64,000 nucleotides of DNA from Alphaproteobacteria bacterium (lineage in GTDB: Bacteria; Pseudomonadota; Alphaproteobacteria; MPNO01; UBA830): contig OZ251539.1 of the NCBI GenBank assembly GCA_965243135.1, forward strand, positions 5,120,001 to 5,184,000, written 5' to 3'. The translations under genes were made by a program, and so were the position numbers. Positions 1 to 64,000 of this stretch are shown piece after piece. The notes beneath the pieces were generated by a model. The model saw only the letters and a list, made by a program, of their open reading frames with translations. It was not told the origin of the DNA and searched no databases. Every line of letters starts with the position of its first letter. Positions within the stretch are counted from its first letter, which is position 1.

Positions 1-278
1 GCCTCCTTTGGTTGGCGACCGTGCCCCTCACCTCCGGCCTCGTCGCGCAGATCTTCGGATTGCGCTTCATGGCGACGCTGACCGGAATCGTCTTTTTCTC
101 GCATCAGCTCGGCAGCTTTTTCGGCGTCTGGCTGGGCGGAAGGCTCTTCGTCGACACCGGCAGCTACGACGCCATATGGTGGATCTCGATAGCGCTCGGC
201 CTCGTCGCCGCGCTGCTGCACTATCCCATCGACGACAGGCCGGTCGAACGCGAGGCCGCGCGGGAGGCCGCGGCATGA
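1..278 (+). CDS. MFS transporter, C-terminal part (truncated at window edge)
   Basis: Frame reads LLWLATVPLTSGLVAQIFG...SHQLGSFFGVWLGG, hydrophobic MFS helices; paralogous to the C-terminus of the next gene. Confidence 0.85.
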   Translation, partial: LLWLATVPLTSGLVAQIFGLRFMATLTGIVFFSHQLGSFFGVWLGGRLFVDTGSYDAIWWISIALGLVAALLHYPIDDRPVEREAAREAAA

Positions 279-1486
279 GCGCCGGCTGGCGCACGCCGAT
301 CGTCATCCTGGTCTGCGGCACGTCGATCGTGCTGATTTCGCTCGGCGCGCGCATGACCTTCGGGTTGTGGCTGGAACCCGCGACCAACGACCTGTGGCCG
401 AACCAGTACCGGATCCTGTCGCTCGCGATGGCGCTCCAGTCGCTGTTCTGGGGGGTCGGAACGCCGGTCGCCGGCAATATCGCCGATCGCTACGGCAGCG
501 GGCGCGTGATCGCCGCGGCCGGCATTCTCTACACGGCCGGCCTGCTGCTGATGACGGTCTCGACGACGCCGATCATGGCGCATTTGTCGATCGGGGTATT
601 GACCGGATTCGCCATGTCGGGCGCCATGTTTCCGATCGTCCTTTCGGCCGTCAGCCGCGCGGCTCCCGAGGGCCGGCGCGACGTCTATCTCGGAATCGCG
701 AGCGCCGGAGGCTCGTCCGGACAGGTTCTGATGGTCCCCGTCGGCCAGTATCTCGTCGACGCCAGCGGCTGGGTCGCGACGCTTCACGTCATGGCGGCCG
801 TGACGGCGCTCATCGTTCCGCTCGCCTACGCAATGGTCCGCACCGGATCGCCGGCGGCGGCCGCGACCGGCCAGCGCGCCGTCGACGCCATACGGGAAGC
901 GTTCCGTCATCGGGGATACGTCCTGCTGATGGGCGGCTACTTCGTCTGCGGGCTGCAGACGATGTTCATCGGAACCCATTTCCCGGTCATGCTGGCCAGC
1001 CTGGAGGTGGACCCGGCGGTCGCCGCGTACTCGCTGTCCCTGATCGGCCTATTCAACATCGTCGGCACCTTCGCCTGGGGCGCCGCAGGCGGGCGTTTCC
1101 GCCAGAAGTACCTGCTTTGCTGGCTCTATTCCCTGCGCTCGCTGGCGATGATCGCCTTCATCCTGCTGCCCGTAACGCCGACGAGCGTCATCGCCTTTTC
1201 CTGCGCGATGGGTCTGGTTTGGCTCGGCACGGTGCCGCTCACGGGGTCGATCGTCGCCCGCGTCTTCGGGCTGCGCCACATGGGAATGCTGTTCGGCTTC
1301 GCCTTCGTCGCCCACCAGCTCGGCAGCTTCATCGGCATCTACGCCGCCGGCTATTTCTTCGACATGTTCGGGAACTACAACGTCGTCTGGTGGTCGGCGA
1401 TCATCATGGGGCTGGTCGCCTCGCTGATGAACTACCCCGTCGACGACAGCCCGATCGAACGGCGAACGGCCTTGCAACGGGCATAG
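275..1486 (+). CDS. MFS transporter
   Basis: ATG at 275 overlaps upstream TGA (ATGA); about 12 hydrophobic segments, motif GNIADRYGSGR, C-terminal HQLGSFIG. Confidence 0.9.
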   Translation: MSAGWRTPIVILVCGTSIVLISLGARMTFGLWLEPATNDLWPNQYRILSLAMALQSLFWGVGTPVAGNIADRYGSGRVIAAAGILYTAGLLLMTVSTTPIMAHLSIGVLTGFAMSGAMFPIVLSAVSRAAPEGRRDVYLGIASAGGSSGQVLMVPVGQYLVDASGWVATLHVMAAVTALIVPLAYAMVRTGSPAAAATGQRAVDAIREAFRHRGYVLLMGGYFVCGLQTMFIGTHFPVMLASLEVDPAVAAYSLSLIGLFNIVGTFAWGAAGGRFRQKYLLCWLYSLRSLAMIAFILLPVTPTSVIAFSCAMGLVWLGTVPLTGSIVARVFGLRHMGMLFGFAFVAHQLGSFIGIYAAGYFFDMFGNYNVVWWSAIIMGLVASLMNYPVDDSPIERRTALQRA

Positions 1487-1953
1487 GCCGCCGAACTCGT
1501 TCTCCGCCTATGAGAAATCCGCCGAAGCGCCTCCGGTCGGGGCGGGCGACAGGATCTTCGGCCCGCCGGACGAACCGGTTGCCGTCCGGCGCCGCAGGGA
1601 TCGGATGACCTTGGGCGCCGGCAAGGCCAACCTGCTCGCCCAGGAAAGGCGCCGGGGACCACTCCAAGCGCCATGAGGCAACCGGCCGACGGGCGCAGGC
1701 GGATCTCGGCCCTCGCGCCCTGAAGGAGGATGAAGAAGGTCTGCGGGCGGCGGGAGGACACGACGTTCGTTGATCCGACAGGAAACCGCGTCAACGTTCG
1801 CCGGACCGTCGCCACGGCGAATTTATTCTTGATTGCAATCCGATGATAATGAAAGGAAAAGGCCGTTCAAGAAGGGGTGAAGCGTCGGAAGTGGGTAGTG
1901 ACTCTTTTCCGAACGTCTTTGCCGCCAATGTGTCGACCATGATGGAGAAAAAC

Positions 1954-2296
1954 ATGCAGAACGACATCGCCGTTCGGCCGGTGCTCGACCGGGCTGAACG
2001 CGACCGGTGGGACGAGACGATGCGGAAACGCCACTACCTTGAGTTCCGCGGCATGGTCGGCGAGGCGGTGCGGCATGTTGCCGCAGCCCCGAACGGAGAT
2101 TGGGTGGCGTTGCTGGGTTGGAAAGCGGCAGCTTGGCGGTTGCGGGCGCGAGACCGACGGTTGGACCCCCGAGCGGCGCGATCGCCGGTTGCATCTTGTT
2201 GCGAACAACGCGCGCTTGTTGATTCTCCCACCCTGGCGGCAACGCAACTTGGCGTCCCGTATTTTGTCTCTCAGCGCCCGGCGCCTGTCGGCCGAC
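1954..2296 (+). pseudogene. DUF4338 (DruA-like / transposase-associated) fragment, frameshifted and truncated
   Basis: RWDETMRKRHYL..GEAVRHVA..WVALLGWKAAAWRLRARD in one frame continues as GWTPERRDRRLHLVANNARLLILP..RNLASRILSLSARRLSAD in another (shift near 2155-2160); similarity stops where the downstream repeat starts. Confidence 0.7.
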
Positions 2297-2359
2297 GCGT
2301 CCGTCGGGAACCTTTCGTCCGGCCGCCCCTTTGAGAACGGACCGCACTGCGAGGCGCTG

Positions 2360-2388
2360 CGCGCGTCGTCGCGTATGCGAAACGCGCG
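2360..2388. terminator. Stem-loop downstream of Rpn gene (also present at 3634-3662)
   Basis: CGCGCGT-cg-TCGC-gtat-GCGA-a-ACGCGCG nested inverted repeat; no clear U-tract. Confidence 0.4.
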
Positions 2389-2410
2389 TTAGCGCCGAAG
2401 GTCGCCGCGG

Positions 2411-3469
2411 TCAGTGCCGCTTTGCGGATCCTGACGCACAGGAAAGCAGCTCGTCGCCGGAAACGCTGTCGATCAGATGGTCGCCGATCTCGTCAAGCCG
2501 ACGCGGGTCGTCGATGCCGGTCAGCAAGGCTTCGAGGCCCGCAGCCGTCCCGGCGTCGAACTTCCGCGCCGCCTGACGCAACAACATCGCCCGTTGTCGC
2601 TCCAAGCCCTGCTCCAAGCCTTTTTCCAAGCCCTGTTCCAAGCCCTGTTCCAAGCCCTGCTCCAAGCCCTGCTCCAAGCCCTGCTGTCGACTCTCAAAGA
2701 GCGCCGTGTCCAAAAAAGAGCCCATTTCCTTCAGATCTCCCTCTTGCGCCAACTCCCTGAACCGCGCTTTCACCTCGGGCGCCACGTCCTTGCTCTGCAT
2801 CACCTCGTGCCGCAGCAACTCCTTGAACAGATCGGCAAGGCTCGCATCCGTCTCCGGGTCCACCGCCAGCGCCTGCAGATCTTCTCCGACCGTCGCCCAG
2901 TCGCGCTGCGCAAACCGGGCCCGCAACGACAACAGGTTCCGCCTCGGCAAATCCTCTGCATTCAGCCGGTGGATGTCAATCAGAAAAAAGCGCTGCCGCG
3001 GCTGATACGTTTCCAGAAAGCCGCCTGGCGGCGCCACCAGCAATTCCGTCGCCGCAGTCCAGGGCGGGCGGCCAGTGTAGATCACGATCGGCAGCACCGG
3101 CGGCAATGGAGCGCCCTTCGGCAACTCTTCGTTCCGACGGAGCTTCCGATGCAGTTGCCCGACATACGCATGCATCCGCGACGCCATGTCGCTGTCCACG
3201 GTGGACTGGAACTCCAGCACCAGAAGCAGGTAGAGCCATCCCTGCGCTCCGGCGAGGCGGAAACGGATGCGCCAGACCGCGTCGCCGAAACTCTGGTTCA
3301 AACCGTCGTCGACATACTGGGTCGACAACTGTTCCATCTTTCCGAAATCGCAGGCTTCGACCACCTCCGGCGGCATGAGGCCGCGCAGCACGTCCACGAC
3401 CGCGCCGGGGATATCGAACAACTTCTTCATCCAGGCGTCTTCGAAATTTGCGAACATCCCGGTTTCCAT
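2411..3469 (-). CDS. Rpn/YhgA family recombination-promoting nuclease (PD-(D/E)XK) with C-terminal GLEQ repeats
   Basis: Motifs GDAVWRI, LLVLEFQSTVDSDMASRM, LPPVLPIVIYTG..PW; C-terminal (GLEx)7 repeat then RQAARKF helical domain. Confidence 0.9.
   Translation of the reverse strand: METGMFANFEDAWMKKLFDIPGAVVDVLRGLMPPEVVEACDFGKMEQLSTQYVDDGLNQSFGDAVWRIRFRLAGAQGWLYLLLVLEFQSTVDSDMASRMHAYVGQLHRKLRRNEELPKGAPLPPVLPIVIYTGRPPWTAATELLVAPPGGFLETYQPRQRFFLIDIHRLNAEDLPRRNLLSLRARFAQRDWATVGEDLQALAVDPETDASLADLFKELLRHEVMQSKDVAPEVKARFRELAQEGDLKEMGSFLDTALFESRQQGLEQGLEQGLEQGLEQGLEKGLEQGLERQRAMLLRQAARKFDAGTAAGLEALLTGIDDPRRLDEIGDHLIDSVSGDELLSCASGSAKRH
2597..2680 (-). repeat. 12-nt coding tandem repeat, 7 x GLE[Q/K/R]
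   Basis: Repeated ccaagccctg(c/t)t units on the + strand; only 5 units in the copy at 3871-3930. Confidence 0.95.
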
Positions 3470-3566
3470 TCATGCGCAGCAAAATGAGCGCCACCATACC
3501 ACGACAGGGCATGCTCCCGCCGGCCGCGCACGGGAACGCCGCGTCGTGCGCCCGTCGGCCGACGCT

Positions 3567-4015
3567 CGACGCGTCCGTCGGGAACCTTTCGTCCGGCCGC
3601 CCCTTTGAGAACGGACCGCACTGCGAGACGCTGCGCGCGTCGTCGCGTATGCGAAACGCGCGTTAGCGCCGAAGGTCGCCGCGGTCAGTGCCGCTTTGCG
3701 GATCCTGACGCGCAGGAAAGCAGCTCGTCGCCGGAAGCGCTGTCGATCAGATGGTCGCCGATCTCGTCAAGCCGGCGCGGGTCGTCAATGCCGGTCAGCA
3801 AGGCTTCGAGGCCCGCAGCCGTCCCGGCGCCGAACTTTCGTGCCGCCTGACGCAACAACATCGCCCGTTGTCGCTCCAAACCTTTTTCCAAGCCCTGCTC
3901 CAAGCCCTGTTCCAAGCCCTGTTCCAAGCCCTGCTGTCGACTCTCAAAGAGCGCCGTGTCCAAAAAAGATCCCACTTCCTTCAGATCTCCCTCTTTCGCC
4001 AACTCCCTGAACCGC
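3567..4015. repeat. Direct repeat copy 2
   Basis: Matches 2293-2765 with scattered substitutions and two fewer 12-nt units. Confidence 0.95.
3685..3975 (-). CDS. Stand-alone copy of the Rpn C-terminal domain (RpnS-like small protein or gene relic)
   Basis: Open frame from GTG at 3975, preceded by AGAGGGAGATCTGAAGGAA; equivalent to the internal ATG at 2725 of the full gene; 96 aa. Confidence 0.55.
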   Translation of the reverse strand: MGSFLDTALFESRQQGLEQGLEQGLEQGLEKGLERQRAMLLRQAARKFGAGTAAGLEALLTGIDDPRRLDEIGDHLIDSASGDELLSCASGSAKRH

Positions 4016-4059
4016 TCGTGGCCGTCTCGCCGACGAACTATCACGTCGACGGCAAACGG

Positions 4060-4662
4060 TCACGCGACGGGCACAGGCTGCTCGACTTCGATCTCGCTCT
4101 CCACCAGCGGCATGCGGGCGAGCCATTTTTCGACTTCGGCTGGATCTTCGAACAGGGTTTCGAGTTCGACGCGCGCCTCGGGCTCGGTCTGGCGGCCCGA
4201 CTCGATCACCGAAAGGCCCGCGTCGGCGATGCTGGTCGCCAGTTCCAGGCGAATGCCGTTGGGATCGAAGAAATAGGCCGACCAGAACCGGCCGCCGAGA
4301 TGGACCGGACCGATCAGATCGACGCCGCAGTCCTTCACATGTGCGCACAGCTCGTCGAAGCGGGCTTTCGGCACGTGGAAGGCGAGATGCTGCATCCCGC
4401 CGGGCAAATCGCGATCCGACCGATCCAGCCCTTTCGGATACTCGAAGAAGGCAAGGAAAGAGTCGTTTCCCATGTCGAAGAAGTAGTGTCTCAGGTTGTC
4501 GTAGGGCGGTTGGCCGCGGTCGCGCTCGAACGGCACCCGGCGCACGTGCACGAGCCGCATCCGCAACACCCGCGTGTAGAATTCCATCGTCGCCGGCATG
4601 TCGTCGGTGACGAGAGCGAGATGGTCGACGCCGCGCACGCCGACGGGTTCGAGCGGGTTCAT
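4060..4662 (-). CDS. VOC / glyoxalase family protein
   Basis: GVDHLAL..FY..VL, HLAF, YFFDPNGIRLE motifs. Confidence 0.9.
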   Translation of the reverse strand: MNPLEPVGVRGVDHLALVTDDMPATMEFYTRVLRMRLVHVRRVPFERDRGQPPYDNLRHYFFDMGNDSFLAFFEYPKGLDRSDRDLPGGMQHLAFHVPKARFDELCAHVKDCGVDLIGPVHLGGRFWSAYFFDPNGIRLELATSIADAGLSVIESGRQTEPEARVELETLFEDPAEVEKWLARMPLVESEIEVEQPVPVA

Positions 4663-5504
4663 ACCGGATCTCCCTTCAGAAAGGCTTCCACCTCGCCGAT
4701 CAGCGCTTCCGGCGCGTCGCCTGCAACGTCATGTCCCGCCTCGATCTCCGCTATGGAGATTCTGGGATTGGCGTCCATAACCTTGGCGACCGTCTCCGAA
4801 GCGAACATGTCGGAACGGCTGCCGCGGATCGCCAGAACCGGACAACGGACCTCCGCGAGCGCGGCCCACATGTCCGGGCCCGCGGGGGCGGCGGTGCCTT
4901 CGAGGATCTTGCGGAACCTGTCGCGATGAAAGGCGTCGCGTTTGATGGCGTATCCGTCGGCGGTCTTCGCAAGATAGGCTTCCATTCTCCTGCGGTACGG
5001 ATCGTCGGACGGGAGGTTGCGGTCCCTGCCGAAATGCTCCAGCGCGTCGTCCACGGACGCGAAGGCGTCCGGCGTTCCGGCGACGGTTTCCGCCACCCGC
5101 CGGGAACCGGCCGGCGCGTTGACAGGAGAGTAGTCGCACAGCACCAGCGCGGCGACGCGCTCCGGATAGCGGGCGGCGCACCAGACGCAGTTGCGTCCGC
5201 CCATCGAGTGCCCCATCAGGACGACTTTGTCCCAGCCGAAATGATCGGCGACCGCAATGCAGTCGGCGGCGTAGTCGTCGACGCCGTAGGCGCGCGACGC
5301 GCTCCAGCTCGAGTCCCCGAAGCCCCGCATGTCCATCGCGACGACCTCGCGCCCGCCGGATGCGAGTTCGTTCGCGACCGGAATCCAGTCGTAGGAAAAA
5401 TAGCTGAGGCCGTGAACGATCAGGATCGGCGTTCCGCCGGGCGCGCCGAAACGGCGGTAGAACAGGGCGAGGTCGCCGTTCGCGACCGCGCCGGTTCCGC
5501 TCAT
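4659..5504 (-). CDS. Alpha/beta fold hydrolase
   Basis: HG oxyanion motif, DMRGFGDS, nucleophile elbow GHSMGG, C-terminal AGH. Confidence 0.9.
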   Translation of the reverse strand: MSGTGAVANGDLALFYRRFGAPGGTPILIVHGLSYFSYDWIPVANELASGGREVVAMDMRGFGDSSWSASRAYGVDDYAADCIAVADHFGWDKVVLMGHSMGGRNCVWCAARYPERVAALVLCDYSPVNAPAGSRRVAETVAGTPDAFASVDDALEHFGRDRNLPSDDPYRRRMEAYLAKTADGYAIKRDAFHRDRFRKILEGTAAPAGPDMWAALAEVRCPVLAIRGSRSDMFASETVAKVMDANPRISIAEIEAGHDVAGDAPEALIGEVEAFLKGDPV

Positions 5505-5508
5505 CGGC

Positions 5509-6831
5509 TCATCCTTCCAGCAGGCGCGGCAGAACCAGCGCGACGGCCGGAAACGCCAGGACGATCGCGACGCGCGCGGCGTCCGACAGGAAGAAGGGCA
5601 GAACGCCCTTGAAGGTTTCCAGCATCGGGACGTCCTTCGCCATCGAGTTGATGATGAAGACGTTCAGTCCCACCGGCGGCGTGATCAGCCCGACCTCGAC
5701 CACGATCAGCGAGATTATGCCGAACCAAAGCTTAAGTTCCTCGCCCTGCACGGAGAATTCCAGACCCGCGATTATCGGCCAGAAGATCGGCACGGTCAAC
5801 AAGATCATCGACAGGGAGTCCATCACCAGGCCCAGCACGATGTAGAGCGCGATCATGCCGAACACGATCACCATCGGGGTCAGCCCGGAGTTCCGGAAGA
5901 AGTCCGCGGCCTGGATCGGGAGCTGCGAGAAGCCGAGAAACGCGTTGAAGACCGCGGCGCCGAGGAGGATCAGGAAAATCATGGCCGTGGTCGACGCGGT
6001 TCCGAGAAGCGCGTCGACGAAACCTTGCCATCTCATGCCGCCGCGCAGCACCGCAATGAGAAAAGTCCCCGTGGCGCCCACGCCTGCCCCCTCGGTCGGC
6101 GTGAAGAACCCGGCGTAGATGCCGCCCATGACGAGCAGGAAGATCACCAGCACCGGCCAGATCTCGATCATCGCCCGCAGCTTGAGGGCGAACGTGGTCT
6201 TCGGGCCGGCGGGACCGGACTCCGGCGCGATTCGGACGACGATCGCGATCATCAGGATGTAGCCGACCGCCGCCATCAGGCCCGGCACGAACGCCGCTTG
6301 AAAAAGGGTCGCGACATTGGCCTCGACCATCACGGCGTAGATGATGAGGACGATCGACGGCGGAATGAGAATGCCGAGCGTGCCGCCGGCGGCGAGCGCG
6401 CCGGTGGCGAGCGATCCCGCGTAGTTGTAGCGCCGCAGTTCCGGCAACGCGACCTGGCCCATCGTCGCCGCGGTCGCCAGCGACGATCCGGTGATCGCCC
6501 CGAACCCCGCGCATCCGCCGACGGCGGCCATGGCGATCCCGCCGCGAAACTGTCCGAGCCAGGCGTTGGCGGCGGCGAAGAGCGCTTGGCTGAGCCCCGC
6601 CTTGGCGGCGAACTGTCCCATCAGAATGAACAGCGGAACCACCGACAGGGTTTCCGCGGTGAACCGCCAGTAGGTCTCGGTCTTGAGGAAGCTGAGCAGC
6701 GCGACCTCGCCGGCGATCGCGACGTAACCGACCATGCCGACGGTCAGCATGGCGATCGCGATCGGGATCCGGAGGGCGAGAAGCGCCAACAGGACGCCGA
6801 AGCCGATCAGGCCGATCGTGGAACCTTCCAC
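5509..6831 (-). CDS. TRAP transporter large permease (DctM)
   Basis: VPLFILMG, GSSLATA, GTLGILIPPS, FTPTE, GLITPPVGLN motifs; GTG start just after the dctQ stop. Confidence 0.92.
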   Translation of the reverse strand: MEGSTIGLIGFGVLLALLALRIPIAIAMLTVGMVGYVAIAGEVALLSFLKTETYWRFTAETLSVVPLFILMGQFAAKAGLSQALFAAANAWLGQFRGGIAMAAVGGCAGFGAITGSSLATAATMGQVALPELRRYNYAGSLATGALAAGGTLGILIPPSIVLIIYAVMVEANVATLFQAAFVPGLMAAVGYILMIAIVVRIAPESGPAGPKTTFALKLRAMIEIWPVLVIFLLVMGGIYAGFFTPTEGAGVGATGTFLIAVLRGGMRWQGFVDALLGTASTTAMIFLILLGAAVFNAFLGFSQLPIQAADFFRNSGLTPMVIVFGMIALYIVLGLVMDSLSMILLTVPIFWPIIAGLEFSVQGEELKLWFGIISLIVVEVGLITPPVGLNVFIINSMAKDVPMLETFKGVLPFFLSDAARVAIVLAFPAVALVLPRLLEG

Positions 6832-6833
6832 CG

Positions 6834-7352
6834 TCAGGCCCGAAGCTCGGCGAAACTCCGCCGCACGCTGTATGCGACCACCGCCACCAGAAAGGCCAGC
6901 ATCAGAATCGACGGCGGGAACGTCGTCCAGCGCGGAAAGTTGATCGTCATCGATTTTTCCGCGTAGTCGTACATGTCGACGCCGCCGAGGGTCATCCTCC
7001 AGGCGAGGATCGACCCGATGACCAGATAGAAGAGATTGCCGGCCAGATCGCAGAGAGTTCTGATCCGGGCCGGAGCTCCGGCCATGAAAAAGTCGACGAG
7101 CACGTTGCCGCGCGTTATCTGGCACCACGGCAGGAAAGCGAACACGGCGAGCCCGGTGCCGATCGCCACCAGTTCGAAGTCGCCCGGCACCGGGGCGGAC
7201 AATGCCGAGCGTCCCGACACGCTTATCGTCGTCAGCGCGGCGAGGGCGCACAGCATGAAGCCGCCCGCGACGGCGAGCCATTTGGCGAGGTCGTAGAGAA
7301 GGCGGCCCGCCCTGTCGGCGGGCCGCCCGGACGCCGCGGCGCCTTCGGACAC
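6834..7352 (-). CDS. TRAP transporter small permease (DctQ)
   Basis: 4 TM segments, PVPGDFELV, GNVLVDFF; lies between dctP and dctM. Confidence 0.88.
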   Translation of the reverse strand: MSEGAAASGRPADRAGRLLYDLAKWLAVAGGFMLCALAALTTISVSGRSALSAPVPGDFELVAIGTGLAVFAFLPWCQITRGNVLVDFFMAGAPARIRTLCDLAGNLFYLVIGSILAWRMTLGGVDMYDYAEKSMTINFPRWTTFPPSILMLAFLVAVVAYSVRRSFAELRA

Positions 7353-7374
7353 GGGAGGCCGGCCGGTCCGCCGA

Positions 7375-8396
7375 TCAGTTGGCGGAATACTTGTCGATCA
7401 GGGCGCGGGCGTCGGCCAGCAGTTTCGCGCCGTCCACGCCTATGTCCTTCATTTCCGCAAGCCACCGGTCGAACACGGGCTTCGCCGCTTCTTTCATCTT
7501 GGCGACCTCTTCGGCAGGTATGGTGTGGAACTTGTTCTTCTCGCGCGACTGCACGACCTTCAGGCCGGGAGCCTCGATCGCGTCCCAGTTCCTGCCGGCC
7601 ATCTCGGCGATGTTGCGTCCCGAATTGTCGTCGATCACCTTCCGGAGGTCGCTCGGCAGCTTTTCGTAGCTGTTGCGGTTCATCAGGAACGTGAAGACGT
7701 TGGTGCCGAGGCGCGGCTGCGAGCCGGCCAGCGTCGAGAAGTGGCTGACGAGATCGGGCGTCTTGACCGCCGGGGCGATCTCGTAGGGCAGAGTTACGCC
7801 GTCGATCACGCCTTTCGAAAGCGCCTGCGGGATCTGCGGCAACGGAAGGCCGATGCCGGTGGCGCCGAGCGCGTTGAGAAGCCAGACGCCGCCGCGGGAA
7901 GCGGCGCGCAGTTTGAGCCCCTTGAGGTCGGCCATCTTGAGGATCGGTTTCCGGGTCTGGAACAGAAAGCCGGCGTGAACGTGGACCAGCAGTGGATGAT
8001 AGCCCTTCAGATCGGGCGCCAGATGCTTTTCCTGGTAATCCTGAAGCGCCATCGTGGACGAATAGGCGGTCTTGTGGACGAAGGGCAGCTCGAAGGGCTC
8101 GACGCGCGGCATGCGGCCCGGCGTGAAGCCCGGCAGCGTCCACGCGATATCGATCACGCCGTCGCGCACCTGATCGAGAAGCTGCGGCGCCTTGCCGCCG
8201 AGCTGCATGGCCCAGAAGGAATCTTGAGCTTGCCGCCGGATTCCTTGGCGATCTTTTCCGCCCACGGCGTGAGAAAGGTCTTGCCGGGGTTCGCTACGGG
8301 CGGAATGAAGGTTTGCATGCGGAGAGTTTCCGCCTTCGCGTCGAAGGCGGCCAATGCCGCCGCCGCGCAAAAGGTTCCGATAATCCGTGTCTTCAT
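7375..8396 (-). pseudogene. TRAP substrate-binding protein (DctP) with a frameshift near 8217
   Basis: Signal peptide MKTRIIGTFCAAAALAAFDAKA...ESGGKLKI is in a different frame from FWAMQLGGKAPQLLDQVRDG...DLKGLKLR; could be a sequencing error. Confidence 0.8.
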
Positions 8397-9162
8397 GGGG
8401 TCGCTCCCGAGTAAGGCCGAACCTGGCATGGTTCGAAAACGAATTCTACAACCGGACGCCGGAACGGACAACCGGACGCGCGCGCGCAGTCTTCGTCCGG
8501 CCGGCGCCTGCCGCCCTCCGCGTGGACCGGTCCTGCGGCCGGCCCGGGAGCGAAGGATTCGACGATCCGAAGGCGGGAAACGATCGTTCTCCATGTCCGG
8601 ACCGCGATTTTTTCGGTTTCCGAGAATCTGGAGCTTCGAGAGGCCGCCATCGGCGCGAACGCTGCGCTTGCCGAACCAAGGAGGCTCGTCGGGCCGCCAC
8701 CGGGACTGCCGGAAGGCCGGAAACGACGAGGTTTCGGGCGCGACGGCCTGCCGCCGCGGGCGGTCTCCGCCGAACATGCGGCGCGGGACCGCGCAGCGCG
8801 GCGCCGGACGGTTTTCCGACGCTCGCGGCCGTGGCGCGCGAACCCGACGCCTTCGGGGCCGGCTATGCGCGGCCTCCGACGCTTTCGGGAGAACGGATGG
8901 CGGAGGGACGCAGAGTCTGCCGGCGTTTTTTCGCGAGTTTTCCGGAGGAGCTTCCGCCCCGGGAATCGCCGCTGAACGATTACCGGAATATAATGCCGCC
9001 GTTCCGCAAGGGACGGACAACGGAAGCTCGACGGCCCGTCCGCCGAAGGAAGACGGGATGGAACTCGTCGAGCGCCAAAACGAGGGGCAGGCCCCGCGCG
9101 AAGCGGCCCTCCTGCGGAAGCGTCTCGAGGCGCCGCCCGCCCGTCTGCACTCAGGAGAGAAG

Positions 9163-9576
9163 ATGGAACCCGTTCTGCAAAGCTTCCTGACCGGTTTTCC
9201 GGTTCTGCTCCTTCATTTCGCGGTGACGCTCGCCATGCTCGCGCTGGGCGTGACCGTCTACCATCTGATCACGCCCTATCACGAGCTGCGGCTGATACGC
9301 GGCGGCAACACCGCCGCTTCGGTTTCCATCTCCGGCGCCATTCTCGGACTCGCGATCCCGCTCGCCGTCTGCATGGCGACCAGCGTCAGCGTCTGGGACA
9401 TCGTCGTCTGGGGCGTGGTGACGCTGGCCATTCAGCTGCTCGCCTACCGGATCGGCGACGCGCTGGTGAGCAATCTGCCGGCGCGCATCGAGAACGGCGA
9501 AATGGGCGCGGCGATCCTGGTCGTCGCCATCAAGATCGCCGTCGCGTTCGTCAACGCGGCCGCGATCGCCGGCTGA
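9163..9576 (+). CDS. DUF350 (YjfL-like) membrane protein
   Basis: AGGAG RBS; TPYHELRLIRGGNTAA and RIENGEMGAA motifs, 4 TM segments. Confidence 0.85.
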   Translation: MEPVLQSFLTGFPVLLLHFAVTLAMLALGVTVYHLITPYHELRLIRGGNTAASVSISGAILGLAIPLAVCMATSVSVWDIVVWGVVTLAIQLLAYRIGDALVSNLPARIENGEMGAAILVVAIKIAVAFVNAAAIAG

Positions 9577-9582
9577 GCCGGC

Positions 9583-10413
9583 GTGAAGCTCCGCGACGTC
9601 CTCGCCCTCCTGCTGATCGCGGTCGTCGCCATCGGCGGGCGGATCTTCGGCGGAGACGCGCCGGGCGAGCGCCGCCCCGAGAGACCGTCGGCGGCGCCGG
9701 CCGCCGGAGGGAACCTGCCCCCGGAATCGTTCGACGATCCGCGCCTGATCGTCGACGTCGGGGAGAAGAACGCGAACGCGACCGGAACCGCGTTCTCCGT
9801 CGATCGTTCGGGCATCTGGATCACGGCGCGGCACGTGACCGAAGGATGCGCCTCCGTGGCCATTCGCCGGGGCGACGGCCGGCTGATCCGCGCGCGCCGC
9901 GTGGCGGCGCAGGGCTACGCCGACATGAGCCTGCTGTGGACGCGCGGCGGCGCGCCGTCATTGCCGACCGTCGACCCCGAACTGAGAATCGGCGAGGACG
10001 GCTACTCGTTCGGGTTTCCGCAGGGCGAACCCGGAGACGTGCATGCGCGGCTGGTCGGCCGAAGCAGGATGCTGGCTCGCGGCCGCTACCGGACGGACGA
10101 GCCGGTGGTGGCATGGACCCAGATACGCCGCGTGCCCGACCGCGGTCCGGATCTCGGCGGCATCAGCGGCGGTCCCTGGGTCAACGCGAACGGAGACGTC
10201 ATCGGCGTGCACGTCGCCGGCGCGCCCCGCCGCGGACGATCCTATTCCACTGCGCCGCGAACGCTTCTCCGTGCCCTCGAAAACGCCGGCCTCCGTCCCG
10301 GCGCCGGACGGACGGACACTCCGGAAAACCTGACCCCCGGCCGCTTCGAGAGATACGGCGACGAACTCCGCAGGCGGCAGACGGTCGCCCAGGTGGTCTG
10401 CCTGGTCGCATAG
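9583..10413 (+). CDS. Trypsin-like (S1) serine protease with N-terminal anchor
   Basis: GTAF, WITARHV (His), DMSLL (Asp), GISGGP (Ser). Confidence 0.85.
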   Translation: MKLRDVLALLLIAVVAIGGRIFGGDAPGERRPERPSAAPAAGGNLPPESFDDPRLIVDVGEKNANATGTAFSVDRSGIWITARHVTEGCASVAIRRGDGRLIRARRVAAQGYADMSLLWTRGGAPSLPTVDPELRIGEDGYSFGFPQGEPGDVHARLVGRSRMLARGRYRTDEPVVAWTQIRRVPDRGPDLGGISGGPWVNANGDVIGVHVAGAPRRGRSYSTAPRTLLRALENAGLRPGAGRTDTPENLTPGRFERYGDELRRRQTVAQVVCLVA

Positions 10414-10468
10414 CCGCGCGTCCGACCGGCGGCGGCGCGGGTTTTTCGAGAGGAAAGGCCCCGGGGCT

Positions 10469-11443
10469 TCAGCCGGCGAGTCTGGCCGTCAACCTGCGCG
10501 CCAGCGCGCCCACCACGCGGCGGCGATACCAGGGCGCGACGGTCGTGGTCCGCATCGGCTTCGCCTGCTTGCGCACGGTTTCGCGAATCGCGTCGAGCGC
10601 GTCCGCGTCGAGCGGCGCGCCGACGAATTTCTCCGTCCCCGTCACCATTTTCGGCAACGGGTTCACAGCGGTCAGCGCGATGCGAAGATCGGCCAGCCTG
10701 CCGTTCTCAATCGCCAGCAGCGCGGCGACGCCGGCGAGAGGGAAGTCGATCGATCCGCGAATGCGCGACTTCTCGTAGCCGGACCGGGCGGCGGCGGGGA
10801 GTCGCGGGAGAAGGACGGACGCGAGAAGCTCTCCCTCTCCCAGCGCGAGATGGTTCATGCCGTCGTCGCGATACAGGTCCGCCAGCGGGGTCGCGCGCGC
10901 GCCGCCGGGACCGACGAGCTCGGCTTCCGCTCCGCAGACCATCATTGCCGGCGCGACGTCTCCCGAATAAGCCGCGAAGCAGCGCTTGCCGCCCGGAGCC
11001 ACGTGGCAGACCGCGCCGAGGTGCTTGAGGCAGAACTCGTTGCTCTCGCGCCACCATTGCGACTGGTTGTAATAGATGCATCGCGTGTCGAGGCACAAAT
11101 TGCCGCCGACCGTGCCGTACCGGCGATGCGTCGGGCCCGCGACGGCCGCCGCGGCCTCCGCGACCGCGGGATAATCCCTGCGGAGGACGGCGTGGTCCGC
11201 GAGTTCCCGAAGCCGCGCGCCCGCGCCGACGCGAACGCGGTCGTCCGCAACCTCGATCCCGGCCATGTCCGCTATGCCGGACAGGTCGATCAGCGCCGCC
11301 GGCGTCTCGATGCCGCGCCGCACGTTGACGATCATGTCGGTTCCGCCCGCGAGGTAGCGCGCCTCCGGGTTAGCGGCCCTCAACGCGACCGCTTCGGCGG
11401 CCGTCGCCGGACGGTGAAGATCGAACTCGGGAAGATATTCCAT
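10469..11443 (-). CDS. hcrB: 4-hydroxybenzoyl-CoA reductase beta (FAD, 4Fe-4S) subunit
   Basis: AGGTD FAD motif, TVGGNL followed by the Cys-rich insertion CLDTRCIYYNQSQWWR..CLK....CHV.....C typical of HcrB. Confidence 0.88.
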   Translation of the reverse strand: MEYLPEFDLHRPATAAEAVALRAANPEARYLAGGTDMIVNVRRGIETPAALIDLSGIADMAGIEVADDRVRVGAGARLRELADHAVLRRDYPAVAEAAAAVAGPTHRRYGTVGGNLCLDTRCIYYNQSQWWRESNEFCLKHLGAVCHVAPGGKRCFAAYSGDVAPAMMVCGAEAELVGPGGARATPLADLYRDDGMNHLALGEGELLASVLLPRLPAAARSGYEKSRIRGSIDFPLAGVAALLAIENGRLADLRIALTAVNPLPKMVTGTEKFVGAPLDADALDAIRETVRKQAKPMRTTTVAPWYRRRVVGALARRLTARLAG

Positions 11444-11448
11444 GATTC

Positions 11449-13758
11449 CTACGCCCGGACGGCGGTTCGCTCCGCGTCCTCGAGAAGCCGCAGCAGGCGG
11501 TCGGGGGTGACCGGCAGTTCGTGGGGGCGCACGCCCATGGCGTCCGCGACGGCGCTGGTCAGCGCCGGCAGGAAGCCGGCAAGCGACGCCTCGCCCGCCT
11601 CCTTCGCCCCGAACGGTCCGTGCGGATCGTTGGACTCGACGATGTGGGCCTCGATGGGAGGCGATTCCACGATCGTCGGAACCCGGTAGTCGAGCATGTT
11701 GCCCGAGACCATGAGGCCGTCGTGGTAGCGAGTCTCTTCCGACAGCGCCTGTCCCATGCCCATCCAGACGGATCCCTGGATCTGGCCCTCGACGGTCAAC
11801 GGGTTGAGGGCCCGGCCGCAGTCGTGGGCCACCCAGACCTTGTCGACCGAGATCTCCGCGGTGTCGGGATCGACCGTCACTTCGACGACCTGGGCGGCGT
11901 AGGAGAACGCCATCGTGCCGCCGATCGCCGCGCCGCGGTACTTCTTGCCGCCCCAGCTTTCCGGCAGGGTTTCGAAATTGCCCTTTACGGTGATCGTTCC
12001 GGAGCCTTCGAGCGCCGCCGCGACCACCTCCTCGAAGGTCATGCCTTCGTCCTGGCTGCCGGCGCGATAGATCTCGCCGAGGCATTCGACGTCGTCCGGC
12101 TTGACGCCGAGCTTGCGGGCCGCGGCCTCGACCAGAACCGACTTCAGGTTACCGGCCGCCTCGATCGCCGCGTTGCCGACCATGAAGGTGACGCGGGAAG
12201 AATAGGAGCCGTTGTCCTTCGGCGTGACGCGGCTGTCGGCCGCGACGATCTTGACGCGCGCGGGATCCACGCCCAGCACCTCCGACACGCACTGGACGAG
12301 AACCGTGCTCGATCCCTGGCCGATCTCGGACGCGCCGGTCAGGATCACGACGGATCCGTCGAAATCGAGCTTGACGTTGACGGTGGCGTGCGGCTCGCCG
12401 GTCCAGTTGACCGGCTTGGAAGCGCCGGAAACGTAGTGGGAGCAGCCGAGGCCCAGCCCCTTTCCGGGCGGCAGGCGGCCCTTTCGCTCCTTCCACCCGG
12501 ACGAGCGCTCGACGATGTCGAGGCATTCCGGCAGCCCGTAGGAATTGACCCAGAGATCGTTGGCGGTGTGCCCCATCTCGGAGATCAGGTTGGCGCGCCG
12601 GACCGCGAACGGGTCGAGCCCGAGGCGCCCCGCCATCTCGTCGAGCGCGTTCTCGAACGCATGGCGGACATTGACCGTTCCGTGGCCGCGAAACGCGCCG
12701 CACGGCGGCGTGTTCGTCAGCGCCCGCTTGCCGTCGTAGCGCACGTTGCGCAGATCGTAGATCGCGAACAGCATCGAGCCCGAATAGAGAATCGTGACGA
12801 TTCCGTAGCCGGAGTAAGCGCCGCCGCGCTGCACGGTCCTGCAATCGACGGCGGTGATCCGGCCGTCCGCCTTCATTCCCATCCTGATTCTGACCGTCTG
12901 TTCGGGCCGGCCGCGATGGGTGATGAAAGTGTCTTCCCGGCTGATCACGATGCGCACGGCTCCCCCGGCGCGGCGCGCGAGCATGGCGGCGATCATTTCC
13001 ACGTTCAGCGCTTCGGTGCGGCAGCCGAAGCCGCCGCCGAGGAAGGGCTTGACGACGCGGATCTTCGACTGCGGCATTCCGAGGATCTTCGCCAGCATCA
13101 GATGGACGTAATAGGGCACCTGCGTGCTGGCGTGAACGGTCAGCTCCCCGCGGGCGGCGTCGTATTCGGCGAAGGCGGCGTGAGGCTCGGTCTGGACCTG
13201 GCATACCTCGGCGCAGAGGTATTCGGTCTCGTGGACCAGATCGGCCTCCGCGAAGCCCGACTCGACGTCGCCGATTTCGAACTCGACGTGCCGTTCGACG
13301 TTGCCGGGCCGATGATCGTGGAGGTCGACGGCGTCGGGCGACATCGCCTCGTCCGCGGAGAAGCAGGCGGGCAAGGCCTCGTACTCGATCCGGACGAGGT
13401 CGCAGGCGCGCCGCGCGATCGCGATCGTGTCGGCGGCGACGGCCGCCACCGGCTCGCCGCGGTAACGCACGCGGTCGCGGGCGATGGGCGGTTCGGTCCG
13501 CGCGACGGGAAGCACGCCGTGGCCTTCCGCGGTCTCGCCGCCGGCGACGACGGCGCGGACGCCGGGCAACGCCTCGGCGGCCGAAACGTCCACCGACAGG
13601 ATGCGCGCGTGCGCCACCGGGCTCCGCTTTATGAAGCCGGCCAGCGCGCCGGGGTCGGCGAAGTCGGCGGTATAGCGCGCCTTGCCCGAGATCTTCTCGG
13701 GGCCGTCGACCATCGGCATCGGCACGCCGATGGAAGGGACGGGGGCGATCTCCGTCAC
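11449..13758 (-). CDS. hcrA: 4-hydroxybenzoyl-CoA reductase alpha (molybdopterin) subunit
   Basis: GGGFG, AFRGHG, HYVSG..KPVNWTGEPHA, GSYSSRVT, GAKEAGE motifs; GTGA overlap with hcrC. Confidence 0.85.
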   Translation of the reverse strand: MTEIAPVPSIGVPMPMVDGPEKISGKARYTADFADPGALAGFIKRSPVAHARILSVDVSAAEALPGVRAVVAGGETAEGHGVLPVARTEPPIARDRVRYRGEPVAAVAADTIAIARRACDLVRIEYEALPACFSADEAMSPDAVDLHDHRPGNVERHVEFEIGDVESGFAEADLVHETEYLCAEVCQVQTEPHAAFAEYDAARGELTVHASTQVPYYVHLMLAKILGMPQSKIRVVKPFLGGGFGCRTEALNVEMIAAMLARRAGGAVRIVISREDTFITHRGRPEQTVRIRMGMKADGRITAVDCRTVQRGGAYSGYGIVTILYSGSMLFAIYDLRNVRYDGKRALTNTPPCGAFRGHGTVNVRHAFENALDEMAGRLGLDPFAVRRANLISEMGHTANDLWVNSYGLPECLDIVERSSGWKERKGRLPPGKGLGLGCSHYVSGASKPVNWTGEPHATVNVKLDFDGSVVILTGASEIGQGSSTVLVQCVSEVLGVDPARVKIVAADSRVTPKDNGSYSSRVTFMVGNAAIEAAGNLKSVLVEAAARKLGVKPDDVECLGEIYRAGSQDEGMTFEEVVAAALEGSGTITVKGNFETLPESWGGKKYRGAAIGGTMAFSYAAQVVEVTVDPDTAEISVDKVWVAHDCGRALNPLTVEGQIQGSVWMGMGQALSEETRYHDGLMVSGNMLDYRVPTIVESPPIEAHIVESNDPHGPFGAKEAGEASLAGFLPALTSAVADAMGVRPHELPVTPDRLLRLLEDAERTAVRA

Positions 13759-14228
13759 GCCGTCCGCAACTCTTCGGCCGCCATCCGAACCGCCTCGATT
13801 ATCTTCACGTATCCGGTGCAGCGGCAAATATTGGAGGCCATTTCGACGCGGATCGTTTCCTCGTCGGGATCCGGGTTCCTGCGCAGCAAGCCCTCGGCCG
13901 CCATCACCATGCCGGGCGTGCAATACCCGCACTGCGCGCCCAGCTTCTCGTGAAAGCCCCGCTGGATGGCGTTCAGCCGGCCGCCGGCCGCCAGCGATTC
14001 GACGGTCTCGACCGACTTGCCGCCGCAAACGGCGGCGAGGGTCAGGCAGGAGTGCCTCGCCTCGCCGTCGACCAGGACGGTGCACAACCCGCATTCCCCG
14101 CCGTCGCAGCCGATCTTGGTGCCGGTCAGCCCGACGGTCTCGCGCAGATAGTCGACCAGGAGAAGATTGCCGGGAACCGCGTCTTCGCGCAGGCGTCCGT
14201 TCACCTCGATCGAAAGCAGCGTTTTCAT
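13755..14228 (-). CDS. hcrC: 4-hydroxybenzoyl-CoA reductase gamma (2x[2Fe-2S]) subunit
   Basis: GCDGGECGLCT..SC and QCGYCTPG..CRCTGY; C-A-B gene order. Confidence 0.85.
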   Translation of the reverse strand: MKTLLSIEVNGRLREDAVPGNLLLVDYLRETVGLTGTKIGCDGGECGLCTVLVDGEARHSCLTLAAVCGGKSVETVESLAAGGRLNAIQRGFHEKLGAQCGYCTPGMVMAAEGLLRRNPDPDEETIRVEMASNICRCTGYVKIIEAVRMAAEELRTA

Positions 14229-14536
14229 GTCCAATCACCTTCGCCCGGGAACGGGAACCGGCGGCGGGAGAAACCGCCTTCGGCCGACGGAGCCGGGAAC
14301 ATCGGCCGCCGCAATATGCAACATGCCGCCCGCCGCATCAAGGTTGCCCGCCGAACGGGTTTCAGGGGCCGTCGGGCGGGACGAGGACTTGGAATCGTCG
14401 TTCCTGCCGGACGGGCGGCGGGAGTCGGCGCGCGAGACTGGGCCTTGAGGAGGCAGCGCAAGGACAAGCCGGTCAAGCACCTGCCGTGCGCGACGGTCCG
14501 CTGCCCACGCGGAGATTGCCGCAGCGCGACCGCCTC

Positions 14537-14565
14537 TTGACGGCTCCAGTGCGGCAGCCTACTCT
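14537..14565 (+). promoter_or_regulatory. Putative sigma70 promoter, probably producing a leaderless mRNA
   Basis: TTGACG-17 nt-TACTCT, with the ATG at 14572 only 6 nt downstream and no SD sequence. Confidence 0.5.
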
Positions 14566-14571
14566 CTTCGG

Positions 14572-16102
14572 ATGGCGAGACGCATGCTTCCGACCGGCAT
14601 GACCTCCCTCCGGGAGATCCGGGAGATGGACTGCTACTACGTCGACAAGACGGAGCATGTGCGCCGCCTCGTCGAGAGGGGCAAATACAACTTCCTGTCG
14701 CGCCCGCGCCGGTTCGGCAAGAGCCTCTTGGTGGACACGCTGCAGAAGCTGTTCGAGGGAAGCGAGGAGTTGTTCCGGGGCCTCGCCATACACGACGGTT
14801 GGGACTGGTCGGCGCGCCGTCCGGTCGTGCGGCTCAGCTTCGGCGGACGCAATTTCGTTGTCCCGGACCGCGTTCGGGCAACGGCGGAAAGGCAGTTGGC
14901 GGCGACGGAGCGGCGCGGCGGCCTCGAACCGGGCCCCGTCGATACGGCGGCCCGTTTCCAGGAATTGATCGAGGCCCTGCACGAGCGCACCGGGCAGCGG
15001 GCGGTCGTTCTGGTCGACGAATACGACAAGCCGGTCCGCGCTCGGCGACCGGGAACTGGCGCTGGCCAACCGCGACTTCCTGCGCGACCTGTACGGGGTG
15101 ATCAAGGAGTGCGACGAGCATCTCCGTTTCGTTTTCCTGACGGGAGTAACCAAGTTCTCGAAAGCGGGTCCGCTCTCGGGCCTGAACAACCTGACCGACA
15201 TCACCCTTGATCCGCGTTTCGGCGCCCTTTGCGGCTACACGGACGAAGAGCTGGACGCGGTCTTCGCTCCTGAACTCGAGGGCCTGGACCGGGACGAGAT
15301 CCGCCGCTGGTACAACGGCTACAACTGGCGCGGCGCGGAGAAGGTCTACAATCCGTTTGACGTCCTCTTTCTTTTCGAAACGCGCGAGTTCAAGGCGCAC
15401 TGGTTCGAGACCGGGACGCCAAGCTTTCTCGTCGATCTTCTGTCGCGGCGCCGGGTCGCGCCTCCGGCCCTGGAGAGCATGGTCGCGGACGACTCGCTGC
15501 TGTCGGCCTTCGACGTCGACGACACCGAAGCGCTTTTGTTCCAGACCGGCTATCTGACCATCGTCGGGGAGGAAGCCGTCGGCGTCCGGAGCCTGTACCG
15601 GCTGGATTATCCGAACTACGAGGTGAAGTTCAGCCTGAACGGGCGGCTGCTGCGCACGATGTCTCCGGCAACGGGAGGGGAGGCGATGCGGCAGGCGGAA
15701 CTTGCCAGGCTGACGGCGGAGGACGATCCGGAGAAGGTGAGGGCGCTGTTCGAGGCGTTCTTCGCGAGCGTTCCTCACGATTGGCACCGGAAGAACGACC
15801 TCTACGAGGGCTATTGGGCGGCCCTCGTCTACTCGCACTTCGCGGCGGCGGGGCTGGACGTTCGGGTCGAGGAAGCGACCGCCCGCGGGCGCCTGGACAT
15901 GGCTGTGCTCAGTCCGGGATGCGTGCATCTGTACGAGTTCAAGGTCGTGGATCAACAGCACGAAGGCCAAGCGCTGGCGCAGATGCGGGAGCGTGGCTAC
16001 GCGGACAAGTATCGGCATCTTGGGGTGCCGATCCGGTTGATCGGCATGGAGTTCGGCCGGGAGGAGCGCAACATCGTCGGGTTCGAGTTCGAAACCGCCT
16101 GA
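14572..16102 (+). pseudogene. AAA-ATPase-like + C-terminal PD-(D/E)XK nuclease protein, frameshifted near 15035
   Basis: YYVDKT, LSRPRRFGKS (Walker A), VLVDEYDKP (Walker B) in one frame; FVFLTGVTKFSK..LNNLTDI, WYNGY, YNPFD, GRLDM..YEFK in another. Confidence 0.85.
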
Positions 16103-16287
16103 TGCCGGGCGGGTTCGACATCCCGTCCTGACGTTTCGACAAGTTGAACCGCTTCCGCGAAAGGCCGCCACCCGCGTCGCGGTGCGCCTCGCCGGGGGGC
16201 CGCCAGGACGTCATCGCCATCTTCCGTTTTCGCGCTTCGGCAACGGAGGATCGCCGCCGCTCCGAACGTTGGTTGCCCGCGAACGCG

Positions 16288-17481
16288 TCAGACCGCCTTG
16301 TTGACCGGTTCGAGTCCGAGCGCCACGCGGCCGTATTCAGCGCCGTTGATGTCGAAATTGACCTGCACCTGCCCGGCGGCCGCATGCATGTCGCGGAACC
16401 GCCGCTGGAAGGGATTGGAAAGATAGTTTCCGCCCGCGCCGATCGCGGATTGCAGAATCTGGACGGATCTGACGCAGTTCTGCGCCGCCCAGGCTCCGTC
16501 GCGTCGCCACCTGACCTTTTCCTCCACCGTCGGCATGCGCCCGGTTTCGGCGATGCGTTCGGCTTCCCGGATATTGTCGTGCGCCAGCAGCCGCGCCGCC
16601 TGTATGAGCGCGCCGGCCTCGGCCACCTTCATCTGAATCTGGGTATGCCCCGCGAGAGGCGAAGCATTGTAGGTGGAAACGCGTTCGCGGATTTCGGCCG
16701 CGTAGTCGTCCCACGCACCCTGGGCGATTCCGATCATCGGGCCGACGAGGATGTGCGGAAAGAGCCCGAGCACCGGCAACTGGTAGAGCAGGCCGGGCGA
16801 ATGCGGCGTTCCGGGCGTCGGGCCGCCGCGGGTGTGGGCCGGCTCCAGAGTCATGCAGTCGGGAACGTGGACTCCTTCGCAAGCGACGTCGCGGCTTCCG
16901 GTACCGACCAGCCCGCTGACGTGCCAGGTATCGATTTCCTCGAAGGACGCGCGAGGAAGCACCAGCCACAGCGGACGTCGCGGTCCGTCGTCCTCGATCA
17001 TGGCGGCCATCATCATCCAGTCGCTGGGATCGATGCCGCTGCAGTAGGGCCATCTTCCCGACAGTTCGAAGCCGCCGGTTACGCGCCGGGCGCGACCGGC
17101 GGTCGCCACGAGCGAAGACGCGATCAGCGCGCGGGGATTGTCCTTCCACACAGCGTCCTGCGCTTCGGCGCGCCACATGGGCAGCATCCAGTCGTGGCTG
17201 ATGAGATTGCTGTAGATCCAGGCGGTGGATGCGCAGCCGCGCGCGATGCGGTCGGGTATGTCGATGACCGTGCCGTAGTCGAGTTCGAGGCCGCCGTACC
17301 GCCTCGGCTTGAGGATCGACCACAGTCCGGTTTCCCAGAAATCCTCGACCGTATCCGGGTGAATCTCCCGGGTTCTTTCGACTTCCTCGGCCCGTTCCGC
17401 GACCCGCGGCGTCAGCGCCGCGGCCCGGGCGACCATCTTCTCACGGCCGGGGATTTGCCCGGCCTCGCTTACTGCTTGCAT
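16288..17481 (-). CDS. Flavin-dependent monooxygenase, acyl-CoA dehydrogenase fold (HsaA-like oxygenase component)
   Basis: PRRYGGLE, CASTAW, LSGRWPYCSG, DTWHVSGLVGTGS, FQRRFRDMHA. Confidence 0.88.
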   Translation of the reverse strand: MQAVSEAGQIPGREKMVARAAALTPRVAERAEEVERTREIHPDTVEDFWETGLWSILKPRRYGGLELDYGTVIDIPDRIARGCASTAWIYSNLISHDWMLPMWRAEAQDAVWKDNPRALIASSLVATAGRARRVTGGFELSGRWPYCSGIDPSDWMMMAAMIEDDGPRRPLWLVLPRASFEEIDTWHVSGLVGTGSRDVACEGVHVPDCMTLEPAHTRGGPTPGTPHSPGLLYQLPVLGLFPHILVGPMIGIAQGAWDDYAAEIRERVSTYNASPLAGHTQIQMKVAEAGALIQAARLLAHDNIREAERIAETGRMPTVEEKVRWRRDGAWAAQNCVRSVQILQSAIGAGGNYLSNPFQRRFRDMHAAAGQVQVNFDINGAEYGRVALGLEPVNKAV

Positions 17482-17525
17482 CGCGTTCCGTTCCGGGAAT
17501 CCGGGGCGCCAGCCGTCACGCCGCG

Positions 17526-17951
17526 TCAGACCCGGTCTTCGTTCCAGTAATTCAGCTCGATCATGATGCCGTTCGGATCCTCCACGAAGATCTGGAACAG
17601 ATCCATGTTGGGCACCTTGCGTTCGCGATACGGATATCCGTGCTTCTTCAGTCGGCCGCGCACGGACTCCGGCTCCTTCGCGCGAAACGCGATGTGATCG
17701 AAGGCGCCGGAACCGTCGAGCGCCTCGGCGCTGATCTCTCCTCCGAGATACTCCTGGAGTCCCGACGGATCGTCCGGATCGACGCCGACGAGATGGACGA
17801 CCGCCGTGCCGTCGACGTACAGCCAAGCGCCCGGGAAGGGGAAATCCGGCCGATCCCCGTCGGTCATTCCGAGGATATCGACATAGAAATCGCGGGTCTC
17901 TTCAAGCTTCACCGTACGGATCGAGCAATGGTCGAGCGAATTGAGACTCAT
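17526..17951 (-). CDS. VOC / glyoxalase family protein
   Basis: LDHCSI, RPDFPFPGAWLY, DHIAF, DPNGIMIEL. Confidence 0.9.
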   Translation of the reverse strand: MSLNSLDHCSIRTVKLEETRDFYVDILGMTDGDRPDFPFPGAWLYVDGTAVVHLVGVDPDDPSGLQEYLGGEISAEALDGSGAFDHIAFRAKEPESVRGRLKKHGYPYRERKVPNMDLFQIFVEDPNGIMIELNYWNEDRV

Positions 17952-18371
17952 TGGCCTTACTCCCTGTCTGTCTCCTGTCTTCGGAGTCTAGAACCCGATC
18001 TCCGTCAACACAAACGAACAGCCGCAGCGGCGGGCGCGGCGCCGACGCTGCGTCCGTCGGATCCTTGTACCGGAAACCGGAGCGCCGCGCAGGCCGGAGA
18101 CGGCCTCAAGGCAGGCATCCTCCGAACGCCGACAACTCTCCGAGAGGGGACAGGGGAGACAGGCGGCGAGGACTTTCGGCCTCGTCAGGCTCGCTCGGTG
18201 GATCGCGAGCGCGGATTCCTCGCGGCGGCGGCCGCGCCGGCGAGCCCGCCCACCCGCAGGTCCTTCTACAATCTCCGCCAAGACCCGGCGGCGAAGCTCG
18301 CGGCTTGTGCCCGCGGAAGTTCTTTGCGATTGCCGAGCCATGCCCGCAATAGGCACCGAACGCCGCCGGAT

Positions 18372-18400
18372 TTGACAAATCCTTGGCCAGCGTGAATATT
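18372..18400 (+). promoter_or_regulatory. Putative sigma70 promoter of the ATPase/nuclease pair
   Basis: TTGACA-17 nt-AATATT about 90 nt upstream of ATG 18492. Confidence 0.5.
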
Positions 18401-18491
18401 GCTAATGTACGCATTGGTCGATAGCGTAGGCGCCAAGGTGGAATGAAGCGTTCGAGACGATAACGCTATTCAGAAGATCAAGGGGTAAGAG

Positions 18492-20039
18492 ATGGAGAAT
18501 CCGGATATCAGGCTTGCAAAGGAAATTCCAGATTCAGCGAGCCCGAACGTCCGCATCAAGGTTGCAAACTTCGGGCCCATCGCCAATGGCGCGGTGGATC
18601 TTCGGCCGCTCACGGTGTTCGTCGGTCCGAGCAACACCGGAAAGACCTACCTTGCCATTCTGATTTACGCGCTGCACAAAGTGCTTGAAGGATTTTCGCG
18701 TCTCCCCCCCGTGACAAGACATTTCTACCGCGTTGGAAAAGAAATGCCGATATCGGATGCAACCACTGCAGAGGTAATTTCTAGCGTTGATGTCGATAAA
18801 CGACCGTTCTTTTTTTCCGACTTGCCTGAAATCGCACAAAATACTACGCAAAACATCCTTCAAAATCCGGATTACATGGCTGCGCATTTGAAGGAAGAAT
18901 TAGAAAGATGCTTCGATCTGAAGGATGCTGTGGATCTGATTGGATCATCCGCGAAGCTTGGCAAAATGGATATATCTCTTATAGTCAAAAACGGCGACAA
19001 GGAACTTTGGAATTTTTCCATGGGAGTATCAAATTCGACAATTTTTGCGGATGGAAGAATCAAGGATATGGTCCTTATACCGGAAACCATATCTGATTCA
19101 GATGATGAAGTTACTTTCCAGCTTCTTTGGAAAAGTTTAAACGACAAAAAAATGGATAACGTATTTTTCTTCTTCATGGAATTCCTAAATTTATTGTCTT
19201 ACATCACAAGAAATGAGAAATATCCAGACAGCCATTACTTGCCAGCCGCTCGTAGCGGCATCATGCAGAGTCACCGCTTCATTGCCGGCTCCCTCGTAGC
19301 TAGATCTACGCGAGCAGCCCTAGAACGTTTTCCAGAATTTCCAACATTCTCTGGCGTGACGGCCGATTTCATGCAACGCCTCATTCTTTACGATGCAGCC
19401 GATCCATATCCTAGGTATCGTCCGCGCAGTGAGCCGTCGAAAGCGTTGCTAGATATTGTGGATGCTTTGGAACGCAAGATGTTGTGTGGCAGCATCGAGA
19501 CAATTACGGAATCGCCAAACGGCTATCCAGAGTTCGTCTACAGACCCCGAAATTCCAAGAAGTCCATACGATTGAACCGTGCATCATCAATGGTATCCGA
19601 GTTGGCACCCATCGTACTTTTCCTTCGGAACAATATCCGCAAGGGCGATACCTTCATCATCGAAGAGCCGGAGGCGCACCTTCATCCCGCGGCCCAGACG
19701 GAGATAGCGACAATCCTTGCGCAGTTGGTCCGTAGCGGCGTCAGGGTCGTGGCGACCACGCACAGCGACTGGTTGCTCAAAGCCATCGCAAACTTGATGC
19801 GCGAAGGTGAACTCGGAACGGTTGAAGGCAGCCCCTCGTCGCCGATATCGTTGCAACCGCACGAGGTAGGAATATGGCTATTTCGCAAGGATGGTACGAC
19901 AGGATCGACGGTGGAGGAAATACCGTTCGACCGTATCGAGGGTATAGAGCCGACGGATTATGAGGATGTTGCCGAACAACTCTACAATCGTTCCGCTGAC
20001 CTTCAGAACAAGCTTGAAAGGGTGGCTAGCAAGGCATGA
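18492..20039 (+). CDS. ABC/AAA (AAA_15/AAA_21-type) ATPase
   Basis: NFGPI, Walker A GPSNTGKT, signature-like ASSMVSEL, Walker B/D-loop IIEEPEAHLHP, H-loop TTHSD; AT-rich central region. Confidence 0.9.
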   Translation: MENPDIRLAKEIPDSASPNVRIKVANFGPIANGAVDLRPLTVFVGPSNTGKTYLAILIYALHKVLEGFSRLPPVTRHFYRVGKEMPISDATTAEVISSVDVDKRPFFFSDLPEIAQNTTQNILQNPDYMAAHLKEELERCFDLKDAVDLIGSSAKLGKMDISLIVKNGDKELWNFSMGVSNSTIFADGRIKDMVLIPETISDSDDEVTFQLLWKSLNDKKMDNVFFFFMEFLNLLSYITRNEKYPDSHYLPAARSGIMQSHRFIAGSLVARSTRAALERFPEFPTFSGVTADFMQRLILYDAADPYPRYRPRSEPSKALLDIVDALERKMLCGSIETITESPNGYPEFVYRPRNSKKSIRLNRASSMVSELAPIVLFLRNNIRKGDTFIIEEPEAHLHPAAQTEIATILAQLVRSGVRVVATTHSDWLLKAIANLMREGELGTVEGSPSSPISLQPHEVGIWLFRKDGTTGSTVEEIPFDRIEGIEPTDYEDVAEQLYNRSADLQNKLERVASKA

Positions 20040-20521
20040 GTAATGTTCTAAATCAAATCCGCGTAAGCGTGGACAAGGAGCATCTCACCGAATCGTGTGG
20101 AGAGGCGGGATGCAAGGTGTTCCTGACTGGCGTATCGTCGGATCGGGTTATCGTTGATGCGGAATCCGCCTTTCCGGCTTACGGTTTGAAAGGAAAACGG
20201 TGCGATTACGTTCTGTTCGTGACGAATTCCCAAGGGGAACTCGTTGCAGCGCCGATGGAACTCAAAAGCGGCAATGTGGACGCATCTGGAGCGGCAGACC
20301 AGTTGCAAGGCGGCGCAACATTCGCCGAACGATTTGCGCCCGAGAATCCGGCGACCGTTTGCTGTCCGCTTCTGTTCCATGGACGCTCCATCCACCCGAA
20401 GGAACGCAAAGCCCTCAGTCGCCAAAAGATCGAGTTTTGCGGGGAGAAAGTTATGATTAAGACGGCGCGGTGCAACCGCCCCCGAAATCTGGCGAATGCC
20501 TTGCTGAACGCCATGCCATAG
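20036..20521 (+). CDS. Small hypothetical protein with PD-(D/E)XK-like motif
   Basis: ATGA-coupled to the ATPase; RCDYVLF...MELKSG...A.DQL pattern resembles a restriction-endonuclease fold. Confidence 0.65.
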   Translation: MSNVLNQIRVSVDKEHLTESCGEAGCKVFLTGVSSDRVIVDAESAFPAYGLKGKRCDYVLFVTNSQGELVAAPMELKSGNVDASGAADQLQGGATFAERFAPENPATVCCPLLFHGRSIHPKERKALSRQKIEFCGEKVMIKTARCNRPRNLANALLNAMP

Positions 20522-20822
20522 CAAAACTTTCGAGGATCCCGGGGCCAGGACGAGCGAGGTTGTCCGCTGTTTCGCCGCGGCTGGCCTTGCAAGCGGCTGC
20601 GAACGGCTTGAAGCGCGACAACCGACCCGCCCTGCGGGAATGCGCTTGCCTTCGAGAACCTGTCACGCCGAGGCCGACGAAGGCTTCGCGCGCCGGGACA
20701 CGGTGCCCGCGGCGCGCGGCCGTCCGAGACGCGGACGCTCCCCGCTTGACCTCTCGAAAGTTCCTGACGCACTATTCGCGCCATACGCTCTACGCGAGCG
20801 ACGAACCGCCGTGAGGGAAGCC

Positions 20823-21674
20823 ATGAAACCGGCCCCATTCGCCTACGTCAGGGCGCGAACGCTCGAAGAAGTCTTCGACCTGCTGGAAAAGCACGGAGAC
20901 AGCGCGAAAATCCTCGCCGGCGGACAGAGCCTGATGGCGACGCTCAACATGCGCCTGTCAGCGCCCGGCCTCCTCGTCGACATCGGGCGGATCGACGGCC
21001 TCGCGGGAATCGAGGACGTCGGCGACGCGATCCGGATCGGCGCGACGACCCGCCATGCCGACGTCGAGGCGTCGGCGGAGGTCGCGGCGCATGCGCCGCT
21101 GATCGCGCTTGCGATGCCGCATGTCGCTCACCCCGCGATCCGCAATTTCGGCACCTTCGGCGGTTCGATCGCCTTCGCGGATCCCGCGGCCGAGTTGCCC
21201 GCGTGCGCGGTGGCGCTCGGCGCGCGAATGCTGATCGCGGGAAAGGAGGGCGAGCGCGCGGTCGACGCGGATTCCTTCTTCCGCGGGCTTTACGAGACGG
21301 CGATAGAACCCGGCGAAATCCTCGCGGCGGTCGAGATTCCCAAAACCTCCCCCGACCGGAAGCCGGGCTTCATGGAACTGGCGCGCCGTCACGGCGATTA
21401 CGCCATCATCGGCCTTGCGGCCGACGCGGAAGTGGACGGCGGCGCGTTCGGCGATGCGAGGCTGGCGTTCTTCGGCGCGGGGGACCGGCCGGTTGCGGCG
21501 CGCCGAACCGCCGCGCTGCTCAGGGGACGGCCCTGGTCGGAGGAACTCGCGGCGCAGATTGCCGACTCGCTGAAGGACGAACTCGACCCGCCCGAAGACC
21601 TCAACGCGGACGGCGCGATGCGCAGGCACCTTGCCGGCGTCCTCGCGAAGCGGACGCTGGGTCCGATGGCCTGA
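20823..21674 (+). CDS. Xanthine dehydrogenase family FAD subunit (CoxM-like)
   Basis: MKPAPFAY, AGGQSL, IRNFGTFGGS, ADPAAELP, RRHGDYA. Confidence 0.9.
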   Translation: MKPAPFAYVRARTLEEVFDLLEKHGDSAKILAGGQSLMATLNMRLSAPGLLVDIGRIDGLAGIEDVGDAIRIGATTRHADVEASAEVAAHAPLIALAMPHVAHPAIRNFGTFGGSIAFADPAAELPACAVALGARMLIAGKEGERAVDADSFFRGLYETAIEPGEILAAVEIPKTSPDRKPGFMELARRHGDYAIIGLAADAEVDGGAFGDARLAFFGAGDRPVAARRTAALLRGRPWSEELAAQIADSLKDELDPPEDLNADGAMRRHLAGVLAKRTLGPMA

Positions 21675-21685
21675 GGAGAAAACCG

Positions 21686-22168
21686 GTGGACAAGACGATC
21701 AATATCTCGATGCAGGTCAACGGCGAGACGGTCGAACGCCGGGTCGAGGCGCGCACGAACCTCGTGGACTTCCTTCGCTACGAACTCGGCCTGACCGGCA
21801 GCCATGTCGGTTGCGAACACGGCGTGTGCGGCGCCTGCACGGTTCGAGTCGACGGGCGCATCGCGCGCGGATGCCTGATGGTCGCGGCGCAGGCCGACGG
21901 CGCCGACGTGTGGACCATCGAAGGCGTCAGCGACAGCGGCGAAATACAGCATCTCCAGGACGCCTTCGTCGAGCGCAACGCGTTGCAGTGCGGCTACTGC
22001 ACGCCGGGCATGTTGCTGACCGCGGCCGAACTCATCGAGACCCGGCCGGAAGCGAGCCGCGAGGAAATCCGCGCGTACCTTGCCGGAAACTACTGCCGCT
22101 GCACGGGCTATCAGGCCATCGTGGACGCGGTCGAGATGGCGCGGGCGCGCCGGGGAGAACCGTCATGA
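21686..22168 (+). CDS. Xanthine dehydrogenase family [2Fe-2S] subunit (CoxS-like)
   Basis: GAGGAG RBS, GCEHGVCGACT, QCGYCTPG, CRCTGY. Confidence 0.9.
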   Translation: MDKTINISMQVNGETVERRVEARTNLVDFLRYELGLTGSHVGCEHGVCGACTVRVDGRIARGCLMVAAQADGADVWTIEGVSDSGEIQHLQDAFVERNALQCGYCTPGMLLTAAELIETRPEASREEIRAYLAGNYCRCTGYQAIVDAVEMARARRGEPS

Positions 22169-24537
22169 CGGACAACTGGATTCTGGATCGCCCGAACTCC
22201 TACATCGGGCGCTCTGTGCCGCGCCCGAACGCGCCGCGCCTCGCGCGCGGACGCGGCGCGTTCGTCGACGACATCGAGATCGGACGGACGGCGCATGTCG
22301 CCTACCTGCGGTCGCCTCACGCCCACGCCCGCATGCGTTCGATCGACGCCGCTCGGGCGAAGGCGGCGAAGGGCGTGATCGCGGTTGTCGCGGGGAGGGA
22401 ACTCGCCGAAATTCACGACCCCTGGATCGGGGTGCTGACGCATCTCGAAGGCCTGAAATCTGCGCCGCAATACGCCCTGCCGCTCGAAAAGGCGACCTGG
22501 CAGGGCGAGGCGGTGGTCGCCGTCGTCGCCGAGAGCCGGGCGCTGGCGGAGGACGCGGCGGCGCTGATCGAGGTCGACTGGGAGGTCCTGCCGACGGTCG
22601 CCGACGCCGAGACCGCTCTCGACGGCGCGACGCCGGTCATTCACGAAAGCCTGGGCGACAATCTCGCATGGCGCCGCAAGGCGGAATTCGGCGACATCGA
22701 GGCGGCCTACGCCGAGGCCGACCATATCGTCGAGGAGACCTTCGTATTCGGCCGCCACACCGGCGTATGCCTCGAGCCGCGCGCAATACTGGCGGACTGG
22801 AATCCGGGGGATGAACAGTTGACCGTGTGGCACAACACCCAATGCCCGCACATGGTCCAGAACATCCTGGCGACGCATTACCGGTTGCCGGAGCATCGCG
22901 TCAGGGTCATCGCGCGCGACGTCGGCGGCTCCTTCGGAATCAAGGTGCATACCTACGCCGACGAGATCGCGACCGTCGGCCTCTCTCTTCTGCTCAAGCG
23001 TCCGGTGAAGTTCGTCGCCGACCGCATGGAGAGTTTCGTTTCCGACATTCATGCGCGCGACCACCGCGTGAAAGGCAAGATAGCGGTCAAGGACGACGGC
23101 CGCATCGTCGCCTTCGAAATAGACGATCTGACCGGCATCGGCCCCTATTCGATGTATCCACGCACCAGCGGCATCGAGGCGAACCAGATCGTCAACATGA
23201 TCGGCGGCCCTTACGCTTTCGACAACTATCGCGCGGTGGCGACGGTGGTTTTCCAGAACAAGAACATGATGTGCCAGTACCGCGCCGTGGGCCATCCGAT
23301 CAAATGCGCGGTGACGGAGGGACTGGTCGATTCCGCCGCCCGGGCTGTGGCCATGGACCCGGCGGAGTTCCGCCGGCGGAATCTTCGGGCGGACGATTCC
23401 TATCCCTGCAAGTCGGCGCAGGGAATGCCGTTCGAGAATCTCTCGCATCACGAAAGTCTGGACAAGCTGCTGAAGGCGATGGACTACGATGCGCTCAGGG
23501 CCGAGCGCGACGCCCTGCGCGGCGAGGGCGTTCATCGCGGCATCGGCTTCGCGAGCTTCATCGAGGTCACCAATCCGTCCGCCATGTTTTACGGCGTGGG
23601 CGGCGCCCGGATCTCCGCGCAGGACGGCGCGACGATGCGCCTCGACGCGAAAGGCAACGTGTTCGTCGCGACAGGCGCGACGGAGCAGGGGCAGGGAATG
23701 GAAGCGGTCATCTCCCAAGTCGCCGCCACCGCCGTCGGCGTATCTCCGGACCGTCTCAAGATCGTCACGGGAGACACCGAGCATACGCCCTACGGCGGCG
23801 GAACGTGGGCGTCGCGCGCCGCCGGCATCGGCGGCGAGGCGGTGGCCCAAGCCGGCCGCGCGTTGCGGCAGCAGATTCTCGCCGCGGCCGCCGCGATGCT
23901 GCAGGAAGACGCGTCGCGGCTCGACATCCGGGCCGGCGTCGTCGTGGACGCCGACAGCGGAGCGGAACGCATCGGCCTCGACGAGATCGGGCGCATCTGC
24001 TACTATCGGCCCGATACGCTCCCGGACGGATTCCAGTCGGAGCTCGTGGCGACCCGGCATTACGTGCCGCGGAAGTTTCCGTTCGCTTTCACGAACGGCG
24101 CGCAGGCCTCCTACCTCGAGGTCGACGCGGAAACGGGGTTCGTCACGCTGCTCAACCACTGGTGCATCGAGGACTGCGGCACGGTGATCAACCCGCTGCT
24201 GGTGGACGAGCAGATCCGGGGCGGCGTGGTGCAGGGCATCGGCGGCGCGTTGTGGGAGGAATGCGTCTACGACGGCGCGGGACAGATGCTCAATGCGAAC
24301 ATGGCGGATTACCTCGTGCCGATGGCGGCCGAACTTCCGGACATCGAGTGCGGCCACGCGGTTTCGCCGACCGCCGATTCCGATCTCGGCGCCAAGGGCG
24401 CGGGAGAGGCCGGCACCTGCGGCGCGCCGGCGGCGATCATGAACGCCCTGAACGACGCGCTATCGCCGTTCGACGCCCGGCTGACCGACATGCCGTTCAC
24501 GCCGAAGAAAGTGCTGCGGGCGCTTGGAAAGATATAG
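22165..24537 (+). CDS. Xanthine dehydrogenase family molybdopterin subunit (CoxL-like, not CO dehydrogenase)
   Basis: VGGSFGIK, active-site loop QYRAVG, GQG, GGTWASR, GAKGAGEAG. Confidence 0.88.
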   Translation: MTDNWILDRPNSYIGRSVPRPNAPRLARGRGAFVDDIEIGRTAHVAYLRSPHAHARMRSIDAARAKAAKGVIAVVAGRELAEIHDPWIGVLTHLEGLKSAPQYALPLEKATWQGEAVVAVVAESRALAEDAAALIEVDWEVLPTVADAETALDGATPVIHESLGDNLAWRRKAEFGDIEAAYAEADHIVEETFVFGRHTGVCLEPRAILADWNPGDEQLTVWHNTQCPHMVQNILATHYRLPEHRVRVIARDVGGSFGIKVHTYADEIATVGLSLLLKRPVKFVADRMESFVSDIHARDHRVKGKIAVKDDGRIVAFEIDDLTGIGPYSMYPRTSGIEANQIVNMIGGPYAFDNYRAVATVVFQNKNMMCQYRAVGHPIKCAVTEGLVDSAARAVAMDPAEFRRRNLRADDSYPCKSAQGMPFENLSHHESLDKLLKAMDYDALRAERDALRGEGVHRGIGFASFIEVTNPSAMFYGVGGARISAQDGATMRLDAKGNVFVATGATEQGQGMEAVISQVAATAVGVSPDRLKIVTGDTEHTPYGGGTWASRAAGIGGEAVAQAGRALRQQILAAAAAMLQEDASRLDIRAGVVVDADSGAERIGLDEIGRICYYRPDTLPDGFQSELVATRHYVPRKFPFAFTNGAQASYLEVDAETGFVTLLNHWCIEDCGTVINPLLVDEQIRGGVVQGIGGALWEECVYDGAGQMLNANMADYLVPMAAELPDIECGHAVSPTADSDLGAKGAGEAGTCGAPAAIMNALNDALSPFDARLTDMPFTPKKVLRALGKI

Positions 24538-24709
24538 GGACGGTCGTCTACCTCGCCACAGAGGCCACCTGCGGAGTTGATGGGGCCGGTTTTGGCCGCG
24601 GATCCGCTCGGGGGCACGAGGCTGCGCGGTCTCCGGACACGTGGACGAGAGTCGCCGCTTTGGCTGACCTCCACACGCAAATCTTGGCTGTCAGCGGGGA
24701 AGCCGCCAG

Positions 24710-26224
24710 TTACATGCCCCAGATCTCGACGTTCGATTCCGTGCGGCGGAAAACCTTCTCGCTCCAAGGCTTCTTCTCGTCGCGGTCGAAGATCACCAGG
24801 TGGCCCGTCTCCGCCGCGCAGCGGTCCATGTAGCCCGCAACCTGCTCCAGTCCCGCGGCGACCGTCGCCTCCAGGCTCCCGCGCAACATCTTGCACTCGA
24901 CCACGAACTTCTGCTCGCTGCCGCCCTTCGGCCAGACGATCAGCAGGTCGACGCGCCCCCGGCCCAGCCCGAACTCCCGCCCGCCCGCCGCCGTTGAGCA
25001 CCCGTTGCAGAAACGCCTGCAACAGAAGCTGAGGCCAAGCCTCCGGGTACGCGAAGCGGTCCTTCCAGTGATTCTCGCGGAAGAACGTCTGGAACGCCGC
25101 CATTCGCCGCGTCGAGGCCGCCGCCGGCGCCGACGTACCAGGCCCTGCCTGAGCGCCGCCTGCGCCTTCCAGGTCAGTTCGCGCGGAATCACCTCGGCGT
25201 AGACCGGATTGGCGATGCGGAGCGGTCCGTCCTTCGCGAGCAGGCCCAGATCCCGCGCGTATTCGATGTCCCGGTCGGCGACGGCGCTCTCGTCTCCGCC
25301 GGCGAGGATCGGCTCGATCACCTGCCGGACGCGCTCCTCCTCCAGCCTGTACGCCAACTGGTCCAGGTGAGTCACCCGGCTCAGGATGAGCCGCTCCCGC
25401 GCGTCGGCGATTTCGCTGTCCGTCACGGCGCGCGAGCGGTCGCGCCCCGCCTCGCTCTCGAAGCAGGTTTCCCGGGCCAGCGCGTTCACCAGCCACGGCT
25501 GGCCGAGGGTCTGCTCCCACACCGCCTCCTGCGCCTCCGCCGTGAACGCCTGCCCCGTCTCGGCGGTATGCTGACCGAGCAGCGCCAGCGTCTCCTCCCG
25601 GCTGAAGTCTCTCAGCCGCAGCGACTTCGCGACGATGTTGAAGGGGCTGACGGTCGGGTCGATGCGGCAGTCGCGCACGTCCCGCATCCCGCACAGCACC
25701 ACGCTTTGCGGAAAGCCTCCCGGACGCTTGGGGTAGCCCGCGCGCAACTGTCGGAGCACCGAGAGCAGCGATCCGACCTGCAAGGCGTCGATCTCGTCGA
25801 TCAGCAGCACGAGCGGCTTCGGCGACGCTCGGGACCAGCGCGCCAACGCCTCCATCAACGCGTGGTCGGGAACCGAATCGGCAAGAATGCCGCGCCAAGT
25901 GTTGGACAGAAACGGATCGTCGAGTTCCGACCGCGCCTCGAATGCCAGATTGGCGAGCACCGTCCCTATTGCTCTCTCCAAGTCTTGGCCAGCGGTGCTC
26001 GCCCCCTCGACGGTGGCGTACAGGCAATGGTAGCCTTGTCCGCTTAGTAGATCCTGCAGGGCGATCAGTACGGAAGTCTTGCCCGTCTGCCTCGGGGCAT
26101 GCAGCACGAAATACTTTTCGTCCCGAACGAGCCGCAGCACCTCGTCTATGTCCAGACGTTCCAGCGCCGGGATGCAATAGTGCTTTTCGGGCTTGATCGG
26201 CCCCTCGGTATTGAAGAAGCGCAT
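24710..26224 (-). pseudogene. AAA ATPase + PD-(D/E)XK nuclease-like protein with compensating frameshifts in the C-terminal third
   Basis: MRFFNTEGP, HAPRQTGKT, LLIDEIDAL, SPFNI; the expected WYV..GGLD / FQTFFRE..PQLLLQAFLQRVLNGGG / EFGLGRGRVDL..VVECK blocks are spread over three frames between ~25150 and 24970. Confidence 0.8.
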
Positions 26225-26799
26225 GGTCGGGCGGCTTTCGCTACGCTGCCGGACGACGATAGCCCGAAAAGTCGAGGGATGGCAGGCGTGTTCGCGCGGG
26301 CCGCTCATAGATTGATCGCGGCGTTGTCGGCGTCGAGCGCGATGACCGCCACTCCCGAGGCGACCGCGAAGCCGAACAGGGCGGCGTCCCTGCGCAATCC
26401 CTGCCCGGCCGGCCGGCCGTCAACCGAAGAGGGAGCAACGCAATGACCGTGATCTCCGCGCCAGAAGGACCGAGCCGGAAAGGCGAACCTCGCCCACGCG
26501 TCGCAGTGGCCGTAACGAACTCCGAGGCGGCCAAGCGCGTCGGCAAGGCTGAATGCGCAGGGCGTGGAGGTCGTCGACAGCGGTGAAGCCATGCGAACCG
26601 TGGACTGCCTCTGTCGTCATCGGCGGAAAAGACAGCTTGCGATCCGGCGAACTGCCCCTAGACGTCGCCACGTTTCGGTGCGCCGATGGCGAATTCCAGT
26701 TCCTCCGTCGGCGCGCTTGGCTGCGTATTTCCAAGCAGGGCGAACAACCGGGCGGGAGAGGTCGGCTGGCGCGGTCGTACGAGCAGCGGTTTACCGAGG

Positions 26800-26832
26800 A
26801 AAAAAAAGAAGCCGCGCCCGTCGGGCGCGGCT
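26800..26832 (-). terminator. Rho-independent terminator of the NHLP-fusion gene
   Basis: AGCCGCGCCCG-t-CGGGCGCGGCT hairpin followed on the - strand by a T-rich tract, directly at the stop codon. Confidence 0.85.
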
Positions 26833-27454
26833 ATCCGAGCCAGCGGTTGGTCAGGCGCCTGACCATGCCGGCGTAGACGTCGAGGGCCGCGTCGCCGTCG
26901 CCGTTGCCGATCGCCGCGACGGCGGCATCGATCCGCTCGCCGATCCAGTCCCAGTCGGCGTGATCGGCGGGGATCACCGCGACGATCGAGGGCGCCGTCT
27001 CGTAGTAGGCCGCGACCATCTCACGGCGCTCCTCCGTCTCCGACATGTAGCCGTCGCGGAAGCCCCGCAGCGCCGACAGCGTCGGACCGTCGTCCGCCTC
27101 GCCGCGGAGCCCCGCCACCGCCGTGGTCAGGAAGCAGTCGCCGCTCCGGGAACGTTGTATAAGGTTGTCCAGGTTGGCGGCCCACTCTTCGTACGTCATG
27201 TACGACGTGCCGCCAACGACGACGCCGAGATCGTCGTCCGACATCGTGCGGTTGGGGTCGGGCGGGGCCACCACGTGGATCGTGTCCTCGCTGTTCACCG
27301 CGAGGCGCACGTCGACGCCGCTCGGAATCTCAATTCCGTGCTCGGCCAGCGCCGCCTTCGGGTCCGCCTCCATTCGCGAGCGGAACTCGGGGTCACCGCG
27401 CCAACTCTCCTCCATCTCCGCCCAGCGGCCGCCGTCCGTCTTCTCGTTCGTCAT
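26831..27454 (-). CDS. NHLP-leader peptide fused to a CFI-box-CTERM-like domain (207 aa)
   Basis: AGGAG RBS; aa 1-82 SWRGDPEFRSRMEADPKAALAEHGIEIPSGVDVRL.VNSEDTIHVVAPP....MSDDDLGVVVGG; aa 107 onward CFLTTA..DDGPTL.ALRGFRDGY..V.AYY.TAP.IV; own terminator. Confidence 0.85.
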   Translation of the reverse strand: MTNEKTDGGRWAEMEESWRGDPEFRSRMEADPKAALAEHGIEIPSGVDVRLAVNSEDTIHVVAPPDPNRTMSDDDLGVVVGGTSYMTYEEWAANLDNLIQRSRSGDCFLTTAVAGLRGEADDGPTLSALRGFRDGYMSETEERREMVAAYYETAPSIVAVIPADHADWDWIGERIDAAVAAIGNGDGDAALDVYAGMVRRLTNRWLG

Positions 27455-27511
27455 TTTTCTCGTCTCCTGTTCCTTGGGCCATTCCGCCCGCAAGCGGATC
27501 CCTACACTAGC

Positions 27512-27522
27512 GGGGGGGGGGG
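27512..27522. repeat. G11 homopolymer upstream of the NHLP-fusion gene
   Basis: ctagc-GGGGGGGGGGG-caaaa. Confidence 0.85.
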
Positions 27523-27948
27523 CAAAACCCTAATTTCGCGAATCGCGCGCCGGGACGAGCGCCGCTGGCGACGGTCCCGAGCGGTGCCGAAGCGCCCCGG
27601 ACCTGCCGTTGCCCTCGGCCGGACGACGGCGGCGCGGCTCAAAATAGAAATCGACGATCTTCTTCCCACGGAGGGCGATAAAAAAGGTCTGGAAGAACAT
27701 CGACGGGGCCAGGCGCGTCGCTTCGCTGTCGGCGTTTGAATCTCTGCAGTCCGGCTTCGTTGGATCGACGTGCCGACGGACGGCGCGTTCCGCAACAAGA
27801 AAGAGGCGCGCAAAGTCGCCGAGGAGCTATGCCGTTTCGACGAATAGGCAAAGACCAATAGCGACGGCTCGCCATGGGAAGTCGCCGTTCGCGAACGCGC
27901 GACTTCGACACGTCGGAACGCTATGACGAGTGGCGGAAAAAAGCTGCG

Positions 27949-28051
27949 GCGCCGTTCGTCGAACACCGCCCGGAATTTTCCGTCAGAGGCTGGCAAGGCT
28001 CACATAAGCGCAGCGCCGTTCGTCGAACACCGCCCGAACTCTCCGTCAGAG
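27949..28051. repeat. Two ~40-bp imperfect direct repeats, 64-bp period
   Basis: gcgccgttcgtcgaacaccgcccggaattttccgtcagag (27949) and gcgccgttcgtcgaacaccgcccgaactctccgtcagag (28013). Confidence 0.85.
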
Positions 28052-28188
28052 CCGAACTCGCCGCTGAAGAATGGAAAAATGTCGGCGACAGGCCCGCTCT
28101 CCAAGCATGGCTTCTCATCGCTGCCGAGGACCGACGACTGTACGGAGCGCACCGCACCGGACCGAGCCATGGGTCGGCGCGCGGCGGA

Positions 28189-29502
28189 TCACAGCAGTCC
28201 CGGCGCCCACAAGGCGACGGCCGGAAAACCCACGATCGTCGCGAGGCGGAAAAAATCGCTGACGACGAACGGCATCACGCCCTTGAACGTCTCGATCAGA
28301 TCGACGTCCTCGGCCAGGGAATTGATAACGTAAACGTTCAACCCTACCGGCGGCGTGATCAATCCGGTTTCCACCACGCTCAGGACCAGGATCCCGAACC
28401 AGATGGCCTTGGCTTCCATCGACATGCCGAGGTCGAGTCCGAGAACGATCGGAAGAAACACCGGCACCGTGATCAGGATCATGGCCAGTCCGTCCATCAC
28501 TGCGCCCAGAAGGATGTAGATGACGAGGATCAGCGCGATCACGGCGAACGGCGACAACTCGCTCCCGGCGACCATCCCGGCGATGCGCTCGGGCAGTTCC
28601 GACAGCGCCATGAACGAACCGTAGATTTCGGCTCCGATCAGGATGAGGTAGATCATGCCGGTCGTTTTGGCGGTGCCGATCAACGACTCCTTGAACCCCT
28701 CCCACGTCATGCGGCGAAACAGGGCGACGACGCCGGTGCAGGCCGCGCCCACCGCGGCCCCCTCGGTCGGCGTGAAGACCCCGCGGTAGATGCCGCCGAT
28801 CACGATCAGGAATATGGCCGCCACCGGCCAGACGTATTTCAGGCTTTCCAGCCGCGCGCGCCAGGTCGCGCGTTCGTCCGACGGGCCGGCCTCGGGCCGG
28901 ATCCGGACGAAGATCCAGACTGCGGCGACGTAATACAGCGTCGCGATCATGCCGGGGAAAAAGGCCGCGAGGAACAGATCGCCGATCGACTGTTCGGTGA
29001 TGATCGCGTAGATCACGAGGATGATCGACGGCGGGATGAGGATGCCCAGCGTTCCGCCGGCGGCAAGGCACCCCGTCGACAACGCGCCGGAATATCCGAG
29101 CTTGCGCATCTCCGGCAGCGCGACGCTGGCCATGGTCGCGCCGGTCGCGATGGAGGATCCGCAGATGGCGCCGAACGCCGCGCAGCCGCCGATCGTCGCT
29201 ACCGCGATGCCGCCGCGGCGGTGGCCGAACCACGCCCTCGCCGAGCGAAACAGAACCGCGCCCAGCCCGGAATGCATCGCCAGTTGGCCCATGAAAACGA
29301 ACAAGGGGATGACCGAAAGGGAATAACTGGCCGTCCGGCCGACTGGCGCGCCTTCGAGCCAGACGAGAAACTGCTCGAAACTCGTAACGTGAATCATGCC
29401 GACCGCGCCCACGGTGAACAGGGCGATGGCGACCGGCATGCGCAGCGCGATCAGCGCCAGCAGCGCGGCGAACATGAGAACGGCGAGATCGGGACCGCTC
29501 AT
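28189..29502 (-). CDS. TRAP transporter large permease (DctM)
   Basis: IPLFVFMG, CGSSIAT, GTLGILIPPS, FTPTE, GLITPPVGLN. Confidence 0.92.
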   Translation of the reverse strand: MSGPDLAVLMFAALLALIALRMPVAIALFTVGAVGMIHVTSFEQFLVWLEGAPVGRTASYSLSVIPLFVFMGQLAMHSGLGAVLFRSARAWFGHRRGGIAVATIGGCAAFGAICGSSIATGATMASVALPEMRKLGYSGALSTGCLAAGGTLGILIPPSIILVIYAIITEQSIGDLFLAAFFPGMIATLYYVAAVWIFVRIRPEAGPSDERATWRARLESLKYVWPVAAIFLIVIGGIYRGVFTPTEGAAVGAACTGVVALFRRMTWEGFKESLIGTAKTTGMIYLILIGAEIYGSFMALSELPERIAGMVAGSELSPFAVIALILVIYILLGAVMDGLAMILITVPVFLPIVLGLDLGMSMEAKAIWFGILVLSVVETGLITPPVGLNVYVINSLAEDVDLIETFKGVMPFVVSDFFRLATIVGFPAVALWAPGLL

Positions 29503-29963
29503 CGCCTCGCGAACGCTTTGCAGAGAGCGACCAGAGCGAATAGCGTCAGGCCGCCCGCGCCGACCGCGTGCAACCACCATGTCTTCATAGCCAGGAACAT
29601 CGATTCATCGCCGGTTTCGAACTTGTCGATTCCGCCGATCGCGACGCGCCATACGACGATCGCGAGAATCAGAAACAGAATCAGGTTCTGGACCGAATCG
29701 AGCGCCGCCCGGGCGCGCGGCGGCATCCGCGACGAGAAGAACTCGGCGACCAGATGGCCGTCGGAAGCGTGGGCGAACGCGAAGAAGAAAAAGGCGGCGA
29801 CGGAAATGCCGTATTCGACAATCTCGTAATCCCCCGTGATCGGAGCGCCGAACGCGTAGCGCCCGGCGACGCTTGCGACCGTGACGGCGGAGACCGCGAC
29901 GACCGCGAATCCGCCGATCAGCGCAACCCGCCGGGTGAACCGGTAAAGGCGTTCGACGTTCAT
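29499..29963 (-). CDS. TRAP transporter small permease (DctQ)
   Basis: 4 TM segments, PITGDYEIVE; operon position. Confidence 0.88.
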   Translation of the reverse strand: MNVERLYRFTRRVALIGGFAVVAVSAVTVASVAGRYAFGAPITGDYEIVEYGISVAAFFFFAFAHASDGHLVAEFFSSRMPPRARAALDSVQNLILFLILAIVVWRVAIGGIDKFETGDESMFLAMKTWWLHAVGAGGLTLFALVALCKAFARR

Positions 29964-29999
29964 GTTCGAGAGGCGGCGGCCCGTGCCGCCGCCGCGCGT

Positions 30000-31031
30000 C
30001 TATTTGCCGAAGGCGGCTATCGCGGCTCGCATGTCGGCCAGGAGAGCCTCGCCGTCGATTCCCTTCTTCTTCATGTCGGCGATCCAACCTTCGATCACGC
30101 CTCTCGACGCCCGTTCCCAGCGCTGTTTTTCGTTCGCGGAAAACGCGTACATGGGCTTGCCGGACTTCTTCGCCACCGCGATGGCCGGCATGTCGTCATT
30201 GTGCCAACGCTCGCCGAACTCCCGCGCCAGCGCCATGCCGGAATTGCCGTCGACGACCTTCTGGAGGTCCGCCGGCAGTTTTTCGTAGCTCTTCCGGTTC
30301 ATGACCACCATAAGCACGCCCGAACTCAATCCCGGGAGCGCATAATGACTGGCCACGCGCACGATCTTGGTGGGCAGGGAAATAGTCCAGGCCGTGTAGA
30401 CCGCGTCGATCACGTTGCGCTGGAACGCTTCCGCCATCTTGATCCCGGGAATGCCCACCGGCGTCGCGCCGATCGCCTTGAACGCCTGACCGAGCGTGCG
30501 GCCGGAGACTCGGACCTTGAGACCCTTCAGGTCGTCCAACTTGGCGATGGGTTTGTGGGAAAACAGGGCGAACGGACCCGGCGCATGCAACACGATCGGA
30601 TGCGCGTCGGGAAAGTCCTTCGAAAACCACTTGTCGTAGAGGGACCAGATCGCCGGAGCCACGACGCGGGGCGAATGGCCGGAAACGAACGGCAACTCGA
30701 CCACCTCCAGCCGGGGAAACCGGCCGGGAGTGTATCCGGGCAGGGAATAGATGATGTCGACGAATCCCTTCCGCGCCTGGTCGTAGAGTTCGGACGGCTT
30801 GCCCCCAAGCTGGCGGGACGGGAACAGCTTGATCCTGATCCGGTCGCCCGAGTCCGCGCGAACCTTCTGGGCCCACCATTCGAGATTCTTGAACGAGCGC
30901 GCCACCGCCGGAACGAAAGTGTGCAGCCGCATCGAGACCTCCTGGGAATGCGCCGGAGGCGCTGCCGCGAGCATCAACGCAGCCGCTGCGGCCGCGGAAG
31001 CCGCGCCGAACGCGAGAAAAGCCGGTTTCAT
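30000..31031 (-). CDS. TRAP substrate-binding protein (DctP)
   Basis: Signal peptide, FPSRQLGGKP, GYTPGRFP..ELPF, DLKGLKVR. Confidence 0.92.
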   Translation of the reverse strand: MKPAFLAFGAASAAAAAALMLAAAPPAHSQEVSMRLHTFVPAVARSFKNLEWWAQKVRADSGDRIRIKLFPSRQLGGKPSELYDQARKGFVDIIYSLPGYTPGRFPRLEVVELPFVSGHSPRVVAPAIWSLYDKWFSKDFPDAHPIVLHAPGPFALFSHKPIAKLDDLKGLKVRVSGRTLGQAFKAIGATPVGIPGIKMAEAFQRNVIDAVYTAWTISLPTKIVRVASHYALPGLSSGVLMVVMNRKSYEKLPADLQKVVDGNSGMALAREFGERWHNDDMPAIAVAKKSGKPMYAFSANEKQRWERASRGVIEGWIADMKKKGIDGEALLADMRAAIAAFGK

Positions 31032-31199
31032 ATTGTCGTTCCTCCCGTTGCATGTCTTTGCGCTTTCCGGCGACGTGCCCGCGTCCCGGACGACAAGTGT
31101 AGCGCATTCGGCAAGACTGGTTCAAAACGCTCCGGCGCTTGTTGCTTCCCGGCGGCGGTACATGCGATGCTTCGCGATCCATAGCGGAGGCAGGCGCTG

Positions 31200-32138
31200 A
31201 TGAGCGATACGACGGACGCTTCGGAGGTGACGGTCGAACAGCTGGGCCCGTCATGCGGCGCGGAGATCCACGGGCTCGACGCGACCCGGCCCCTTGGCGC
31301 GACGATGGTGCGAACCATCCGCGACGCGCTGATGACCCACGGCATCCTCATATTCCGGGATCAGGACATCAGCCGCGAACAGCAGGCCGCGTTCGCGGCG
31401 CATTTCGGGACGCTGACCGTGCATCCCTTCTCGCCTCATCTCGACGAAATGCCGGAGATGATCGTCCTCGACAACGACGGCGGCAATCCGCCGCTGTCGA
31501 CCGATTGCTGGCACAGCGACGAGACCTTTCGACTCGAACCGCCCATGGGAACCGTCCTGCGCGCCGTCATCGTGCCGCGGGTCGGCGGCGACACCCTGTT
31601 CTCGAGCATGACCGCGGCTTACGAGGGGTTGAGCGACCGCATGCAACGGTTCGTCTCGGGGCTGGAAGCCGTCCACGACTTCAGGAATTTCCGGAAGCTC
31701 TTCGGCAGGAGCGCCGAGCACCGGAAGCGCCTCTGGGAAATGGAGGACGCGTTCCCCAATCCCGTGCATCCCGTGGTCCGCGTCCATCCGGAGACCGGAA
31801 AGAGGGCGCTTTTCGTCAACCCGCAATTCACCGTCGCGATCAAGGGCATGAAGGAAGACGAGAGCGACGCCCTCCTGGAACTTCTTTACCGTCAGGCTTG
31901 CGTCCCGGAATACCAGTTCCGCGTCGATTGGCGAGTCAACCTGATGGCGTTCTGGAACAATCCCATGGTCCAGCACTACGCCGCCCGGGACTATCTTCCC
32001 GACCGCCGCCGCGTCGAACGGGTAACGCTGCTGGGAGACAAGCCCTTCGGAGACGCGGGACCTTCCTACATCCCGGGCGAGGAGCGGCCTCGGGAGGAAG
32101 CGTATCGCGCCGGCGGCGCGAGAAGCGGGCCGGCCTGA
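31200..32138 (+). CDS. TauD/TfdA family Fe(II)/2-oxoglutarate dioxygenase
   Basis: GAEI.GLD, WHSDET (HxD), GGDTLF, HPVVRVHPETG, W.N..VQHYA. Confidence 0.92.
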   Translation: MSDTTDASEVTVEQLGPSCGAEIHGLDATRPLGATMVRTIRDALMTHGILIFRDQDISREQQAAFAAHFGTLTVHPFSPHLDEMPEMIVLDNDGGNPPLSTDCWHSDETFRLEPPMGTVLRAVIVPRVGGDTLFSSMTAAYEGLSDRMQRFVSGLEAVHDFRNFRKLFGRSAEHRKRLWEMEDAFPNPVHPVVRVHPETGKRALFVNPQFTVAIKGMKEDESDALLELLYRQACVPEYQFRVDWRVNLMAFWNNPMVQHYAARDYLPDRRRVERVTLLGDKPFGDAGPSYIPGEERPREEAYRAGGARSGPA

Positions 32139-32183
32139 CGGGCCGACGGCGTTTCCGAACCCAGGCCGGCGGCGGAGCGCCGC

Positions 32184-32224
32184 GCCGCCGGGACTGTCGA
32201 GCCGCCGGGACTGTCGAGCCGCCG
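32184..32224. repeat. 17-bp tandem duplication
   Basis: gccgccgggactgtcga x2 plus a partial third unit. Confidence 0.85.
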
Positions 32225-32331
32225 TTCCGCCGCGACGATCTTCGACAAGGCGCGCGGCCCGGAGGGCGGCAGCCCTCGCCCCGGCCCGCCGGTCCGCGTC
32301 GCCTTCGCGACCTTCGAAGGCGCGTTGCAGG

Positions 32332-33234
32332 TTATCTGCGCCACTCGTATCGGGCGTCTCTCCCTTCGTAGTCCTCCCTCGAAAAACGCACTTGCCCCAA
32401 CGCTTTCTCCAACCCCGCTTCCGGAATCGGGTCGTCGCCGTATACGCGGCGTATCGATCCGCTTTCCGGTTCGTGCCAGTAAAAGCGGCCCCTGGGGTCG
32501 ATCATGATATAGGAGTCGGTCATCGCCTCGTTGTTCTCGGGAACGATCTCCACCCCCGCGCCGGTCAGGAGGCGCCGGTGCCGGTAGACGAACCCCTCGA
32601 ACTCCTCCTCGGATATCTCGAGGCCGTCGACGGTCCCGTCGTTCTCGCCCCTCACCGGCAACACCTGAAGCACTTTCCAGCGCTCGGGAGCCAGCCGCCG
32701 AATAGTGTCGCTCATGTCTTCGTCGACATTGCAGCGACTGACGACCGTATTGCATTTGAGCCGGATACCGTAGCGTCGGCACATGTCTCCGCACTTCAGC
32801 ATACGTTCTACGTAGGCCTCGGCGTTCCGCTCCGAGGTTCGCCCGATATCGACGTTCGTTCGGGGATCGGCGGAATCCATGGAAACCGCCGCCCAGTCGA
32901 TCGACGGCCCTGCGTCTTCGATCAACTCAGGAAGGCGAAAGCCGTTGGACACGATGGAGACGGCGCAACGGCCTGCGCTGCGGTCCTTGATGCGCCGGAA
33001 GAGATCGCCCAAGTTCGGCACGAGGGTGGGTTCGCCGCCCGCGAAGTTGATTTTCCCTACCCCGGCGTCGACCAACAGATCGATCAAACGCTTTCGATGG
33101 GCGTCCGCCAGGGTGTTCGCCTTGTTCACGTCCGCAAACCCTGCGAAGCAGTACCTGCAGCGGGCGTTGCACTCCTTGATCAGGTGAAAGTTGACGGACA
33201 GGCCTTTCAGGTTGTGGATGGTCATGCGTTCCAT
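32332..33234 (-). CDS. Prokaryotic viperin (pVip), antiviral radical SAM enzyme
   Basis: SVNFH...CNARCRYCF, KINFAGGEP, SIVSNG, SMDS......IGR, K.NTVV...N..EDM, PERWKVLQVL..GEN, ENNEAMTDSYIMIDP.GRF match the viperin/RSAD2 motif series. Confidence 0.92.
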   Translation of the reverse strand: MERMTIHNLKGLSVNFHLIKECNARCRYCFAGFADVNKANTLADAHRKRLIDLLVDAGVGKINFAGGEPTLVPNLGDLFRRIKDRSAGRCAVSIVSNGFRLPELIEDAGPSIDWAAVSMDSADPRTNVDIGRTSERNAEAYVERMLKCGDMCRRYGIRLKCNTVVSRCNVDEDMSDTIRRLAPERWKVLQVLPVRGENDGTVDGLEISEEEFEGFVYRHRRLLTGAGVEIVPENNEAMTDSYIMIDPRGRFYWHEPESGSIRRVYGDDPIPEAGLEKALGQVRFSREDYEGRDARYEWRR

Positions 33235-33276
33235 AGCTTGTTACTCCCGGTTTCGATGTGGCACAATGCGCAGAAT

Positions 33277-33304
33277 GACATTTGTTGATCGGGCAACAAA
33301 TGTC
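33277..33304. promoter_or_regulatory. Perfect 11-bp inverted repeat (operator or 5' hairpin)
   Basis: GACATTTGTTG-atcggg-CAACAAATGTC in the AT-rich pVip/XRE intergenic region. Confidence 0.7.
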
Positions 33305-33313
33305 TAGAGAGGA

Positions 33314-33342
33314 AATGTGCATCATATGCATATTCTTGTCAA
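33314..33342 (-). promoter_or_regulatory. Putative sigma70 promoter of pVip with an overlapping palindrome
   Basis: On the - strand TTGACA-17 nt-CACATT; imperfect palindrome ATGTGCAT-cat-ATGCATAT covers the spacer and -10. Confidence 0.55.
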
Positions 33343-33354
33343 GGGGCAATTTGC

Positions 33355-33750
33355 ATGAAAAGCGAGACCACGTATCAGGCGGTGTTGGGACGCTTGATCG
33401 CCCAAAAACGTCAACAAAAACATATAGATCAGGGCGAGATGGCTGAAGCCGTGGGGGTCAGCCGCTCCACGTGGTCTCGAATCGAGTCGGGCGAGTCCGC
33501 GTTGAATATGGACCAACTCACCAAGGCCGCCGGCAAGCTGGAGATAGGCGTGGGGGCGTTGATGGTCGAGGCGGACGAGATCGCCGACGAGCTCCGCAAG
33601 CAGAACGTGCAGGTTCTCGAAAGCCGCGATCAAACCAGCGCCGCCAGGTTCGGAAAAACGGCCGCGGCGACCGTGGCGTTTCTCGGCGGCGCGGTTCTCG
33701 GCGGAATCATCGCCGCTATCCTGTCCGACAAAGACCCCGACGCCACCTGA
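33355..33750 (+). CDS. XRE-family HTH regulator with a hydrophobic C-terminal helix
   Basis: R..KHIDQGEMAEAVGVSRSTWSRIESG HTH; C-terminal AAATVAFLGGAVLGGIIAAIL. Confidence 0.88.
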   Translation: MKSETTYQAVLGRLIAQKRQQKHIDQGEMAEAVGVSRSTWSRIESGESALNMDQLTKAAGKLEIGVGALMVEADEIADELRKQNVQVLESRDQTSAARFGKTAAATVAFLGGAVLGGIIAAILSDKDPDAT

Positions 33751-33863
33751 CGCTCGCTTGCGCGGCGGCGCAAGCCCGGAAATCTCGCCGCGCCGCCATG
33801 CGCCGCGGCGAGCGAGAACGTTCGACTTGGACGGCTATCGCCCCTTCCCGTCGCCTCCGGACG

Positions 33864-35231
33864 CTACGACGCCAGCAAGCGGCGCATCGCCGCGCGGTAG
33901 CCGGCGGCGATCTCCCGTTCCCGAGCGTGCGCGCCGTCGCGCACGACATGCGCGCCGCCGACGATCGCGTCCCGCACGACCGGCCGGTTGCCGGAAAAAA
34001 TCCAGCTGTCGAGAAACGCGTCCGCGTCCCGCCCGGCGAACGGCGGCGCCTCGGCATCGAGAACGACGATATCCGCCCGCCCGCCTTCCTGCAGCATGCC
34101 TTCGCCGCGCCCCAGCGCCCGCAGGCCGCCGCGAACGGCGTCTTCGAACAACGCGACCCCGGTCGAGCGGCGCGCGTCGCCCGCCACGTTGCGGCGCCGG
34201 TCGCGCAGACGCTGGCCGTACTCCAGCCACCTCAGCTCCTCCACCGGATCGACCGAGACGTTGCTGTCCGAACCGACCGCGATCCGCCCGCCGGCCGTTT
34301 TCCACGAGGGAAGATCGAAGAGTCCGTCCCCGAGATTGGCCTCGGTGGTGGGACAAAGCCCGGCCGTCGCGCCGGTCCCGGCCGCCGCCCGGACTTCGTC
34401 CGGAGTCGTGTGGGTCGCGTGCACGAGGCACCACCGTTCGTCGACCGGAATTTTCTCCAGCAACCACTGGACCGGTCGAAGGCCGGACCACGCCTCGCAA
34501 TCGACGACTTCCTTCTCCTGTTCGGCGATATGAATATGGATCGGCGCGGCGGAACCGGCGGCTTTCGCGACGGCCCGCAGCGACTCTTCGCCGACGGCCC
34601 GCAGGCTGTGCGGAGCCATTCCCGCCGCGAGGCCGGAGTCGTCCGCGCACGACGCGGCCACCGACTCGCATATGCGCATGAAGCGGTCGACGTCGTTGAC
34701 GAAGCGCCGCTGGCCGGCTTGCGGCGGCGCGCCCCCGAAGCCGCCGTTCTGATACAGGACAGGAAGCAGGGTGGCGGCGATTCCCGCCTTCCGGGCGGCG
34801 GCGGCGGCGCGCAGGGTCATCTCCCCGGGATCGGCGAACGGCGCGCCGTCGCGATCGTGATGCAGATACTGGAATTCGCCGACGGACGTGTATCCGGACT
34901 TGAGCATCTCGACGTAAACCTGCGCCGCGATCGCCTCGAAGTCGTCGGGCGATATCGCGGCGACGAACCGGTACATCGTCTCGCGCCACGTCCAGAAACT
35001 GTCCTCGCCCGCCTCGGCGGGGCGTTCGGCGAGACCCGCCATGGCCCGTTGGAAGGCGTGCGAGTGAACGTTCGGCACGCCCGGGATCGCGATCCCGGAT
35101 ATCCTCCGGCAGCCGCCCTCCGGGACGTCGCCGGACGCCCGGACGATCCGCCCCGCCTCGTCCGCCGAAACGTAGCCGGGCGACAGCCACCGCCCGGCGG
35201 CGAGCAGATGATCGAAACGGTACGAGATCAA
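33864..35231 (-). CDS. hutF: Formimidoylglutamate deiminase
   Basis: [47 protein letters not shown]; TTGA overlap with hutG. Confidence 0.93.
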
Positions 35232-36061
35232 ACCGCCCGCGCCCTCCCCGCGCCGGAAATCCAGTCGAGGCCGGCTTCGAGCAGATCTTCGAGAACCGTG
35301 CGCAGGCGCGCGGCGCGGTCGGGGAGCAGGCGGTACGGCGCCTCCTCCTCCATGTAGGCGGACTGCGCCATCTCCAGCTGAACCGCGTGGACTCCGTCGG
35401 CCGGCGCTCCGTAATGCCGCGTGATGTAACCGCCCTTGAATCGTCCGTCGAGAACCGCGCCGTAGCCCTCCGCCCCGTCGAGAACCCCGAACATGCGTTC
35501 GGTCAGCGCGGCGTCGGCGCTCGCGCCGCCGGCGGTGCCGAAATTGAACTCCGGCAACCGGCCTTCGAAGAAACGCGGCAGAACCGAGCGGATCGAATGG
35601 GCGTCGAACAGCAGCGCGGAGCCGAAACGGTCGCGCCTGTCGGCGACGATGCGCGCCAGCTCCGCGTGGTAGGGCCGCCAGTATCGCCGGATCCGCGACC
35701 GGGTTTCGGCGTCGTCCGGCTCCGCCCCCGGGCGATATACCGGCTCGCGCAGAAACGTCGTCGTCGGACAGACGCCGGTGTTGTCCGCGCCGGGATAGAG
35801 CGGCCGGCCGTCGGGCGGACGATTGAGGTCGACGACGTATCTGGAATAGCGGGCGGAAACGAGCGTGGCGCCGAGGTCCGCCGCGAAACCCCAGAGATCC
35901 CGCATGTGCCAGTCCGTATCGGGAAGGGCGAGCGCCTCCGCCGTCATTCTCGCGCCGATCTCCGCCGGTATTTCCCGGCCGTCGTGCGGCACGTTGACGA
36001 CGAGCGGCGCCGCGCCTTCGAGAACGTCGATAACGGGAACGCCGCGCCCCTCGTCGTTCAC
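35228..36061 (-). CDS. hutG: N-formylglutamate deformylase
   Basis: [44 protein letters not shown]. Confidence 0.93.
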
Positions 36062-36146
36062 TTCGCCCGCGCTCCGTCCGCAATGCGTATACGCGTCTAT
36101 AATACCGGCGCGCGCCGCCGCGGCGCAATGCGAAAGGGTTCAGCGG

Positions 36147-37373
36147 ATGCCGGACTGGGACAAGCTGTGGATCAACGTCGACCTCGCCACCATGATCGAG
36201 GGCGGCGCGCCCTACGGAGCGATAGAGCGGGGCGCGATCGCGACCCGGAGGAACCGAATCGCATGGGTCGGTCCCATGGACGAACTGCAGGGAGACGCCG
36301 GCGAGACCGTCGAGGCGGAAGGCTTCTGGGTCACGCCGGGCCTGATCGACTGCCACACCCACGCGGTCTTTGGCGGCGAACGGTCCGGCGAATTCGAGAA
36401 ACGCCTGCAAGGCGTCAGCTACGAGGAAATCGCCCGCGCCGGCGGCGGAATCCTGTCGACCATGAAAGCGACCCGGGATGCGAGCGAAGCCCAATTGGTG
36501 GAGGCGGCCCTTCCCCGCGTCGCAAGCCTTCTCCAGGAAGGCGTGACCACCATCGAGATCAAGTCGGGGTACGGACTCGAAACCGCGACCGAATTGAAGC
36601 AGTTGTCCGCCGCGCGGACGATCGGAGAATTCCTGCCCGTCGACGTTCTGACCACGTTTCTGGGCGCCCACGCGCTGCCCCCCGAATACGCCGGCCGGCA
36701 GGGCGACTACGTCGACCTGGTCGTCGAGGAAATGCTTCCCGCCGTCGCCAGGAGCGGCGACGCGGACGCGGTGGACGCCTTTTGCGAATCCATCGCCTTC
36801 ACGCCCGCCGAAACCGAGGCGGTTCTCAAGGCCGCCCGCGGACACGGCCTCCCGGTCAAGCTGCACGCCGAGCAACTGTCGGACCTCGGCGGCGCGGCCC
36901 TGGCGGCGAAATACGGCGCCCTCTCGGCGGACCACCTGGAGTACGTTTCGGAGGACGGCGCGCGCGCGATGGCCGCCGCCGGCACGGTCGCCGTCCTGCT
37001 GCCGGGCGCCTACTACACGCTTCGCGAAACGCGGACGCCGCCGGTCGACCTGTTCCGCAAGCACGGGGTGGACATCGCGATCGCCACCGATTTCAATCCG
37101 GGGTCGTCTCCCGTGCTGTCGCTGCTGCTGACGCTGAACATGAGCTGCATCCTGTTCCGGCTGACGCCGGAGGAAGCGCTGGCCGGCGTCACCCGCAACG
37201 CCGCGCGGGCGCTGGGACTCGGAAGCGACCGGGGAACCCTCGAAGTCGGCAAGCGGGCGGATTTCGTCCTCTGGGACATCGAACGGCCGGCCGAACTTTC
37301 GTACTGGGCCGGGTACAACCCGGCGCAGGAGATCGTCCGCAACGGCGACGTTGCGGCCGGACAAGCGGCATGA
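36147..37373 (+). CDS. hutI: Imidazolonepropionase
   Basis: [50 protein letters not shown]. Confidence 0.95.
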
Positions 37374-39037
37374 ACGCCGCTCGCCGGAACGCCGCGGTCG
37401 TCCGCAGCCCCACCGGCAGCGAGCTGACCGCCAGAAGCTGGGCGACGGAAGCTCCGCTTCGCATGCTGATGAACAACCTCGATCCCGACGTCGCCGAACG
37501 GCCCGAAGAGTTGGTGGTCTACGGCGGCATCGGGCGCGCCGCCCGTAACTGGGAATGCTACGAGCGCATCGTCGCGGCGCTCGCCGCGCTCGAGGGCGAC
37601 GAGACGCTGCTGGTGCAGAGCGGGAAGCCCGTCGGCGTCTTCCGCACGCACGCGGACGCGCCGAGGGTGCTGATCGCGAACTCGAACATCGTGGCGAACT
37701 GGGCGACGCTCGAGCATTTCACCGAACTCGACCGGGCCGGGCTGATGATGTACGGCCAGATGACGGCGGGCTCCTGGATCTATATCGGCAGCCAGGGCAT
37801 CGTCCAGGGAACCTACGAGACCTTTTCCGAAGTCGGCCGCCGTCATTTCGGCGGGAGTCTCGCGGGAAAGTGGATCCTGACCGGCGGCCTCGGCGGCATG
37901 GGCGGCGCGCAGCCGCTGGCCGCGACCATGGCGGGCGCCAGCCTGATCGCCGTCGAATGCCAGCCCAGCCGCATCGAGTACCGCATGCGGACCGGATATC
38001 TCGACGTCGAGGCGAAAACCCTCGACGAAGCCCTGGAGATCGTCGGGCGCTCGCGCGGCCGCCCCGTATCGGTAGGCCTTCTCGGCAACGCCGCCGAAAC
38101 GTATCCGGAAATCGTTCGCCGGGGGATACGGCCCGACGTCGTCACCGACCAGACGGCGGCGCACGACCCGGTCAACGGCTACCTGCCGGCCGGCTGGACC
38201 GTCGAGGACTGGAGGGAGCGCCGCGAGCGCGATCCGGGGGAGGTCGAGAAGGCGGCCAAGCGGTCGATGGCGGCGCAGGTCGAAGCCATGCTGGCCTTTC
38301 ACCGCATGGGCATCCCCGTGCTGGATTACGGCAACAATCTGCGCCAGATGGCGAAGGACGCCGGCGTCGCCGACGCGTTCGCCTATCCCGGCTTCGTCAA
38401 CGCCTACGTCCGTCCGCTGTTTTGCCGCGGCAAGGGACCGTTCCGCTGGGCGGCGCTCTCCGGCGACCCGGAGGACATCTACCGCACGGACGAAAAGGTC
38501 AGGGAACTCATTCCGGACGACGCCGCGCTGCACAACTGGCTCGACATGGCGCGCGAGCGCATCAGCTTTCAGGGCCTGCCGGCCAGGATCTGCTGGCTCG
38601 GTCTCGGGCAGCGCCACCGCGTGGGCCTCGCCTTCAACGAACTGGTGCGAAGCGGCGAGATTTCGGCGCCCATCGTGATCGGCCGGGACCACATGGACTC
38701 GGGATCCGTGGCGAGTCCCAACCGCGAGACCGAGGGCATGATCGACGGATCCGACGCGGTCGCCGACTGGGCGCTTCTCAACGCCCTGCTGAACACGGCC
38801 AGCGGCGCGACCTGGGTGTCGATTCACCACGGCGGCGGCGTCGGCATCGGCTATTCCCAGCATGCCGGCATGGTCGTCGTCGCCGACGGCACCGACGAGG
38901 CCGCGCGGCGTCTCGAACGCGTGCTGTGGAACGATCCCGCCAGCGGCGTCATGCGCCACGCCGACGCGGGTTACGAAACCGCGCTGGAAACCGCGCGCGA
39001 GCACGGGCTGAAGCTGCCGGGAATTCTCGAACCGTAA
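37370..39037 (+). CDS. hutU: Urocanate hydratase
   Basis: [54 protein letters not shown]. Confidence 0.97.
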
Positions 39038-39059
39038 CGCCGGCGCGCCCGCGGAATCT

Positions 39060-40400
39060 TCAGTCGAGCATCGTGTTCGGCAGGACGAGAGCAAGCTGCG
39101 GAAATGCGACGAGGATCGCGAGGCATACGATCATCGCGCCCCAGAACGGCATGATTCCCGCGTAGATCTCGCGCATCGGGACGTCCCGCGCCACGCCCTT
39201 CACGACGAACACGTTCATGCCGACTGGAGGGCTGATCAGCGCCATCTCCAGAATGACGACCATGACGACGCCGAACCAGATCCTGAAATCGCTGGACTCG
39301 GACGGCAACCCGAGAAAGTCCGGTATCCGGGACCGCTCGACGATGGGAAGCACGATCGGCAGAACGAGCACCATCATCGCGAACCCGTCGAGGAACGTCC
39401 CGAGCGCGATGAAGGCGATCAGAACGATCGCCAGAAGAACGACGGGGCCGGGATCGAGGCCGGTCAGCGTCCGCGCGAGATCCTCCGGGATTTGGGTCAG
39501 GGCGAGAAAGGGCGAAAAGACCGCCGCCCCGATAATGATGAAGTAGATCATGACGGTCGTGCTCGCCGTGTTCAGCAGGACCGAACGGATCGTCGGCGGA
39601 GATAGTCCGCCGCGCAGCGCGGCGAAGAGGATCGCAAGCACCGCCCCGACGGCCGCCGCCTCGACCGGGGTGAAAGCGCCGCCGTAGATGCCTCCGATCG
39701 AAACCGCGACGATCAGGATGATGGACAGGCTGCGCGCCAGCGCCGTCCGCCGTTCGCGCCAGTCGTATCGGCGCGCGGCGGGGCCGATTCCGGGATCGAG
39801 CGCGACCCGGGCGAAGATCGTCAGGAGAAAGAGGCTGGCGAGAAGGACGCCGGGTATGACGCCGGCGAGGAACAGCCGGCCAATGGATTCCTCGGTCAGG
39901 ATGGCGTAGATCACGAAGCCCGTGGAGGGCGGGATGAGAATCCCGAGCGTGCCCCCCGCCGCCACGGCGCCGGCGGCGAGCTTCCGGTCGTATCCGAAGC
40001 GCGCCATTTCCGGCAGCGCCACGCGCCCGATCGTGAGCGCGGACGCCACCGAAGACCCGGACAGCGCCGCGAAGCCGGTGCACCCGAGAACCGTTCCATG
40101 GGCGAGTCCGCCCTTCATCCATCCGACCCAGGCGTTGGCGGCGTTGTACAGGTCGCGACTCATGCCGCATGCCGCCGCGACGTTCCCCATGAGGACGAAG
40201 AACGGTATCACCGTGAGCTCGTAGAATATGGCCGCGCTCCAGGTCTCGGTAACCAACGTCGCCAGCGCCGCCGGCACGCTGTTGAGGATCGCCAGGCCTC
40301 CGAGGCCGACGGCGATCATGGCCGCGGCGACGGGAACCCGCTGGCTCATCAGGAACAGGAGCAGCGCGAAGCCGAGCGCGCCGAGAACGGTCGGACTCAC
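39060..40400 (-). CDS. TRAP transporter large permease (DctM)
   Basis: IPFFVLMG, SGSSVAS, GTLGILIPPS, FTPVE, ISPPVGMN. Confidence 0.92.
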   Translation of the reverse strand: MSPTVLGALGFALLLFLMSQRVPVAAAMIAVGLGGLAILNSVPAALATLVTETWSAAIFYELTVIPFFVLMGNVAAACGMSRDLYNAANAWVGWMKGGLAHGTVLGCTGFAALSGSSVASALTIGRVALPEMARFGYDRKLAAGAVAAGGTLGILIPPSTGFVIYAILTEESIGRLFLAGVIPGVLLASLFLLTIFARVALDPGIGPAARRYDWRERRTALARSLSIILIVAVSIGGIYGGAFTPVEAAAVGAVLAILFAALRGGLSPPTIRSVLLNTASTTVMIYFIIIGAAVFSPFLALTQIPEDLARTLTGLDPGPVVLLAIVLIAFIALGTFLDGFAMMVLVLPIVLPIVERSRIPDFLGLPSESSDFRIWFGVVMVVILEMALISPPVGMNVFVVKGVARDVPMREIYAGIMPFWGAMIVCLAILVAFPQLALVLPNTMLD

Positions 40401-40903
40401 GGGTTCTCGTCGGCTCCCTTCGCGGCGAAGCCGATCGGCAATCCCGCGGCCACGCGCGCCGCCTCGACGCAAAGCACAAGGACATGAAAGGCGCAGGCGG
40501 CCGCGAGGATCCGGAAGAACGGCCCGAACGGCAGTTCGATCATGTTCGTCGCTTCGTTGAACAGCGCCGCGTCCTCCGCGCGGACCCATGCCCTGGCCGC
40601 CAACAGCGCGAAGATGGCCCCGCCGATCAATCGCACCGCCAGATCGCGGACGACGGTCAAGAAGCGGACGCCGTAATCGGGAACGAGGTCGACGACGATA
40701 TGGCCGCCCGTCCGCCATGCGAACGGGAAAGCGCAAGAGATCGCCACGACCATTCCCATCTGCAGGAGGTCGGTCGCGCCCAGGACAGGCGCGGCAAAGA
40801 CGTAGCGCAGGATGACGTCGACGAAGGTGAGCCCGATCAACGCCAGCAGGACGAGACCGGACAGGACGGCGAGCGCCGCGCACGCCCGGTCGAGGGCCTT
40901 CAC
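40397..40903 (-). CDS. TRAP transporter small permease (DctQ)
   Basis: DVILRY, GGHIVVD, 4 TM segments. Confidence 0.9.
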   Translation of the reverse strand: MKALDRACAALAVLSGLVLLALIGLTFVDVILRYVFAAPVLGATDLLQMGMVVAISCAFPFAWRTGGHIVVDLVPDYGVRFLTVVRDLAVRLIGGAIFALLAARAWVRAEDAALFNEATNMIELPFGPFFRILAAACAFHVLVLCVEAARVAAGLPIGFAAKGADENP

Positions 40904-40913
40904 GGCCCGCGGT

Positions 40914-41900
40914 TCAGTTCCTCATCGCGGCGACGACCTCGCTCGCGGGAATCCCCTTGCCGTCGAGTTCCTTCAGCAAGCCTTCGACGGCGGCCGCCGC
41001 GCGCGCGTCGAAGGCGGCTCGCGCTTCCTTCGACAGCTCGACGACTTGCTTTCCGGGCAGCGAGCGGAACTTGCCGAGAGCGATTTCGCCGAACTTCGCG
41101 AGGCCGTCCGCCGAACGCAGGCTGATGTCGAGGCCGACAAGCCCGTCGAGGGCCTTTCTGTGTTGGGGCGCGAGTTCGCCGTAGGCGTCTTCGTTCATCA
41201 CCATGAAGATGGTCGTCGGCATTTCCGGCAGTCCGACGGTGACGAACTTCGCGGGCTCGATCAGCTTGAAGATCAGCAACGAATCCGACCCCATAAGCGC
41301 GCCGTCGACGACGCCGGTGGTCATCGACGTGTAGACCTTCGTCGCCGGCATCTGCACCGGGGTCGCGCCGTAAGCGGAGATCACCGCCGCGGCGGACTTC
41401 GACGCCACCCGGATCTTCAGGCCCTTGAGATCGTCGAGACTCCGCACCGGCTTGTCGCGCATCATGAACACGGCGGGCGGCGTCACGAAAACCGCGAGCG
41501 GCACGGTGCGCCTGAACTCGCCGCGCAGGTGGGCGTCCATCACCTTCCACAGTTTGCGCGTCGCGTCCCGGTGCCCCCGGGTCACGCCCGGAAGCTCGAT
41601 CAGGAGCGTCTTCGGAAACACCGAGGACGTATAGCCGGGCAATCCGTAGGCGATATCGGCGATGCGCCGCACCGCGCGCTGGTACTGTTCGACCGGTCCC
41701 TTCCCCAGCGCGCCGGCGGCGTAGACCTTGATCTTCGCCTCGCCGCCGGTGGCCGCGGCGAGGTCGTCGGCGAGCTTGAGAAACACCGGCTTGTGCAGGA
41801 CGTATTGCGGCGGCACGAAGCTCGCGAATTTCAGCACCGTTTCGGCCGACGCCAATGTCGGCAGGATCAGCAGCAGCGCGGCGAAAGCAGCCCGTTTCAT
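40914..41900 (-). CDS. TRAP substrate-binding protein (DctP)
   Basis: Signal peptide MKRAAFAALLL, PGYT..FP...ELP, DLKGLKIR. Confidence 0.92.
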   Translation of the reverse strand: MKRAAFAALLLILPTLASAETVLKFASFVPPQYVLHKPVFLKLADDLAAATGGEAKIKVYAAGALGKGPVEQYQRAVRRIADIAYGLPGYTSSVFPKTLLIELPGVTRGHRDATRKLWKVMDAHLRGEFRRTVPLAVFVTPPAVFMMRDKPVRSLDDLKGLKIRVASKSAAAVISAYGATPVQMPATKVYTSMTTGVVDGALMGSDSLLIFKLIEPAKFVTVGLPEMPTTIFMVMNEDAYGELAPQHRKALDGLVGLDISLRSADGLAKFGEIALGKFRSLPGKQVVELSKEARAAFDARAAAAVEGLLKELDGKGIPASEVVAAMRN

Positions 41901-42128
41901 CGAATGTCTCCTTCCTGTCATTTTATGCTTGTATATTCAGATCTCGAGCGCCGCATTGCAAGACGGCGCCGTCGCGCGAGAGGATCCCATGCGGAATTTC
42001 AGGTCCGCGCCGCCGGAAGTCGCGGCGGAACCGCTTTCGGACGGCGCCGCGGCGCCGTCCCGCTTCCGGCTTCCGCCGCGCCGGGCCGCCGCCTGCATCC
42101 CGGCACGAGGCCGACGGGAACTTGCGGG

Positions 42129-43118
42129 ATGAAAGCGTGGCGATCGCCCGAAACCCCGGGAATCGGCGCGCTTCGCCTCGTCGACGTCGAACGGCCGGCG
42201 CCGGAGGCGAACGAACTGCTCGTCAGGGTTCGGGCGGCGGCGCTCAATTTTTCCGACCTGTTGATGATCGACGGAGTCTATCAAATCCGGCCGGATCGCC
42301 CCTTCACGCCGGGACAGGAAATCGCCGGAACGGTCGTTGAAGCCGGATCCGAAACCGGCTTCGCGCGCGGTTCCCGCGTCGCCGGGAAGGCGCCGTGGGG
42401 AGGTTTCGCCGAATACGCCCTCCTGCGCGCCGACATGGCCATCCGGGTGCCGGACGAGACCGGCTTCGCGACCGCCGCCGCTCTTCCGGTAGCCTATACC
42501 ACCGCGTTCGTGGCGCTCGTCGAGGATGCGGCCGTTCGCGAAAGCGACACGGTTTTGATCCATGCCGCAGCCGGCGGCGTGGGGCTGGCGGCCGTTCAGA
42601 TCGCCAAGGCATACGGCGCGAAAGTCGTTGCGGCCGCCACCGGATCCCGGAAACGCGATCTCGTCCGGTCGCATGGCGCCGATGTCGTCGTCGACTACGA
42701 AACCGGAGACTTCGTCGCGGCCGCAAACGAAGCGACTGCCGGTCTCGGCGCCGACATCGTTCTCGACACGGTAGGCGGCGAGATAACGCTGCGGAGCCTT
42801 CGTTGCCTCGCGTGGAAGGGCCAGCTTCTCGTAACCGGCTTCTCGAGCGGAACGATTCCCGAAATTCCTGCAAACCGGCTCCTGTTGAAGCGCGCGGTCG
42901 CGCGCGGCGTATACTGGAACCACGACAGGGATCCGGAGATGGTGGCGCGCTGTACGCGGTCCCTGATTGAACTTCTCCGCGCGAACCGGATCGCTCCCGT
43001 CGTCCATGACCGGTACGGACTGAACGATCTTCCGCGCGCGCTCGAAGATCTGAAGTCGGGCCGATCGACGGGAAAGCTGGCTTTGAACACGGACCGCGAA
43101 CGAACAAGCGGCCGATGA
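42129..43118 (+). CDS. NADPH:quinone oxidoreductase (MDR family)
   Basis: LNFSDL..G.YQ..P..PFTPG.E.AG, HAAAGGVGLAA, GKL C-terminus. Confidence 0.9.
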   Translation: MKAWRSPETPGIGALRLVDVERPAPEANELLVRVRAAALNFSDLLMIDGVYQIRPDRPFTPGQEIAGTVVEAGSETGFARGSRVAGKAPWGGFAEYALLRADMAIRVPDETGFATAAALPVAYTTAFVALVEDAAVRESDTVLIHAAAGGVGLAAVQIAKAYGAKVVAAATGSRKRDLVRSHGADVVVDYETGDFVAAANEATAGLGADIVLDTVGGEITLRSLRCLAWKGQLLVTGFSSGTIPEIPANRLLLKRAVARGVYWNHDRDPEMVARCTRSLIELLRANRIAPVVHDRYGLNDLPRALEDLKSGRSTGKLALNTDRERTSGR

Positions 43119-43206
43119 TCCGGTTCGGACAGACGCGGCATGGTCCTTGGAAGAGCCGGACCCTCTGCCGTTTCTGCGGATAGCCCGGACAGTCGACGGT
43201 CCCGGT

Positions 43207-43797
43207 TCAGTTTCCGGACCGCCATGCGCGAAACGCGTCGCCATCGTCGATATCGGCGAGCGTTCGTACGAACGCGACTCTCGCGCCGGGCCCGGCATTG
43301 GCGACAGTGTCCGAAAGAGCGTGCATCCCGGACCAGCGCACGTTCCTGAACAACGCCCCGGCGCGCGCACCTCGCGCCGCGCCGACCAGCCAGTAGCCCC
43401 CGTCGTCAGACGGACCGAACGCGAATTCGCACCGTCGCAGCGCCTCGAACGCTTCGGCGACGTGGCGGCGCTCCACGCCGGGGACGTCGCTGCCGACGAT
43501 CGCGACCGGGTGCGTTCCGAAGCGCCTCATGCATCTCGCCATGCGATCTCCGAGGTTGCCGTCGCCCTGCGGAATCCGGGGGATGCCGCAGGGCGGAATC
43601 CGCTTGTCGAAAACGTCCGCGTCGGGGGTCACGCCGAGCCACGTCGTCCATCTTCGATCGGAGGCGAGGCGCCGGGCGACGGCGTTCAAGGTCGCGCGGT
43701 AGAACCTGAGAGCGGTCGCCTCGCCGACGTCGGCCGCCAGCCGGGTCTTCACTCTTCCGAGGCGCGGCGTCCGCGCGAAGATCACGACATGTCTCAC
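43207..43797 (-). CDS. TIGR04282/DUF2064-type transferase
   Basis: FARTPRLGRVKTRLA, QGDGNLGDRM, GSDVP, GPSDDGGYWLVG, WS, DIDD. Confidence 0.88.
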   Translation of the reverse strand: MRHVVIFARTPRLGRVKTRLAADVGEATALRFYRATLNAVARRLASDRRWTTWLGVTPDADVFDKRIPPCGIPRIPQGDGNLGDRMARCMRRFGTHPVAIVGSDVPGVERRHVAEAFEALRRCEFAFGPSDDGGYWLVGAARGARAGALFRNVRWSGMHALSDTVANAGPGARVAFVRTLADIDDGDAFRAWRSGN

Positions 43798-44507
43798 AGG
43801 TAGAGCTTCTCGATCAGCCTTGGCGGCACGCCCAGAAAATAGAGAGCGAGGCAGGCGAGATTGCGCGCCGGGCGCAGCCACCAGCCTCCGCGCCTGTAAC
43901 GGTCGGCGGAGGTGACCGCATCGGCATCGAGCATATCGAGCCGACTCTTGCCGATGCGCCGTACGATGTCGACATCCTCGAACAGAGGGAGCGGCTTGAA
44001 CCCGCCGATGCGGTCGTGAAACCCTCGGGAGATCAGGAGGCCCTGATCGCCGTAGGGGAGGCCGAGCGCGCGCGTTCTCCAGGCGACGAGCCGTTCGACG
44101 CGGCGCGCTTGCGGATGCGCGTCGTCGAGTCGCAGCCGGAAGACCGCGGCGCGGTCGCCGTTCGCCGGTTCCGTCGCGAACTCGTGGACGGCGCGGCGCC
44201 AGCCGGGAGCGAGCCGGGTGTCCGCGTGCAAGAAAAGCAGCCACGCGCCGGGCGCGGCCTCGCCGCCGGCGCGCAGCTGGCGGCCTCTGCCCTTGGCGGA
44301 CGGCAGGACGCGCGCGCCCTTTCCCCTGGCGACCTTTTGCGTTCCGTCGGTCGAGCCGCCGTCCACGACGGTAATGTCGCAGGAGAGCGTCCCGTTGGCG
44401 CAGGAGATCGCGTCGACGACGCCCGGCAGCGTGGCCGCGGCGTTCAGGGCCGGAATTACGAACGATATGCGGACGGCCTTCCGCCCGGGCGCTTCCGGGT
44501 TTTCCAT
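43794..44507 (-). CDS. TIGR04283-type family 2 glycosyltransferase
   Basis: IPALN, VDGGSTD, GRGRQL..G, FLHADT, YGDQGL, GGF...PLFED, TSADRY. Confidence 0.9.
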   Translation of the reverse strand: MENPEAPGRKAVRISFVIPALNAAATLPGVVDAISCANGTLSCDITVVDGGSTDGTQKVARGKGARVLPSAKGRGRQLRAGGEAAPGAWLLFLHADTRLAPGWRRAVHEFATEPANGDRAAVFRLRLDDAHPQARRVERLVAWRTRALGLPYGDQGLLISRGFHDRIGGFKPLPLFEDVDIVRRIGKSRLDMLDADAVTSADRYRRGGWWLRPARNLACLALYFLGVPPRLIEKLYL

Positions 44508-44540
44508 TCGCCGACCGGACGTTGCGCAGACGCCGTTCGC

Positions 44541-44732
44541 TCAGGCGCTTCCGTCCGTCCGGCGTCGTCCGCCGACGGCGAAGCGGCGCAAGGAGGCGGC
44601 GAGGCCGTTCAGGTCGCCGGACTCCATGAGCCGGCCGGCAATGAAGCGTCGTCCGGTTTTCTTGCCCTCGCGCCGGTTCTCGACGATCCGGACGTACGTG
44701 CGATTCCCGCTGATCTTGGCGCGACAGAACAT
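44541..44732 (-). mobile_element. Transposase N-terminal remnant, IS1634-like
   Basis: MFCRAKISGNRTYVRIVENRREGKK..RRFIA.GRL..SGDLNGLAASLRRF resembles remembered IS1634 N-termini; no DDE domain follows. Confidence 0.6.
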
Positions 44733-45150
44733 CGAGAGTCCCCAAGAAGAACAGCGTTCATTCTACGGCCGGGAGGCATCTTGGTCACGCGTCCCGGAAG
44801 AACCCGTTCTTTCTCGCTGCGGCGCGGGTCGGGAGATGTCTCAGGAAAAGACTTCGGCGTCCAACATGCGGCGTTTCCCGGAGGAAGCGGTCGAAAAGCG
44901 CGTCCTGCGCCAGTTCCCGAAAATGGCCGGGCCGTCCGGCAACCTTTTGCGCGGCATCGGCGTTGCGGGGCAGGCGCAACGATCGTTGGCGACAAGTCCG
45001 GCCGCGAAATCCGCGGCGCGTCGTCGTTCAGGGCTGCAAAAAAAGTTTCCAACCTGTATTTTCCACGACGTTCGCGCCTTGTCGGACCTGCCGCCGCAGA
45101 AGAGCCGGACGGTCCGGCTTCTTCTCGCGCTTAGCATCGGGGATTCGGTC

Positions 45151-46638
45151 ATGAAACTGGCAAGCATGTTTTTTGCCGCCGCGGCAGCCGCTTTGGCTCC
45201 GGACAGCGGTTTCGGCGCGCCCGTGAAACTCACCATCGTTCATTTCAACGATCTCGACCGGATGGAGGAAAAGCGCGGCCGGGGCGGCGTCGCAAGGCTC
45301 GCTTCCGTGATCGCCGCCGAGCGGCGGCGCGGCGGCAACGTCCTGGTCACGTTCGCCGGCGACGCGATCTCGCCGTCGCTGCTTTCGGGCTTCGACCAGG
45401 GGGCCCACATGATCGCGCTTCTGAACAGGCTCGGCCTCACCGCCATGGCGCTCGGCAACCACGAGTTCGATTTCGGGCCGGAAGTCGCGCGCCGCCGCAT
45501 CGCGGAGGCTTCGTTTCCGGTTTTGAGCGCCAATCACAGGGACGCGGACGGGGAGATTATCGACGGCGCGAAGGCGTCGATCATGGTCGCCGCCGGCAGG
45601 TTCAAAATCGGCGTATTCGGATTGACCACGACCGGGACCGCCGTGAAATCCAGCCCGGGGAGCGTGGTTTTCCGCCCCGCCGTCGAGGTCGCCGCCGAGC
45701 AGGCGCGCGAATTGCGCGCGGCGGGCGCCGACCTCGTGGTCGCTCTCGCTCACACGGACTCGGGCGAGGACGCGGCGTTGCTCGCTCGGGGCGACGTCGA
45801 TCTCCTGCTGAGCGGCGACGATCATATCTTGCGGGTCGAATACGACGGCCGGGCGGCGTTCGCGGAGTCCGGCGCGCAGGCCGAGCGGATCACGGCGATC
45901 GATCTCGAACTCGACGAGGCGGAGCGGCCGGAAGGCAAGCGCTTCGTCTGGAGCCCGGCTTTTCGCGTGATCGACTCGGCGCAGGTCGAACCGGACCCTG
46001 AGGTCGCGGCGGCGGTGCAGGGCTATCTCGACCGGCTTTCCGGCGAGCTCGACGCCGCGGTCGGCAGGACGACCACGGCGCTCGACAGCCGTCGAACGAC
46101 GGTTCGCGGCATGGAGGCCGCAATCGGCAACCTGTTCGCCGACGCGATGCGGGCGGCGACGCAGGCCGACATCGCGATCGTCAACGGGGGAGGGATCCGC
46201 GGCGACCGGACCTATCCGCCGGGAACCGCGCTGACCCGACGGGACATCCTCGAGGAACTCCCGTTCGGCGACAAGACGGTCGTCATCGAGGTGACGGGCC
46301 GGGACGTGGTCGCGGCCCTCGAGAACGGCCTGAGCGGCGGAGGCCGGTTCCCGCATTTCTCGGGACTGCGCGTCGTCTACGATCCGAACCGCCCTCCGGG
46401 ACGCCGCGTGGTCGAGGCCGCGCAGGACGGCAAGAAAATCCGGCCCGACGCGACTTACGTGCTGGCGACCAACGATTTCCTGGCGGGCGGCGGCGACGGC
46501 TACGGGATGCTCGCGAACGGAAAGCGGCTCGTCGACGCCAGGGCGGGAACCCTTCTCACGGTCCAGGTGATGCGGTACATCGCGGATCGGGGATCGGTCG
46601 GCCCGCGGGTCGACGGCCGGCTGCGGGTCGGGCTCTGA
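45151..46638 (+). CDS. Periplasmic 5'-nucleotidase / UDP-sugar hydrolase (metallophosphoesterase + C-terminal domain)
   Basis: Signal peptide, HFND, AGD, LGNHEFD, NGGGIRG, LPF, FLAGGGDGY. Confidence 0.92.
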   Translation: MKLASMFFAAAAAALAPDSGFGAPVKLTIVHFNDLDRMEEKRGRGGVARLASVIAAERRRGGNVLVTFAGDAISPSLLSGFDQGAHMIALLNRLGLTAMALGNHEFDFGPEVARRRIAEASFPVLSANHRDADGEIIDGAKASIMVAAGRFKIGVFGLTTTGTAVKSSPGSVVFRPAVEVAAEQARELRAAGADLVVALAHTDSGEDAALLARGDVDLLLSGDDHILRVEYDGRAAFAESGAQAERITAIDLELDEAERPEGKRFVWSPAFRVIDSAQVEPDPEVAAAVQGYLDRLSGELDAAVGRTTTALDSRRTTVRGMEAAIGNLFADAMRAATQADIAIVNGGGIRGDRTYPPGTALTRRDILEELPFGDKTVVIEVTGRDVVAALENGLSGGGRFPHFSGLRVVYDPNRPPGRRVVEAAQDGKKIRPDATYVLATNDFLAGGGDGYGMLANGKRLVDARAGTLLTVQVMRYIADRGSVGPRVDGRLRVGL

Positions 46639-46763
46639 TCGACGGAAGGCGGGCTGCGGCAGGGTCGTCAAGGCGCGTCGCGGAGCGCAGGCATTCCGGT
46701 TCCGCGATTCGCCCGGTATAATGCGCCGTCCGCCGCCGCTGCGCGGCCCTGTACCGCTTCGCC

Positions 46764-47300
46764 ATGGCGCTGCTGCCCGTTATCGTCGCTCCGGATCCCC
46801 TGCTGAAGCAAATCGCCGAGCCCGTGGGTTCGGTCGATGACGGCGTGAGACGGTTGATGGACGACATGCTGGAGACCATGTACGCCGCGCCCGGCGTCGG
46901 CCTTGCCGCGCCGCAGGTCGGCGCGCTCCGGCGCGTTATCGTCGCCGACGTCGCGCCGTCCGGCGAACCGCGCCGTCCGTTGCGCATCGCCGACCCCCGC
47001 ATCGTCGAGTCGTCGGTCGAAATCTCGGCCCGCGAAGAAGGCTGCCTCTCGCTCCCCGAGCATTATGCGGAAGTCGAACGGCCCGAACGCGTGCGCCTGC
47101 AGTATCTCGATTACGACGGCGCGGCCCGGGAGGAGGAATTCGACGGTTACCTCGCGACCTGCATCCAGCACGAGATCGACCATCTCGACGGCGTTCTCTT
47201 CGTGGATCGCATCTCCGCCGTCAGGCGCGGCATGATCCTGCGCAAGCTCGCCAGGGCGAAGCGCGCTCGCGACCGGAAGCCCGGAGCGGCGCGGCGCTGA
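46764..47300 (+). CDS. def: Peptide deformylase
   Basis: [22 protein letters not shown]. Confidence 0.97.
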
Positions 47301-47306
47301 CGCGCG

Positions 47307-48197
47307 ATGTCCGCGCTCAAACTCGCCTTCATGGGCACGGCGGAATTCGCGGTGCCGAGCCTCGACGCCTTGATCCGCGCCGGCCACGAGGTCGCGCGCG
47401 TCCACACCCGCCCGCCCCGTCCGGCGGGCCGCGGGCAGCGCGAACGCGTTTCGCCGGTGCAGGCCTTCGCGGACGCCAGGGGAATCGAGGTCCGGCATTC
47501 CCCGGAAGCCGACGATTTCGCCGCGTTCGACGCCGTGGCGGTGGCTGCCTACGGCCGCATCCTGCCGGAGGCGACGTTGGGCGAGCCGCGTCTCGGATGC
47601 GTCAACGTGCATGCGTCGCTGCTGCCCCGCTGGCGCGGCGCGGCGCCGATACAGCGCGCGATTCTCGCCGGCGACGCGGAAACCGGCGTGACCGTGATGC
47701 AGATGGACGCGGGGCTCGACACCGGCCCGATTCTGCTCGCCGAACGCATGCCCATCGGTCCGCGCGCGACGGCGCCGGATCTGCACGACGCGCTTGCCGC
47801 GATGGGGGGACGCCTGCTCGCGGAAGCGCTTGCCGCGGACGGGCTCGTCCCCCGTCCGCAACCGCGGGACGGCGCGACTTACGCCGCCAGGCTCGAACGC
47901 CGCGAAGGGCGGGCGGACTGGAACGAGGACGCGGTTCTGATCGAACGCAGAATTCGCGCCTTCGCGCCGTGGCCGGGGGTATGGTGCGAACGCGGAGGGA
48001 AGCGGCTTCGCATTCTGGAGGCGAGCGTCGTCGGCCTCTCCGGTCCGCCGGGTACGGTCATCGGCCTGCCCCTGACGGTGGCCTGCGGCGCCGGCGCGCT
48101 TCGAATCGAAAGGGTTCAGCGGGCGGGCGGAGCGGCCATGCCCGCGGACGCGTTCGTTCGCGGCAATCCTCTCCTCCCCGGCGCGGCGCTGTCGTGA
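47307..48197 (+). CDS. fmt: Methionyl-tRNA formyltransferase
   Basis: [30 protein letters not shown]. Confidence 0.95.
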
Positions 48198-48934
48198 CCC
48201 GTTACCGGATCACGGTCGAATACGACGGCGGCGGATACGTCGGGTGGCAGCGCCAGGAAAGCGGCCCCTCCGTCCAGGCGGCTCTGGAGGACGCCGTGTT
48301 CGGCTTCTGCGGCGAGAGAGTGCGCGTCCGCGGCGCCGGCCGGACCGACGCCGGGGTTCATGCGCTGGGCCAGGTCGCGCACGTCGACATATCCAGGCCG
48401 GTCGCGGCGGACACGGTGCGCGACGCGATCAACGCCCATTTGGGGCGCCAGCCCATCGCGGTGCTGGACGCGCGGGAGGTCGGCGGCGACTTCGACGCCA
48501 GGACTTCGGCGCGGCGGCGAGTGTATCTGTATCGCATCCTCAACCGCCGGGCGCCGCCGGCGGTCGAGCGCGGCCGCGTGTGGCACGTCCGGGCTTCTCT
48601 GGACGCGGACGCGATGCAGGCGGCCGGTCAGCGCCTCGTCGGCCGGCACGACTTCACCACTTTCCGCGCCGCCATGTGCCAGGCGAGGTCGCCCGTGAAG
48701 ACGCTGGACAAGATCGCCGTCGAGCGCGCCGGGGACGAGATTCGATTCCATGTCGAGGCGCGCTCGTTCCTGCATCGTCAGGTGCGGAACATGGTGGGCA
48801 CGCTCGAACGGGTGGGCGCCGGCAAGTGGACCGCCGCCGACGTTTCGGCGGCGCTGGCGGCCCGCGACAGATCGGCGGGCGGTCCGACCGCGCCGGCCGC
48901 CGGGCTGTATCTGGTTTCGGTGCATTATCCATGA
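48194..48934 (+). CDS. truA: tRNA pseudouridine(38-40) synthase
   Basis: [36 protein letters not shown]. Confidence 0.96.
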
Positions 48935-49473
48935 AGCATCCAACGGTCGACCGCGTGCAGGCAAAGGGCCAACACGTTGCCGATGAGCATGATCACGGTC
49001 GCCCGGGCGATGCGCACCTCGAGCGCGACGTGCGCGATGAACGCCTGATAGAAGAACGCGGCCATGGTCGCGAGAAACCAGAGAAGAAAACTCGCGGCGG
49101 CGGGCAGGTGCGAGGTCGCGATCTGCACCGCAAGAAACAACAGAAACTGAAGGACGAGGCCCCAATTCCACGCCGCGATGAAACGGAAATACTGGTCGGC
49201 GCAGTCCGTGGCCTCGGTGTAGGCGAGCATCGCGAGCGGAAAGATCACCCAGCCGATCACGTAGGAGATCGTTTCGACGGCGAAGAACCGTCCGTCCATC
49301 GCTCCGGGCGCGTCGTACATCGCCAGCAGCACGTAGTTCGGCGCGGCGAGGACCGCCGCGAGGAAGGACCTCCAGAAAGCGCTCTCGTCGTTCTCGAAGT
49401 AGATCACCCCGTGGCGGTCCAGCAAGGCGAGGCGAAAGGCCGCCGCCAACGAAATGGCGACATGGAGAATCAT
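48925..49473 (-). CDS. Hypothetical membrane protein downstream of dapE
   Basis: ATGA overlap with dapE; several TM segments, FWRSF.A and F..AWNW. Confidence 0.75.
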
Positions 49474-50612
49474 TCGGCGAAGTACCCGTCGAGAACCGCG
49501 GCGTAGATGTCGGCGAGCGTCCGGACGTCGGCGACGGCGGTTCGTTCGTCGACCTTGTGCATGGTGCGTCCGACCAGGCCGAACTCCGCGACCGGGCAGA
49601 AATCCTTTATGAAGCGCGCGTCGGAAGTGCCGCCGGCGGTCGAGAGATCGGGCTCCCGGCCCGTCACCCGCCGCACCGCGTCGCTCAGCAGCGCGCTGAA
49701 CGGTCCCGGCGGCGTGAAGAACGCTTCGCCCGACACGGCGACCTCCAGTTCGTAAGGGCCGCCCGCCGCGGCGCAGCGCTCGTGCAGCCATCGCGTCAGG
49801 CTCTCTCCGGTATGGAGGTCGTTGAACCGGACGTTGAACATGGCCTGCGCGCGTCCCGGGATGACGTTCGCCGCCGGATTCCCAGTGTCGATCGTCGTCA
49901 GCTGAAGGTCGGACGGCTGGAAGTGCTCCGTGCCGCCGTCGAGCGGCGCGCTCGAAATCGCGTCCAGCATCCGGACCAGCCGCGGCAGCGGATTGTCCGC
50001 GAGATGCGGATACGCGGTGTGTCCCTGGACGCCGGAGACGGCGAGCCTGCCGGTCAGGCTTCCGCGGCGGCCGATCTTGATCATGTCGCCGAGCCTCTCG
50101 GGGTTGGTCGGTTCGCCGACCAGGCAGACGTCGATGGCCTCGCCCCTTTCCGCCAGCCAGTCGAGAACCTTTTTCGTCCCGTTCACGGCCGGCCCCTCTT
50201 CGTCGCCCGTGATCAGCAGGCTGACCGATCCCTTCCGGCCCGCGCCGCGGCGGGCGACGGCCGCGACGAACGCGGCGATCGCGCTCTTCATGTCGGCGGC
50301 GCCGCGGCCGTAAAGCATGCCGTCCACGACCTCGCCGCCGAACGGATCGACGCTCCATGCGTCCGGGTCGCCGAGCGGCACCACGTCGACATGCCCGGCG
50401 AAGCAGAAATTAGGCGCGCCTTCGCCGCGCCGGGCGTAAAGGTTATCGACGTCGGGCGTTCCCGGCTCGGAGAATTTCAGCCGGCTGCAGACGAAGCCCA
50501 GATCGTCCAGGGCCGCTTCCAGCACGTCGAGCGCCCCCGCCTCGTCGGGGGTCACGCTCGGACAGCGGATCAGTTCGCGCGCGAGTTCGACGGCGTCGAT
50601 AATAGGAGTCAA
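49470..50612 (-). CDS. dapE: Succinyl-diaminopimelate desuccinylase
   Basis: [41 protein letters not shown]. Confidence 0.95.
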
Positions 50613-51460
50613 TCCCTGAGAAGCTCGTTGATGGAAGTCTTGGAACGGGTCCGCTCGTCCACGCGCTTGACGATGACGGCGCAGTAGAGGCTCGGCCCGT
50701 CGCTTCCGTCGGGCAGCTTGCGTCCGGGCATGGCGCCGGGAACCACCACGGAGTACGCGGGGACCCGCCCGCGGTGGATTTCTCCGGTCTCGCGGTCGAC
50801 GATCCTCGTGGACGCGCCGAGGAACACGCCCATCGACAGCACGCTGCCGCGTTCGACGATCACCCCCTCCGCGACCTCGGAACGGGCCCCGACGAAGCAG
50901 TCGTCCTCGACGATCACGGGATCGGCCTGCAGGGGCTCGAGCACGCCGCCGATTCCGGCGCCGCCGGAAATGTGGCAATTCCGGCCGATCTGGGCGCAGG
51001 AGCCGACGGTCGCCCAGGTGTCCACCATGGTGCCCTCTTCGACGCGGGCGCCGAGATTGACGAAACTCGGCATCAGCACGACGCCCGGCGCAAGATACGC
51101 CGAGCGGCGAACGACGCAGTTCGGCACGGCGCGGAAGCCGGCCGCTCGAAAGCGGGCTTCGTTCCAGCCGGCGAACTTCGACGGCACCTTGTCGAACCAG
51201 GGGCTTTCGCCGATGCCCGGAAACGCGGGCCCGCCCGGAAGCGGCGCCATGTCGTATATGCGGAAGGACAGCAGCACGGCCTTCTTCAGCCATTGATGCA
51301 CCGTCCACACTCCGTCCAGCTTCTCGGCCACGCGCAGAGAGCCGGAATCGAGTCCGTCGAGCGCGGCCTCGATCGCCTCGCGCAACGGGCCCTTCGCGTT
51401 CGGGGTGACGGAGTCGCGCTCTTCCCACGCCCGGTCGATTCGTTCCCGGAGATCGTCCAT
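50609..51460 (-). CDS. dapD: Tetrahydrodipicolinate N-succinyltransferase
   Basis: [41 protein letters not shown]. Confidence 0.97.
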
Positions 51461-51762
51461 GTTCTATTCGCTTTCGTCCCGGGGCTTCCCGGCGGCGCCC
51501 GGGCGGAGCCGCCCGGAAATAACCACGGGTTCCGATGCCGGTCAACCGGCGGCTTTGGCGGCATCGCTCGGTTGCCGCGACGAAAGGCGGGTTGCGGCGT
51601 CGCTGCGCCGCAGGCCCAGGCGAGCGCCGCCGTCGCGACCGCGGCTCCGCGGCGGAATCCGCAAGCCGTCCCGGAGCGGAAAGCCCGCGGCTTTCCGCGC
51701 CCGACGAAGGAATTTCCGCGCGGCCGTCGGCTATCCGAGGAGTCGGGCGCGGCGCGAAGGCC

Positions 51763-52437
51763 TTACGGCGTCCTCAACCGCGCGGAATTCAGCCACCCCT
51801 TCAGGTCGTCGATGACGTGATCGGCGGCGCCGGGTCCGTCGCCGGCCCAGCTCGCTCCGGTGCGAAGCCAGACCGTGGTCATGCCCAGACTGGAGGCGGG
51901 TTCGAGGTTTCGCGCGATGTCCTCGATCATGACCGCGCGCCGCGGATCGACGCCGTGCCGTTCGCACAGCCGGCGATACGGGGCGATCGCCGGCTTCGGC
52001 ACGTAATCGGCGTCGCCGATGTCGAACACCGCGTCGAAATGCCCCGCCAGGCCGAGGCGCTTCAGGACGCGCCCGGCGTGGAGCGAGAAAGCGTTGGTGT
52101 GGACGAACTTTCGGCCCGGCAGCCGGGCGATGGCGGCGCCCAGTTCCGGATCGGGTTCGATCTCCGAAACGTCGAGCCGGGAGAGGTGCCTCATGTAGTC
52201 GTCGGGATCGAGGCCGTGCTCGACCATGAGCCCGCGCAGGGTGAGTCCGTGCTCGCGGAAATAAGCCTTCTGAATCCGCCGCGCCTCGGCCCTGTCGACG
52301 TTCAGGAAACCGGCGATGAACGATCCCATGAGTTCGTCCGTCTGGGCGAGCATCGCCTCGCTCGACCGGTAAAGCGTATTGTCGAGATCGAAGATCCAGG
52401 CGTCGACATGGCGCAGGTCGGCGGCGGAGTTCGGCAT
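51763..52437 (-). CDS. Pyrimidine 5'-nucleotidase (HAD superfamily)
   Basis: [26 protein letters not shown]. Confidence 0.9.
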
Positions 52438-52467
52438 GGCGGCGCGGCGCAGGCGGCGAGCCGGCGT

Positions 52468-53370
52468 CTATCCCCTGCGTATCATCGTGCCCGCGCCGTG
52501 GCGGGTGAAGATTTCGAGCAGCAGCCCGTGAGGCGTCCGTCCGTCCATGATGACGGCGGCGCCGACGCCCCGCTCGACCGCGTCGAGGCAGGTCTCGACC
52601 TTCGGGATCATTCCGCCGGCGACGATTCCGCTCCGGATCATGCCGCGCGCCTGCCCGTCGGTGATCTCCGTGACCAGCTCGCCGTTCCCGTCGAGAACGC
52701 CGGCCACGTCCGTCAGCATGAAAAGCCGCTCGGCTCCGATCGCGCCGGCGATCGCGCCGGCCGCCGTGTCGGCGTTGACGTTGTAGGTCGTGCCGTTTTC
52801 GTCGACGCCCATGGGCGCGATCACGGGAACCATGTGCGAGTTGACGAGAGTGTCCAGCACGCGCGTTTCGATCGCGGTCGGCTCGCCGACGAAGCCGAGA
52901 TCGACGATTCGCTCGATGCGGGAATCGGTCTTCCGCCGGTGCTGCAGCTTGCGCGCCCGGATCAGCCTTCCGTCCTTGCCGGAAATCCCGACGGCGGTGC
53001 CGCCGGCGTTGTTGATCGCCGATACGATTTCCTTGTTTATCGCGCCCGCGAGCACCATCTCGACGATTTCGACGGTGCGCCGGTCGGTGACGCGGAGACC
53101 GTCGACGAACTGGCTTTCGATCCGGAGGCGCTTCAGCATGTCGCCGATCTGCGGGCCGCCGCCGTGGACGACGATCGGGTTGATCCCCACCTGTTTCACG
53201 AGGACGATGTCGCGGGCGAAGATTTCGGCGAGCCTGGGGTCGCCCATCGCGTGGCCGCCGTACTTGATGACGAAGGTCTTCCCGGAAAATTCCTGGAGAA
53301 AGGGCAGCGCCTCCGAAATGGTGGCCGCCGTGCGCAGCAGCGATTTGGCGGGAGGCTTGGGACCGGTCAT
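52468..53370 (-). CDS. argB: Acetylglutamate kinase
   Basis: VIKYGG, VHGGGPQI, GLRVTD, NVNAD, GGMIPK. Confidence 0.96.
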   Translation of the reverse strand: MTGPKPPAKSLLRTAATISEALPFLQEFSGKTFVIKYGGHAMGDPRLAEIFARDIVLVKQVGINPIVVHGGGPQIGDMLKRLRIESQFVDGLRVTDRRTVEIVEMVLAGAINKEIVSAINNAGGTAVGISGKDGRLIRARKLQHRRKTDSRIERIVDLGFVGEPTAIETRVLDTLVNSHMVPVIAPMGVDENGTTYNVNADTAAGAIAGAIGAERLFMLTDVAGVLDGNGELVTEITDGQARGMIRSGIVAGGMIPKVETCLDAVERGVGAAVIMDGRTPHGLLLEIFTRHGAGTMIRRG

Positions 53371-53405
53371 GATTCGGGCTTCGACATGTTGCGCGCCGGT
53401 GTATA

Positions 53406-54047
53406 TCACGGATTCGGAACCGCCGGACGCGCGAGCGACGCGAGTTCCGCCCGCAGCAGCTCGATGCCGTCGGACCGGACGGCGCTGGTGCGGAGGATCT
53501 CCGGATGGGCCGCGGGATGCGCGGCGGTTCGCCGGCCGGCGGCGGCGGCGGCGTCGGAAAGCGGTTCCGGCTTCACCTTGTCGCATTTGGTCAGGACGAC
53601 CTGGTAGGAAACGGCGGCGCGGTCGAGGTCGCGCATCACGTCCTCGTCGGCATTCCGGATGCCGTGGCGGGCGTCGATCAGCAGGCAGACCCGGCGCAGG
53701 GTCGGGCGCCCGCGCAGATAGGCGAAGACGAGCGACGTCCAGTTTCTTATGTCGGACTTGGGAGCACGGGCGTAGCCGTAGCCGGGAAGATCCGCCATCA
53801 TCAGCGCGTCGCGCAGCACGAAGAAGTTGATCTGCCGCGTGCGGCCCGGGGCGTTCGAGGTTCTGGCCAGCGAGCGGCGTCCGGTCAGCGCGTTGACCAG
53901 GCTCGACTTGCCGACGTTCGAACGCCCCGCGAAGGCCACTTCCGGCAGCAGCGCGTCGGGCAGTCCGTCGTACGTCGCGGCGCCCGCAACGAATTCGCAC
54001 TCGCCCGCGAACAGCCAGCGTCCGTCCTCGATCGTCGCGGCATCCAT
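53406..54047 (-). CDS. engB: Ribosome biogenesis GTPase YihA/EngB
   Basis: GRSNVGKSS, PGRT, DLPGYGYA, TKCDK. Confidence 0.95.
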   Translation of the reverse strand: MDAATIEDGRWLFAGECEFVAGAATYDGLPDALLPEVAFAGRSNVGKSSLVNALTGRRSLARTSNAPGRTRQINFFVLRDALMMADLPGYGYARAPKSDIRNWTSLVFAYLRGRPTLRRVCLLIDARHGIRNADEDVMRDLDRAAVSYQVVLTKCDKVKPEPLSDAAAAAGRRTAAHPAAHPEILRTSAVRSDGIELLRAELASLARPAVPNP

Positions 54048-54096
54048 CTCGAATTCTCCGGGCGGGGCGGAACGTTCGCGCCGCGGCGCCCGCATC

Positions 54097-56118
54097 CTAT
54101 TTGCGCTTGCGGTGCCGTCTCGGCCCGGCCGTTCTGCGCGCGCCGCCGCCGGACGGCTTGCGCCGCGGCGGCGGGCCTGCCGACCTATCGCCGCCCGGCT
54201 CCTTGCGGGAGGCTTTGCGCGAAGCCTTGCGGGGGCCGTCGCGCGGCGTTTCATCCGCCCCCTCGTCTCGCCGCGCGCTGCGCGCGCCCTTTTGCGCCGC
54301 GCCGCGCGGCGGAGGAGCCGCGGGGGCGGCGACGGTCGCGCCCGATGCCGTGACCCCCATCTGCCGCATGATCACCCATTGCTGCGCGATCGACAGGAGG
54401 TTGTTCCACGCCCAGTAGATGACGAGGCCGGCCGGGAAGCTGCCGAGCAGGAAAGTGAAGACGATGGGCAGAAGCATGAAGATCTTCTGCTGCATCGGGT
54501 CGGCGGGTTGCGGATTCAGCTTCTGCTGCAGATACATCGTCCCGCCCATGATGATGGGCCAGATGCCGATGTTGACGAGGACGAGTTCCTGGGGAACGTT
54601 CCACGGCAGCAGCCCGAAGGCGGTCAGCAGCCCGAGAGGGTCGGGCGCGGAGAGGTCGCGGATCCAGCCGAAGAAGGGCGCGTGACGCATTTCGATGGTG
54701 ACGAACAGCACCTTGTAAAGCGCGAAGAACACGGGAATCTGGATCAGGATGGGGAAGCACCCCGACATCGGGTTCGCGCCCTCCTTCTTGTAGAGCTCCA
54801 TCATCGCCTGGTTCTGGCGCTGCCGGTCGTCCTTGTGGCGCTCGCGGATTTCCATCATCTTCGGCTGCAGCTTCTTCAGCCGTGTCATCGACCGGTAGGA
54901 CTTGTTGGCGAGCGGGAAGAAGAGAATCTTGATCAGCACGGTCAGCAGCAGGATCGCGAGGCCGAAATTGCCCAACATCCGGTTGAAGTATTCGATGACG
55001 TAGAAGATCGGCTTGGTCAGGAAGTAGAACCATCCGAAGTCCACCATCCTGTCGAAGCGCGGAATGGAGAAACGCTCCTCGTAGGAATCGAGCAGCCGCA
55101 CCTCCTTGGCGCCGGCGAACAGGCGCGCCTGAAACTCCGCGGAGCCGCCCGGCTCCACGTTCTGCGCGGCGGCGAGGAAGTCCGCCTGGTACTTGTCGAC
55201 GCGTCCGGGCGCGGTATGAACGAAGCGGCCCGTGTTGAGCGCCTTCTGATCCGGGATCAGCGCGGTCGCGAAGTACTTGGCGGTGATGCCGAGCCAGCCG
55301 CCCGTCGTGGTCTGGCTCATCTCGCCGCCGTCCTCGTCCTGGATGTCGTCGTAATCGACTTCCTTCAGCGTGTTGTCGAACACTCCGAGCAGGCCCTCGT
55401 GCAGAATCCAGAATCCCGAGGTCTCCGGCGTCCCCGTCATCGACACGAGTCCGAACGCGCTGAGCGACGCAGACGCTCCGCCGCCGTTGCGCGCCCGCTG
55501 GACAACCGAGAACATGTAGTCGTCGTCGATGGAAACGACCTGGCTGAACTCGATCCCGGCGGCGTTGGTCCAGGTCAGCGTGACCGGAGCGTCCGGCGCG
55601 AGGGTCGTCCGGTCCGCGGTCCACACCGTGTCCGGGCCCGGCACCTCGACGCCCGGCGTCTGCCCGACCCAGCCGAACCGCGCGAAATAAGGCAGTTCCG
55701 TGTCGGGCGGGGAAAGCAGAACGATTCTGTCGCTGTCCTCCTCCACGGTCTGCCGGTAATCGACGAGCGTCAGGTCGTCGATCAGGGCCCCGGTCAGCCG
55801 GATCGATCCGGTCAGCCGGTCCGTCTCGATCTTCACGCGCGGCGAGGCCCCGACGACCGCTTCGCGACGGGCTGCGGCCGGAACCGCGGGCGCTCCCGCC
55901 ACCGGCGCCCCTGCGGACGGCGCCGCCTGAGGCGCGCCGGGCGGCGTTCCGGTCACGGACGGCGCCGCGGGAGCGCCGCCGACGGTTTCCGCCGCTTTCT
56001 GCGCTTCGCGCGCCGCCTGTTCCTTCTGCATGCGGGGGCCGTCGACGAAGACCATCCAGCCCAGCAGGATGGACGCGGACAGGACGATGGCCAGGATCAG
56101 GTTGCGCTGTTCCATCAT
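54097..56118 (-). CDS. yidC: Membrane protein insertase YidC with a long basic C-terminal tail
   Basis: VDFGWF, GNFGLAI, NPMSGCFP..IQIPVF, WIRDLSAPDP, GLVIYWAWNN. Confidence 0.96.
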   Translation of the reverse strand: MMEQRNLILAIVLSASILLGWMVFVDGPRMQKEQAAREAQKAAETVGGAPAAPSVTGTPPGAPQAAPSAGAPVAGAPAVPAAARREAVVGASPRVKIETDRLTGSIRLTGALIDDLTLVDYRQTVEEDSDRIVLLSPPDTELPYFARFGWVGQTPGVEVPGPDTVWTADRTTLAPDAPVTLTWTNAAGIEFSQVVSIDDDYMFSVVQRARNGGGASASLSAFGLVSMTGTPETSGFWILHEGLLGVFDNTLKEVDYDDIQDEDGGEMSQTTTGGWLGITAKYFATALIPDQKALNTGRFVHTAPGRVDKYQADFLAAAQNVEPGGSAEFQARLFAGAKEVRLLDSYEERFSIPRFDRMVDFGWFYFLTKPIFYVIEYFNRMLGNFGLAILLLTVLIKILFFPLANKSYRSMTRLKKLQPKMMEIRERHKDDRQRQNQAMMELYKKEGANPMSGCFPILIQIPVFFALYKVLFVTIEMRHAPFFGWIRDLSAPDPLGLLTAFGLLPWNVPQELVLVNIGIWPIIMGGTMYLQQKLNPQPADPMQQKIFMLLPIVFTFLLGSFPAGLVIYWAWNNLLSIAQQWVIMRQMGVTASGATVAAPAAPPPRGAAQKGARSARRDEGADETPRDGPRKASRKASRKEPGGDRSAGPPPRRKPSGGGARRTAGPRRHRKRK

Positions 56119-56121
56119 GGC

Positions 56122-56364
56122 TCAGTTCCTGCGTTCCGGGACGGGATCGAAACCTCCTCCGCCCCAGGGGTGGCAGCGCAGAATTCTTCTGACGGCGAGC
56201 CAGCCGCCGCGGACGGCGCCGTGATTCCGGAATGCGTCCACCGCGTAACGGGAACAGCTGGGATGGAAGCGGCAGGATCGCGGCAGAACCGGCGACACGA
56301 AGGACCTGTATCCCCTCACGAGCAGGACCAGCGCCGCAGCCGGAATATTCGTTGCAGGTTTCAT
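56122..56364 (-). CDS. yidD: Membrane protein insertion efficiency factor
   Basis: [26 protein letters not shown]. Confidence 0.95.
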
Positions 56365-56729
56365 GTCCTTTCGCCCCGTTGCGCGCTCCGCGCCGCTCCC
56401 AGTTTTCGCAACCCCTCCTCCAGATCCCGCTTCAGCGCCTCGAACGGCCGTCCGGGCGAGGTCTTGCGGCCGATCAGCACGTAGTCGCATTCTTCATCCG
56501 CAACCCGAGGCAACACGTCCTCCGCCGCCGCGCGCAGGCGCCGCCGCACGCGGTTGCGCACCACTGCGTTACCGACCCTCCGGCTTGCCGTCAGCCCGTA
56601 ACGCGGCCCGTCCGCCCGGTCGCCGGGCGGTTGCGCCGCCGCCTGCAGCACGAGGCCGGGCATGGCGCATTTCCTGCCTCTCGCGGCGACCCGGAGGAAT
56701 TGCCGACGCGTCTTGAGGCGCTGGAGCAT
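56361..56729 (-). CDS. rnpA: Ribonuclease P protein component
   Basis: RLK...[22 protein letters not shown]. Confidence 0.95.
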
Positions 56730-56742
56730 CGCGCCCTCGCGG

Positions 56743-56877
56743 TCATGCGGAAAGGCGCTTGCGGCCCTTGGCGCGGCGGCGGGCGAGAACCCGACGGCCG
56801 CCGACGGTTTGCTTGCGCGCGCGAAAGCCGTGCCGACGTTTTCGGACGAGGACGCTGGGTTGGAAAGTACGTTTCAA
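56743..56877 (-). CDS. rpmH: 50S ribosomal protein L34 (absent from the supplied ORF track)
   Basis: TTG start; [44 protein letters not shown], 44 aa. Confidence 0.97.
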
Positions 56878-56906
56878 GGCTGACTCCGGCTAGGCGACAA
56901 AGGGGC

Positions 56907-56935
56907 TGTATAGTGGCGCGAGGCGTTCAAGTCAA
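56907..56935 (-). promoter_or_regulatory. Putative sigma70 promoter of the rpmH operon
   Basis: TTGACT-17 nt-TATACA on the - strand, 30 nt upstream of rpmH. Confidence 0.65.
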
Positions 56936-57149
56936 TGCATTCCAGAGCCGTTTGCGCTGTGCCATTTTTTGTCGGCCCGCCGCCCGGCCGACGCCCCGCG
57001 GACCGCTCCGCCCGCTCGCCGGCAATCCTCCGCCGTTCCGGCAGGCCAGATGCCCGCGCAAGCGAGATCCCCGGCGATGCAATGGCGGTGCTGCTCGCTC
57101 GACCCGGCCGGTCATGCGCCATGCGCTCATCGAGAATGGCAGGCGTACG

Positions 57150-57764
57150 CTATTCGGTCTTGCGTCCGCGACTTTTTCGCCAAAGAAGGTCGGTGAGTTT
57201 TTCGACGCCGAGATCCGGTTCCGCGTTTTGCTCTTCCATGACTGAAGCTCCATAACGCCCACCGTACTTTTCGTCATGAACGGCAAGGATGCTCGCCAAC
57301 ACTCGATCAAGCGCGGCGTTGTGAAACCGTTTGTTGAGATTCCGATTTTCGTGAAGGTATCTCCAACCCTTGAATGCGTTGCTGTGGAATTCTAAAATCT
57401 CGCTTACGGACATGAATTCTGGTGAGGTTTCGATCCCGGAAACCTTGGGACTAGGCGGCGATTTTTCCTCGATTGAATCTCGTAACTCCTTGTTCAATTT
57501 CTTGTAGATTTTCGCCAGATCATGAGTCCTCGCATGCTTTTCGCGCCCTCCACGATACAGCAGAGCTTTCAGCGCCAATTCCGTTGCGAACGCCAACAGG
57601 ATCGGAATCGCCAAAAATGCGCCCTCGAACAGAAATATGTCCCGTTCGGTATGAAAGCATCCATTTTCGTCGACTTTATTGACAAAGCGATGCAACGAGA
57701 TCGCGGTTCGAATCATCTCATCGGTTTCAGCGGTCTCGACCGGGCCATCGGGCTTCTCGGACAT
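57150..57764 (-). CDS. HEPN-like domain protein, AT-rich
   Basis: AFATELALKAL....THDLAKIY....AFKGWRY pattern; start codon uncertain. Confidence 0.7.
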   Translation of the reverse strand: MSEKPDGPVETAETDEMIRTAISLHRFVNKVDENGCFHTERDIFLFEGAFLAIPILLAFATELALKALLYRGGREKHARTHDLAKIYKKLNKELRDSIEEKSPPSPKVSGIETSPEFMSVSEILEFHSNAFKGWRYLHENRNLNKRFHNAALDRVLASILAVHDEKYGGRYGASVMEEQNAEPDLGVEKLTDLLWRKSRGRKTE

Positions 57765-58069
57765 GGCAACTGTCTGGTCTACGCAGTCGAGTCGTGTTCG
57801 CGGACGAGTTAAGTCGGCCGGGAGATTCCATTCGTCGGATAGAACCCGGATCGTCGATAGCACGGGCGGATGCCGGTGACCAAGCGTTTTCGAGGCGCGA
57901 GACCGGGAGACGCCGAGAGATCGCGCACCCTTCATGAGCCGGTCTCCCGCGAAGGTTCCTCGCCTTGGCGGGAATTGCCGCTTTCCGGCAATGGCCCTGC
58001 GAAGGGTATGGTGGTAGTCTTGAGATCGACCTTCCGTCTGGAAATCCGGCAGACACGCCTTCGGGAGCG

Positions 58070-58840
58070 ATGGCGATGAGTGACGACCGCGACGCTGGAA
58101 CGCAGCCCGCCGCGCCGGATGCGCCGCGCAGGTCCGGACTATCGCTCGGGCGGCTTCTGCCGGCGGCGGCGCTGATCGCGGGGCTTGCGGCGTTTTTCGC
58201 GTTCGGTCTGGATGAATACGTTTCGCTGGAGGCGCTGAAGACGCATCGCGAGACCCTCGGACAGTGGGTTGCCGGGTACGGGTTCGGGGCGGCGGCAATC
58301 TATACCGTCGTCTACGCTCTCGCCGTTTCCTTCTCGATCCCGGGGGCCGTGTTCATCACCATCGCCGGCGGTTTCATGTTCGGACCTTACGCGGCCACGG
58401 CCTGCGTCGTCGTCGGCGCGACGGTCGGCGCGACCGCGGTTTTCCTCGCCGCCCGGTACGCGCTCGCCGACTTTCTGCGCGGCAAGGCCGGCGCCGCGAT
58501 CGAACGCATGGAAGCGGGATTCCGCGAAAACGCGGCCAGCTACATGCTCGTTCTGCGGCTGGTGCCGCTTTTTCCGTTCTGGCTCGTCAATCTCGTGCCG
58601 GCGTTTCTCGGCGTCAGGCTCGGAACCTATGTGATCTGCACCTTTCTCGGCATAATTCCCGGCTCCTTCGTCTACGCCCTGGTCGGCGACGGCGCCGGAG
58701 CCGTGCTGGACGAGGGCGGCGATCTGAATCTCGGCATCGTCTTCGAACCGAGATTCCTCGCGCCCATCGTCGGCTTGGCGGTTCTGGCCTGCATTCCGGC
58801 GGTCTACAAGCGGACCGCCGGACGGAAACGATCCGCCTGA
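58070..58840 (+). CDS. TVP38/TMEM64 (DedA superfamily) membrane protein
   Basis: PGA...T..GG..FG, GAT..F..ARY, LRLVPLFPF..VN, T..GIIPG. Confidence 0.92.
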   Translation: MAMSDDRDAGTQPAAPDAPRRSGLSLGRLLPAAALIAGLAAFFAFGLDEYVSLEALKTHRETLGQWVAGYGFGAAAIYTVVYALAVSFSIPGAVFITIAGGFMFGPYAATACVVVGATVGATAVFLAARYALADFLRGKAGAAIERMEAGFRENAASYMLVLRLVPLFPFWLVNLVPAFLGVRLGTYVICTFLGIIPGSFVYALVGDGAGAVLDEGGDLNLGIVFEPRFLAPIVGLAVLACIPAVYKRTAGRKRSA

Positions 58841-58855
58841 CGGGAGAAGGGAGCG

Positions 58856-60280
58856 ATGCCGGACTTGGTTTCCGCCGACATTTGCGTGATCGGAGGCGGC
58901 GCGGGCGGGCTTTCCGTCGCCGCCGGCGCATCCCAGATGGGCGCCGACGTCGTTCTCGTCGAGCGCGGCAAGATGGGCGGCGACTGCCTGAACTACGGTT
59001 GCGTTCCCTCCAAGTCGATGATCGCGGCGGCCCGCGCGGCGCACGCCGTCCGGAAGGCCGGCCGGTTCGGAGTCCTGGCGGCGGAACCCGGCGTCGATTA
59101 CGAGAGGCTGCACGCCCACATCCGCGACGTCGTCGACGGCATCGCGGTCCACGACTCCGTCGAGAGATTCGAGGGCCTCGGCGTGCGGGTCGTCCGCGCG
59201 CCGGCCAAATTCGTCGGTCCGGCGCGCGTGCAGGCGGGCGACGCGACGATCGAGGCCAGGAGGTTCGTGATCGCGACGGGTTCGTCGCCGGGCGTTCCGC
59301 CGATCCCGGGCTTGGCGGACGCGCCGTTTCTGACGAACGAGACCGTGTTCGAAAACCGCGCTGCGCCGGAGCATCTCGTCGTCATCGGCGGCGGTCCGAT
59401 CGGCAGCGAACTGGCCCAGGCGCACCGGAGGCTCGGGTGCCGGGTCACCATCCTCGAAATGTTCGCCGTTCTCGGCAGGGACGATCCGGAACTCGCCGAA
59501 ATCGTCAAGAACCGCATGCGCGCCGAGGGAATAGAAATGCACGAGGGGGTGGCGGTCACCGGCGTCGAGAAAACCGGGAACGGCGTCGCCGTGACCGTCG
59601 AGCGGGACGGCAGGGAGGCGCGCATCGACGCTTCCCATCTTCTGGTTTCGGCGGGGCGCTCGCCCAATCTCGACGGTCTCGATCTCGAAGCCGCGGGAAT
59701 CGCATACGACAAACGCGGGGTGAAGGTCGACGCGAGGCTGCGCACGACCAACCGGCGGGTATTCGCCATCGGCGACGCCGCCGGGGGGCTCCAGTTCACG
59801 CACGTGGCCAACTACCACGCCGGCATCGTGATACGAAACGCGTTGTTTCGTCTCCCCGCGAAAGCGGATCATCGCGCGGCGCCACGGGTCACCTACACCG
59901 ATCCGGAACTCGCCCACGTCGGGCTTGCCGAAGCGCAGGCGCGCGACAGGCACGGAGCCATCCGCGTGCTTCGCCATCCCTTCGCCGACAACGACCGGGC
60001 GCGGGCGGAGCGCGAAACCGACGGTCTGGTGAAGATCGTCACGACCTCCAAGGGCGTCGTGGTCGGCGCCTCCATCGTCGGCCCGCATGCGGGAGAACTG
60101 ATCCAGAGCTGGATTTTGCCGATCGGAAAGAAAATGAAGATCGGGCAGCTTGCCGGTCTGATCCTGCCCTATCCGACGCTCGGCGAAGCCGGCAAGCGCG
60201 CCGCCGGCAGCTTTTTCACGCCCTCGCTCTTCGGCGAAAGAACCCGGAAGATCGTGAGGCTTCTCATGCGTTTTCCCTGA
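58856..60280 (+). CDS. FAD-dependent pyridine nucleotide-disulfide oxidoreductase (MerA/Lpd-like)
   Basis: GGGAGG, GGDCLNYGCVPSK, GGGPIG.E, AIGD, C-terminal YPT; no C-terminal CC pair. Confidence 0.9.
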   Translation: MPDLVSADICVIGGGAGGLSVAAGASQMGADVVLVERGKMGGDCLNYGCVPSKSMIAAARAAHAVRKAGRFGVLAAEPGVDYERLHAHIRDVVDGIAVHDSVERFEGLGVRVVRAPAKFVGPARVQAGDATIEARRFVIATGSSPGVPPIPGLADAPFLTNETVFENRAAPEHLVVIGGGPIGSELAQAHRRLGCRVTILEMFAVLGRDDPELAEIVKNRMRAEGIEMHEGVAVTGVEKTGNGVAVTVERDGREARIDASHLLVSAGRSPNLDGLDLEAAGIAYDKRGVKVDARLRTTNRRVFAIGDAAGGLQFTHVANYHAGIVIRNALFRLPAKADHRAAPRVTYTDPELAHVGLAEAQARDRHGAIRVLRHPFADNDRARAERETDGLVKIVTTSKGVVVGASIVGPHAGELIQSWILPIGKKMKIGQLAGLILPYPTLGEAGKRAAGSFFTPSLFGERTRKIVRLLMRFP

Positions 60281-61315
60281 CGTCGCCGCTCGCCTGCGCC
60301 GCGTCATGGCGATCCTGCTTTGCGTTGCATTCCCGGGTTTGCGGTTTCGCTTTCGCGAGCCGCTTCGGTTGATGGCTTGGAACGAGCACATGGTTTTCGG
60401 CGGCGGAAGTCCGCTCGCTCGACCGGACGACGCTCTCGCTCGACAGAACCGTTGCCTGGCGTTCAGGCGTTTCGCCGCTTGCGGCGCATGTCGTCGCGCG
60501 CCTCCGGCGCCGAACCAACTGCAGGTGCGAGGCCTGCCGCGACGATCGTCGTCGGTTGCGCGCGGCTTTCCCTGGCGAGGGGGCTTGCCGTCGCGTTGCG
60601 TCGGCCCTGGTTTCCGCGGCGAGGGCGTCGACCTTGCCGTCGAGGCTCGCGAAGCCGGCGTCGTTGTCGCCGCGCGTCGTCTTCGCTGGCGGCGCCGGCC
60701 GTCGGCGTTCGCTTCCGCCCGCGGCCTCCTGGCCGTGCGTTGAGCGTGTCGAACGCGCTTGCAACCATGGTCGCCTACTGCGGGCGGGCTTCCTCGGAGC
60801 GACAGGTTCGCTCGCCTCCGCGCTTTTCCCCGCCGGCCGGCCTTGCCGCCACGGAAACTGCCGGCTGCTTGTCGCGCGACGCAGCGCGGGACAGGCATGG
60901 CGACGCGCGGCAACCGATTGCGGATCCGCGCGGAATCGCATACTGTCGGTCGCGTGCCTTCGATTTGCCGGGACGCTGTCCGCAAGATGTCGAATGATCG
61001 GGAAAATCGCAGCGGACGTTGCCGCGTCGGCAGCGGCTTCCGCCGAATCGCGCGCGGCGGCTTCGGTTGGGGGCGCTTCGCTCCGGGCCGCTGCGGCCGC
61101 CGGCATCCTCGCGCGGCTGGATAGTTCTACTGCCTCGCAAGGGCGCATACGGCGCGACGGAGCCGCGCCCGGAGTTCCGGACGACGAATGCCGGCGAATC
61201 GCCTTGCGGCCGACAGGCGCCATGCCGGGAAGCGGCCGGGGAATGACCGGTCGCCCGCAGGCGAAGCTCGCGTCCGGCGCTTCTCCGGGCCGGACTCCGG
61301 TTTTTCGGGCCGGCC

Positions 61316-62701
61316 GTGGCTGATCGCCGCCTTCCGCTCACGGGCCTTTCCGCCCGTCTGCTTTTCCTCACGATCTTCTTCGTGATGCTGATCGAAGTCT
61401 TCATCTACGCGCCGTCGATCGGCCGCTACCGGCTCGCCTACCTGGAGGATCGGGTCGACGCCGCCTATATCGCGAGTCTCGCGCTGCAGACGCCGTCCGA
61501 CCACCGGATCGAACTCATAAAGGAATTGCTGCGAAGCTCGCAGTCCTACGCCATCATCTTGCGGCGTCCGGACTCGAAGACGCTGATCCAAATTCGCGAC
61601 GACATGCCGCCGAAAACCGACGCAACCTGCGACGTTCGCGAAATGGACTTGCTGGTTCTGATCGCGGAGGCTCTGGCCGTCTTGTGGCGCGACGAACCGC
61701 GCATGCTCCGGGTGGTGGGCCCGTCGCCGCGCGATCCCGGCACGGTCATCGAAACCGTGATCAGCGAACGGCCCATGCGCGAGGACATGCTCGATTACTC
61801 CGGCCGCATCCTGTTGTTGTCCGTCATCATCTCGGTTTTCTCCGCGGTGCTTGTCTACGGGTGCCTCCAGTGGATGTTCGTAAGGCCCGTCCGCCGTCTG
61901 ACGGACAGCATGGTGAACTTCCGCCGCGACCCTGACGACGCCGGCGGGATGATCCGCCCGACCGGGCGGCGCGACGAGATCGGCAGCGCGCAGCACGAAC
62001 TGGCGCAGATGCAGCGCCGCATTCACGACGCGCTCGGCCAGCGCGCTCGGCTGGCGGCTCTGGGCGCCGCCGTGGCCAAGATCAATCACGACCTGCGGAA
62101 CATTCTCGCCACGGCGAGATTGGTCTCCGACCGGGTTTCCGCAAGCGACGATCCGGCAGTGCGCCGCGTCGCTCCGACGTTGTTCGGCGCGATCGACCGG
62201 GCGGTGACGTTGTGCAGCCGCACGCTCAACTTCGCGAGCGAGGGAAGCCCGCCTCCGGAACCCGAGCGGTTCGACCTGCGCGCGCTGGTCGGCGACGTCG
62301 CCGTCGATGTCGCCGCCGACGAGGGCCGCGCGGTCGAAAACGCCGTTCCGCCCGGCTTCGATGTCTTCGCGGACCGGGATCAATTGTACCGCGTCCTGTT
62401 CAATTTGGCTCTCAACGCGTTTCAGGCCGGCGCCGGCTCCGTCGCCGTTTCGGCGGCGGCGGACGGCGAGAACGCGGTCGTCGAGGTCGCCGACGACGGC
62501 CCGGGACTGCCCGCCAAGGTGCGCGAGGACCTGTTCAGGCCGTTCCGCGGCGCCGCGCGGGCTGGCGGCACGGGGCTCGGGCTCGCCATCGCCCGCGATC
62601 TGATGCGGGGCCATGGCGGCGACATCGAATTGTCGCGGACCGGCGCCGACGGGTCCGCCTTCGTTCTGCAGCTGCCTGTCGAGGCGCGCCGCGCCGCGTA
62701 G
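61316..62701 (+). CDS. HAMP-domain sensor histidine kinase
   Basis: Two TM segments, HAMP (P..RL...DEIG), H-box INHDLRNIL, N-box NL..NA, DDGPG, GTGLGLAI. Confidence 0.93.
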   Translation: MADRRLPLTGLSARLLFLTIFFVMLIEVFIYAPSIGRYRLAYLEDRVDAAYIASLALQTPSDHRIELIKELLRSSQSYAIILRRPDSKTLIQIRDDMPPKTDATCDVREMDLLVLIAEALAVLWRDEPRMLRVVGPSPRDPGTVIETVISERPMREDMLDYSGRILLLSVIISVFSAVLVYGCLQWMFVRPVRRLTDSMVNFRRDPDDAGGMIRPTGRRDEIGSAQHELAQMQRRIHDALGQRARLAALGAAVAKINHDLRNILATARLVSDRVSASDDPAVRRVAPTLFGAIDRAVTLCSRTLNFASEGSPPPEPERFDLRALVGDVAVDVAADEGRAVENAVPPGFDVFADRDQLYRVLFNLALNAFQAGAGSVAVSAAADGENAVVEVADDGPGLPAKVREDLFRPFRGAARAGGTGLGLAIARDLMRGHGGDIELSRTGADGSAFVLQLPVEARRAA

Positions 62702-62754
62702 TTGTCCGCCGGTCGCGGGACGGCTATCATCTTTCGGGCGATCGGGAACGGGCA

Positions 62755-62943
62755 ATGGACAATCTTTCGAACTGGATCCTGGGTTTCAGCGCTGTCGTGA
62801 TGGGCGTCGCGGGCCTTTTCGTCGCGTCCCACGCCGGCGCGGGCGTCGGATATTACGGCGGACTGGCGATGTTCTGCTTCAGTCTGCTGTTCGTTTTCCA
62901 CCTGGTGCGGACGACTCTCGACCGCGAAGAGGGGGAGCGCTGA
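62755..62943 (+). CDS. Small two-TM membrane protein (62 aa)
   Basis: MDNLSNWILGFSAVVMGVAGLFVASHA...YYGGLAMFCFSLLFVFHLVR. Confidence 0.6.
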   Translation: MDNLSNWILGFSAVVMGVAGLFVASHAGAGVGYYGGLAMFCFSLLFVFHLVRTTLDREEGER

Positions 62944-64000
62944 CCCGGCGTCCCAGCCAGACGGCGGCAAGGCCGCCGCCGACCGAAAGCGCCGTCATCG
63001 CGTGGAACGCGCCGCCGCCGAAGGCGTCGAACAGCTGGCCTCCGGCCAGCATCGCGAGTCCCATCGCCAGACCCACCGCGAAACCCGAATAGAGGCTCTG
63101 CGCCGACGCCGACATGTCCTCCGGCACCGTCCGCAGCATGTAGTGAATGGCCGCCAGATGCGCCGCGCCGAAGGTCAGCCCGTGCAGCCACTGCACGGCG
63201 GCCAGAGCCGCGAGGTCCGTCGATTCCGCCAGCACCGTCCAGCGGACCAGTCCGGCCGCGGCCGCGATCAGCATCAGGCGCACCGGTCCGAGGCGCGCCG
63301 CGGCCGCGCCCGAGAACGCGAACAGAAGGATCTCGGCGGCCACCCCTTCCGCCCACAGCGCGCCGATCGCCGAATCCGGTATGCCGGCCGAGCGCCAGTG
63401 GAGGGTGGAAAACAGGTAGAGCACGGCGTGACTCGCCTGGAGCAGGCTCACGGCGAGGATGAAGATCAGAAAAGTCTTGCTGCGCAGCAGGACGAGAGCC
63501 GGAAACCGGGCCGCGCCGCGCCGCCTGGGGCGCGGCAGGCGCGAACCCGCGATCGCGGCGCAGGCCAACGCCGAGAGGAGCATCCACAGAATCGCGCCGT
63601 CGCCCGCGAAGTCGATCGCGAACCCTCCGGCCCAGGCGGCGGCGATGAAGGCGATCGAACCCCACAGCCGCACCCGTCCGTAATCGAAACCGTGCGTCGC
63701 GGCCGATCTGGAGGCGAGGTTTTCGCCCAGCGGGATAAGCGCCATGAACAGGGAGGTCGCGAGCAGGTTGAGGCCGAAGAGCGCCGGGAAGCCGTCGGCG
63801 GCGCCGATGAGCGCGTACGCTCCGACGCTTCCGGCCGCCGAGATCAAGATGATTCTCCGGTGCGCGCCGGACCGGTCCGCGAAATGGGCGATGAACGGGT
63901 TGGCGAAGGCGCGCACCCAGATCGCCACCGACAGGATCAGGCTGATTTCCCCGGCGTCGAGGCCGCGATGGGCCAGCCATGCAGGCCAGAACGGCACGTG
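62879..64000 (-). CDS. MFS transporter, HcaT/3-phenylpropionate permease-like (N-terminus beyond window)
   Basis: PFWPAWL, DYGRVRLWGS, QASHA..Y.FS, GV.AEI, LHGLTFG..H; the 3' end overlaps the small convergent gene, so the stop is uncertain. Confidence 0.88.
   Translation of the reverse strand, partial: HVPFWPAWLAHRGLDAGEISLILSVAIWVRAFANPFIAHFADRSGAHRRIILISAAGSVGAYALIGAADGFPALFGLNLLATSLFMALIPLGENLASRSAATHGFDYGRVRLWGSIAFIAAAWAGGFAIDFAGDGAILWMLLSALACAAIAGSRLPRPRRRGAARFPALVLLRSKTFLIFILAVSLLQASHAVLYLFSTLHWRSAGIPDSAIGALWAEGVAAEILLFAFSGAAAARLGPVRLMLIAAAAGLVRWTVLAESTDLAALAAVQWLHGLTFGAAHLAAIHYMLRTVPEDMSASAQSLYSGFAVGLAMGLAMLAGGQLFDAFGGGAFHAMTALSVGGGLAAVWLGRRVSAPPLRGRESSAPGGKRTAD

What the first reader, a model, noticed from the sequence alone, without database searches (positions are those of the whole stretch)
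26800..27522. NHLP RiPP leader + 24-aa peptide + CFI-box-CTERM-like domain fused in one stand-alone gene
Seen: a 207-aa ORF with its own RBS and rho-independent terminator. Residues 1-82 (27209-27454) have the nitrile-hydratase-like leader pattern (W..DPEFR.R...DPKAALAE.G...P....V......DT.H.V.P) ending in a double-glycine site (SDDDLGVVVGG). Then come TSYMTYEEWAANLDNLIQRSRSGD (27137-27208) and a ~100-aa helical domain starting CFLTTA, with LRGFRD and YY..AP motifs like CFI-box-CTERM domains. Established: NHLP leaders direct proteusin-type RiPP modification and GG-cleavage/export by peptidase-containing ABC transporters, and normally precede only a short core; CFI-box-CTERM is a proposed C-terminal sorting/processing domain. 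Inference: I know of no described protein joining the two. Either the leader is repurposed to export a folded domain, or a Trp/Tyr-containing core is clamped between a leader and a Cys-initiated follower/anchor domain. No maturase or transporter lies nearby, so partners would act in trans.
Basis: partly seen in the sequence, partly recalled or inferred. Interest (0 to 1): 0.85.

Follow-up and report, generated by a model that had tools for sequence, protein, structure and literature searches.

The report
RiPP-type leader fused to helical domain
A small stand-alone gene joins a peptide-antibiotic-type export leader, a short segment that differs completely between relatives, and a strongly conserved five-helix domain otherwise found at the ends of phage and pilus-cluster proteins, a combination not found described in the literature searched.

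Summary
Window 26831-27454 (-) encodes a 207-aa protein with an AGGAG ribosome-binding site and a hairpin terminator.

- **Leader (residues 1-82):** it matches NHLP leaders. TIGR03793 gives E 4.5e-11 but scores under its cut-off; Pfam NHase_alpha passes. The fold resembles solved proteusin precursors, and the part ends in VVGG.
- **C-terminal domain (residues 107-207):** it passes the CFI_box_CTERM cut-off and folds as a confident five-helix bundle with no solved relative.
- **Architecture is real:** it recurs in 20 protein clusters and four species genomes. Contigs from an independent study bridge both junctions.
- **Variation across the 20 members:** mean identity is 51% in the leader, 27% in the 24-34-aa middle and 84% in the C-domain. 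The middle is swapped wholesale.
- **Partners in trans:** all four genomes carry the NHLP-dedicated exporter. In one relative the fusion gene heads a cluster of five precursors, YcaO, SagB, a LanM-like enzyme and the exporter.
- **The C-domain elsewhere:** it ends Sec-type proteins in pilus/T2SS-like clusters and proteins in phage virion modules.

Best reading (0.45): leader-directed cleavage after GG and export of a roughly 125-aa product. The main rival is a true RiPP core with a follower domain. I rate it a new variant of a known kind.

The parts
27464..27468 (-). Ribosome-binding site AGGAG, 9 nt upstream of the ATG
   Evidence: Read from the sequence. DNA identity of about 90% to relatives L011/L012 extends about 80 nt upstream of the ATG.
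27209..27454 (-). NHLP-type leader, residues 1-82, ending in the double-glycine site
   Evidence: TIGR03793 E 4.5e-11 at 42.4 bits, below the 50.9 cut-off; Pfam NHase_alpha 28.9 > 27.2. Foldseek hits to proteusin precursor NMR structures 8tb1 (prob 1.00, 36% id, 77 columns) and 9cjx (prob 0.99). VIA Z 5.6 and 5.2.
27209..27214 (-). Codons of G81-G82, the predicted C39 peptidase cleavage site (cut after G82)
   Evidence: G81 and G82 are at least 90% conserved in the 26-row alignment A1. All 20 full-length members have [VI][VAS]GG. Cleavage itself is inferred, not shown.
27137..27208 (-). Variable segment, residues 83-106 (TSYMTYEEWAANLDNLIQRSRSGD)
   Evidence: It is 24-34 aa long in the 20 full-length members. 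Mean pairwise identity is 27%, against 51% for the leader and 84% for the C-domain over 190 pairs. Synonymous divergence is saturated between L014 and L015 (dS 1.83) while the flanks have dS 0.04-0.20. pLDDT is below 50 in the whole-protein model.
27134..27136 (-). Codon of C107, the near-invariant first residue of the C-terminal domain
   Evidence: At least 90% conserved in A1, A2 and A3. It directly follows the variable or low-complexity linker in the loci read.
26834..27136 (-). CFI-box-type five-helix C-terminal domain, residues 107-207
   Evidence: NF041770 scores 44.9 bits > 40, on model positions 1-53 of 69. The AlphaFold2 model of residues 105-207 alone has pLDDT 95.3, pTM 0.86 and five helices. 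No specific solved relative was found: Foldseek best E 2.0, VIA best Z 5.6.
26800..26833 (-). Stop codon (26831-26833) and intrinsic-terminator-like hairpin with T run
   Evidence: Terminator scan: stem 26832->26810, 10 pairs, 9 G-C, loop 3, tail TCTTTTTTTT.

Best explanation
The gene encodes a precursor-like protein in three parts.

1. A structured NHLP-type leader takes the protein to the genome's NHLP-dedicated type I export machinery: a HlyD-like adaptor, an ABC subunit with a C39 peptidase, and a second ABC subunit.
2. The peptidase cuts after G81-G82. A product of about 125 residues is exported.
3. That product is a 24-residue N-terminal tail, which differs from relative to relative, on a compact, strongly conserved five-helix domain beginning with Cys107.

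The five-helix domain is a portable C-terminal module. In other organisms the same module hangs by flexible linkers on Sec-type proteins of pilus/T2SS-like clusters and on proteins encoded in phage virion modules. Its own biochemical role is unknown.

The variable tail is exchanged as a cassette between the two conserved flanks.

**Shown:** domain identities, the fold, conservation of the GG motif, the mosaic variation, the presence of the exporter in all four genomes, and clustering with a RiPP gene cluster in one relative.

**Inferred:** recognition by the exporter, cleavage, export, and any function of the product.
For: - **Leader homology and fold:**
- **Conserved GG site:** [VI][VAS]GG is present in 20 of 20 full-length members, and G81/G82 are at least 90% conserved.
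- **Exporter in this genome:** all components score over their curated cut-offs. TIGR03794 267.9 > 156.2; TIGR03796 1020.7 and 903.2 > 853.3; TIGR03797 790.3 > 709.4.
- **Exporter in relatives:** TIGR03796 is over its cut-off in 3 of 3 other fusion-bearing genomes and in 0 of 14 control genomes. Haft et al. 2010 (PMC2887384, passages) linked NHLP precursors to exactly these three transport families and noted that precursors can lie far from their enzymes.
- **Clustering in one relative:** in L013/G003 the fusion gene lies 58 nt upstream of five NHLP precursors. It is on the same strand as YcaO, a SagB-type dehydrogenase, a DUF4135 enzyme, a HlyD-like gene and the C39 ABC gene about 16 kb downstream.
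- **Shared leader types:** fusion leaders are shared with ordinary short precursors. The MINLTT-type fusion leaders are 69-75% identical to a short precursor of this genome, but only about 44% identical to the next-best fusion leader.
- **Selection:** dN/dS is 0.3-0.6 in the leader and 0.4-0.7 in the C-domain for close pairs.
- **C-domain as an appended module:** 40 of 45 genome loci, 65 of 65 metagenome loci and 60 of 60 viral contigs have it without the leader. In the loci I read, it sits at the C-terminus behind Gly/Asp/Ser-rich linkers.
Against: - The window protein scores below the TIGR03793 cut-off (42.4 vs 50.9).
- One distant fusion representative (P0067, 40% identity) has AAG in place of GG and only a 10-residue linker.
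- The predicted cargo is about 125 residues, roughly 14 kDa by my arithmetic. That is larger than the under-10-kDa microcins that peptidase-type T1SS are described as exporting (PMC10231218, passages).
- 5 of 6 fusion loci have no exporter or maturase within 10 kb, and they share no neighbours at all.
- The C-domain also occurs in phage virion-module proteins and, by eye, in proteins without a signal peptide (L049, L051, L110). It is therefore not a marker of exported proteins.
- There is no expression or proteomic evidence.
Confidence: 0.45

Rival explanations
1. It is a true RiPP precursor with a follower. Residues 83-106 are a core peptide modified by leader-guided enzymes (the YcaO/SagB/LanM-like set or an unidentified enzyme). 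The five-helix domain is a follower that holds or presents the core and is later removed at the invariant Cys.
For: - The pattern of a conserved leader plus a hypervariable middle is that of NHLP precursor families (PMC2887384 passages).
- The middle is replaced as a unit. 17 of 190 pairs have at least 80% leader identity but under 40% identity in the middle, and 2 pairs show the reverse.
- Many middles begin GKTA/GKSA, like the cores of the short precursors in these genomes.
- The L013 fusion heads a dehydrazole-like cluster (PMC10676384 passages).
Against: - The middles lack the Cys/Ser/Thr/Gly-rich make-up of the co-resident cores. The window's segment has no Cys and five Ser/Thr.
- One relative has only 10 residues there.
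- The C-domain is the most conserved part and has a life of its own on unrelated proteins.
- No maturase is conserved next to the gene in 5 of 6 loci.
Confidence: 0.25
2. The Cys-initiated five-helix domain is a self-acting processing module. The thiol of C107 attacks the preceding peptide bond and frees (or transfers) whatever lies upstream. In this gene that would release the variable peptide after the leader is cut.
For: - The Cys is near-invariant and always sits exactly at the border between the flexible linker and the domain, with a variable residue before it.
- The domain is always C-terminal and attached to unrelated passengers.
- T110, R130, R133, D134, Y150, Y151 and P155 are invariant in alignment A2.
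Against: - There is no fold likeness to any known autoprocessing domain.
- An all-helical fold has no precedent known to me for this chemistry (recalled, not tested).
- The invariant Cys could equally be structural, a metal ligand, a disulfide partner or a lipidation site.
- No data on cleavage exist.
Confidence: 0.1
3. It is a cytoplasmic accessory protein. The leader-like domain binds the maturases or exporter as a decoy, activator or regulator and is never cleaved. The C-domain supplies another interaction.
For: - NHLP leaders are folded protein-like domains that engage enzymes as proteins (search listing and abstract starts of PMC10858898 and PMC12537861; 8tb1/9cjx matches).
- The gene sits at the head of the cluster in L013.
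- P0067 lacks GG.
Against: The GG motif and the acidic/hydrophobic residues before it are kept in 20 of 20 full-length members, which would be unnecessary for a pure binder. A wholesale swapping of the middle is hard to explain for a regulator.
Confidence: 0.1
4. It is an assembly chimera or a decaying gene with no function.
For: The gene is stand-alone and has no conserved neighbours.
Against: - The same architecture occurs in 20 protein clusters and in four species-representative genomes.
- Contigs of an independent study bridge both junctions: X4, 556 nt over 26826-27381 with 1 difference; X5, 413 nt over 27039-27451 with 7 differences.
- dN/dS is below 1 in both conserved parts.
- The reading frame, RBS and terminator are intact.
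Confidence: 0.02

Closest known systems
NHLP (nitrile hydratase-like leader peptide) / proteusin RiPP precursors, NCBIfam TIGR03793
   Same: - Leader sequence and fold, and a double-glycine end.
- A large paralogous family in the same genome: 22 TIGR03793 matches, of which 18 are intact short precursors.
- A hypervariable stretch right after GG.
- The dedicated TIGR03794/6/7 exporter in the genome.
   Different: - The stretch after GG is followed by a conserved, folded 100-residue domain rather than ending the protein.
- The variable stretch is not Cys/Ser/Thr-rich.
- This member scores below the curated cut-off.
- The gene is stand-alone in 5 of 6 loci.
CFI-box-CTERM domain proteins, NCBIfam NF041770
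   Same: - It starts with Cys-Phe-(Ile/Leu), with the LRxFRD and YYxxAP motifs.
- It lies at the C-terminus behind a linker.
- It scores over the cut-off.
   Different: - Only model positions 1-53 of 69 are matched.
- Canonical examples fetched here (L054 76.2 bits, positions 1-69; L055 62.4 bits, positions 1-64) run on, by eye, into a hydrophobic tail. This subfamily ends in two further amphipathic helices.
- The partner is an NHLP leader, not a large surface protein.
Double-glycine cargo of peptidase-containing ABC transporters (class II microcins and the like)
   Same: An N-terminal signal ending in GG, removed by a C39 domain during one-step export (PMC10231218 passages). The transporters are present in the genome.
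   Different: The leader is 82 residues and folded, not a short signal. The cargo is about 125 residues, against under 10 kDa. No antibacterial function is implied by any result here.
Dehydrazole-type clusters (NHLP precursor, YcaO, dehydrogenase, DUF4135 dehydratase; PMC10676384)
   Same: The cluster that the L013 fusion gene heads, and the 3.78-Mb island of this genome, have this enzyme set.
   Different: The fusion protein's variable segment does not look like the Ser/Thr/Cys-rich cores of those clusters. In this genome the gene lies 1.3 Mb from the island.
RiPP precursors with follower peptides or fused domains (bottromycin follower, borosin and BURP-domain precursors).
   Same: A modified or variable peptide is flanked by, or fused to, a conserved part other than an N-terminal leader.
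   Different: In those systems the extra part is a short follower or the modifying enzyme itself. Here it is a small helical domain with no enzyme likeness that also occurs on phage and pilus-cluster proteins.

Membership tests
NHLP leader peptide family RiPP precursor (TIGR03793) | HMM score at or above the curated cut-off (50.9 bits) | tested here: not met
   42.4 bits, E 4.5e-11, residues 20-82 on model positions 15-77. The relative in L013 scores 54.6 bits, over the cut-off. Pfam NHase_alpha scores 28.9 > 27.2.
NHLP leader peptide family RiPP precursor (TIGR03793) | Folded nitrile-hydratase-alpha-like leader | tested here: met
   Foldseek: 8tb1 prob 1.00, TM (target) 0.56, 36% identity; 9cjx prob 0.99. 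VIA Z 5.6 (rmsd 3.5, 77 aligned) and 5.2. Model confidence in this part is only moderate (pLDDT 56-85).
NHLP leader peptide family RiPP precursor (TIGR03793) | Leader ends in a double-glycine cleavage motif | tested here: met
   The protein reads ...SDDDLGVVVGG. The motif is present in 20 of 20 full-length members. Cleavage itself was not tested.
NHLP leader peptide family RiPP precursor (TIGR03793) | A short variable core that ends the protein | tested here: not met
   The variable 24 residues are followed by a conserved 101-residue domain.
NHLP leader peptide family RiPP precursor (TIGR03793) | Co-occurrence with the TIGR03794/TIGR03796/TIGR03797 export genes | tested here: met
   All three are over their cut-offs in this genome. 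TIGR03796 is over its cut-off in 3 of 3 other fusion genomes and in 0 of 14 controls.
CFI-box-CTERM domain (NF041770) | HMM score at or above the curated cut-off (40 bits) | tested here: met
   44.9 bits, E 7.3e-12. It is the only match over the cut-off in the whole genome.
CFI-box-CTERM domain (NF041770) | Match over the whole model | tested here: not met
   Positions 1-53 of 69 only. L054 matches positions 1-69 and L055 positions 1-64.
CFI-box-CTERM domain (NF041770) | Position at the C-terminus behind a linker | tested here: met
   The domain runs from C107 to the last residue.
CFI-box-CTERM domain (NF041770) | Hydrophobic membrane-type tail after the box, as in the canonical examples fetched | tested here: inconclusive
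   By eye, L054, L055 and L120 end in hydrophobic stretches, whereas the window protein ends in two amphipathic helices. No transmembrane predictor was available. Whether the tail defines the family is recalled, not documented.
Substrate of a peptidase-containing ABC transporter | Cleavage after GG and export | not testable with these tools
   Only the motif and the transporter genes can be shown.
RiPP (post-translationally modified peptide) | Modifying enzyme encoded beside the precursor | tested here: not met
   None lies within the window's neighbourhood. The genome's C39, YcaO and DUF4135 genes lie outside the window. The feature is met in 1 of 6 fusion loci, L013.
RiPP (post-translationally modified peptide) | Modified residues in the mature product | not testable with these tools
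   Needs mass spectrometry.

The most novel reading that the evidence does not exclude
The Cys-initiated five-helix domain is a previously unrecognised self-acting release or transfer module. Phage virion proteins, pilus-cluster secreted proteins and NHLP precursors would all share it. In the NHLP fusions it would work together with the GG cut to free (or join the ends of) a short peptide. That peptide is diversified by cassette exchange between two conserved homology arms. This would be a new route to ribosomal peptide diversity that needs no dedicated maturase next to the gene.
Probability: 0.08. Interest if true: 0.9.

Novelty: new variant of a known kind. Interest (0 to 1): 0.6.

Why it matters
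NHLP/proteusin leaders are known as guides for enzymes that modify a short C-terminal core. This family shows such a leader placed in front of a folded, highly conserved domain, with a cassette-like variable peptide between the two.

If the leader only drives export, it widens what NHLP exporters are thought to carry, to a roughly 14-kDa folded domain. If the middle is a core, it defines a precursor class with a protein-sized follower.

Either way, the finding gives a first functional handle on the CFI-box-type domain, for which I found no paper. The domain turns out to be widespread at the ends of proteins in marine phage virion modules and of secreted proteins in pilus/T2SS-like clusters.

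The gene is small and its candidate partners are identified, so the predictions (a cut after G82, the fate of C107, mass shifts in residues 83-106) can be tested directly by co-expression and mass spectrometry.

Tried and rejected
- **Conserved neighbours.** An all-against-all BLAST of ORFs of the six fusion loci found none. DNA similarity between the window and L011/L012 (90%) stops about 80 nt upstream and about 10 nt downstream of the gene.
- **The ATPase next door as a partner.** I rejected this. The window's AAA gene has about 15 paralogues. The 520-aa gene beside the closest leader paralogue belongs to a family with well over 100 copies in this genome, so adjacency is expected by chance. 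The two are barely alike (26% over 203 residues, E 4e-5).
- **Fold of the C-domain.** For the whole-protein model and the domain alone, Foldseek against PDB gave a best E of 2.0 for the domain. BFVD gave a best E of 2.0. VIA-align wide gave a best Z of 6.0 and 5.6, on unrelated helical bundles. No relative was recognised. This does not show that the fold is new.
- **Self-association of the C-domain.** Complex prediction with 2 copies gave no verdict (score 0.00, controls not run). This is no evidence either way.
- **ESM Atlas for the C-domain.** It returned only 'hypothetical protein' clusters (best 0.90), with Uroviricota the commonest phylum among the few members with a record. This is a lead only.
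- **Annotated phage records (INPHARED).** 1 of 50,697 records matched, over 56% of the domain, and it is annotated hypothetical.
- **PHROGs on six large C-domain proteins.** One weak tape-measure match (E 8e-8) and two families of unknown function (E 7e-6, 5e-4).
- **Metagenome and viral scans for further fusions.** 0 of 65 and 0 of 60 loci include the leader.
- **Expression.** No RNA holder was listed for the stretch.
- **Literature.** The family name gave 0 papers. A 7-residue motif gave 0 papers.
- **Not searched.** Radical SAM, halogenase and LanC genes of the genome.
Full report
**The gene.** On the minus strand an ORF runs from ATG 27454 to 26834, with its stop at 26831-26833, and encodes 207 residues. 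AGGAG lies 9 nt upstream of the ATG. A hairpin of 10 pairs (9 G-C) with a T run follows the stop.

**The two halves.**
- NCBIfam places residues 107-163 in CFI_box_CTERM (44.9 bits, cut-off 40), but only on model positions 1-53 of 69.
- It places residues 20-82 in leader_NHLP at E 4.5e-11, though at 42.4 bits this is below the 50.9 cut-off. Pfam NHase_alpha passes its threshold (28.9 vs 27.2).
- The whole-protein AlphaFold2 model (pLDDT 70.9) has a moderately confident N-terminal part, a disordered stretch at residues 63-105, and a confident helical C-terminal part.
- Foldseek's two best PDB hits for that model are NMR structures of proteusin precursors: 8tb1 (prob 1.00, 36% identity over 77 columns) and 9cjx (prob 0.99). 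VIA-align gives Z 5.6 and 5.2 for the same entries.
- Residues 105-207 modelled alone give pLDDT 95.3, pTM 0.86 and five helices. No specific match appeared in PDB or BFVD.

**The architecture is real and recurrent.**
- The word-indexed protein search gave 28 hits among 1430 candidates. Twenty of them (P0001-P0020, 50-100% identity) cover 92-100% of the query. Six match only one half, and two are nitrile-hydratase-like.
- In the species-representative genome collection, 45 loci encode the C-domain. Five of these (L011-L015, in three genomes) also encode the leader. With the window's genome that makes four genomes.
- A full HMMER pass over 1.84 billion cluster representatives gave 3521 hits at E <= 0.001. 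Of the 150 listed, two span both halves: P0017 and P0067, a 201-aa protein at 40% identity.
- The L013 fusion passes both NCBIfam cut-offs (54.6 > 50.9 and 44.2 > 40).
- Public runs from three studies hold the stretch. In a second study, one contig of 556 nt covers 26826-27381 with one difference. Another, of 413 nt, covers 27039-27451 with seven differences. Both junctions are therefore bridged independently of the assembly.

**The middle is hypervariable and is exchanged as a unit.**
- In the 20 full-length members the segment between GG and Cys is 24-34 residues long and unalignable across subgroups.
- Over 190 pairs, mean identity is 51% for the leader, 27% for the middle and 84% for the C-domain.
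- Seventeen pairs have at least 80% leader identity with under 40% identity in the middle. Two pairs (P0011/P0013 and P0015/P0020) share 80-82% of the middle with only 40-44% of the leader.
- Nei-Gojobori estimates show that the three parts also differ at synonymous sites. For L014 vs L015, dS is 0.20 (leader), 1.83 (middle) and 0.04 (C-domain). For the window vs L011 it is 0.12, 0.50 and 0.07. dN/dS is 0.2-0.7 in the conserved parts.
- The site counts in the middle are small (S = 16-24). Even so, the pattern points to replacement and recombination rather than fast point mutation.
- Fusion leaders of the MINLTT type are 69-75% identical to the leader of an ordinary short precursor of this genome. 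The window's own leader is 56% identical to another short precursor, at G000 3491858-3492277.

**Partners in trans.**
- The genome (6.1 Mb, one contig) has 22 TIGR03793 matches: the fusion, two within a true nitrile hydratase alpha gene, one with an in-frame stop, and 18 intact short precursors with Ser/Thr/Cys/Gly-rich cores.
- It has two C39 ABC genes, two YcaO genes and one DUF4135 gene. Most of these lie in an island at 3.779-3.818 Mb.
- NCBIfam identifies there the full NHLP export set plus a fused cyclodehydratase (TIGR03604/TIGR03882) and a SagB-type dehydrogenase. The set is TIGR03794 at 267.9 bits, TIGR03796 at 1020.7 and TIGR03797 at 790.3, with a second TIGR03796 at 903.2 near 0.12 Mb.
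- TIGR03796 is over its cut-off in 3 of 3 other fusion genomes and in 0 of 14 controls.
- In G003 the fusion gene (L013 9890-10624) is followed after 58 nt by five tandem NHLP precursors. After those come YcaO, a nitroreductase/ThcOx-type dehydrogenase and a DUF4135 protein. Further along the same strand lie a 416-aa gene of the same length as this genome's HlyD-like adaptor and, about 16 kb from the fusion, the C39 ABC gene.
- This enzyme set is that of the dehydrazole clusters (PMC10676384, passages read).
- The other five fusion loci share no neighbour with each other or with L013.

**What the C-domain does elsewhere.**
- In about 30 alphaproteobacterial loci it ends proteins of 500-700 residues that start with what look, by eye, like Sec signal peptides. 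The domain is reached through Gly/Asp-rich linkers.
- These genes sit in a conserved cluster. A T2SSE ATPase is present in 29 of 46 loci compared and a secretin-like gene in 26. Pfam gives T2SSE 130.2 bits, TcpQ 48.2 and HTH_17 43.2 over threshold, while Secretin, T2SSF and Peptidase_A24 score under it.
- In marine metagenomes (65 loci) and IMG/VR viral contigs (60 loci) it ends proteins of about 570-1900 residues on low-GC contigs.
- In L158 the C-domain protein lies between a portal/adaptor gene and the major head gene, next to the large terminase.
- A few bacterial proteins carry it, by eye, without a signal peptide (L049, L051, L110).
- The domain is therefore a portable C-terminal module, not a hallmark of export, and its chemistry is unknown.
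- Invariant or near-invariant residues (C107, T110, R130, R133, D134, Y150, Y151, P155) suggest a specific site rather than a mere bundle.

**Interpretation.** The best-supported model is leader-directed recognition by the NHLP exporter, cleavage after G82, and export of the variable tail plus the helical domain (confidence 0.45).
- The main rival is a true RiPP core with a protein-sized follower (0.25). It is favoured by the cassette-like variation and by L013. It is weakened by the composition of the middles, by the 10-residue linker and AAG (not GG) of P0067, and by the independent life of the C-domain.
- A self-processing role for Cys107 (0.10) and a cytoplasmic accessory role (0.10) are not excluded.
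- Artefact is excluded for practical purposes.

**Against my reading.**
- The TIGR03793 score is sub-threshold.
- The cargo is larger than the under-10-kDa microcins described for peptidase-type T1SS (PMC10231218, passages).
- Clustering is absent in 5 of 6 loci.
- There is no expression data.

**Novelty.**
- No NCBIfam or Pfam model covers the whole architecture.
- Full-text searches for the family name and for a characteristic motif returned no paper.
- Haft et al. 2010 (passages) do not mention such a fusion in the passages retrieved. Supplements could not be read.
- I rate it a new variant of a known kind: an NHLP-type precursor with a conserved folded C-terminal domain.

Noticed in passing
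G000 3493722-3495284 (example); in the window 14554-16096 (G000 5134554-5136096, two pieces): A 520-aa protein family is present in well over 100 copies across this 6.1-Mb genome at about 60-88% identity, some of them in pieces (tblastn). The window's own AAA_22/AAA_35 ATPase (24713-26308) has about 15 paralogues. This is an extreme gene-family expansion and its cause is unexplained.
   Followed up: partly
G000 3779001-3818000 (L121, L122) and 110001-128000 (L123): There is a large RiPP island with at least seven NHLP precursors, two fused YcaO cyclodehydratases, a SagB-type dehydrogenase, a DUF4135 LanM-like enzyme and the three-gene NHLP exporter. A second C39 exporter lies with one precursor near 0.12 Mb.
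   Followed up: partly
L016-L050 (for example L022 4969-19955): A conserved alphaproteobacterial gene cluster runs as follows: an HTH_17 protein, a secretin-like gene, two unknown genes, the Sec-type protein ending in the C-domain, two more unknown genes, a T2SSE ATPase, a T2SSF-like gene, and a TcpQ/prepilin-peptidase-like gene. Several genomes carry two to four copies. It may be a mobile type IVb pilus-like system.
   Followed up: partly
L158 2448-15905; L166; L060-L112: On marine viral contigs the C-domain ends large proteins of virion modules. In L158 the order is terminase, portal/adaptor, C-domain protein, a protein in a PHROG family of unknown function, major head protein, tail protein.
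   Followed up: partly
window 27088 (loose ends in runs X1 and X3): Contigs in the community data share the 3' part of the C-domain DNA almost exactly and then diverge upstream of about 27088 into other sequence. Other genes in the same samples therefore carry a near-identical C-domain end.
   Followed up: no
G000 3085081-3085773 and 4192170-4192727: Two NHLP precursor genes are identical in protein sequence, including about 50 residues of upstream open frame. This suggests a recent duplication of a precursor-carrying segment.
   Followed up: no
G000 3271939-3272385: A short precursor has the same leader type as the MINLTT fusions. Its core begins KTASAQPAP, like some fusion middles, and contains Gly-Cys-Phe before ending. 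It may be a relative, or a remnant, of a fusion gene. No C-domain remnant was found downstream by the genome search.
   Followed up: partly
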